In this document: positions 1 through 38,004 of the stretch, in pieces
Layout: each line of letters opens with the position of its first letter
How positions within the stretch are numbered: position 1 is the stretch's first letter
Origin: a virus
Taxonomy: Duplodnaviria > Caudoviricetes
IMG/VR virus record: IMGVR_UViG_3300030376_001843
Span: 1 to 38,004 of that record
DNA length: 38,004 nucleotides
Strand: one strand, 5' to 3'
The notes under the pieces: model-generated
Told to the model about the DNA's origin: nothing
The model's database searches: none
What the model saw: the letters and a program-made list of their open reading frames with translations, nothing else
Translations under genes and position numbers: made by a program

Positions 1-49
1 TGCCATTTAATCCAATGCCTTCTAGATGTCTATATATTCTATATTTCAT
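1..49 (-). CDS. 5' part of a small hypothetical protein (MKYRIYRHLEGIGLNG...), truncated by the window edge; copy of 34730-34939
   Basis: ATG at 49 with upstream GGAG; identical to the start of ORF 34730..34939. Confidence 0.8.
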   Translation of the reverse strand, partial: MKYRIYRHLEGIGLNG

Positions 50-230
50 TTACTTTCTCCTTATCTTGGTCTATTAAAATCTTATCTATTAATGAATTAC
101 AGTCTTTTAAGACTTCTAATAACTCATTGCTCCAGGTCTTGTCATTTTGCAGCTTGTAAGTCAGTAATGCTTTAATAGAACCGCACCTATTTGATAATAA
201 GGCATCATCTAACCCTTCAAAATTTGCCAT
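39..230 (-). CDS. Small hypothetical early protein (63 aa); allele of 34939-35121
   Basis: ORF track; SD GGGGG; 54 of the first 60 aa are identical to the right-end copy. Confidence 0.8.
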   Translation of the reverse strand: MANFEGLDDALLSNRCGSIKALLTYKLQNDKTWSNELLEVLKDCNSLIDKILIDQDKEKVNEI

Positions 231-241
231 TATAACCCCCT

Positions 242-415
242 TTAATTGTTAAAATATGTATCCCAAAACTGTTCTTTAGGAATGTTTAATTTTTTTGATA
301 ACTTGTGTGCCTGGATATATATCCGGTCAAATTGGTCATCAGTTCCTGATCTAGCAAGCAAAAAATTATAATTGCTTACTAGGTCATTTATTTGTTTAAT
401 TATTGTTTTATTAAT
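242..415 (-). CDS. Small hypothetical protein (57 aa, INKTIIKQINDLVSNYNFLLARSGTD...), probable ATT start
   Basis: Read by hand. The frame is conserved with 35476-35649 (46/57 aa identical). GGAG lies 7 nt before ATT, and there is an in-frame TAA five codons upstream. Confidence 0.65.
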   Translation of the reverse strand: MNKTIIKQINDLVSNYNFLLARSGTDDQFDRIYIQAHKLSKKLNIPKEQFWDTYFNN

Positions 416-584
416 CTTTATTCTCCTTTAATACTTCTACAAATTTTTCAGAATGGTCTATTTCTATATTATCAAAACCACAACCTTCTTCCATAACAAA
501 TCTTTTTGCTTCTTGTTTACTATTTGCTTCAATAAAATATTTATTTTTTATTGTTTCTATTGTTATTACTGCATATTTACTCAT
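411..584 (-). CDS. Small hypothetical protein (57 aa from MSKY), DpnD/PcfM-like motif YxIEAxSxxEA
   Basis: ORF track 411..599; SD GGAG spacing favours the ATG at 584; motif shared with 35288-35464. Confidence 0.7.
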   Translation of the reverse strand: MSKYAVITIETIKNKYFIEANSKQEAKRFVMEEGCGFDNIEIDHSEKFVEVLKENKD

Positions 585-882
585 CATCATTCTCCTCATC
601 TTTTGTAGGATCGTAGGCTCTTGGGTCAGTAGGTGCTACATAATCACTCCAATGTTTATATTCATACTTGCCCTCATTATCTCCGTATTCACTAATTCCG
701 CCTTGTTTTTTAAGGTCATATAATTCTACAACCTCTCTCAAAGCATCCATCATCTCATCAATTTGTATATATCGTAAACAACCTATACCCTCTGATAAAG
801 TAGTATGTATATCATCAGCTTTATTTACTAATGTTAATAATTCATTACTTACTATTAGTTTTTTATTTTGTTTTTTAGTCAT
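577..882 (-). CDS. Hypothetical acidic early protein (101 aa)
   Basis: ORF track; SD GGGAGTGA; frameshifted homolog at 35952-36177. Confidence 0.8.
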   Translation of the reverse strand: MTKKQNKKLIVSNELLTLVNKADDIHTTLSEGIGCLRYIQIDEMMDALREVVELYDLKKQGGISEYGDNEGKYEYKHWSDYVAPTDPRAYDPTKDEENDDE

Positions 883-917
883 TACTCACTCCCATATTAT
901 CTTATTACAAAGCCTCT

Positions 918-970
918 TAATAGAGGGTAAACCGCACCATATTAGCTATAATGCGGTTTGCTCTCCATTA
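918..970 (-). promoter_or_regulatory. Long intergenic RNA hairpin (possible RNase III or processing site)
   Basis: TAATGGAG..AAACCGCATTATA-GCTAA-TATGGTGCGGTTT..CTCTATTA on the minus strand, with G-U pairs; conserved at 36213-36265. Confidence 0.6.
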
Positions 971-1072
971 TAAGTAACTGTAGTAATTAAAAGCACTCAT
1001 TAGAACATAATAAGCGATTAACACACTATTAATAGACCATATTACTATCAATATACTTATTAATATATTCAT
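968..1072 (-). CDS. Small hydrophobic membrane peptide (34 aa, MNILISILIVIWSINSVLIAYYVLMSAFNYYSYL)
   Basis: Read by hand; SD AGGGAG; one hydrophobic helix; a similar peptide occupies the same slot at 36263-36361. Confidence 0.6.
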   Translation of the reverse strand: MNILISILIVIWSINSVLIAYYVLMSAFNYYSYL

Positions 1073-1075
1073 TGT

Positions 1076-1378
1076 TTAAACTCCCTTATTTCTAATAAAT
1101 TCATCACTACTATCAAAATAATCAGGTTCTTCATATTTTGTTTTTAAATCAATATAACCTTTACTATTCTTTATAGTGTAGCCTTTCGGTTCTATTAACT
1201 TAATAAACTTGATAAGGTCACAATCTTCCTCAAGATATAAACAAGCATTTTCTTTGTTGTAATATGAATATTCTGAAAATTCGCTTGGTTTTATATTCCA
1301 CCCTAGTAAATCGTATTTAGATACTTTTAAATAACCATGACTAGCATTATCTATAAATGTTAAATCTAATTTTTGCAT
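1076..1378 (-). CDS. Hypothetical phage protein with HGYLxV...SxYSY...YLEEDCD motifs
   Basis: ORF track; SD GGGAGTGA; the motif pattern is recognised from phage hypothetical proteins, function unknown. Confidence 0.8.
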   Translation of the reverse strand: MQKLDLTFIDNASHGYLKVSKYDLLGWNIKPSEFSEYSYYNKENACLYLEEDCDLIKFIKLIEPKGYTIKNSKGYIDLKTKYEEPDYFDSSDEFIRNKGV

Positions 1379-1399
1379 TATTCACTCCCTTATTTATTA

Positions 1400-1693
1400 T
1401 TAATATTGTTGAATTATTATTTTTTCACTATTAGGGATTTCTATGACTTGTGTATGAGCATATAAATCTTCTAAATTTTCTAAATCATTATAATCGTTTT
1501 GAATTTCCTCAAAATTTTCATATTCTGAAAATTCACATCTAAATGCTATGGGATCAAATTCAATTTCAGTTGCACAATCATTTTCATATTGTTCAAAATA
1601 ATCAAATAAAGCACTAGCACCCTCATAACTAAAACCATGTTTATCTTGTGCCATTTCCTCAACAAATTGAAATTTTGTAATTGCATCTTTCAT
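1400..1693 (-). CDS. Highly acidic early protein, possible DNA mimic or anti-restriction protein
   Basis: ORF track; D/E- and aromatic-rich (FSYEG..ALFDYFE..E..DPIA.RCEF); first gene after the leftward promoter. Confidence 0.7.
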   Translation of the reverse strand: MKDAITKFQFVEEMAQDKHGFSYEGASALFDYFEQYENDCATEIEFDPIAFRCEFSEYENFEEIQNDYNDLENLEDLYAHTQVIEIPNSEKIIIQQY

Positions 1694-1729
1694 TTTCTTA
1701 TCACTCCTAATTTAATTTACAATCGCCTT

Positions 1730-1780
1730 AATTGACGATATGTACAAAGATTAATATTTTATGGACAACATGTCAACACT
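1730..1780. promoter_or_regulatory. Overlapping opposed sigma70-like promoters for the early array (leftward) and the XRE gene (rightward)
   Basis: Plus strand TTGACG (1732-1737)-17-TATTTT; minus strand TTGACA (1776-1771)-18-TAATCT. Confidence 0.5.
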
Positions 1781-1822
1781 AATATACAAATAATAATAAA
1801 TAAATATTTAGGAGTTTAGAAA

Positions 1823-2020
1823 ATGATATTACAAGACTTATTAAAACAAGAGAAAATCAATCAATCCCAGCTATCAAAGGAATTGAATGTTAGTGTTTCT
1901 TTATTGAGCAAAATCATCAAAGGGGAGCGTAATATATCTGTGAATTTAGCAAACAAGCTGCACAAAAAATATAATATAGATTATGCGATTCTATTATCTA
2001 GGAGTAATGCCAATGAATAA
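1823..2020 (+). CDS. XRE-family (Cro/CI-like) helix-turn-helix regulator
   Basis: INQSQLSKELNVSVSLLSKIIKGERNIS matches the XRE HTH pattern; SD AGGAG. Confidence 0.85.
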   Translation: MILQDLLKQEKINQSQLSKELNVSVSLLSKIIKGERNISVNLANKLHKKYNIDYAILLSRSNANE

Positions 2021-2492
2021 AGATTTATTTTATTATCCTTTTTATCCTAAACAGTGGGCGATCAAAACTAACATTTTAACACTTGAAGAAAAGGGAGCAT
2101 ATTTAGAGATAATTAATGCCATTTATATAAATGATGAAATAGAAATATTTGAGAAACATATACCCAATATCTTGGGCATCTCAAAAGGTAAAAAGTATTT
2201 CAAATTAATGGAATCATTAAAACCATTCTTAACAGTAACAAATGACAACCCTTTAAAATATACACAATCTAAAATTAAGAAAATTCGTCTATCAGTTAAC
2301 AAATCACTTGCCCAGAAATCATTCGCTGGAAAACAATCTGCAAGGGCAAGGGCTAGGAATAGAACTAAACAAGGTCAACAGCCGTTAAATAGCCGTACCA
2401 ACGAAAACTCAACGAATAACAATAAACAAAATACAAATATAGATAGATTTAGTACAATATCTAATGCAGATATATTAAATAATATGAGTTAA
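2013..2492 (+). CDS. DUF1376/YdaU-family protein (putative replication initiator-like)
   Basis: N-terminal YYPFYPxxW...LTLEEKGAY and later KSxAGKxSA are typical of DUF1376; SD GGAG favours the ATG at 2013. Confidence 0.7.
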   Translation: MNKDLFYYPFYPKQWAIKTNILTLEEKGAYLEIINAIYINDEIEIFEKHIPNILGISKGKKYFKLMESLKPFLTVTNDNPLKYTQSKIKKIRLSVNKSLAQKSFAGKQSARARARNRTKQGQQPLNSRTNENSTNNNKQNTNIDRFSTISNADILNNMS

Positions 2493-2863
2493 GGGCATTA
2501 ATGGTTATATGCTTGGTGATATATTTAATAGGGTTAATCTCTTAATAAAAAAGAACTATTAAATACTTGGCATATCTGTCATAGATAGCAAGTAAGGGGT
2601 TGGGCTAGGGTATACCATACCAACCCACCTTAAAACTCATCTATGGGCATTTATGGGGGTTATAGGCATAAATAAACCTAAACTATAGTTCTAGTTTATT
2701 ATATATTGGTATAGGCAAGGCCGGACAAGGTTCATTCAATGTTTTTTGTTTTGAGATTTTTCAGCCGACCAGCTACCCCCCCCCTAGTAGTCGTGGGGAT
2801 AAAGGAATACTACTCACACTTCTCCTATAAACTTTTTTAAAATAATAATTTGTGGTGTGTAAC

Positions 2864-2893
2864 TTGACGAAGATATAAATATAAATATATTAT
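2864..2893 (+). promoter_or_regulatory. Putative sigma70-like promoter of the packaging/structural operon
   Basis: TTGACG (2864-2869)-18-TATTAT just upstream of terS. Confidence 0.4.
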
Positions 2894-2916
2894 AAAAAAA
2901 ACAAAAAGGTTTTGGT

Positions 2917-3315
2917 ATGGAGATCAAGGTAAGAAAAGATTTAGGTGGTCGCCCTAATTTCAAACCGACCCCAGAGCAAGAGAAGGTATGTTCGTTGGGG
3001 GTAGGGTTTGGATTAACCCATGAGCAGATAGGGAAGTTAGTGGGTTGTAGTGCTAAGACATTGAGGAAACATTTTCAACACGCATTAGAAACTGGTAGGG
3101 AGAGATTGACTATGGATATAGGTAGTCAGTTGTATAAGAAAGCTATGAATGGCGATACGATATCGGCTATATTTTTGGCAAAGACTAAGGGTGGATTTCA
3201 AGAGAAGGTGGAGCATGAAGGAATACCTAATCAGATAAGTGTAAGTTTTTCATTAGACCCACCGAAGGAAATGAAGGTCGTTGAAGGGGAAGTAGAAAAT
3301 AAAAGGATTGAGTAG
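2917..3315 (+). CDS. terS: Terminase small subunit
   Basis: GGRP start, HTH (GLTHEQIGKLVGCSAKTL) and LYKKAMNGD..AIFLAK; stop overlaps the terL start. Confidence 0.8.
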   Translation: MEIKVRKDLGGRPNFKPTPEQEKVCSLGVGFGLTHEQIGKLVGCSAKTLRKHFQHALETGRERLTMDIGSQLYKKAMNGDTISAIFLAKTKGGFQEKVEHEGIPNQISVSFSLDPPKEMKVVEGEVENKRIE

Positions 3316-4649
3316 TGCATATAACAATACCTTATACGCCTAGACCATTACAGGCAAAACTGCATCAGAATAATAAAAGATTTAAAATCTGTGTATCGCA
3401 TAGGCGTTGGGGAAAGTCTGTGTATGCGGTTACCGAGTTATTACGAAAAGCATTAGAATTAAAAACAGAACGAAATGATGGACGCTATGCGTATATTGCT
3501 CCGTATTACCGACAAGCAAAAGCAGTAGCTTGGGATTATCTTGTATATTATACTAGAGATATTCCTGGTACTAAAATTAATCAATCAGAACTAAGAGTAG
3601 ATTTATTAAATGGTAGTCGAATACGATTGTATGGAGCTGGAGATGACCCAGATGCGTTGCGTGGTATATATCTTGATGGCGTAATACTTGATGAATATGC
3701 GGATATGAGTCCTAGAGTATGGTCGGAAGTTGTAAGGCCAGCATTAGTGGATAGAAAAGGTTGGGCAATATTCATTGGTACACCGAAAGGGCGTAATCAA
3801 TTTTGGAGATTATATGAAGATGCTAAACATGATTCAGATTGGTACAGAGTTATTTATAAAGCATCAGAAACAAAAGTTGTAGACCCTAAAGAGTTAGAAG
3901 CTGCAAAGCAACAAATGGGTGAAGATGAATATATGCAAGAGTTTGAATGTAGTTGGGCAGCAGCGATAAAAGGCTCGTATTATGGTAATTTGGTTATAGA
4001 CGCAGAACAAGAAGGTAGAATAACAAAAGTTGAATATGATGAAGCATTGCCTGTGCATGTAGCATGGGATTTAGGTATATCTGATAGTTGTGCTTTATGG
4101 TTTTTTCAAGTTACTATGGGAGAAATAAGAATAATTGATTATTATGAAAGTGGCGGAGTAGGGTTAGATCATTATGTTAAAGTTATGGAAGAATTGCCGT
4201 ATAGTTATTATGGTGATGATTATTTACCCCATGATGCTAAAGTTAGAGAATTAGGAACTGGAAGAACAAGGGCTGAAACTCTGATAAATATGGGTAGACG
4301 ACCTCGTATTGTGCCAAGCCATAAAGTTGATGATGGTATAAATGCAGTACGATTATTACTACAACATTGTTATTTTGACCAAGAAAAATGCGAAGATGGA
4401 TTAAATGCATTAAGAAATTATCAAAGAGATTGGGATGATATTAAAAGAGTTTTTAAAAGAACTCCTTTGCATAATTGGGCATCACATGCAAGTGATAGCT
4501 TCAGATATTTAGCTATGGCATATAAAAATTTAAAACCAAAAACAAAAGATACAGACCCACTAGAAAATTTATATAAACAACCAACGCTTGACGAAATGGT
4601 TGAAATGCACTTACACTCTCAAAAAAATAGAAAACAACCAAGAATATGA
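3315..4649 (+). CDS. terL: Terminase large subunit
   Basis: Walker A HRRWGKS, Walker B ILDEYAD, IGTPKG coupling motif, nuclease WDLG and HASDSFRY; GTG start. Confidence 0.97.
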   Translation: MHITIPYTPRPLQAKLHQNNKRFKICVSHRRWGKSVYAVTELLRKALELKTERNDGRYAYIAPYYRQAKAVAWDYLVYYTRDIPGTKINQSELRVDLLNGSRIRLYGAGDDPDALRGIYLDGVILDEYADMSPRVWSEVVRPALVDRKGWAIFIGTPKGRNQFWRLYEDAKHDSDWYRVIYKASETKVVDPKELEAAKQQMGEDEYMQEFECSWAAAIKGSYYGNLVIDAEQEGRITKVEYDEALPVHVAWDLGISDSCALWFFQVTMGEIRIIDYYESGGVGLDHYVKVMEELPYSYYGDDYLPHDAKVRELGTGRTRAETLINMGRRPRIVPSHKVDDGINAVRLLLQHCYFDQEKCEDGLNALRNYQRDWDDIKRVFKRTPLHNWASHASDSFRYLAMAYKNLKPKTKDTDPLENLYKQPTLDEMVEMHLHSQKNRKQPRI

Positions 4650-4792
4650 CAAAAGTTGAAAAATATTTTGGAGATTTTAAAAAAATGGATTATACTTTTT
4701 TTCAAATGTCAAGTAGATTAGAAAAAAAAGTAAAAAAAAGTAAACCTACTAGGAAAATTAAATGGCAGAAGAAAACACCAGAACAGAATTAG
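4646..4792 (+). CDS. Small basic hypothetical protein (48 aa, MTKVEKYFGDFKK...)
   Basis: Read by hand; ATGA overlap with the terL stop; fills the terL-portal gap. Confidence 0.45.
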   Translation: MTKVEKYFGDFKKMDYTFFQMSSRLEKKVKKSKPTRKIKWQKKTPEQN

Positions 4793-6699
4793 AGTTAAGA
4801 GAAGGCACAGCTCAATACTGGCAGATAGAATTAGAAAATGCGGAAAAGACAGAAGAAGAATGGCGTAAAAGAGGTAGAATTGTTGTAGAAAGATATAGAG
4901 ATGAAAGAAATATAGATGGTATTGGTAGTGCTGATGAGAGAAAATTCAATATATTATGGGCTAATACAGAAACATTAAAAGGTGCATTATTTGCTAAAAT
5001 GGCAAAACCTGATGTAAGAAGGCGTTTTCCTAACGGCAATCCTATAACAAGAGAAATAGCTAAAGTTTTAGAAAGAACATTATCATACGCAAATGATGTT
5101 TATAATGCTAATAAACCTATTGAATCAGCATTAGAAGATTATTTATTGCCGGGAAGAGGAGTCGTATGGGTAGTATATGATCCAGTTTTTATTAAAGAAA
5201 CAGTAGAAATGGAAGAAATTAATGAATTTGGGGAAACAGTAATAATAGAAGTAGAACAAGAAAGAATAGGAGAGCAACGCTGTTATTTTGATTATGTGCA
5301 TTGGGAAGATTACAGAGAAAATCCAGCAAAAAGGCCAGAAGATGTAAGTTGGAAAGCAAGAAGGCATTTATGGACAAGAGATGAATTGAAAGATAAAGGT
5401 TTTTCTAATGCAGAAGATATACCATTAAATTGGTCGCCAGATACGGAAAGCGAAAATTACGAAGCACAAGAAGTATTCAAAAGAGCTGAAATCTGGGAGA
5501 TTTGGGATAGGAAAAAATATAAAAGATATTATATAGCAAAAGGTTATGATAAAATTATTAGAGAAGATGATGACCCTTATGGATTAGAAGGATTTTATCC
5601 TACACCTACACCTATGATAGCTGTTAAAACAAATAATACTAATGTTCCAATTCCTGAATTTACTTTATACCAAGACCAAGCGGAAGAATTAGATAGGGTT
5701 ACTTCTCGTATTTCTCATTTAATCGAAGGGTTAAAAAGGCGTGGAGTATATGATGCAGCAGTACCAGAATTATCTCATTTAGCAAATGCTGGAGATAATG
5801 ATTTTGTACCTAGTGAAAATTTTGCACAATTAGCCAGTAAAGGTGGTTTAGCAGGAGTATTCCAACAAGAAGATATTTCTCCTATTGGCGTTGTTTTACA
5901 AGGATTATATACACAAAGAACACAAATATTAGAAATAATATATGAAGTTACTGGTATATCAGATTTATTAAGAGGTAATACAAAAGCTAGTGAAACAGCG
6001 ACTGCCCAACAATTAAAAGCACAATTTGGTAGTATGCGTATGCGTAAAAGACAAGAAGAAATAGAACGCTATATAAGAGATTTATTTAGAATAAAAGCGG
6101 AAATAGTAGCAGAACATTATGAACCAGAAGTATTACAGGGAATTACAGGATTACAGGTAACTCCAGAAATGATACAAATTATGCGTGATGATAAATTACG
6201 ATCTTATCATATTGATGTAGAAACAGATTCTACTATTTTTGCTGATGAAAATGCAGAAAAACAAACAAGAATAGAGTTTTTGCAAACAATGGGAGCATAT
6301 TTAGAAAAAGCTATTGCCGTATCTAGTGCTAATCCTTTGTTGACGCCTATCGCTTTTCAATCTTTACGATTTTTAGTAGGTGCATGGAAAGTTGGTAGAG
6401 ATTTTGAAGAAGTTATAGACCAAACAGAACAACAGATAATGCAACAATTACAACAACAAATGCAAGCTCCTCCACAACCTAGCGAAGGAGAGAAAATTGC
6501 ACAGTTAAAAGCACAAGCAGAATTACAAAGAGAAAAAATGAAACAAGAAGGTAAATTAGCAGATATTCAAGCTAAATCAGGTGCAGAAATGACTAAAATA
6601 CAGTCTGAAGCAGAACTTTCAAGAGAAAGAAATGCATTAAAAGAAGATTTAGCATTATTAAATACTGATGTAAAATTAGCAGAAAAGGCTATGGAATGA
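4762..6699 (+). CDS. Portal protein (P22-like, long C-terminal coiled coil)
   Basis: Follows terL; 645 aa; FNILWAN, GISDLLRG and ETATAQ motifs; Q-rich helical C-terminus. Confidence 0.9.
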   Translation: MAEENTRTELELREGTAQYWQIELENAEKTEEEWRKRGRIVVERYRDERNIDGIGSADERKFNILWANTETLKGALFAKMAKPDVRRRFPNGNPITREIAKVLERTLSYANDVYNANKPIESALEDYLLPGRGVVWVVYDPVFIKETVEMEEINEFGETVIIEVEQERIGEQRCYFDYVHWEDYRENPAKRPEDVSWKARRHLWTRDELKDKGFSNAEDIPLNWSPDTESENYEAQEVFKRAEIWEIWDRKKYKRYYIAKGYDKIIREDDDPYGLEGFYPTPTPMIAVKTNNTNVPIPEFTLYQDQAEELDRVTSRISHLIEGLKRRGVYDAAVPELSHLANAGDNDFVPSENFAQLASKGGLAGVFQQEDISPIGVVLQGLYTQRTQILEIIYEVTGISDLLRGNTKASETATAQQLKAQFGSMRMRKRQEEIERYIRDLFRIKAEIVAEHYEPEVLQGITGLQVTPEMIQIMRDDKLRSYHIDVETDSTIFADENAEKQTRIEFLQTMGAYLEKAIAVSSANPLLTPIAFQSLRFLVGAWKVGRDFEEVIDQTEQQIMQQLQQQMQAPPQPSEGEKIAQLKAQAELQREKMKQEGKLADIQAKSGAEMTKIQSEAELSRERNALKEDLALLNTDVKLAEKAME

Positions 6700-6956
6700 G
6701 CTATAAAGAGAATTATGAAGATATAAATTGGTCAGGTGGCAAAGAGTATATTAATAAAAAAAGAACTAGACGAGGGAAATCTTTGCAAGTAATGTCTGAT
6801 ATAGAAGAATTTGTTAGCCCAGTTGATAAAACTGTAATAGGTAGTCGTTCTGGATTAAGAAATCATGAAAGACGGCATGGAATCCGTCAAATTGGTAACG
6901 ATTGGTCAGGTGGAGAACGCACAAATAGTGCAAAACCTGATAATTGGCAACAATAA
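6696..6956 (+). CDS. Hypothetical protein (DIEEFVSPVD...SRSGLRxH...GND)
   Basis: ORF track; coupled to the portal stop. Confidence 0.75.
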   Translation: MSYKENYEDINWSGGKEYINKKRTRRGKSLQVMSDIEEFVSPVDKTVIGSRSGLRNHERRHGIRQIGNDWSGGERTNSAKPDNWQQ

Positions 6957-6968
6957 GAAAGGTATAAC

Positions 6969-8114
6969 ATGGCAGAAGAAAGCACTCCTGAAATACAGGA
7001 ATCAGCAAAAGAGCCAATGAGCTTGGACGCTGTATTGGAAAGTTCAATCGGTGAAGCTCTTGAAGGAACTGTAATAGAAACGGATACTCCAAAAGAAGAA
7101 ACTTCTAAAGAAGAATCTAATGAAGTATCTAAAGAAGATATTACAGTACCAGCAGAAAAATTAACTTCTCCTGAAAAGGAAGATGAGGAATCTGAAAGTT
7201 TGGATCAGTTAGCTACTGAACATGAGGAAGATCAACCAGAATCGGAAAATTCAGAAGAAAATCCTGATACAGAAGAAGTTTCTGAAAATTCTACGGAATC
7301 CAAATTAGAAGCTCCTAAAAACTGGTCAGATAGTGTAAAAAAAGTGTTTGATACTTTACCACCAGAATCACAAGAATTTATGATAAAGCGTGATAAAGAG
7401 ATGACCTCTGATTATACTAAAAAGACACAAGATTTAGCGGAACAACGCAAAAATATTGAAGCATTGAATAAGGTTATAGAACCAGCTAAACAGAATATTG
7501 CAGCTACAGGAATATCAGAAGCAGAGTATATTTCTAGGTTGTTAAATGCTGATGCAGCACTTCGAAATAACCCAAAAATGGCACTTCGACAACTTGCACA
7601 AGGTTACGGAATAAATTTGTCGTCCATAGAAGATGAGAGTGAGTCTTGGAATGATCCAGACCCACAAATTGCCCAATTAATGCAACAAAATCAGCAAATT
7701 ATGTCTGAACTTAATCAATTTAAACAACAAAATATACAATCAACAGTTGCACAAACAGAGCAAACAGTAGAGCAATTTTCCACTAAAACTGATGCAAAAG
7801 GCGATTTAATGCACCCACATTTTGACAAAGTTAGAGTTAAAATGGGTAATTTAATAGATGCTGGAGAAGCAAAAGGTTTAGATGATGCTTACAAAAAAGC
7901 AGTTAGACTTGATGATGATTTATATGAAGAAACATTAAAGAACTCACAATTAACTGTAAAAAAGCAGGAAGATAGCAAAAGGAAAGCAGCCGTAGAAAAA
8001 GCTAGAAAAGTAAAACCTTCTAGTTCTGCTAACCCACCGAAAGGTTCTGTAAAAGCGACTGATTTGGATAGTTTGTTAATGACAAATATTGAGGGAGCAG
8101 GATTTAGCAGATGA
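6969..8114 (+). CDS. Capsid scaffolding protein
   Basis: Acidic disordered N-terminus, coiled coil with DYTKKTQ, position directly before the major capsid gene. Confidence 0.8.
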   Translation: MAEESTPEIQESAKEPMSLDAVLESSIGEALEGTVIETDTPKEETSKEESNEVSKEDITVPAEKLTSPEKEDEESESLDQLATEHEEDQPESENSEENPDTEEVSENSTESKLEAPKNWSDSVKKVFDTLPPESQEFMIKRDKEMTSDYTKKTQDLAEQRKNIEALNKVIEPAKQNIAATGISEAEYISRLLNADAALRNNPKMALRQLAQGYGINLSSIEDESESWNDPDPQIAQLMQQNQQIMSELNQFKQQNIQSTVAQTEQTVEQFSTKTDAKGDLMHPHFDKVRVKMGNLIDAGEAKGLDDAYKKAVRLDDDLYEETLKNSQLTVKKQEDSKRKAAVEKARKVKPSSSANPPKGSVKATDLDSLLMTNIEGAGFSR

Positions 8115-8151
8115 GATGCAGGGTATAATAATTAATTAGGGAGCAGATAAA

Positions 8152-9105
8152 ATGGCATCTCCAAATAGTACATTTACTGAGATTGTTACTACCACTCTTG
8201 CTAATTATAGCAGGACAATGGCAGACAATATCACTAATAACAACGCTTTACTTCGTGTAATAAACGAAAAAGGCAACAAAATGGTAGCTGGTGGTAGAAC
8301 TATTGTGCAAGAATTAGAATATGCAGCAAATAGCACTACAAAATGGTATAGTGGCTACGAAGTGTTAGATACTTCAACAAGTAATGTATTCACAGCAGCC
8401 GAGTTTAATTATAAGCAATTAGCAGGTAATGTTGTGATTTCTGGACTAGAGCAAGTAGAAAACTCTGGAAAAGAGCAAGTGTTTAACTTATTAAAATCAA
8501 GGGTTAAAAACCTTGAAAAGTCATTGAAAAATACAATGGCGACTTCTTTATACGCAGACGGAACAGGAACTGATGGTAAAGATTTAGGTGGACTAGCTTT
8601 AATAGTTCCAGGAACAGTTGGAAATACTGTTGGTGGAATTAACTCAGGAACTTATACTTTCTGGAAAAATCAAGTTTATGATTTCTCTACTGAAGGTGTA
8701 ACAGCTAGTGCAACTACAATACAAACAGCTATGAATACTTTATGGTTGAGTTGTATTAGAGGTGCAGATAAACCTGATTGCATAGTTGCTGGCACTACTT
8801 ATTTCCAATATTATTGGGCTTCACTACAAACCAATCAAAGGTTTACAAGTGATGATAAAGCAAGTGCTGGATTTATGAACTTAATGTTTATGAATGCACC
8901 TGTGTTTTATGACGATCAATGTACCGCAACAGCTATGTATATGCTGAATACGGACTATTTATTCCTTCGTCCAGCTAAAGGTAGAGAATTTACTCCTTTA
9001 GGTGAGAAGGCTTCTGTTAACCAAGATGCAATGGTATTGCCAGTAGTTTGGGCAGGTAACATGACTGTTTCAAATCGTGCAAGACAAGGCATCATACAAG
9101 CATAG
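8152..9105 (+). CDS. Major capsid protein
   Basis: 317 aa; strong SD; GGRTIVQELEY, N(S)GKEQVFNLL and GGINS motifs; position after the scaffold. Confidence 0.9.
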   Translation: MASPNSTFTEIVTTTLANYSRTMADNITNNNALLRVINEKGNKMVAGGRTIVQELEYAANSTTKWYSGYEVLDTSTSNVFTAAEFNYKQLAGNVVISGLEQVENSGKEQVFNLLKSRVKNLEKSLKNTMATSLYADGTGTDGKDLGGLALIVPGTVGNTVGGINSGTYTFWKNQVYDFSTEGVTASATTIQTAMNTLWLSCIRGADKPDCIVAGTTYFQYYWASLQTNQRFTSDDKASAGFMNLMFMNAPVFYDDQCTATAMYMLNTDYLFLRPAKGREFTPLGEKASVNQDAMVLPVVWAGNMTVSNRARQGIIQA

Positions 9106-9122
9106 TAAAGGAGTAAAATATT

Positions 9123-9587
9123 ATGTCTTATATTATGGGTATAGATATTACCGCAACAGGTACGACTGTTGACTTTCAATTAGGTCAAATAGGTCAAACT
9201 TCTGATGGTAAACTCTATAAATATGTTCAATATGTAGTTGGAGCAGGATCAGTAGCTGCGGTTGCTGGCAATGTAGTAGGATATTACGCTGCTAGTGGTA
9301 CTTCAGCAGGACAAACAACTATTGTTACTGCTGATGTTAGTGATACTGCAAGAGTAGGAGCTGGCGTACTTCAATCAGCACCAGCTACTGAAGAATATTG
9401 TTGGATTCAGGTAACTGGACCAGCAACATTAACAACTGCTTTAACAGCAGGTGCTGATGGTAACGCATTAACATTAGTAGGAGCAGGAGATTCAACATTA
9501 GATGTATCTGGTGCTGTTACTGATGCTGTTTGTGCAACTGCTATAGACGCAAGTGCAAAAATAGTAATGTGTCAATTTCCATTGTAG
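9123..9587 (+). CDS. Putative capsid decoration/cement protein
   Basis: A/G/T/V-rich beta protein directly after the MCP; YKYV..., YCWIQxxG motifs. Confidence 0.65.
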   Translation: MSYIMGIDITATGTTVDFQLGQIGQTSDGKLYKYVQYVVGAGSVAAVAGNVVGYYAASGTSAGQTTIVTADVSDTARVGAGVLQSAPATEEYCWIQVTGPATLTTALTAGADGNALTLVGAGDSTLDVSGAVTDAVCATAIDASAKIVMCQFPL

Positions 9588-9598
9588 CATATAAAATA

Positions 9599-9628
9599 TA
9601 TAGAGGGTGGTTTAGACTGCCCTCTATA
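9599..9628 (+). terminator. Strong hairpin after the capsid genes (attenuator or mRNA stabiliser)
   Basis: TATAGAGGGTGGT-TTAG-ACTGCCCTCTATA; no U-tract follows. Confidence 0.5.
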
Positions 9629-9643
9629 AACTAGGAGAATAAA

Positions 9644-10039
9644 ATGTCTAATTTAAGAGCAACTTTTTATAAATCAGAAGAAGGTATTGATTTAGTAGAA
9701 TTAAAATTAATAGGCGACCCTAATTCCGTAATTTATAAAGTATCAGAAAAATCAGAACAATTAAAAAAAGATTTTCCTAAAGAATGGGCATCTTTCTATA
9801 AAGATAAAAGTCCAGCTAAAACAATAAAAACAACAAATTTAGATATATTAGAATGTATGAGTAAAAGAAAAATAGACGCATTAAAGTTAGAAGGGGTAGA
9901 ATGTGTAGAACAATTAGCAGAATTATCTGATGGTGCATGTCATGGTTTAGGCAAAGGCACATTAGATTATAGAAAAGAAGCTAAAGAATTTTTAATGAAA
10001 AAACATGATATTAAACCATTACAGGTAGTTGGCTCATGA
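9644..10039 (+). CDS. Hypothetical protein (VEQLAELSD motif)
   Basis: ORF track; SD AGGAG. Confidence 0.75.
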   Translation: MSNLRATFYKSEEGIDLVELKLIGDPNSVIYKVSEKSEQLKKDFPKEWASFYKDKSPAKTIKTTNLDILECMSKRKIDALKLEGVECVEQLAELSDGACHGLGKGTLDYRKEAKEFLMKKHDIKPLQVVGS

Positions 10040-10743
10040 CATTATTAACAATATGCCAAGATGCAGCAAATGAAATAGGAGTTCCATCTCCAAGTGCTGT
10101 TATTGGTTCAACGGACACAACAGTTATACAGTTATTGGCAGCAGCCGATAGAGAAGGAAAGAATTTAGTATCTGGTTATGACTGGCAAGTTTTAATAAAA
10201 GAAGAAGAACATACTTTATTAGCACAAGAGGATCAAGGTGCTATGACCAGTATAGCAACAGATTTTTTAAGATTTTCTAATGATACTATGTGGAATAGAA
10301 CAACAAATAGAAAGTTTTATGGCCCATTAAATAATACAGAATGGCAAAGATTAAAAGGAATAGTAGTTAATGGTGTAACTAATTATTTCCGAATAAGAGG
10401 GAATAAATTATTATTAAACCCAACTCCTACAGCAGGACAAAAATTATTTTTTGAATATATACAGAAAAATTGGGTAGACACAACAGGAGATGGTTCAGCA
10501 AATGCTGATAGTTATGCAGCCGATAGTAACACTACCATATTAGATGAAGATATTATTACTATGGGTGTAATATGGAGATTTTTAAAACAAAAAGGATTGC
10601 CTTATGATAATCAGCTTCAAGAATATCAAATTAAAGTAGCCGAAAAACAGGCAAAAGATGGAGCAAAATCTATTTTAAGAATGGGTGGTGGGAGAAGATT
10701 TTATTTCCCAGTTAATGAACCAGAAGGGAATTATACTTTATAA
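10036..10743 (+). CDS. Head-tail adaptor / tail tubular protein A-like
   Basis: MTLLTICQDAA start, F.IRG..L...PTP and WRFLKxKG; position in a podovirus tail module. Confidence 0.75.
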   Translation: MTLLTICQDAANEIGVPSPSAVIGSTDTTVIQLLAAADREGKNLVSGYDWQVLIKEEEHTLLAQEDQGAMTSIATDFLRFSNDTMWNRTTNRKFYGPLNNTEWQRLKGIVVNGVTNYFRIRGNKLLLNPTPTAGQKLFFEYIQKNWVDTTGDGSANADSYAADSNTTILDEDIITMGVIWRFLKQKGLPYDNQLQEYQIKVAEKQAKDGAKSILRMGGGRRFYFPVNEPEGNYTL

Positions 10744-10880
10744 TGCCAGTTACAAAAACAAAAGGTGGTTATAAATGGGGTAGCAAAGGAAAAGTTTATA
10801 AAACTAAATCCAAAGCTACAGCACAAGGGCGTGCAGCTTATGCAAGTGGTTATGGTAAAACAAATAAAGGTAAAAAATAA
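10743..10880 (+). CDS. Small basic protein (45 aa, MPVTKTKGGYKWGSKGKVYKTKSKATAQGRAAYASGY...)
   Basis: Read by hand; TAATG coupling at both ends. Confidence 0.7.
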   Translation: MPVTKTKGGYKWGSKGKVYKTKSKATAQGRAAYASGYGKTNKGKK

Positions 10881-11338
10881 TGGCTATGGAAGATGAATGG
10901 TATTGGCAAGATGAGCTTTTTGGAGCTAATCCTGAATCAGGAAGTTGGCAGGATATAGCACAAAGTTTGCTTAATCCAGTTTATGATCCAGAAGGAAGGC
11001 TTTTAAGTAGAGTTTTAAAAGATGAACCACTTTCTATGGCAGAAATGGGAGAAAATCTACAAAAAGACCCAATGGCAGACCCTGAAAGTAATCCAGTAGT
11101 AAGAGATAGAGGAAAAGAAGAAGCAAATAAAAAACCATTTAGTCCATCAAGTTACACAATTCCTGCTCCTGCAAAGTTATCAATGCCTACATATACTGTG
11201 CCAGATAAAGAAGTAGATAGAGTTGGTGGAAATGTGAATATGTATGGCAGAAAAAGAATGATGTTAAATGATACAACAGAAGAAGAAGAAATGAGAAGAA
11301 TGGCAGCAGCATTAAGAAGAAATCAAGGGTATAGATAA
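10880..11338 (+). CDS. Hypothetical protein
   Basis: ORF track; translationally coupled on both sides. Confidence 0.7.
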   Translation: MAMEDEWYWQDELFGANPESGSWQDIAQSLLNPVYDPEGRLLSRVLKDEPLSMAEMGENLQKDPMADPESNPVVRDRGKEEANKKPFSPSSYTIPAPAKLSMPTYTVPDKEVDRVGGNVNMYGRKRMMLNDTTEEEEMRRMAAALRRNQGYR

Positions 11339-12859
11339 ATGAATATGATGTTTCAACCTACAGGACAAGGAACTTCTATTCCAGCACCAATCGGTGGTTT
11401 GAATACTAGAGATGCTGTTGATATGATGGCTGAAAAAGATGCAATTCGTTTAGATAATTTCTTTCCAGGCAGTACAGATGTTGCTGTAAGAAATGGTTAT
11501 ACAAGTCATGTAACAGGATTACCTAGTAGCGTACAATCTTTAATGGCATATTCTTCTGGTGCGACAAACAAATTATTTGCAGCTAGTGGTGCTAATATTT
11601 ATGATGTTACAAGTGCTGGTTCAGTAGGTGGTGCAGTAGTTACATCATTAAGTAATGCACAATTTCAGCATGTTAATTTTACAATATCTGGTGGTGGATA
11701 TTTATTTATAGTAAATGGAGCAGATGCACCAAGACATTATAATGGTAGTGCGTGGGCTACGCCTACATTAAGTGGTGTTACAGGTACAACTCTTAATAAT
11801 GTTACAGTTTTTAAAGAAAGATTATTTTTCTGTATTAATAATTCATTAAGTTTTGGTTATTTGCCTATTAATAGTATAGCTGGAACTGTTGCTACTTTTA
11901 ATTTAGGTAGTATTTTTAATATGGGGGGATATATACAAGCTATAGGCACTTGGACTAGAGATGGTGGTAGTGGTCCTGATGATTATATTGTATTTGTAAC
12001 TAATCATGGGGAAGCAGCAATATATACAGGTTCTGATCCGTCAGATGCTACTAAATGGTCAATAGTCGGTACTTTTAAATTAGCAAGACCTATAGGAAAG
12101 AGATGTTTAATTAATGTAAATTCTGATTTAGTATTAATAACAGAGCAAGGATTTATGCCATTATCACAAACATTAGTTACAGGAGAAAATGCTCCTGCGG
12201 TAGCAATATCTGATAAAATTAGTGGTAGTATTGCAACAGCCGTTAATAATTTTGGAGATCAATTTGGTTGGGAAGCTATTTTATACCCAAAAGGACAATA
12301 TGGATTATTTAATGTTCCTGATAGTACAGCAGGAAGTTTCGTACAATATGTTGTTAATTTAACAACTGGTGCATGGGGAAAATTTACAGGACAAAATTCT
12401 TATTGTTGGGCAACTTTAAATGGTGTTTTATATTTTGGTGGTGATACTAAAATATTTCAAGGAGATAATGGAACAAGTGATGATAATGAAAATATAGAAG
12501 CGTCTGCAAAAACAGCTTTTGTATATTTCGGTGGGAGAGGTTCACCCAAAAGATTTACAGCGATAAGACCAGTTATGGGTAGTGATGCAGATTTGCCTGT
12601 AGGAATAGGCTTTGATGTTGATTTTACTGATGGCACTTCTAGTTACACACCTTCAGCAGCATCTACTACTGGAGCAGAATGGGATACAGCGACTTGGGAT
12701 GTATCGTCTTGGGCTGGAACAATATCCACTTCTCAATCATGGCGTAGTGTTTCAGATATAGGGTGGTGTGCATCTATTCGTATTAGAACAAGTACAAAAC
12801 TTCAACAAGTAAAATGGCACTCTACTGATATTATGTTTGAAATAGGTAGGGGGTTATAA
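11339..12859 (+). CDS. Tail tubular protein B / P22 gp10-like DNA stabilisation (nozzle) protein
   Basis: PAPIGGLNTRD...LDNFFP...RNG start; beta-propeller-like composition; 506 aa. Confidence 0.8.
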   Translation: MNMMFQPTGQGTSIPAPIGGLNTRDAVDMMAEKDAIRLDNFFPGSTDVAVRNGYTSHVTGLPSSVQSLMAYSSGATNKLFAASGANIYDVTSAGSVGGAVVTSLSNAQFQHVNFTISGGGYLFIVNGADAPRHYNGSAWATPTLSGVTGTTLNNVTVFKERLFFCINNSLSFGYLPINSIAGTVATFNLGSIFNMGGYIQAIGTWTRDGGSGPDDYIVFVTNHGEAAIYTGSDPSDATKWSIVGTFKLARPIGKRCLINVNSDLVLITEQGFMPLSQTLVTGENAPAVAISDKISGSIATAVNNFGDQFGWEAILYPKGQYGLFNVPDSTAGSFVQYVVNLTTGAWGKFTGQNSYCWATLNGVLYFGGDTKIFQGDNGTSDDNENIEASAKTAFVYFGGRGSPKRFTAIRPVMGSDADLPVGIGFDVDFTDGTSSYTPSAASTTGAEWDTATWDVSSWAGTISTSQSWRSVSDIGWCASIRIRTSTKLQQVKWHSTDIMFEIGRGL

Positions 12860-13197
12860 TGTTTATTACCGATAAAATATGGAAAGTATTAGAACCAGCT
12901 ATAGAGTCAACACATGAAGTAACAAGAGAACAATTAGAACAAATGATACAAAGTGGAGAATACCAACTGTTTGCAAAAGATAATAGTGCTATTATTACTG
13001 CACATCATGGACAAATATTACGCATAGGTATAGGTGGTGGAAATTTAGTTACTATTAAAGAAATTACGAAAAAAATTGAAAAATATGCAAAAAAGCGTAA
13101 TTATAAATATATTGATATTTTAGGACGCAAAGGTTGGGAAAAAGTTTTAAATGGATATAACAAAAAAGCAGTATTATTGCGAAAGGAAATAGCATGA
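12859..13197 (+). CDS. GNAT-like virion assembly protein (T7 gp13-like position)
   Basis: GGGNL...IEKYAK...GRKGWEKVL; sits between the nozzle and ejection genes. Confidence 0.55.
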   Translation: MFITDKIWKVLEPAIESTHEVTREQLEQMIQSGEYQLFAKDNSAIITAHHGQILRIGIGGGNLVTIKEITKKIEKYAKKRNYKYIDILGRKGWEKVLNGYNKKAVLLRKEIA

Positions 13198-14165
13198 GTT
13201 TTATAAGTAATATATTTAGTCCACCTAAACCACCAGCAGCTCCAGATTATACAGGGGCAGCACAAGCACAAGGTGCAGCTAATGTAGAAACAGCACGATT
13301 AGAAGGTCGTATGAATAGACCTGATGTTTTTACGCCTTATGACCAAACAGTTGTAACAGATATAGGTGATGATAGATTTCAAATGGATTATACTTTGCGA
13401 CCTGAATATGAATCGCAAAGACAAAAACAAGCACAAATAGGTGGACAATATTTAGATGTAGCAGGACAAAGATTAGGAGAATTACCTAGTGGACAATTTG
13501 ATGTTTCAGCTTTACCAACATTTCAAGGAGGGGTAGATACAACAGGATTTACACCATTAGCAACTACTGATGATTTATCTGATTATGCAACTCGTAGTGA
13601 AACAGCTTATTATGATAGAGCTTTAAATCGGTTACAACCAGCAATGGATCAACAAAAAACCCAATTACACACACAATTAATTAATTCTGGCTTACCAGTA
13701 GGTTCTACTGCATATAATGATGCTATGAGTCGATTAGAAATGACGCATTCTGACCAATTATCTGGATTAGCACAATCTTCTATTGCCGAAGGACAGCGTA
13801 TGCGTCAAGGGTTAGCAGGTGAAGCACAATCTATGCGTCAATCACAATTAGCAGAAGCGAGTATGATAAGAGAAATGCAAAATCAAGCGAGAGCTCAAGC
13901 TATGGCAGATACATTATTACAAAGACGATTACCTATGGAAGAATTAGCAACATTAACTGGTTCACCAAGTGTTGGTTCTGCTGGTTTAGGTACAGCTACT
14001 ACTGGATTAAATGTACCAGGAACAAGTATTGCACCACCACCAATTATGCAAGGAGCAATGGCTCAAGGAGCAGATGCAACGAATAGATATGCAAATCAAG
14101 TAGCAGGATATAGTTCAGGAATGAACGCTTTAGGTAATTTAGTAGGGTTAGGAATGAGTTTATAA
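13194..14165 (+). CDS. Internal virion / DNA ejection protein 1
   Basis: PKPPAAPDY N-terminus, Q/A-rich helices, glycine-rich hydrophobic C-terminus. Confidence 0.7.
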   Translation: MSFISNIFSPPKPPAAPDYTGAAQAQGAANVETARLEGRMNRPDVFTPYDQTVVTDIGDDRFQMDYTLRPEYESQRQKQAQIGGQYLDVAGQRLGELPSGQFDVSALPTFQGGVDTTGFTPLATTDDLSDYATRSETAYYDRALNRLQPAMDQQKTQLHTQLINSGLPVGSTAYNDAMSRLEMTHSDQLSGLAQSSIAEGQRMRQGLAGEAQSMRQSQLAEASMIREMQNQARAQAMADTLLQRRLPMEELATLTGSPSVGSAGLGTATTGLNVPGTSIAPPPIMQGAMAQGADATNRYANQVAGYSSGMNALGNLVGLGMSL

Positions 14166-15991
14166 TGACAGTATTAAAAGCACCAGTTAGACAACAATCA
14201 TATTTAACAGAGTATGATAAATTATTAGCTGAACAATTAAGACAAATGAGTGGTAGTATTGGCCCTGGTGATATAGCAGCAGAGTCTTATGGTGGTAAAT
14301 TTCCAGTAGGAACTATGACTGCTAAAATATTAGGTAGTGTATTAGCTAGAGCTGCTGATAAAAGAGCTATAAATAGAGAAGAACAAGCTAAAGAATCTTA
14401 TAGTAGAGCTATGGAAATAGCAAATGCTATGGAAAGAGGTAATAATTTATCTACAACAGGTATGAGTGTAAGTCCTGAAGGTAATTTAGAAATATTACCA
14501 ACTAATGTAGAAGGTGGTGGAGTGTCTACATGGACTAGACCTGACATATTATTTACACAAGAAGAAATAGATAAATTAAATGAAATAAGAGATAAAGAAG
14601 GAAATTTAAGAAGTATAGAAGGATTAAAAGGTTATAGTTCTTATAGAGAAAAACCTAAAATACCTTATGTTGGCTCTGAATTTGAAGCTACATCAATAAC
14701 ACCAACAGGAATACCATTAGCACCACAAAATGTAGCTTTAACAGTAGGAGAAAAAATACCAGAAGATAAATCTGCAATAAGTAAGTTTCTAAGTGGCACA
14801 TTACCACAAAAGGTTTTACCAACTAATGCAGAACAAGCATTATCTCAAGCATTAAGAGGTGCTGATGTAAATGAATTAGAATTTAGAGATTATATGCAAA
14901 ATAAAAGAATACAAGATAGAACTTTAGAATTAGCAGAAGAAGAAAGATTAAGAAATTTACAACCACAAGTAGAAAGAACAGTAATTTACAATAAAGAAGG
15001 AGGAATGGAAACAGCGTATAAAAGGACAGACCCAGTAAATGGTAGGACATCTTTTTCACAAGAGCCAAATGCCAATGTTCCATTTGGACCAGAATATACT
15101 ATAGAACCACCGAAAGAAATAAAACAAGCATCAACAAAAGCTGTTTTAAACACAGTTACTAATGAAATAGAATTTGCTACAGAAAAAGAAATTGCAGAAT
15201 CAAAAAACATTTTAGTGCCGTTACCAAAAGAAGAATCTGAAACAGCTTATGATAAAAAATATAAAATATTTTTAAATAGCGAAATTGAAAGAAATTCTAA
15301 ATTACCAGATGATAAAAAATTATCTATTACGGAAATACAAAGAAATGCAGCTACATTAGCAAGCACAACTAGAACTCAAGAATTTGAACCAGATTTAGAA
15401 CAAGGAGCTATAGAAGAACTAACAGACATTGATTTAAAGCAACCTTTACCTGAATTAGATATAAGATTAATGTCTAAGGCAGATGTTATGGGAGCAGGTA
15501 AAGGAGCAATAAATTTTGCTTACGGCTTAAGAGGAGGAAAAGTGCCTTTTCAAGATCAAGTACAAGCAGGAACAAATTTAGACATTATTAATAATAAAAT
15601 TAAAGTCCCAATGGTAAAAGAAATTTCTGATAAAGGCGCAATATACACACAAAAAAGTATAGAAGCGCTTTTACCTTCTACCTCAAATAGTGATGCTTCT
15701 AATTATGCAAAAATAAAATCTTTAATTCCCCATTTAAATAATAAAATTATAGAAGCAAAAGAAATGATAAGAAATAGTGGTGTAATATATCCAAATGACA
15801 AAAAAAGAGCATCAAAAGCAAAACTAGATGCTATAGATGTTATGTTAAAATTACAACAAATAGTTCCTATATTAGAAAATTCTTTAATACAATTTGATTT
15901 AAATTATTCTAATACAGACAACCCTTTTAAAAATTACACAGACGAAGAATTTAACAGCATAACCGAAGATGATTTAAAAGAAGAAAATTAA
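14165..15991 (+). CDS. Internal virion / DNA ejection protein 2
   Basis: 608 aa; position and coupling in the ejection gene triplet. Confidence 0.6.
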   Translation: MTVLKAPVRQQSYLTEYDKLLAEQLRQMSGSIGPGDIAAESYGGKFPVGTMTAKILGSVLARAADKRAINREEQAKESYSRAMEIANAMERGNNLSTTGMSVSPEGNLEILPTNVEGGGVSTWTRPDILFTQEEIDKLNEIRDKEGNLRSIEGLKGYSSYREKPKIPYVGSEFEATSITPTGIPLAPQNVALTVGEKIPEDKSAISKFLSGTLPQKVLPTNAEQALSQALRGADVNELEFRDYMQNKRIQDRTLELAEEERLRNLQPQVERTVIYNKEGGMETAYKRTDPVNGRTSFSQEPNANVPFGPEYTIEPPKEIKQASTKAVLNTVTNEIEFATEKEIAESKNILVPLPKEESETAYDKKYKIFLNSEIERNSKLPDDKKLSITEIQRNAATLASTTRTQEFEPDLEQGAIEELTDIDLKQPLPELDIRLMSKADVMGAGKGAINFAYGLRGGKVPFQDQVQAGTNLDIINNKIKVPMVKEISDKGAIYTQKSIEALLPSTSNSDASNYAKIKSLIPHLNNKIIEAKEMIRNSGVIYPNDKKRASKAKLDAIDVMLKLQQIVPILENSLIQFDLNYSNTDNPFKNYTDEEFNSITEDDLKEEN

Positions 15992-18723
15992 TGGCAAATA
16001 AAAAACTATTATATTTAGAAGAAAAAGAAAGAAGAAATTTAGCAAATTCTAAAGAAAAAGCGTATTTAGAAGAAGCTAGAAACAGAGGGCTTATTAAAGG
16101 TAGGTCTTTTAGTATTAAAGAAAAAATTGGTGCTATTGGGCAAGGATTAAATACTGCTTTAGGAAATTTAGCTGGCACAACAGTAGATTTAGTTAATGAA
16201 TTGCCTAAATTAACAGGAAAAGCTCTGTCTAATGTAGGATATTTATTTCCCACACAGTATGGGCGTGCAGACCCTAAAGACAGTCCTTACTCTAAAATCC
16301 CTGTTTTAAACCAAACTATTACAGAATCTTTAGGTGGTACTCCTGATGCAATAGGAGGAAGAAAAAACATTACAAGTGCTTTAGCTAAAACAAACATGGG
16401 CTATAGAAATATAAAAGATATTCCTCCTAATTTAAGACCTTACGCAATAGGAGGAGAAGTTCTTGGAAATACTGCAAGTTTTGCAGCAGCACCTTATTTA
16501 GCAGTACGAAAAGCAGCAGCATCAGCATTAACACCAGAAAGTATATTAGCTCCTATACTAAGAAAAGCAAAAGAATCACCAGTTGAATTTGGTAGAAACG
16601 AAGCTATTATGGGAGGGTTAAGTGCTACAGGAGGAGGATTTGCAGAAACTCTAGTTCCTGGCAATCCTACTGCTAGAATGTATGGAGAAATTTTAGCTCC
16701 TTTATCACCCTCTACATTAGCAGCAAGAAATGTTCCAAATGCAATAAGATCGGCTAGAAGAGCAATAACTTCAAGATTTGGAGAAGAAGGAAAAAATAGA
16801 GAAGCTGCAAAAATTTTACAAGAAGCTGTAACTGCATCAGGAGGTAATCCAGAAGAAGTAGCAAAACAACTGTATAGCCCAGCATCAAAAAGTTTAACTT
16901 CTGGTCAAATAACAGGAGATAAAGGGTTATTAGCTATAGAAAAAAAATTACTATCTTTAAGTAGTCAAACAGCAGGTCTAGCTAACACAAGGACAAAAGA
17001 ATCTATAAAAGATTTTAATAAGCAATTTCAAACCATAATGGCAAGTGGTGATAAACAAAGTATGGTGCAAGCATCTGAAAAAAGACTAGAAGTTTTAACT
17101 GGGTATTTAGATAGCAGAGTAAAAATTGCAGAAGATTTATTAAATAAAAGAAGTGATGTTTTTCAAGCAATGCCAAAAACACAAGCAAATATACAAGCTA
17201 AAAATATTCTTTTAGACGCATTAAAAGACGGAAGAAAAACAGAAACAGAGTTATGGAATAAAATTGATAGAAAGCCAATAATTGTTGCATCAAATACAAA
17301 AAACACAATAGAAGATATTTATGCAAAATTAGCAAAAGGTAAAAAATTAGATAGCGTTTTAACTGCGTATAGAAAAGATTTTAAAAAAACTGATAATTTA
17401 ACAGCAGAAGAATTATTAAATTTAAAAACAGAAGCAGGAGCTAGTTACAGAGAATATACAGCAAATGGAAAATTTGCTCTTGCTAATCAATACAAAAGAA
17501 TAGAAAAATCTGTTAGAAATGATTTAGCAAAATTAGATTCTCCTGAAGTTATTGCAGCAAATAAATACTCAGCATATTTAAACGAAAATTTTACACAAAA
17601 ACCAGTTATTGCAAACATTTTAAAAAGAAATAGAGCTGGTGGAGAAAAAGTTAATAGTGAATTATCTTTAAATGCTGCCTTGCTTCCTAAAGATGTTGGT
17701 AATATTAATTTAAAAGATATAAGACAAGCAGCAGGTTTAGGAATAACTCCAACTTCAATAAATTCTGAAAGAGCTACAGATATGGCAGATTTACAAAATA
17801 ATTTATTACGAGGTTTAGCAGCAGAAACAAGAACAATTAATGATGTAGTTGACCCAAAAAAATTAGAAAATTTTGTAAAACAATATGCACCTTCATTAAA
17901 AACAGCAGGTTTATACAATCGTTTTGAAAATGTAATAGATGCTAAAAAAACTGCTGATAAAGTTATTAAAGCTGTAACAAAAATGAAAAAAAGTTACAAA
18001 GCAAAAAGCGTTACTTCACGAATTGCAAATAACGATATAAATAGAGTTATTAATTTTGCTTTTAATTCTAATAATAAAGCTAGAGATTTTGGGAGTATCG
18101 CAAAAGCAGTTGGTAGTAGAGGGCGAGAAGGTGCACAATACGCAATTATGGAAAATATTTTAGAAAGTGCTACAAGAAAAAATTCTACAGGAGAAGAAGT
18201 TGTTTTTGGTGCTGTAATTAAAGATAAATTAAATTCAACAACAGAAACAGGAGAAACAGTTGCTAATCTTTTGATAAGAAAAGGGTTATTAACTCGTAGA
18301 CAAAAAGAAAATATAGAAATATTAGCAAACAAAGCAGAAATTTTTGAAAATGCTATAAAAAGTTCAGAAACATTAGATGAATTATTAGAAACAGAAGATG
18401 TAATTTTTGAATTCTTTTTAAGAACATTAGGAGCAAAAGCAGCAGGACTAGGAATTGGAGGAAATTTTTCAGGTAGCGGTTTAATTGTTGCAGGTGCTGG
18501 TTCAAAAAGTTTTAGAAATATTTTAAGTAAAATGCCACAAGCTAAAATTAAAGATGTTTTAAAGGAAGCTATGTTTGACCCTAAAAAAATGGAATTACTT
18601 CTTCTTAAACCTGTAAATGCAGCAGGTAAAGCTAGACAAATACGACAATTAAACGCAGTTTTTTTGCAAGCAGGAATTGATTTAAGACTAGAAGAAGAAG
18701 AAGGCACATACATCGGAATGTAG
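15991..18723 (+). CDS. Large internal virion / DNA ejection protein 3
   Basis: 910 aa helical protein with G/A-rich membrane-like segments; last of the triplet. Confidence 0.65.
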   Translation: MANKKLLYLEEKERRNLANSKEKAYLEEARNRGLIKGRSFSIKEKIGAIGQGLNTALGNLAGTTVDLVNELPKLTGKALSNVGYLFPTQYGRADPKDSPYSKIPVLNQTITESLGGTPDAIGGRKNITSALAKTNMGYRNIKDIPPNLRPYAIGGEVLGNTASFAAAPYLAVRKAAASALTPESILAPILRKAKESPVEFGRNEAIMGGLSATGGGFAETLVPGNPTARMYGEILAPLSPSTLAARNVPNAIRSARRAITSRFGEEGKNREAAKILQEAVTASGGNPEEVAKQLYSPASKSLTSGQITGDKGLLAIEKKLLSLSSQTAGLANTRTKESIKDFNKQFQTIMASGDKQSMVQASEKRLEVLTGYLDSRVKIAEDLLNKRSDVFQAMPKTQANIQAKNILLDALKDGRKTETELWNKIDRKPIIVASNTKNTIEDIYAKLAKGKKLDSVLTAYRKDFKKTDNLTAEELLNLKTEAGASYREYTANGKFALANQYKRIEKSVRNDLAKLDSPEVIAANKYSAYLNENFTQKPVIANILKRNRAGGEKVNSELSLNAALLPKDVGNINLKDIRQAAGLGITPTSINSERATDMADLQNNLLRGLAAETRTINDVVDPKKLENFVKQYAPSLKTAGLYNRFENVIDAKKTADKVIKAVTKMKKSYKAKSVTSRIANNDINRVINFAFNSNNKARDFGSIAKAVGSRGREGAQYAIMENILESATRKNSTGEEVVFGAVIKDKLNSTTETGETVANLLIRKGLLTRRQKENIEILANKAEIFENAIKSSETLDELLETEDVIFEFFLRTLGAKAAGLGIGGNFSGSGLIVAGAGSKSFRNILSKMPQAKIKDVLKEAMFDPKKMELLLLKPVNAAGKARQIRQLNAVFLQAGIDLRLEEEEGTYIGM

Positions 18724-18788
18724 AAATTAGTGGAAATTAATATAAGAATAAGTAGTATAATAACAAAGACAAATAAAGGAGAAGAATA

Positions 18789-19847
18789 ATGGCGTGGTCA
18801 GGTGGTACATTTACAAGGTACAATGGAGCTTTTTCAGGTGCTGGAAGCTGGGCAAAGGATAGAGATGCAGGAACTAAAATTACTGCTTCTCACCATGACA
18901 CCAATGATGATGGATTAGCTACAGGTATTAATAGTTGTATAGAGAAAAGTGGATCAAATGCTTTTACAGGTAATGCTAATCTAGGAAGTCAAAAGATAAC
19001 AGCATTAGCAGATGGTACAGCACATACAGATGGTATAAATGCTGGTCAGATACAAGATGGTGGCCTAGTATTTCAAGCAAGTGATACAGGTTCGGCTGAT
19101 GCTTATGCTATAGCATTAACACCAGCAGTAACAGCTTATGTAGCAGGTCAAGAATTTAACTTTAAAGCAGGTGCAACTAGCACAGGAGCATCAACATTAA
19201 ATGTTAATGGTTTAGGTACTAAAAATATTAAAAAGAGAAATGACCAAGCTATAGCAGCAGGTGATATTGAAGAAGATGCGATAATTAAAGTCTTATATGA
19301 TGGAACATCTTTCCAAATGATATCACAATTAGGTACAAGTGCTGGTAGTATGACATCATTTACTTTAACTGGAGATAGTGGTTCTAATCAAACTATATCA
19401 GATTCTAATACAATGGACATTGCAGGTGGAACTGGTATTGATACAGTAGTGGGTGCTACTGATACTGTAACAGTAAGTGTGGATAGTACAATATGTAAGT
19501 TAAATGCAGCTAATACATGGGCAGCAGCACAACAAGGTCGCACATCAACTGCAAGTGTTACTGGTTCAACAACATTAGATTTTACTTATCAAAACTTTAT
19601 ATTGACAGCTACTGGTAATGTTACACTAGCAAATCCAAGTACAGAAGCAGCAGGTCAATCTGGTATTATAACATTAATACAAGATGGTACAGGAAGTCGT
19701 ACATTAAGTTTAGGAACAGATTATGAAACAGCAGGGGGTAGTGGTTTAACAATATCTACAGCAGCTAATGCTGTTGACATTATACCATATTTTGTTAAAG
19801 CGTCTGGTTCTATTCAATTAGGAGCACCACAACTTGCATTTAGTTAG
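18789..19847 (+). CDS. Tail fibre protein (proximal)
   Basis: G/T/A-rich; TGASTLNVNGLG, TLTGDSG and IQDGTGSRTL modules typical of phage fibres. Confidence 0.8.
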   Translation: MAWSGGTFTRYNGAFSGAGSWAKDRDAGTKITASHHDTNDDGLATGINSCIEKSGSNAFTGNANLGSQKITALADGTAHTDGINAGQIQDGGLVFQASDTGSADAYAIALTPAVTAYVAGQEFNFKAGATSTGASTLNVNGLGTKNIKKRNDQAIAAGDIEEDAIIKVLYDGTSFQMISQLGTSAGSMTSFTLTGDSGSNQTISDSNTMDIAGGTGIDTVVGATDTVTVSVDSTICKLNAANTWAAAQQGRTSTASVTGSTTLDFTYQNFILTATGNVTLANPSTEAAGQSGIITLIQDGTGSRTLSLGTDYETAGGSGLTISTAANAVDIIPYFVKASGSIQLGAPQLAFS

Positions 19848-19855
19848 GATAAAAA

Positions 19856-22396
19856 ATGTTTAATAGTGAATTATGGCAAAAACCAACAGCAGCAGGTGCA
19901 ACTGGTATTTACCCTTACCAAATAGCTAATTCTTTAAGACTAAATGGTACAAGCCAAGCATTAGAAAGAAGTTTTAGTAGTGCTGCATCTGATGATGATA
20001 AAAAAGCATTATCTTTTTGGATAAAAAGGTCTGCTGCTGGTGGTACTAATTCAGCATTTGGCAGTACAACCAATACTAAATTATGTTCTTCTTCTACTGG
20101 TAGTGGTGCTGTTTCTGATATGTTAGAAATTAATACAAATAATCCAACTGGATATAGTGATCAATTTCATTATTATCTTGCTAGTGGAGGATCTAATTTT
20201 TTAAAAGCTAAATGGAGAGACCCATCTGCTTGGATGCATATAGTATGGATTTATAATTCTGATGAATCAACAACAACTGATAGACTTAAAGTTTATATTA
20301 ATGGTGAAAGTAATACTATAAACGATTCTACTTATTGGGATAATGATGGTAACAATGGCTATCCAAGTTCAGGTGCAGATACATCATTTGGTAAAAATGG
20401 AAATGAAATGCACATAGGCAGGTATGTATATAATGATGCTGGCTGGTGGGGTGGTCAAATAGCTGACTTTATTATGATTGATGGTGCAGCATCTATTTCT
20501 GATTTTGGTGAAACGCATAATGGAATTTGGAGACCTGTTAATCCTTCAGGACTGACATTTGGTAATAATGGATTTTGGTTAGATTTTAAATCTGCTAGTG
20601 ATCCAGGCAATGATGCATCAGGAAATAATAATGATTTTACTAATATTGGTAGCATACCAGCAAGTGCTACAACATTAGATAGTCCTACCTTCAACTCTGG
20701 TTCTAATGGTGGTAATTTTTGTACATTAAATTCTATATATCCTGATATTACAGCAGCAAGAATTACTAATGGTAATTTAGCATGGGGTGGTTCAGCAGGT
20801 GGTGGTTCTGTTAATGAACAAGGTTGTATGAGTACCTTTGCTATACCACCAAGTGATACTAATATATATTATTTTGAAGCGAGAATGAAAACTGGTTATA
20901 GTGGTGGAATAGAACAATCAGTAGGTGTTAATATACCAACTGTAGATTTAACTTCAGATAGAGGAGGTAGACCTACTGCATGGTGTATTACAAATACAGA
21001 TTATGTAAGACTATATAATGGTTCAAATAGTTATACCCAATATGATGCTGCTGGTAGTGGTAGTGCAGGTGATATTTTAGCTGTAAAAATAGATAGAGCA
21101 AATACTACAATTACATTTTATAAAAATGGTACTTTGGTTGGTTCACAAACAAATTTAAACACAACGACAGATTTATATCCTTGGGTTGGAACTGGAGGTT
21201 CAACAAGTGATGCTTTAGGTTTTGATATGAATTTTGGTCAGAATGGTACTTTTAATGGATTAGTTACAGCACAAGGTGAAACTGATATTACTGGCTATGG
21301 TAACTTTTATTATGATGAAGCAGGTTCTTTTAAAGCATTATGTTCTGGCAATTTACCACTAGCTGATGCAATAAATCCTGCTGAAACTGATGACGATTAT
21401 CCACAGAAATTATTTAGTGCTTTAGCATACTCTGGTGGAACAACTGGTCATGTAACTGGTTTTAAACCAGATTTGGTATGGGTAAAAGCTAGAAGTACAA
21501 GTCAAAGTAATGGTTTGTGGGATAGTTCAAGAGGAACTACTAAAGTATTAAATTCAAATGGTACAGGTGAGGAAGCCACATCTTCTGGTTTAACAGCTTT
21601 TAATACTGATGGTTATGATATGGGAACATACTATAATCAAGGAGCAAATACTTATGCTTCATGGTCATGGAGAGCAAATGGTGGAACAACATCTACAGAT
21701 AGTAATGGTTCAGTAAGTTCTACAGTACAAGCTGATCCTTCTGGTAGTTTTTCTATGGTAAAATTTGTAGGAGGTATAAGTGGTGCTGGTACAGAAACTG
21801 TTGGACATGGATTAAATAAAGCTCCTTCAATGATTATAAATTTCTGCTATGATGATTTAGATGGAGGAGATGGTAATAGGTGGGTAAGAAGTGATGAATT
21901 AACAAATTGGAATTATGTTCTTAAACTTAATGATACTGCTGCTGCAGTAGATAAATCTGGTAATGGTAATATGTCAGCTCCTACTTCAACTGTTTTTTCA
22001 ATAAATAATACAGATATATTAGGAGCTGGTTCTCAAAAAATTATATCTTATTGTTTTGCAAATATGGAAGGCTATTGCAAAACAGGATCATACACTGGAA
22101 ATGCTTCTACAGATAATGCATTTGTCTATACTGGATTTAGACCTGCATTTGTATTAACAAAAGGTGTTAATAGTGGAGATGGGTGGAATATTCATGATGA
22201 TGCAACTTCTCCTTTTAATGTTGCTGATACTGTTCTTCAAGCAAATACAGATAGTGCAGAGTTAAGTAATTATAATATAGATATTCTGAGTAATGGCTTT
22301 AAAGTACGAGATGCAGATGGAGATTTAGGTGCAGCTAGAACATATATTTATCTAGCCATAGCAAAAAATTCATTTAAATACGCAACAGCAAGATAA
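19856..22396 (+). CDS. Receptor-binding fibre/spike with LamG/ConA-like and SPRY-like domains
   Basis: SLRLNG..., SFWIKR, RDPSAWMHIV, R.KVYING, YYFEA, GFKPDLVWVK and YTGFRPAFV motifs. Confidence 0.8.
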   Translation: MFNSELWQKPTAAGATGIYPYQIANSLRLNGTSQALERSFSSAASDDDKKALSFWIKRSAAGGTNSAFGSTTNTKLCSSSTGSGAVSDMLEINTNNPTGYSDQFHYYLASGGSNFLKAKWRDPSAWMHIVWIYNSDESTTTDRLKVYINGESNTINDSTYWDNDGNNGYPSSGADTSFGKNGNEMHIGRYVYNDAGWWGGQIADFIMIDGAASISDFGETHNGIWRPVNPSGLTFGNNGFWLDFKSASDPGNDASGNNNDFTNIGSIPASATTLDSPTFNSGSNGGNFCTLNSIYPDITAARITNGNLAWGGSAGGGSVNEQGCMSTFAIPPSDTNIYYFEARMKTGYSGGIEQSVGVNIPTVDLTSDRGGRPTAWCITNTDYVRLYNGSNSYTQYDAAGSGSAGDILAVKIDRANTTITFYKNGTLVGSQTNLNTTTDLYPWVGTGGSTSDALGFDMNFGQNGTFNGLVTAQGETDITGYGNFYYDEAGSFKALCSGNLPLADAINPAETDDDYPQKLFSALAYSGGTTGHVTGFKPDLVWVKARSTSQSNGLWDSSRGTTKVLNSNGTGEEATSSGLTAFNTDGYDMGTYYNQGANTYASWSWRANGGTTSTDSNGSVSSTVQADPSGSFSMVKFVGGISGAGTETVGHGLNKAPSMIINFCYDDLDGGDGNRWVRSDELTNWNYVLKLNDTAAAVDKSGNGNMSAPTSTVFSINNTDILGAGSQKIISYCFANMEGYCKTGSYTGNASTDNAFVYTGFRPAFVLTKGVNSGDGWNIHDDATSPFNVADTVLQANTDSAELSNYNIDILSNGFKVRDADGDLGAARTYIYLAIAKNSFKYATAR

Positions 22397-22407
22397 AGGA
22401 GAAAACA

Positions 22408-23049
22408 ATGTGGGCGTTAATAAAAAGTAATAAAATAGAAGAAATAATATCTAATCCAAAAGAAATGATAATAGATGATGTTCGACACCCTAGAGCATTA
22501 TTTAGTGCTTGGACAGATGCCGAAAGAAAAGCTATTGGTATATTGCCAGTAACAATAAGTGGGACATCTCTTAATAGTGCTTATTACATAGAAAAGAATG
22601 AAGCATTTGCTATAGCAGGTGATAAGAATAGTGTTGTAAGAACTATTGGAGAAAAAGCAGCCGATAGAAAACTAGAAGATGAAGATGCTAAAGACCAAGA
22701 TGGTAATAAATTAAAAGACAAAGATGGCAATCAAGTAATAAATTATGGTTTAAAAACTAATGCTAAAAACAAAGCAACAACAGATGCTAATGGTTTATTA
22801 CAAGGATTTGATTGGCTAATACAACGCAAAGTTACTGCTGATACTGCAATCCCTTCAGATGTAATTACCTATATGGCAGCAATTCGTACCGACCATAAAG
22901 CAATATGTGATGCTATTGATGGTGCTAGTGATTTAGATGCTTTTATTGCATTGCATAATGATACATATAAAGGTGATGGCACAGTAGATGTTGTTGCAAG
23001 AGTAAATCGTTGGACAGACGATAAAGATGTAAAGCAACATAGAAGATAG
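22408..23049 (+). CDS. Tail fibre assembly/chaperone-like protein
   Basis: Follows the fibre; WTxAERKAIGI and DWLIxRK...IPxDVxTY..AIR motifs. Confidence 0.6.
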   Translation: MWALIKSNKIEEIISNPKEMIIDDVRHPRALFSAWTDAERKAIGILPVTISGTSLNSAYYIEKNEAFAIAGDKNSVVRTIGEKAADRKLEDEDAKDQDGNKLKDKDGNQVINYGLKTNAKNKATTDANGLLQGFDWLIQRKVTADTAIPSDVITYMAAIRTDHKAICDAIDGASDLDAFIALHNDTYKGDGTVDVVARVNRWTDDKDVKQHRR

Positions 23050-23051
23050 TT

Positions 23052-23225
23052 ATGACTAGAATATCAGCAGAAAGAGTTAAAGCTAAATTAGACACTCATG
23101 AAGCTGTATGTGCTGAAAGATGGAAAGAAACTATACTGCGTATAAAACGCCTAGAAGCTATCTTTATTGCATTTAGTGGTGCAACTATGCTAATGTTAGT
23201 AACAATAATTATAAAGCAACTGTAG
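23052..23225 (+). CDS. Small membrane protein (57 aa), XhlA/holin-like
   Basis: Read by hand: ...HEAVCAERW...IKRLEAIFIAFSGATMLMLVTIII; coiled coil plus C-terminal TM helix. Confidence 0.65.
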   Translation: MTRISAERVKAKLDTHEAVCAERWKETILRIKRLEAIFIAFSGATMLMLVTIIIKQL

Positions 23226-23234
23226 GGCTTTAAA

Positions 23235-23486
23235 ATGGCAACAAATAATGAAGCAAGACAAATAGCAATAAGAACAGTAACTTCAACCGCAGGTACTGTA
23301 AATGAAGATTGGTTAGCTTTGTTTACTGCTCGGTCTATTCCTGCTGGAACATTTAATGAAAGATTATTAGCATATATTAATGGTGAGTTAAGTGCATCTT
23401 ATACTGATGTGAATTTAGCTTTACAAGCATTTGCTGTAGATCAAGATGATTATAATTTTTCTAGTATGGGAACATTTACACCATGA
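23235..23486 (+). CDS. Hypothetical protein, paralog of 23483-23788
   Basis: Shares RQ...R...GTxNEDW..F....GTFxExxLAYxN with the next ORF. Confidence 0.75.
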   Translation: MATNNEARQIAIRTVTSTAGTVNEDWLALFTARSIPAGTFNERLLAYINGELSASYTDVNLALQAFAVDQDDYNFSSMGTFTP

Positions 23487-23788
23487 CACAACAATCACTA
23501 CGACAAGCAAGTTGCCGAACAGAAGCAGGAACAACTGGTACTTATAATGAGGACTGGAATAAAGTTTTTGCAGATTCAGGCTTTACAACTGGAACTTTTT
23601 CAGAAAAGATGTTGGCATATACTAATGCACAAGGTAGTGCATGGGATAATGGACAATGGGATGTTTCTGAATGGGGAGAAGGACCATTTACAAATGTGAA
23701 TGAAGCTATGGGGCAGTTGGGTAAACAAAATGGAACAACAGCACCTGGAAGTTTATGGTCGCAATTAGGCACATTTAGTGCAGAATAG
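23483..23788 (+). CDS. Hypothetical protein, paralog of 23235-23486, with a Trp-repeat insertion
   Basis: Alignment by eye; ATGA coupling. Confidence 0.75.
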   Translation: MTQQSLRQASCRTEAGTTGTYNEDWNKVFADSGFTTGTFSEKMLAYTNAQGSAWDNGQWDVSEWGEGPFTNVNEAMGQLGKQNGTTAPGSLWSQLGTFSAE

Positions 23789-23797
23789 GAGAATAAC

Positions 23798-23992
23798 ATG
23801 GACGCAATATTAAATTTAGTAAGTGGAGCACCTGCTTGGGTTTCTGCTGTAACAGCTTTAGTAACAGCTGCAACGGCAATCACAGCCCTAACACCTACAA
23901 AAACAGACGACAAAGCAATTTCTTTTATACTACGCATACTTAATTTAGTAGCTGGTAATATTGGAAAGAATACAAACAAGGACGATAAATAA
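23798..23992 (+). CDS. Putative holin
   Basis: 64 aa, hydrophobic helix, TPTKxDD motif, charged C-terminus, located in the lysis region. Confidence 0.55.
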
Positions 23993-24198
23993 TGGGTTGG
24001 CTTTCTGCATTAGGTGGCATAGCTAAATTAGGAGCAAAATTATTTGGCTTTATGATGATGCGGAAAGCAGTCCAAGCTGATGTTATGAAAGAACAATTAG
24101 ACGATATAAGGGTAGCTGATGAAGTTAAAAAGAAAATTAATGCTACTTCTACTATTGCTAAGCGTAGCAAGTTGCGGAAGTATAGGAAGCGGAAATAA
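23992..24198 (+). CDS. Putative inner-membrane spanin (Rz-like)
   Basis: N-terminal hydrophobic segment then a helical domain; overlapped by a lipoprotein ORF. Confidence 0.55.
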   Translation: MGWLSALGGIAKLGAKLFGFMMMRKAVQADVMKEQLDDIRVADEVKKKINATSTIAKRSKLRKYRKRK

Positions 24199-24319
24199 AG
24201 GCTATTGTATAATATCCAGTCCGATTAATCCTACTGATGCAGATATAGATGTTATATCTGACGAACTTGTTGACGACTTATTAATCCATAATGAAATCTA
24301 TGAAAGGTTATGTGAGTAA
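24119..24319 (+). CDS. Putative outer-membrane lipoprotein spanin (Rz1-like)
   Basis: Basic N-terminus, LLLLLLSVAS-C lipobox, overlaps the Rz-like gene in another frame. Confidence 0.65.
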   Translation: MKLKRKLMLLLLLLSVASCGSIGSGNKGYCIISSPINPTDADIDVISDELVDDLLIHNEIYERLCE

Positions 24320-24678
24320 TGTACGAATATCGTTGCATATTACGAAGGGTTATTGATGGTGATACAATAGATGTTGATATCGATTTGGGATTTAAAGTGT
24401 TCTTGCAGAAAGAACGAGTGCGTTTATATGGAATTAACACGCCTGAAAGCAGAACAAGAAACTTGGAAGAAAAGAAGTTGGGTTTGGCTGCGAAGGCTAG
24501 GCTTAAAGAACTCTTGCCAAAGACTTTTATTGTAAGAACAGAAAAAGATGGTAAAGGAAAGTTTGGTAGAATATTAGGTATACCTTTAGTTGATGATGTT
24601 AATATATGTGAGCAATTAATAGAAGAAGGTCATGCTAGAAGTTATTTTGGTTATGGACCTAAAGAATCATGGGTATAA
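24319..24678 (+). CDS. Thermonuclease (SNase-like) family nuclease
   Basis: RVIDGDTI, RVRLYGINTPE, GKFGRILG and LIEEGHA motifs. Confidence 0.9.
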   Translation: MYEYRCILRRVIDGDTIDVDIDLGFKVFLQKERVRLYGINTPESRTRNLEEKKLGLAAKARLKELLPKTFIVRTEKDGKGKFGRILGIPLVDDVNICEQLIEEGHARSYFGYGPKESWV

Positions 24679-24687
24679 GGAGAAACT

Positions 24688-24864
24688 ATGTTTGAATGGC
24701 TTAATGGTTGGTTTACGCCAACACCTAAAGAAGTAGATTTAAATAAACTTACAAAACTACAATTAGAAGCTAAAGGTAGGAAGTTAGGCATTGAACTAGA
24801 TAGACGATTAAAAAAAGATAAACTTATTAAACAAGTACAAAAACAAATTAAGAAAGGAAAATAA
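24688..24864 (+). CDS. Small basic protein (58 aa) with a Rho-N/HeH-like motif
   Basis: Read by hand: DLNKLTKLQLEAKGRKLGIELDRRLKKDKLI; SD AAGGAG. Confidence 0.65.
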   Translation: MFEWLNGWFTPTPKEVDLNKLTKLQLEAKGRKLGIELDRRLKKDKLIKQVQKQIKKGK

Positions 24865-24865
24865 A

Positions 24866-25129
24866 ATGGCAATGATTAAACATAATTATCCTCGTTCTCA
24901 ACATAGAGGTGCTGTGCCTGTTGGCTCAACTTTTGCACCTGAATTAACAAGAGGAACTTCTAATCAACCTAACGAACAACAAATGTTAGCACAAGCACTT
25001 AGAGGTAGAAGTATTATGCCGCAACAACAATTAACAGAAGAAGAAATAAGGATTGTCGAGCAATTAGTGCGACAAGGTATGAACGAACAACAAGCTATAC
25101 AACAAGTAATGAGTATGAAAAGTGGATAA
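24866..25129 (+). CDS. Hypothetical Q-rich protein
   Basis: ORF track; SD AAGGA. Confidence 0.65.
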   Translation: MAMIKHNYPRSQHRGAVPVGSTFAPELTRGTSNQPNEQQMLAQALRGRSIMPQQQLTEEEIRIVEQLVRQGMNEQQAIQQVMSMKSG

Positions 25130-25586
25130 AAAGAAATTAGTAGATTTAATATCTAACCATGAAGGTGTAATTTTAAAAGTATATGATGATGGTACAGGTA
25201 AAGAATTAAAAGCTGGTGATATACTTATTGGACACCCAACAATAGGTGTAGGAAGAAATGTTGCTAAAGATGGTCTAGGAATATCACAAGAAGAAGCAGA
25301 ATTTATGCTTATGAATGATATTGAAAGAGTAGAAGAAGAAATTAAAAACTTTCCAATAGAAAATTTAAACGAAGCACGCAGAGCTATAATAATAGATATG
25401 GCTTTTAATATGGGTATAACACGATTTAATCCTACTATGTGGCCTAGTTTTTTTAAAGCTGTAGTTAATGAAGATTATGGAGAAGCATCAAAAGAAATGT
25501 TAGATAGTAACTGGGCAAGACAAACAAAAAGAAGAAGTAAACGATTATCTGATATGATGTTATTAGGAGATTGGATTGAAGAATGA
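25122..25586 (+). CDS. Endolysin, T4-type lysozyme (GH24)
   Basis: HEG...YDD...TIGVGRN, DMAFNMG and EMLDSxWARQT..R motifs; GTG start. Confidence 0.92.
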   Translation: MDKKKLVDLISNHEGVILKVYDDGTGKELKAGDILIGHPTIGVGRNVAKDGLGISQEEAEFMLMNDIERVEEEIKNFPIENLNEARRAIIIDMAFNMGITRFNPTMWPSFFKAVVNEDYGEASKEMLDSNWARQTKRRSKRLSDMMLLGDWIEE

Positions 25587-26140
25587 CAGGAAAATTATGG
25601 GCGATTTTATTTGTAGTTTTTTTCTTGTCATGGTTGTCTTGGTGTAGTATAGCAAAAGCACAAACGAATACTGTATCAAGTACAAGTTCAACAGTAAGTG
25701 GCACAACTACAGTAGATAGAACTCCCTCTACAGCGTCAGCCCCAAGCGTTGTCATCAATAATCAAGATGTCTGTAGTTTTGCTGCTAGTGCTGCATTACA
25801 AACACAAATACTAGGTTTAGCAGGTGGTGGTGCTATTAGAGATTTAAATTGTGAAAGACTTAAATTATCTAGGGCATTGTTCCGTATGGGTATGAAAGTA
25901 GGAGCAGTTGCTATGCTATGTCAAGACGCTAGAATTTTTCAAGCTATGGAAATGGCAGGTACACCTTGCCCATATTATGGTAAGATTGGTTTAGAAGCTG
26001 CAAAAGGATGGGCAGAGAATCCTGAGAAAAGACCTGATTATGATAAATGGGTAAAAGAAAATTTTAAAGATGAGGAGATAGTAACTGATGAAAGTGCTTT
26101 GGGTATTTTTAGTGTTTTACTTATATTGCTTTTCCTCTAA
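25583..26140 (+). CDS. Exported cysteine-containing protein with a C-terminal membrane anchor
   Basis: Signal peptide (AKA|Q), S/T-rich linker, NCERLKL...LCQD...AGTPCP, hydrophobic C-terminus. Confidence 0.75.
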   Translation: MTGKLWAILFVVFFLSWLSWCSIAKAQTNTVSSTSSTVSGTTTVDRTPSTASAPSVVINNQDVCSFAASAALQTQILGLAGGGAIRDLNCERLKLSRALFRMGMKVGAVAMLCQDARIFQAMEMAGTPCPYYGKIGLEAAKGWAENPEKRPDYDKWVKENFKDEEIVTDESALGIFSVLLILLFL

Positions 26141-27692
26141 TGCTCAATTATTAGATGAAGGTTCTACAACAACTACCGAAATAGAAATACAAGGTGATGT
26201 AGAAGAAATTACAGAAACAACTGTAACTATAGAGCATAAAAATACTGATGATGTGTTAGATGGTGATACAGGTGTCGTAACAAGTAAATACGAGGGTGAT
26301 GCAGATGTAGACTGGGGTGGGGCTGGATCGGTTTATTCACATACATCATGTAGTGATGCAGCAAGTGGTTTTCCTGCAACTGGCACAGATGGTCGTACTT
26401 CAGCTTGTGGTCATGCTAGAACAAATAGTTTAACAACTTGGCGACAATATGTTGATCTTAATTCTTTTGGTATAGAACAAGGAGGGGAAGTTAATTATGA
26501 ATTTCTTTTTGCTTTTCCAAATAGTATGTATAACAATTCCTCTCAAACAGCTTTTATGCAAACAAAAGGATATAATGATAATACATTGCAATGGGAAACA
26601 GGTTTAGTACCTATAGACAAAACAACTTTTAGCCAAAACCCTAATAACTATAATAATAATACAAATTGGGTGAATACAGTTACAGGAAGCTATGACTTTG
26701 CTAACCAATTAGATAAAGTATATATAGAGATTGGCGGATATGGAGAATTTTTCTGGGATGAATTTCAATATAATGTCGTTTATAATCATATAACAACATC
26801 AGTAGAAACTTGGATGCAGATTGCACAACAAGAGCAAGATACAACAACAACTTTAGATATTATGAATACATATAATCCTATAGATACTTTTGAAGATACC
26901 ACGACACCAGTAGAAGAAGTACAAGAGTTAGTAGAAATAATTGAAATGCCTGATTTACCAGATATGACAATGAATATGGGTGAACCAATGGTAGAAATTG
27001 CACCTATTGAAGAAACTATATCTATTGAAACTACATTTGAAGATACAACTGTTTCTTTTGAACCAGTCATAACTATGGAAGCTGTAACAGAGGAAATTCA
27101 AGAAGTTTTAGTAGAAACAGAGGTAACTACGGCAAATGATACTACAGAATCACCCATAGAAGCTCCTACAGAGCCAACTCAAGAGGTTGAGGATAGTAAC
27201 CCTACCCCAGAAACAGCGTCTAATGACGAGCCAGTAGAAGAAGTTAAAGAAGAACCAAAGGAAGTAGTAGAGGAGCAACCTGAACCAGAGCCACAAGAAA
27301 AAGAGGTGGCACAAAATGAGCCTAAAGAAGAACCAGAAGAAGTAAAAGAGGAAGTGAAAGAAGAACCTAAACAAGAGGAAGAAGTAAAAGAAGCTAAAGC
27401 AGAAGATAAACCCACTAAAAAACAAGAAGCTAAACAAGAAAAAGCTAAAGAGATTATGCAAAGTTTTGATAGTCAATATGATGCCGTAGCTCAAATAACA
27501 ACATTAGCATTGGTTAATGCTTTAGGTGCAGACATTAAAACATATCAAAAAATACCTACACAAGTTCAGCCAGTATGGTATGAAAGCGAAGAAATATATA
27601 CAGATGTTATATTACAAGACCCATTAGGCAATTATTTTGGTGTGCGTGATAGCTTAACATTTAATAATATGGTGGATATGCAGTATGAGTAA
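26088..27692 (+). CDS. Exported acidic protein with a beta-rich domain and a long E/P/K-rich linker
   Basis: Signal peptide (SNA|Q); low-complexity EEPKEE repeats. Confidence 0.75.
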   Translation: MKVLWVFLVFYLYCFSSNAQLLDEGSTTTTEIEIQGDVEEITETTVTIEHKNTDDVLDGDTGVVTSKYEGDADVDWGGAGSVYSHTSCSDAASGFPATGTDGRTSACGHARTNSLTTWRQYVDLNSFGIEQGGEVNYEFLFAFPNSMYNNSSQTAFMQTKGYNDNTLQWETGLVPIDKTTFSQNPNNYNNNTNWVNTVTGSYDFANQLDKVYIEIGGYGEFFWDEFQYNVVYNHITTSVETWMQIAQQEQDTTTTLDIMNTYNPIDTFEDTTTPVEEVQELVEIIEMPDLPDMTMNMGEPMVEIAPIEETISIETTFEDTTVSFEPVITMEAVTEEIQEVLVETEVTTANDTTESPIEAPTEPTQEVEDSNPTPETASNDEPVEEVKEEPKEVVEEQPEPEPQEKEVAQNEPKEEPEEVKEEVKEEPKQEEEVKEAKAEDKPTKKQEAKQEKAKEIMQSFDSQYDAVAQITTLALVNALGADIKTYQKIPTQVQPVWYESEEIYTDVILQDPLGNYFGVRDSLTFNNMVDMQYE

Positions 27693-28332
27693 TGAATTAG
27701 AATTTGCAGGAATTAAATTTAGAGGTGGGAAATTAGTAGGAATATTAATAGCATTATCAACATTGGTTGGTGGTGCTTATGGTGCATTTGAAGTGTATAA
27801 AGATTATATGGATATGAAAGAAGTCATAAAATCTTATGAACCACCTGATTTATCTGGTTATGAAAGTCGTTTAAATGTATTTGAAGAAAAGATAACTAAT
27901 TTAGAAACAGTATTAAATGATAAAATATCTGGCATGGATAATACATTAGAAACTAAAATTGCTAATATGGAACAAATTTTACAGTCGGAAATATCTACAG
28001 CTATGGAATTAGTAACAGCAGCACAAGGTGATGCCAGAGATATTCGTAATGAACTTCGTAAAGATATGAATGAGTTATTAGACCAAATAAGTGCAGTAGA
28101 TAAAAGGTCAAGATTAACAGAACAAGAAATAAGAACAAGTCAAAGAACATCAGAGAATGATGTAAAGACTTTAATACAACATGCAGAAGATCGCTTTGAC
28201 GGAAAAAGAACTGCTATAGAATCTGATGCTAATAGACGCAATGAAGCTATAGATGTTAAGCTAAAAGAGTTAGAAGAACGATTAAGAGATATGCTAACCA
28301 AAGCATTAAATAACCCTTTAACTGGGCAATAA
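27685..28332 (+). CDS. Membrane-anchored coiled-coil protein
   Basis: N-terminal TM (LVGILIALSTLVGGAYG) followed by heptad-rich helices. Confidence 0.75.
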   Translation: MSNELEFAGIKFRGGKLVGILIALSTLVGGAYGAFEVYKDYMDMKEVIKSYEPPDLSGYESRLNVFEEKITNLETVLNDKISGMDNTLETKIANMEQILQSEISTAMELVTAAQGDARDIRNELRKDMNELLDQISAVDKRSRLTEQEIRTSQRTSENDVKTLIQHAEDRFDGKRTAIESDANRRNEAIDVKLKELEERLRDMLTKALNNPLTGQ

Positions 28333-28333
28333 T

Positions 28334-28349
28334 TGTTTCACATGAAACA
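28334..28349. promoter_or_regulatory. parS: parS-like palindrome TGTTTCACATGAAACA
   Basis: 15/16 match to the bacterial chromosomal parS consensus TGTTTCACGTGAAACA; intergenic. Confidence 0.75.
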
Positions 28350-28405
28350 TTGCTTTATTTTAACATTGTGTTTAAGATGGTAGTAACTTAATAATTGTTT
28401 TAATT

Positions 28406-28438
28406 AAAGCGTATTAGTTAGTGCTAGTACGCTTTTTT
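28406..28438 (+). terminator. Rho-independent terminator at the convergence of the two genome arms
   Basis: AAAGCGTATTAG-TTAGTG-CTAGTACGCTTT followed by further Ts. Confidence 0.75.
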
Positions 28439-28748
28439 ATTTCCAAACTTTTTCATATTCAATAAGAAATCGTTTTGGAACTTTAATGCCATTATCAAAT
28501 TCTGTAGGCATTTTATTATTTTCTACATAAGCCCAATTTCGGCAAGGAAAATTATCAATGCCGTTGCCTTCATCTCTAACTAAAACCAACACAAAATGAC
28601 GGTTTGGATGATATGACTTATGTTCTTCGTATTCTTTACTTTTGGGATTAGCCCACAATAAATCTTTTAATTTATCTGAAAACCAATGATCTTCACATTC
28701 TTTAGTTTCATTGTTTGTAATTTCAATATCCCATTCATAGTAAACCAT
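28437..28748 (-). CDS. Hypothetical protein
   Basis: ORF track; SD AAGGAG. Confidence 0.75.
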   Translation of the reverse strand: MVYYEWDIEITNNETKECEDHWFSDKLKDLLWANPKSKEYEEHKSYHPNRHFVLVLVRDEGNGIDNFPCRNWAYVENNKMPTEFDNGIKVPKRFLIEYEKVWK

Positions 28749-28759
28749 GGTAATCTCCT

Positions 28760-29176
28760 TTAATCAGTTGAATAAGACCAATTTTCTGAAGTTAAAATAT
28801 AAAATGAATTACAGTTAGATTGTCTGCAATCCCAAGTATCATAAACTGTGTCGTCAATAACAGCAGTTAAATGATTTCTGGTAAGTAATACACAACGACC
28901 TCTAAATTCAAATTTAAGTAATTGTATTTTTTTACCATTTTTTCTTGGTGGTTTATGTTTTTCAAATCCTTTTGATAAAAGATATTTTTCGTATAACCAT
29001 TCATCATTAGGAATTGCACCATACTTTACAGAATAATCACATAAATCTTTAAGTGTAGTTTTATATGATTGATTAAGTATAATTGAAATAGAACGGACTA
29101 CACAATCAGCACCTTTTCTGGAACGAGTGTAATCTTTACTTCTATTACCATCATGGTATTTGTATTTTGTATTCAT
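28760..29176 (-). CDS. Conserved phage protein (DCVVRxI...HLxAVID..VYDTWDC; Cys/His/Asp, papain-like fold possible)
   Basis: ORF track; recognisable motif; SD AAGGAG. Confidence 0.75.
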   Translation of the reverse strand: MNTKYKYHDGNRSKDYTRSRKGADCVVRSISIILNQSYKTTLKDLCDYSVKYGAIPNDEWLYEKYLLSKGFEKHKPPRKNGKKIQLLKFEFRGRCVLLTRNHLTAVIDDTVYDTWDCRQSNCNSFYILTSENWSYSTD

Positions 29177-29299
29177 AGTAATCTCCTTTATAGAAAAGTT
29201 ACTACCAACTCAAACACAATATTTATTTACAATGTCAAACAGCATAAAGCATACTTATCGCTTTGTTTAAACCATTATAACATATTGGGTTTTGAGAAA

Positions 29300-29400
29300 T
29301 GGCAGATTTCAGCCATTTTTAGCTATTTTTGGTAAATAAATGGCGGTTTTCTGCGGTTTAAAAAAAAATTATTTTTTTCTTGACACCAGAAATCTGCGGT
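29300..29400. repeat. Three related pseudo-palindromic motifs (S)CWGAAAWCYGC
   Basis: TGGCAGATTTCAGCCA (29300-29315), TGGCGGTTTTCTGCGG (29341-29356), ACCAGAAATCTGCGGT (29385-29400). Confidence 0.55.
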
Positions 29401-30900
29401 TTATCCGTATATATCTTTGCGATTTGACTGATAGGCTTGTTGCTTATCAACACTTTCAAAGCAACCATTATCCAAATTCATTTTTATAGGCATAACTCTC
29501 GGATACCCTAATTCTTCATATCGGCATTTGCAAACAATAAGTTTTGCGTCTGTTGTTCTATTACCTTCTTCATCTTCAAACTTTTCTCTCCATAAACTAA
29601 AGATGTGATCTGGTTTATTAAACCAATGAGCCGAACCTGCTATACTATAAGCCGTAGGTGCTGCATTATGTACCTTTAACTCACTTGGCTTTGATGGGTG
29701 AGCCAAAATCATTATGTGAATATCTAACACCTTTGCCAATGTTGTTAAGTCATCTAAACATTTGCCTATCCAATTTGTTTCTGATCCTCTCGTCATATCT
29801 GGTATTTCTATTTTATTAAAAGGATCAAACATAAATGCTTCAATACCGAATCGTGCTTTCATATCTTTTATTTTATCACATACCCAATCAAATTCTGGGG
29901 CATTTCTAGGGTGATTAAGAAAATGAAAAGTATCTCTTATCCAATAATCAGCAGAATTTAATTCTTCTTCCGACATATCTCGTTCTTGTTTGCCATGATA
30001 AAATGTTCGTAAATTTCTTCTTACATAAGGTTTAACTCTTGTTTCTCCAGAAAACATTCCTATCTGAATTTTATATTCTTTTGCTATGTTTGCCCATAAT
30101 TGTTGAGCAAAAGTGGTTTTACCATGACCAGGATAGCCAGTCATAACACTTACCATGCCACCCCCTATCATAACTTTATTTCCCCACCCATCAAAACAAG
30201 GACTCCATAATTTAGGTGGCGAGGGTTCTGGTATTTCATCTAATGAATATACACCTTCAATCGGAAATGGTTGCAATTCTTCATTAATCAACCATTGTAA
30301 TTGGTCTTTTCCTACTTTCTGCATATATTCATTAACATCTTTAACATCACTAGAAAATTCCACAAACTTACACCGACCATGTCCAAAAATAGATGCTAAA
30401 TCACTTCGTAGGTTACGGCCTGGATCATCATTATCGGTCAATAACACAAAACAATTTGCTTTATCTAACCCTTCCGCTAATGCGTCTAATACATATTGGT
30501 ATCTTTTAGTATTGTGAGCTTCTTCCGTAGGAGTAGCTGGAGCACCACCTGGTACACTTAAAACACTATTAATAGAAAAACCAGACTCTATTAAAGAACA
30601 TAAATCCATTTCTCCTTCTGTAATATATACAGTATCAAGGTTTTTAGAATTTAAAACATTACCTAAATTATAGAATTGTTGTTTTCCACCAGTCTGTTGT
30701 TTAAATGCTTTTTCTTGTATAGCTCTTGCTTTATAATTAACTCTTTCGCCTTTGCTATTATAATAGCCAAAGACTAATGATTCGAGTTTTCTATCACCAA
30801 ACTGTGCCGAACCGCTTTCGCACTTCATTTCTGTTAGTGTTTTTTGGCTTATCCCCCTCTTTTCTGCGAATTGGATAACATTGTTTGTTAGTTTCTTCAT
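29401..30900 (-). CDS. Primase-helicase (TOPRIM + SF4 helicase, T7 gp4/Twinkle-like) lacking an N-terminal Zn domain
   Basis: ITEGEMD, SVPGGA, LTDNDDPG, Walker A TGYPGHGKT, FDPFN, LAHPSK and IAGSAHW motifs. Confidence 0.93.
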   Translation of the reverse strand: MKKLTNNVIQFAEKRGISQKTLTEMKCESGSAQFGDRKLESLVFGYYNSKGERVNYKARAIQEKAFKQQTGGKQQFYNLGNVLNSKNLDTVYITEGEMDLCSLIESGFSINSVLSVPGGAPATPTEEAHNTKRYQYVLDALAEGLDKANCFVLLTDNDDPGRNLRSDLASIFGHGRCKFVEFSSDVKDVNEYMQKVGKDQLQWLINEELQPFPIEGVYSLDEIPEPSPPKLWSPCFDGWGNKVMIGGGMVSVMTGYPGHGKTTFAQQLWANIAKEYKIQIGMFSGETRVKPYVRRNLRTFYHGKQERDMSEEELNSADYWIRDTFHFLNHPRNAPEFDWVCDKIKDMKARFGIEAFMFDPFNKIEIPDMTRGSETNWIGKCLDDLTTLAKVLDIHIMILAHPSKPSELKVHNAAPTAYSIAGSAHWFNKPDHIFSLWREKFEDEEGNRTTDAKLIVCKCRYEELGYPRVMPIKMNLDNGCFESVDKQQAYQSNRKDIYG

Positions 30901-31075
30901 AGTATTCCACTCCTTTTATGTTGCAATGATGACAAAAATATACAACAGAATCAGATTGTAAAGTAACTGATAATGGTGTATCTCGTTTATTCTTCGTTCT
31001 TTCGTGTTGACAATTAGGGCAAGAATACTTGCCACTTCTTTTTAATCCTAATACAAATTTTCTATCAAGACTCAC
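30794..31075 (-). CDS. Primase zinc-binding domain encoded as a separate ORF
   Basis: CPNC..R.K....LSV......YFCHHC..KG is a Twinkle-type ZBD pattern. Confidence 0.8.
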   Translation of the reverse strand: MSLDRKFVLGLKRSGKYSCPNCQHERTKNKRDTPLSVTLQSDSVVYFCHHCNIKGVEYYEETNKQCYPIRRKEGDKPKNTNRNEVRKRFGTVW

Positions 31076-31084
31076 ATTAATCCC

Positions 31085-32290
31085 CTAGTTTTTTACTAAA
31101 TATTCTTTCTTTATTATTCCTAATTCTTCATTACCTCTATCATAATTTTTAATCCATACTTTCCTACCATTTTTATAGGTGCGTAAATGCCCTCTTACAC
31201 TATGAAATCTATTTTTATGATGATTAATATTAATAGGAGTATTTATATATTTATTAACAACATTAGGATTTATTGTTAAAGTTTTAAATTCGTAATAATT
31301 TTGTTTATTACTATTATGTCTTTTAGAACCTTTACTATTATTAATCTCTTTAACAGTTTTTTCATTACTCATAGCTGATAAAAGTATAAACAAATTTTTA
31401 ATAATACCTCGTAAATATTTTATATTTAAATTAAACAATTCTTCTTGAATTTGATTTAATTTATATTCTATTTTATTCGCAATTATATCGATTGATTTAT
31501 CTTTATCGTTTATTTCAAAAGGTTTTATTTTTTCATCAGCTTCTCTTTGTTCTAAAATTGCTAACCATGAATGAGCAGTATCTGATACAGTAAATTGTGT
31601 TTTATCATTTGCTAATATGTCTAAATGAGTAAAATTGTCCCATTTAGAACCAAAATCACTAGATACTATTCTAATATGGTCATTTATCTGTAAATTTTTT
31701 AAATCTAAATCATGTTTTCCCCATAAAAATCTATCAGTTTGGTCAATTCCTTTAGGCTTTAATTTTAAATCTATTAAAGACATTTTATTACTAAATAAAA
31801 AAGAATACATTGGAGCTATTACTTTAATTGGATTTTTTCTAGTACCAATATAACTAAACTCTTTGATATATGATGTTGGTATATAAGGTGTAATCATGTA
31901 TAAAAAATCATTATCTTTTGGTACTTGCGAATTGTAAGTTTTTTTAATATGAAAACCAGATAAAAATTCATTGTTGTTATCTTTTACTTCTATCCATGTA
32001 TCATCATAAGGTATTTTAATATCAGTAACATAAAATCTTTTTGGACAATTTTTATTTATCCACTCATGAGAAATAGAAAATTTATGCGTATTTCTTAATT
32101 GACTTCTTATCCCTGATAAATAATTTTTATCTCTTTTTAGTAAAGAACGAGTAAAAAGCATTTTCCAATTTTCTTCTTTTTGATTAAAAACATCTAAAAC
32201 ATTGTAATTTATTGTTTCTGAACCACAAAAATGAAAAGCCATCTCTGGTTTTTTATAACTATGTATAATAGCATCTAAAAATTTATTCAT
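31085..32290 (-). CDS. Hypothetical protein (401 aa) with C-terminal HxVRGHxR...VWI..Y.RG motif
   Basis: ORF track; very AT-rich. Confidence 0.75.
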   Translation of the reverse strand: MNKFLDAIIHSYKKPEMAFHFCGSETINYNVLDVFNQKEENWKMLFTRSLLKRDKNYLSGIRSQLRNTHKFSISHEWINKNCPKRFYVTDIKIPYDDTWIEVKDNNNEFLSGFHIKKTYNSQVPKDNDFLYMITPYIPTSYIKEFSYIGTRKNPIKVIAPMYSFLFSNKMSLIDLKLKPKGIDQTDRFLWGKHDLDLKNLQINDHIRIVSSDFGSKWDNFTHLDILANDKTQFTVSDTAHSWLAILEQREADEKIKPFEINDKDKSIDIIANKIEYKLNQIQEELFNLNIKYLRGIIKNLFILLSAMSNEKTVKEINNSKGSKRHNSNKQNYYEFKTLTINPNVVNKYINTPININHHKNRFHSVRGHLRTYKNGRKVWIKNYDRGNEELGIIKKEYLVKN

Positions 32291-32291
32291 A

Positions 32292-32510
32292 TCAATCCCC
32301 TAGTAACTTATATTCAGCAACCTTTACTTTTTTACCAAATTTATTCTTAACCATTTTATAAGTTGTTTCAATGTGAATATCATCACCTCTTAAATCAAAT
32401 ATTCTTGCCGATAATCGCATACAACCAAAGTTTTCATAGGCTTGTTTAGGATCAATCTTACCATGTTCTTTTAAATGTTCTAAAATCATATCATTTTGTT
32501 TCTGTATCAT
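32292..32510 (-). CDS. Winged helix-turn-helix protein
   Basis: Q...ILEHL...I.P..A...FGCMRLSARIFDLR pattern. Confidence 0.8.
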   Translation of the reverse strand: MIQKQNDMILEHLKEHGKIDPKQAYENFGCMRLSARIFDLRGDDIHIETTYKMVKNKFGKKVKVAEYKLLGD

Positions 32511-32874
32511 TATCTTTACTCCCCTTTAATTGTTCTACTTGTTGATGTAAGTCTGTTATTGTTTTCATTAAACTTAAAAGCATATCATATTCAAGGTAGC
32601 ACTTAGGACTACCATGATCTCGTTCTACTAATAAAAAATCTGCACCCTGCTTGGCTTTATCCCCAGTTCGCCAACCATGTTTCCATTTCTTACATTCAAT
32701 AATATACTTTTCCCCAGTTGGTGATACAACATAGACATCATTAGGAAAATCTCTAAATATGCCGCTGCCAGGCTGTTTTCTAGCTTCCCAACCACTATCT
32801 TTATTTATTGTATCAACAATCTTTTTCTCAAATTTAGAACCTTTAGCTTTGGCACTTCTAGCACTTAAAACCAT
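32491..32874 (-). CDS. Holliday junction resolvase-like PD-(D/E)XK nuclease
   Basis: KAKGSKFE, PGSG...DV and IIECKK motifs. Confidence 0.8.
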   Translation of the reverse strand: MVLSARSAKAKGSKFEKKIVDTINKDSGWEARKQPGSGIFRDFPNDVYVVSPTGEKYIIECKKWKHGWRTGDKAKQGADFLLVERDHGSPKCYLEYDMLLSLMKTITDLHQQVEQLKGSKDNDTETK

Positions 32875-32996
32875 TTTTTATCCTCATATCTTTGTTTGCA
32901 ATACCAACAATACAACCTACTAAACACATAATATATATCTTTCGTGTTGCATTTTTTACACTCTATAAACTTTGCTTTAGAATGGAATTTTGTCAT
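32865..32996 (-). CDS. Small Zn-ribbon protein (43 aa, ...ECKKC...YCWYC...)
   Basis: Read by hand; two CxxC motifs; overlaps both neighbours. Confidence 0.55.
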   Translation of the reverse strand: MTKFHSKAKFIECKKCNTKDIYYVFSRLYCWYCKQRYEDKKWF

Positions 32997-33513
32997 CTGG
33001 CATCTCACTTATAGCAGTATTATCTAAATCTTCTGTCTGTTGAAGATGTTTAAATGCTCCTACTGAACCTCTACTATAATTCATTAATATAAATTTAAGT
33101 TTTTGGTCAGCAGTAAGTGTTGCATCTCGGTTTACACATGCTTGTAGTATAATCGCCCAATCTCTACCTACTAATTCACTAACATCATGCCCACCAGCAG
33201 TTCCTTCTTCTACATAATTAGTAGTAGGTGCTTGAGGTTGAGGTGTTGGAGCAGTTGGTGTCGGTTGTGGGCTTGGTGCTATATTATCGTCATTAACCAC
33301 TTTAAATCTGTTAATATAGAGATTATTAAATTGATCTGCCCATGTTTCTATATCAACCACCATGCCAACATCTAAATCGCTAGGTCTTTTATCTGGATTA
33401 CATAGTAATTTTTTTCCGTCTGTCGTTACTATCTTATAATTTTTAGTACCCTTCCACCCTTTTTCTTCATTTGGCGGCTGTGGTGCTATTATTTCTTTAA
33501 TTGTAATCTGCAT
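32977..33513 (-). CDS. Single-stranded DNA-binding protein-like
   Basis: Beta-rich OB-like N-terminus, P/Q/T linker, acidic DDKIPF tail; next to the exonuclease. Confidence 0.7.
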   Translation of the reverse strand: MQITIKEIIAPQPPNEEKGWKGTKNYKIVTTDGKKLLCNPDKRPSDLDVGMVVDIETWADQFNNLYINRFKVVNDDNIAPSPQPTPTAPTPQPQAPTTNYVEEGTAGGHDVSELVGRDWAIILQACVNRDATLTADQKLKFILMNYSRGSVGAFKHLQQTEDLDNTAISEMPDDKIPF

Positions 33514-33518
33514 ATTTA

Positions 33519-33584
33519 ACTCCTTATTTGGTGTAGAGAGGAAAGGAGTGAGCTAACCCCTCTACATAAAAATAAAACCTCACT
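33519..33584 (-). promoter_or_regulatory. Structured 5' leader of the SSB gene (pseudoknot or anti-SD switch)
   Basis: Interleaved stems GAGTGAG/CTCACTC and TGTAGAGGGG/CCTCTCTACA, plus ACTCCTT complementary to the SD AAGGAGT. Confidence 0.55.
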
Positions 33585-33587
33585 CGT

Positions 33588-34391
33588 TTATTGTTTCCAT
33601 TCATCTGCATAATCATGGAAATAATTATTTAAATTAATAATCTGTAAGAAAATACTTTTATCTCGTTGGTATTTTTCTGTTCCATATGTTCTGGTCATTA
33701 TCTCGCCACTATCTCGGTCTATGATAACCACCATTCTATTAAAAGGATTCCCCCCTTCTTGCTCTAGTAAACACTCCATATAGGCCAATAGCTGCAAATT
33801 TTGTTTACTAGACATATCCGGTAATCGTCTATAATTAGCTATAGAGCCAGTTTTCCAATCTAGTAATACTCGCCCTCTGCCGTCATTTAAAATACATTCT
33901 AGGTCATATTTACCACTATAATTATGTTCTTTATTATAAACCAATACCTCACTAGATAAGACTTTTTCTACATTAGCATCAAACCAATCAATTCCAGCTT
34001 TCTGCATTTTAGCAATGCTTTCATCTGTGTCATATACTGGTTTAATTCCTTTAGCATATCGTTCAAGTACCAGGTGTACTGCTGTTCCTCTCTCTGCCGA
34101 TTTAGTCCAGACATCAGCTGATTTTTTACTTATATCTTTAATAAAAGATTCAGCATCTTTTTTATATTGCCATGAATACTGTTTATTAAGTTCTATTTCT
34201 TCCATAAAAGTAGTTCTAAATGCTTTTCGAGATGCCATAGCACCAATATTAAAACTTCCTAGTATGCTAAAATGCGAAGTAACAGATCGCACATCTATAA
34301 TTTCTCCGTCATTTTTTATAAATTGATACTTATGACTAGGTTCATCAAAAGTTAATGTGCCCTCAGCAAAAATTCTAGTTTCTAGTTCCAT
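33588..34391 (-). CDS. PD-(D/E)XK exonuclease (Cas4/RecB-like phage recombination nuclease)
   Basis: SVT...L, RGTAVH..LE, YSGKYD, LLDWKTG and QLLAY motifs. Confidence 0.88.
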   Translation of the reverse strand: MELETRIFAEGTLTFDEPSHKYQFIKNDGEIIDVRSVTSHFSILGSFNIGAMASRKAFRTTFMEEIELNKQYSWQYKKDAESFIKDISKKSADVWTKSAERGTAVHLVLERYAKGIKPVYDTDESIAKMQKAGIDWFDANVEKVLSSEVLVYNKEHNYSGKYDLECILNDGRGRVLLDWKTGSIANYRRLPDMSSKQNLQLLAYMECLLEQEGGNPFNRMVVIIDRDSGEIMTRTYGTEKYQRDKSIFLQIINLNNYFHDYADEWKQ

Positions 34392-34401
34392 TTATATTTC
34401 C

Positions 34402-34554
34402 TTAATGTAATATTATATTATGTTTAGATTTTCTTAACAGTTCTGATAATTTATGTTTCCAAATCCCTTTAAAATCTTCATCTTCTGCTTTATCTATAAC
34501 TTTTATTAAGTTATGTATTCGCCTATTTAATTTGGCATTTACTTCTATAATCAT
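34402..34554 (-). CDS. Small hypothetical protein (50 aa, MIIEVNAKLNRRIHNL...)
   Basis: Read by hand; SD AAGGAG; ATGA overlap with the upstream gene. Confidence 0.6.
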   Translation of the reverse strand: MIIEVNAKLNRRIHNLIKVIDKAEDEDFKGIWKHKLSELLRKSKHNIILH

Positions 34555-34730
34555 ATCTTTATCTCCTTCCAATCTTCTATTTCTTCCAAATCATTATCCT
34601 CAATTCCATCACATATAGACGAATGATCGAATTTACCTGTAGTTCTCCAAAACCTTATCTTTCCATTTTTATCTTCAGTTTCAAAAGTAAGATCATGCAC
34701 ACATAAACTTTCAAATTCTTCTTTAGTCAT
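34551..34730 (-). CDS. Small acidic hypothetical protein (59 aa, MTKEEFESLCVHD...)
   Basis: Read by hand; starts in a GGAGAATGTATAATG junction. Confidence 0.7.
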   Translation of the reverse strand: MTKEEFESLCVHDLTFETEDKNGKIRFWRTTGKFDHSSICDGIEDNDLEEIEDWKEIKI

Positions 34731-34939
34731 TATACATTCTCCTCTATATGTATTCCATAATCATCTTCTAGTTCTTCTCTGCTAACTTCATCTCCAAAGT
34801 GATCTAAAATATCATTTGCTACAAGTTCCACAGCATTATCTACAGTAGCAAAAAGCATTACTTCTCCTTCATCATCTAAAACAAACTCTTTGCCATTTAA
34901 TCCAATGCCTTCTAGATGTCTATATATTCTATATTTCAT
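34730..34939 (-). CDS. Small acidic hypothetical protein (69 aa, GIGLNGKEFVLD motif)
   Basis: ORF track; bounded by two junction repeats; ends ENV. Confidence 0.8.
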   Translation of the reverse strand: MKYRIYRHLEGIGLNGKEFVLDDEGEVMLFATVDNAVELVANDILDHFGDEVSREELEDDYGIHIEENV

Positions 34940-35121
34940 TATACATTCTCCTTATCTTGATCTATTAATATTTTATCTATTAATGAATTACAGTCTTTTA
35001 AGACTTCTAATAACTCCTTACTCCAAGTCTTGTCATTTTGTAGCTTGTAAGTCAGTAATGCTTTAATAGAGCCAATTCTATGCCCTAATAAGACATCATC
35101 TAACCCTTCAAAATTTGCCAT
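34939..35121 (-). CDS. Small hypothetical protein (60 aa); allele of 39-230
   Basis: ORF track; ends ENV. Confidence 0.8.
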   Translation of the reverse strand: MANFEGLDDVLLGHRIGSIKALLTYKLQNDKTWSKELLEVLKDCNSLIDKILIDQDKENV

Positions 35122-35288
35122 TATAACCCCTTCTTTCTTTTATTTAATAACTTATAATATCGCACTAAATTATTTCTATCGTATGGGCGGTATTTATCTC
35201 TATCTAAATCAACATGATAATTTGGATAGTCATTCTCTATTATATTTATTTTTGTTTGTATTTCTGATATACTTAATTTTTTAACCAT
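35121..35288 (-). CDS. Small basic hypothetical protein (55 aa, MVKKLSISEIQTK...)
   Basis: Read by hand; TAATG coupling at both ends; absent from the left copy. Confidence 0.7.
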   Translation of the reverse strand: MVKKLSISEIQTKINIIENDYPNYHVDLDRDKYRPYDRNNLVRYYKLLNKRKKGL

Positions 35289-35464
35289 TATACATTCTCC
35301 ACATCTATTTCTATTGTATCAATTTGCTCATCATGAATTGCTAATTCATTAGAATCATGCCATTCTCCAGAATAAAATTTTTCTCTAGCTTCTTCTTCAT
35401 TCTTTGCTTTTATTTTATATTCAGTATTTAATGTTGCGTATGTTATTATATTATAATTATTCAT
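35288..35464 (-). CDS. Small acidic protein (58 aa), DpnD/PcfM-like YKIKAKNEEEA motif
   Basis: Read by hand; ends ENV; absent from this slot in the left copy. Confidence 0.7.
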   Translation of the reverse strand: MNNYNIITYATLNTEYKIKAKNEEEAREKFYSGEWHDSNELAIHDEQIDTIEIDVENV

Positions 35465-35475
35465 TATAACCCCCT

Positions 35476-35649
35476 TTAATTGTTAAAATATGTTTCCCAA
35501 AATTCTTCTTTGGAAATGTTTAATTGTTTTGATAGCCTATTTGCCTGGATATATACCTCGTCAAATTGCTTATCAGTTCCTGATCTAGCAAGCAAAAAAT
35601 TATAATTGCTTACTAGATCATTTATTTGTCTATTTATTGTTTTATTAAT
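35476..35649 (-). CDS. Small hypothetical protein (57 aa from ATT; alternative ATG at 35655); allele of 242-415
   Basis: Read by hand; frame conserved between the two copies. Confidence 0.7.
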   Translation of the reverse strand: MNKTINRQINDLVSNYNFLLARSGTDKQFDEVYIQANRLSKQLNISKEEFWETYFNN

Positions 35650-35800
35650 TATCATTCTCCTTCTTGCAACATTCTATTGCTTCTTGTTTATTATTAAAAT
35701 CATAGGAAAAAGTTCTCTCTCCTACATCTCCATCTGATACTTGATATTCTACTTTGCCCTTTGGTGATTTACCTTTTATAATTCTCCATGTATCACTCAT
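35645..35800 (-). CDS. Small hypothetical protein (51 aa, MSDTWRIIKGKSPKG...)
   Basis: Read by hand; starts in a junction repeat. Confidence 0.7.
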   Translation of the reverse strand: MSDTWRIIKGKSPKGKVEYQVSDGDVGERTFSYDFNNKQEAIECCKKENDN

Positions 35801-35952
35801 TATACATTCTCCTCTTTATAACAATGTTCACATAAAGAATAATAATTTTTAGGCATTGGAATATCTAATTCAGTCCATATTGCAACTTCATCTGAAAAAT
35901 TCTCATCATCAGATAGTTCATTTTGAACATTACATTTTTGACAGTTGCTCAT
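35800..35952 (-). CDS. Small acidic Zn-finger protein (50 aa, MSNCQKC...LCEHCYKEENV)
   Basis: Read by hand; two CxxC motifs; bounded by junction repeats. Confidence 0.7.
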   Translation of the reverse strand: MSNCQKCNVQNELSDDENFSDEVAIWTELDIPMPKNYYSLCEHCYKEENV

Positions 35953-36177
35953 TATACATTATCCTCATCTTTTTTAGGATTATAGGCTTTTGGGTCATCA
36001 GGTGCTACATAATCGCTCCAATGTTTATGTTCATACTTGCCCTCATTATCTCCGTATTCACTAATTCCGCCTTGTTTTTTAAGGTCAAGATATGCCTTCT
36101 GATAAAGTATTAGAAACATCATTAGCTTTATTAACTAATGTTAATAACTCATTACTTACTGTTAGTTTTTTAGTCAT
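35952..36177 (-). pseudogene. Frameshifted, internally deleted allele of 577-882
   Basis: 66 nt of the left allele are replaced by 4 nt (TCTT), giving an early TGA; both flanks remain homologous. Confidence 0.7.
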
Positions 36178-36212
36178 AATTCACTCCTATATTATCTTAT
36201 TACAAAGCCTCT

Positions 36213-36265
36213 TAATAGAGGGTAAACCGCACCATAATAGCTATAATGCGGTTTGCTCTCTATTA
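36213..36265 (-). promoter_or_regulatory. Second copy of the long intergenic hairpin
   Basis: Differs from 918-970 at two positions: one in the loop and one G-U versus A-U pair. Confidence 0.6.
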
Positions 36266-36361
36266 TAAGTATGCTAGTAGTAATAAAAATATACTCCATA
36301 TAATAACCATGCTTATAACTATTTTACACATAACAGTAGACCAACAATTATTATTAAACAT
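36263..36361 (-). CDS. Small hydrophobic peptide (32 aa, ...KIVISMVIIWSIFLLLLAYL)
   Basis: Read by hand; same slot as 968-1072. Confidence 0.5.
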   Translation of the reverse strand: MFNNNCWSTVMCKIVISMVIIWSIFLLLLAYL

Positions 36362-36536
36362 TTTCGCTTCTCCTCTCATAAATAAATAAACCCATAAAGA
36401 CTAAACCTAGTAAAAACTCCATTAATAAGATGTATTCAACAAAGCCATTTCCCACAGTATAAACAAAAGCATAGGTTGGTATTGCATGAAATAAGGCTAT
36501 AAACCCTATTATAAAGTATATTGTTGATTCTCTCAT
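36354..36536 (-). CDS. Small two-TM membrane protein (60 aa)
   Basis: ORF track; two hydrophobic helices; ends ENV. Confidence 0.7.
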   Translation of the reverse strand: MRESTIYFIIGFIALFHAIPTYAFVYTVGNGFVEYILLMEFLLGLVFMGLFIYERRSENV

Positions 36537-36736
36537 TATTTAACCCCCCTATTTTTCCAATATCTTGAAATATCCGAATACATAAACAATTCGTGAGCAA
36601 AAAATTGTATTTGATTATTATTAAAACCTCTATTTATTAATGATATAATATGTTTATCATCTATTTTTTGACCAATAGAAGTAGCTATATTTTCTTTAAT
36701 AGTTTTTAGTCTTTCTAATATAAATAATTTTTGCAT
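36536..36736 (-). CDS. Small hypothetical protein (66 aa)
   Basis: ORF track; SD AGGGAG. Confidence 0.7.
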   Translation of the reverse strand: MQKLFILERLKTIKENIATSIGQKIDDKHIISLINRGFNNNQIQFFAHELFMYSDISRYWKNRGVK

Positions 36737-36739
36737 TGT

Positions 36740-37282
36740 TTAAACTCCCTCTAATTGTTTTTCATTGCATAAATGTATTTCAAATTCATATGGCAATTCC
36801 TCATTCTGATTAAATTCATTTGCCAAGTATTCTAATAAATACATGCTAAAAACATCATCTTTATTATTTAAGGCTTGTTCATAGTCATAAAATGAATGAT
36901 AGCCATCATAAGATACTGTGGCATCTTTTAAATACTTTAAAAAATCAGTATCTTTTATAAAATGTTTCATTAACTTAATATTTTCAGATTGTGAAATAGT
37001 ACAATCTATTTTATCAGTTTGAAAATTGTATTCTCTTGGACTCCATAATTTGATATTTTTAAAATCAATATCTAAATTATATTCATTTGAAATATAACTT
37101 TCAAATTCCAGGCAATACTTTTCAATATAAGATTGATGAGTTTTTTCATAATCTATATTTTCAAAATTATATTCTGGATATTCACCCTCTGAATACATAC
37201 ATTCTATTAATGATTCTATACTAGCATCATGTATGGACTCATAAAAGCCACCGAAGTTTATACTTGTTTCTATATTTTCCAT
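36740..37282 (-). CDS. Acidic conserved phage protein (FGGFYES, SPREYNFxTD, SYDGxxSFY motifs)
   Basis: ORF track; SD AGGAGTGA; function unknown. Confidence 0.8.
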   Translation of the reverse strand: MENIETSINFGGFYESIHDASIESLIECMYSEGEYPEYNFENIDYEKTHQSYIEKYCLEFESYISNEYNLDIDFKNIKLWSPREYNFQTDKIDCTISQSENIKLMKHFIKDTDFLKYLKDATVSYDGYHSFYDYEQALNNKDDVFSMYLLEYLANEFNQNEELPYEFEIHLCNEKQLEGV

Positions 37283-37300
37283 TATTTCACTCCTATATTA

Positions 37301-37323
37301 AAGGGTAGCTATAAACTACCCTT
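37301..37323 (-). promoter_or_regulatory. Intergenic hairpin AAGGGTAG-TTTATAG-CTACCCTT
   Basis: Perfect 8-bp stem; same loop as 37683-37703. Confidence 0.65.
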
Positions 37324-37331
37324 ATTTATTA

Positions 37332-37661
37332 TTAAACTGTTTCTAATTGATTAAGATAATCATATACTATTTGCTCACCTACAATATAAACATACATATT
37401 AACTATTCTTTCTGGATCGCTTAAATCTGTAGTAACTTCTCCAAAATTATCTGTTTCATATTGTTTTATTATTTCTATAATATTAAAGACTTCTTTACCT
37501 AGCCATTCAGTAGCTTCATGAGTACCGATAATATAATAATCAGTATTAAAGGCTTCATGGTGTAATTCATCTCTATTTTCATTAATAAAGTCTGGATTAT
37601 ATTCTAAAGACTCTTTTATAAAATCATCAAAATATTCTTTTATTTCATTTTCTTTATACAT
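37332..37661 (-). CDS. Acidic Ocr (T7 gp0.3)-like putative DNA mimic
   Basis: 109 aa, D/E-rich and helical; DELHHEAFN segment is reminiscent of Ocr DDLHDAIH; early position. The similarity is by eye only. Confidence 0.55.
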   Translation of the reverse strand: MYKENEIKEYFDDFIKESLEYNPDFINENRDELHHEAFNTDYYIIGTHEATEWLGKEVFNIIEIIKQYETDNFGEVTTDLSDPERIVNMYVYIVGEQIVYDYLNQLETV

Positions 37662-37682
37662 TTTCTTATCACTCCTAATTGA

Positions 37683-37703
37683 AGGGGTGCTATAAACACC
37701 CCT
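37683..37703 (-). promoter_or_regulatory. Intergenic hairpin AGGGGTG-TTTATAG-CACCCCT
   Basis: Perfect 7-bp stem with a different sequence but the same loop as 37301-37323. Confidence 0.65.
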
Positions 37704-37710
37704 ATTATTA

Positions 37711-37986
37711 TTATTTACCTTTATAAATTTCTTTTAATACTTGGAAAGTATAAAAGCCTTTTTTAATTTCAAAACAATCAGCTACTATGTGATTATTTTC
37801 GCCTACAACATAACAACCCATTTCATTTTTAATTATGAAATAACCATTATCATTTAAAGTATGTAAATATTCTTTTACTTTTTTACCAGGTACAGCAAAC
37901 CATCTTTTATACTTGCTTTCATTATGTTTTACTAATTCAAATTTTTGTATGCCATCTTCACTAGTGTGATGTATAATTGTTGACAT
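37711..37986 (-). CDS. Hypothetical early protein (91 aa)
   Basis: ORF track; SD AAGGAGTGA. Confidence 0.75.
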   Translation of the reverse strand: MSTIIHHTSEDGIQKFELVKHNESKYKRWFAVPGKKVKEYLHTLNDNGYFIIKNEMGCYVVGENNHIVADCFEIKKGFYTFQVLKEIYKGK

Positions 37987-38004
37987 TTTCTTTCACTCCT
38001 TATT

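Follow-up and report, generated by a model that had tools for sequence, protein, structure and literature searches.

How a phage can gain, lose, and replace very small genes one at a time, while leaving whole and translatable genes on either side of each exchange, is the question raised by the early region of the virus studied here. The window, i.e., the whole stretch of DNA that was analyzed (38,004 nucleotides), is an entire contig comprising a marine tailed-phage genome of ~34.9 kb, followed by ~3.1 kb in which the early region appears again as a second allele. Profile matches identified genes for terminase, portal, capsid, and primase-helicase in this genome. Positions 1-50 are identical to 34891-34940, and thereafter the two alleles, at the left and right ends of the window, diverge. 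Of the two, the right allele is the less abundant, with a depth of ~4-8 versus 15-28 for the left allele (runs X2 and X4). A preliminary description had placed an array of short genes joined by a repeated linker at 34551..36177; the array is present there but runs on to 37986. Its genes and spacers, along with the left allele, are as follows.

1..1693, minus strand: the other (left) allele of the microgene array, from comparison with the right allele
34402..34554, minus strand: F0, 50 aa, last array gene; as the anchor of the search, it is found in 32 of 32 arrays
34551..34730, minus strand: F6, 59 aa, variable gene, with 46-47% homologues in a second phage lineage
34730..34939, minus strand: F14, 69 aa, variable gene, phrog_10115 (unknown function)
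34939..35121, minus strand: F1, 60 aa, near-core array gene with at least six alternative C-terminal tails
35121..35288, minus strand: F10, 55 aa, variable gene, missing from the left allele
35288..35464, minus strand: F4, 58 aa, phrog_10718, missing from the left allele
35476..35649, minus strand: F2, 57 codons, likely ATT start
35645..35800, minus strand: F29, 51 aa, present in loci L126 and L129, missing from the left allele, which is otherwise 99.8% identical
35800..35952, minus strand: F38, 50 aa, Cys-pair protein, with an 84% identical homologue in second-lineage locus L240
35952..36177, minus strand: F5, split here by a 62-nt internal deletion; intact copy of 101 aa at 577-882
36175..36265, minus strand: spacer with long hairpin, Shine-Dalgarno sequence (SD), and ATG, common to the 5' sides of several unrelated genes; its stem covaries
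36263..37986, minus strand: six genes that form the array's upstream half; the linkers here are GGAGTTTAAACAATG and GGGGGTTAAATAATG, and there are spacers with hairpins
37280..37334, minus strand: spacer with short hairpin (loop TTTATAG), SD, and ATG
37659..37713, minus strand: spacer with short hairpin (loop TTTATAG), SD, and ATG, its stem letters differing from those of 37280..37334

The array units are genes of 150-210 bp, as first described. Differences among alleles fall mostly at third codon positions (195 of 308 in F1 and 332 of 591 in F2), and hence the microgenes with several alleles are real genes. No cargo protein falls in a named family, so that the host-takeover or anti-defence role first suggested for the cargo would be conjectural: PADLOC, the models of which cover defence and not anti-defence, and NCBIfam/Pfam gave no match or no useful match, the PHROG matches are solely to families of unknown function, and the Atlas places the cargo with unnamed viral clusters (0.81). 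F5 of the right allele is broken by its deletion relative to the left allele, and the deletion junction is absent from all loci fetched; it may be an assembly error. Hairpins with compensatory changes occur in two upstream spacer classes and in none of the 15-mer junctions, which also leave no room for a sigma-70 promoter. Promoter-like sites stand at chance level (37 versus 32.6 in shuffles), with none convincing in the spacers, and an Rfam search returned one chance match only.

The junctions of the downstream half of the array carry the following linkers.

34552..34566, minus strand: linker variant GGAGATAAAGATATG, ahead of the fixed last gene
34728..34742, minus strand: 15-mer linker, exact (SD, E-N-V codons, TAA overlapping ATG)
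34937..34951, minus strand: 15-mer linker, exact; the left allele has another tail here, E-K-V-N-E-I
35119..35130, minus strand: second linker class, GGGGTTATAATG, one end of a 343-bp two-gene indel
35286..35300, minus strand: 15-mer linker, exact
35462..35474, minus strand: second linker class, GGGGGTTATAATG, the other end of the 343-bp indel
35647..35660, minus strand: linker variant GGAGAATGATAATT, with ATT at its end instead of ATG
35798..35812, minus strand: 15-mer linker, exact
35950..35964, minus strand: 15-mer linker with one mismatch (GGAT)

The 15-mer lies at the five positions first reported, all on the minus strand, and packs together GGAG, the codons GAG-AAT-GTA (E-N-V), the TAA stop, and the overlapping ATG. 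Unrelated proteins do end in E-N-V, but the one said to end in D-N-V (open reading frame 35952-36122) is the 3' part of the broken F5. Of the nine junctions in the interval 35952-34554, the 15-mer joins five; SD/stop/start strings of other kinds (GGGGTTATAATG twice, GGAGAATGATAATT, and GGAGATAAAGATATG) join the remaining four, and the 15-mer is the most frequent of several such linkers. There is no intergenic space at eight of the nine junctions, the ninth having 11 nt, and the 15-mer, which sits within coding sequence, is neither palindromic nor self-complementary. Allowing up to 3 mismatches, it has 7 matches in the window versus a shuffle mean of 2.1, a count reached in 0 of 100 shuffles; the two matches beyond the five above have 3 mismatches each.

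Seven gene families end in the exact 15-mer. It occupies 10 of the 19 junction types shaped GGAG-N6-TAATG, with all six free spacer letters identical, where base composition predicts 0.00125 per junction. Within the coupled array, 10 of 28 pairs of start regions match at 11 or all 12 of their 12 positions, compared with 3 of 703 pairs among core starts (38 starts, some miscalled), and the late and replication genes of the window genome use the 15-mer zero times. The reading frame of GGAG is likewise skewed, with G-GAG in 28 family counts versus 6 and 2 for the other frames. The same frame is seen at 45 of 64 junctions in the second lineage and, more weakly, in background phages (43 of 92, or 47%). 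Junctions lacking an SD occur in L202, L207, and L210. Across viral contigs, a scan gave an estimated ~790 stretches with the 15-mer, and 79 of the 80 listed loci have a single copy; a lone match therefore says little. At least two degenerate copies were found in 6 of 120 loci, and 70 loci with distant F0 homologues barely use the linker (GGAGAAT at 1 of 43 junctions).

Our comparison set consists of 32 arrays, i.e., the two window alleles and 30 loci anchored on F0, some of them duplicate or truncated, with 244 gene calls in 69 families (one a false call). The gain, loss, and replacement of genes at junctions, originally noted against the left allele, recurs in these relatives and within single samples, and the products are whole, translationally coupled genes, the F5 deletion being the one mid-gene deletion. 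Gene content is highly variable across the linkers, whereas order is nearly fixed: only 1 of 191 family pairs found together at least twice occurs in both orders, and this is caused by paralogues. Inspection by hand found one true relocation, a gene that precedes F2 in four arrays and follows it in L202, with 95-97% identity. Locus L126 matches the left allele at 99.8% identity but carries one additional gene between two 17-nt near-repeats at start codons. Some junctions recur in separate contigs (F2 followed by F1 in nine arrays and F10 followed by F1 in five).

In 28 of 30 indel comparisons, the interval in which one sequence gives way to the other overlaps positions -16 to +6 of the start codon; the switch points themselves range from about -14 to +9, with several unlike linkers used. 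Some switches retain the upstream tail, with the gene changing at the ATG, and others change within the SD, which is why F1 ends in at least six ways. The same gene can bear different leaders according to its upstream neighbor, and linkers of several classes occur side by side. At the junction pairs of 28 indel events, the two sequences share an exact run of 4-15 nt spanning the ATG (mean, 7.5), compared with a mean of 4.9 nt for 2,875 unrelated junction pairs, although the P values are nominal because the events were preselected as whole-gene adjacencies and are not independent. The shared run is 6 nt or less in 13 of the 28 and only 4 nt in 7. The view of the 15-mer linkers as crossover sites is supported insofar as genes change at these junctions, but the 15-mer itself is not required, with many swaps sharing no more than 4-8 nt near the ATG.

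Breakpoints also fall at gene borders outside the array. Homology ends near a start in 153 of 296 cases in the array (14% expected, 3.7-fold) and elsewhere in 143, the short or duplicate arrays L194, L203, L204, L205, and L212 being left out; in the linker-free core, it does so in 16 of 100 (5% expected, 3.2-fold). Since the fold enrichment is similar, border seeking alone is explained by selection, and after this control we dropped the enrichment of breakpoints at borders as linker-specific evidence.

Other genomes also carry the linker. Similar arrays occur in a second phage lineage (loci L019, L127, L128, and L237-L243), which has a T7-like primase-helicase in L019 and L127 and a DNA polymerase in L127; its sole match to the window core is the primase at 21%, and no DNA polymerase match was found among the scanned window open reading frames. 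The 15-mer is present at 12 of the 64 coupled GGAG junctions of this lineage, a count that is inflated because its loci were partly found with the 15-mer. Two genes are common to both lineages and carry the linker at both borders. One, F68 (168 bp), occurs in L213, a locus that groups with the window phage (small terminase, 90%; exonuclease, 78%), and is 94-97% identical to its counterpart in L019, L127, and L128. Between L213 and L128, the identical stretch runs from AGGAGAAT to the next TAATGA, and the neighbors of F68 differ in every locus that holds it. The other is the F4 allele of L210, 97% identical to an L019 gene from a 27-nt leader to the 15-mer. Shared tails can thus be longer than the 15-mer, one of ~27 nt ending in Y-F-N-N being found on an unrelated gene in L019.

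Within single samples, contigs of four of four runs skip the 343 bp of 35118-35462, 12 letters being shared at the joint, although the short side of this joint is only 18-25 letters. The long form, as zero-mismatch unitigs across 35101-35491, is listed in three of these four runs, one of the examined runs possibly being the window's own source. A 156-bp skip of F38 was seen in one run, and loose contig ends fall at several linkers. Backward joints, as expected of circles or tandem duplicates, are absent from the contigs of six runs, which says little, as contigs drop rare forms.

Taking these observations together, we propose that the array is probably held together by a minimal linker of the type envisaged by Botstein, resembling the promoter-early stem-loops (PeSLs) of T4 but devoid of the promoter, at which in-register crossovers in microhomology, combined with selection, give rise to whole coupled genes. 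A rare general crossover between two junctions aligned on the SD or the ATG would create a new neighbor pair, in which the downstream gene would retain its ribosome site and the upstream gene would still reach a stop, given that GGAG is read in one frame (G-GAG-AA) in most tails. Crossovers 5' of the spacer would copy one tail onto a new gene, and could thereby homogenize the linker and ease later swaps, whereas out-of-register products would be removed by selection. New alleles might then spread between coinfecting phages when these recombine, by the ordinary homologous route, within conserved genes that flank the array. Candidate enzymes are the exonuclease, SSB-like protein, and resolvase of the phage, or else host functions.

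The most direct challenge to such a role in exchange is that the linker is just a convergently favored translation-coupling signal, with illegitimate recombination occurring anywhere and selection keeping the breaks at gene borders. This would accommodate the similar enrichment of breakpoints at starts in the linker-free core, the many swaps that share AATG alone, the preference of unrelated phages for the same GGAG frame, and the ~790 viral stretches with the 15-mer, nearly all the listed ones having it once. We consider it unlikely in view of the six identical free letters at 10 of 19 junction types, the absence of the 15-mer from late genes and replication genes in the window genome, the longer Y-F-N-N tail, and the greater likeness of used junction pairs than of random ones. 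Integrons, with which the array had been compared, have the IntI tyrosine integrase beside the array, an imperfect palindrome (attC) after each gene, and insertion at one attI, with the gene order reshuffled. The tandem single-gene units of variable content are indeed similar, and the two cross-lineage genes with a linker at both borders, as well as the gene relocated across F2, could suggest a site-specific enzyme that excises cassettes and reinserts them at the 15-mer. Nevertheless, the genome has no tyrosine or serine recombinase profile, attI, or attC; the 15-mer is not palindromic; insertions occur at many junctions, with switch points varying over several unlike linkers; the order is otherwise colinear; and the genes are translationally coupled. 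The label "integron-like" is hence withdrawn, and we hold a dedicated system of this kind to be very improbable.

Equally improbable is that the rearrangements arose during assembly, as chimeras between members of a mixed phage population fused at short repeats. In favor of this, the window itself contains two alleles, the right one being a minority form with an F5 deletion seen nowhere else, and the short side of the 343-bp joint is only 18-25 letters; however, the same junctions recur in separate contigs, zero-mismatch unitigs from three runs cross those of the right allele, and repeats of 4-15 nt are below the usual assembly word lengths. A somewhat less remote, but still improbable, reading makes the motif a regulatory, start-associated site, bound by a phage or host factor controlling early translation, with the swaps as a by-product. 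Its presence in two lineages, single orientation, internal SD, and restriction to nonstructural genes are all compatible with this, the last three as in the start-associated sequences (SAS) of Cluster K mycobacteriophages (passages of PMC3203893), but the motif is not bound to particular genes, the leader varies with the upstream neighbor, and there are several linker classes. Going beyond our preferred account of microhomology crossovers and selection, we tentatively raise a further and rather doubtful idea, that the linker is a standardized connector, its frame-fixed SD/stop/start tail selected for interchangeability, through which single-gene cassettes from a common pool move between unrelated phage lineages that infect one marine host, with the exonuclease and SSB-like protein actively driving their excision and capture at the linker. 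If true, this would amount to an integrase-free cassette system written into protein C termini.

The candidate enzymes are encoded downstream of the array, as originally reported:

32491..32874, minus strand: RusA-like Holliday junction resolvase, phrog_244, by profile match
32977..33513, minus strand: SSB-like protein, 178 aa, with a predicted N-terminal OB fold and an acidic tail ending in DDKIPF
33588..34391, minus strand: PD-(D/E)XK exonuclease, phrog_298, by profile match

The absence of a site-specific recombinase was borne out, as PF00589 and PF00239 have 0 matches in the genome, with controls positive in 14 and 12 of 14, respectively. For the 178-aa protein, SSB-like is a fair prediction, given the predicted OB fold and the acidic tail. 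In a wide structure search, residues 1-80 of its model reached Z scores of 7-8.8 to SSB, PriB, and LEF-3, among other OB folds, while Foldseek gave no match at an E value of ≤0.001. Profiles for the annealases ERF, RecT, Rad52, and AAA_24 (Sak4-type) have no match in the genome. Position suggests that the exonuclease and SSB-like protein might act at the linkers. Passages of PMC3945230 give pairing segments of 23-27 bp for Red-beta and 31-34 bp for RecA, and nearly half of the indels share 6 nt or less, far below either.

The principle is already published, and the locus, once thought the best candidate for an undescribed system, cannot be called that. The closest parallel is with the PeSL cassettes of T4-type phages, as described by Arbiol et al. 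2010 (PMC2839356) and Comeau et al. 2014 (PMC4122927). According to these, the repeated motif likewise comprises an SD, a start codon, and the stop codon of the gene upstream, and it occurs where the genes are small ORFans; gene indels between adjacent copies mark a hyperplastic ORFan region, as found here, there is no dedicated recombinase, and those authors also draw the integron comparison. However, PeSLs are described there as intergenic, with a sigma-70 promoter and a terminator hairpin, neither of which the 15-mer has; it lies within the last codons of the upstream gene and fixes the protein C terminus. Only the upstream spacers of our array bear hairpins, without a clear promoter, and the window phage (~35 kb) is not T4-type. 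PeSL mini-circles occur in ~1 in 100,000 RB49 virions, with crossovers mapped between the -10 box and the SD or ATG (passages of PMC2839356), whereas only contigs were examined here.

The linkers of Botstein (1980) and the lambdoid boundary sequences of Clark et al. (2001), both as cited in passages of PMC2839356 and PMC3029335, are likewise short conserved sequences at the borders of otherwise unrelated modules (a feature shared by our array) that, by way of general recombination, place and regulate the incoming module. The module here differs in being a single gene of 150-210 bp. The linker is only 12-15 nt, serves at once as the coding end of one gene and as SD, stop, and start, and is common to an unrelated phage lineage. 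The SAS of Cluster K mycobacteriophages (Pope et al. 2011, PMC3203893) resemble it as short, asymmetric, SD-containing repeats in one orientation at the starts of nonstructural genes of different families, as is the case here. In the passages concerned, they lie 3-7 bp before the start, are proposed to act in translation initiation, and are linked to no gene swaps, while the motif here takes in the stop of the preceding gene and falls where swaps occur. Neither the 13-bp SAS consensus nor its 17-bp inverted-repeat extension is present, and coding sequence precedes the 15-mer junctions. The parts of PMC4378225, PMC4503421, and bioRxiv 10.1101/542787 consulted describe no such linker, PMC4378225 noting no common target at plastic regions, and a literature search that covered few subscription journals retrieved no paper on an SD/stop/start linker embedded in coding tails.

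The locus bears on an old open question, namely, whether the clean gain of single genes reflects linker-guided recombination, as in Botstein's proposal, or random joining followed by selection. With regard to the dependence of exchange on shared sequence, used junction pairs share more than random ones (7.5 versus 4.9 nt), and the linker-free core also breaks at borders. The two models are directly testable in this population because it offers many alleles, switch points at base-level resolution, and a near-identical cross-lineage gene with its linkers. The C termini of these microproteins are set by the junction.

A shared linker may further mark phages with a common host and gene pool. A scan for the exonuclease across genome contigs found no relative, and a two-linker match in a Sulfurovum metagenome-assembled genome was rejected as a host clue, being a duplicated end around an N gap. 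Among cultured phages, no relatives were found: blastn with the array gave only weak Lactococcus phage matches, and primase matches are ~28%. The capsid is closest to those of Bradyrhizobium phage ppBjS10J-1 and Myxococcus phages Mx8/Mx9 (43-48%), and all 20 of the 20 runs listed as containing the window stretch are of marine origin.

The core, that is, the linker-free genes outside the array, is on sequence comparison a mosaic, in which a diverged exonuclease adjoins a near-identical RusA-like resolvase. The exonuclease is swapped for a 43 to 46% identical version in three of the compared viral loci (L193:401-1171, L131:1150-1923, and L201), and the resolvase beside it is 95 to 99% identical in L193 and L131. 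Another core gene, encoding 401 aa, is absent or replaced in L122 and L124, where the edges of the altered segment fall at gene starts and the repeated linker is absent. Array-like junctions are few in the core; one of them joins two late genes.

12857-12868, (+), GGGGTTATAATG linker joining two late genes
27222-27444, (+), Glu/Lys/Pro-rich repeats within a 534-aa late gene
31085-32290, (-), 401-aa gene

Several unrelated array genes are preceded by a common spacer with a long hairpin. Across 13 sequences, both sides changed in 4 of its 16 pairs and 98.6% of cells were paired; it had no match in Rfam. A processing site or a terminator is one possibility for its role. A second, short-hairpin spacer, whose stems also show covariation, lies ahead of about eight unrelated families. 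This short-hairpin spacer resembles the promoter-early stem-loop (PeSL) cassettes of T4-type phages but lacks a clear promoter.

880-970 and 36175-36265, (-), long interrupted hairpin, then Shine-Dalgarno (SD)
37280-37334 and 37659-37713, (-), short TTTATAG-loop hairpin followed by an SD and an ATG
35476-35649, (-), array family F2; further copy in the left allele, upstream of 242
36085-36088, (-), 62-nt deletion splitting array family F5, right allele only

In 15 copies of F2, an ATT stands 7 nt behind GGAG, and this is likely to be the start codon, since the left-allele copy has no in-frame ATG in the start region. The F2 copies of L202, L207, and L210 have an ATG and no SD. The F5 deletion was found in none of the loci compared.

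Array genes F63 (93%) and F67 are common to L213, a member of the window's phage group, and L069 (4982-5560), a third phage type with a different portal and a 51% terminase. In the unrelated second lineage with similar arrays, a gene starting MSKVT, as judged by eye, precedes F68 in L237 and follows it in L238, and their order may have changed within that lineage.
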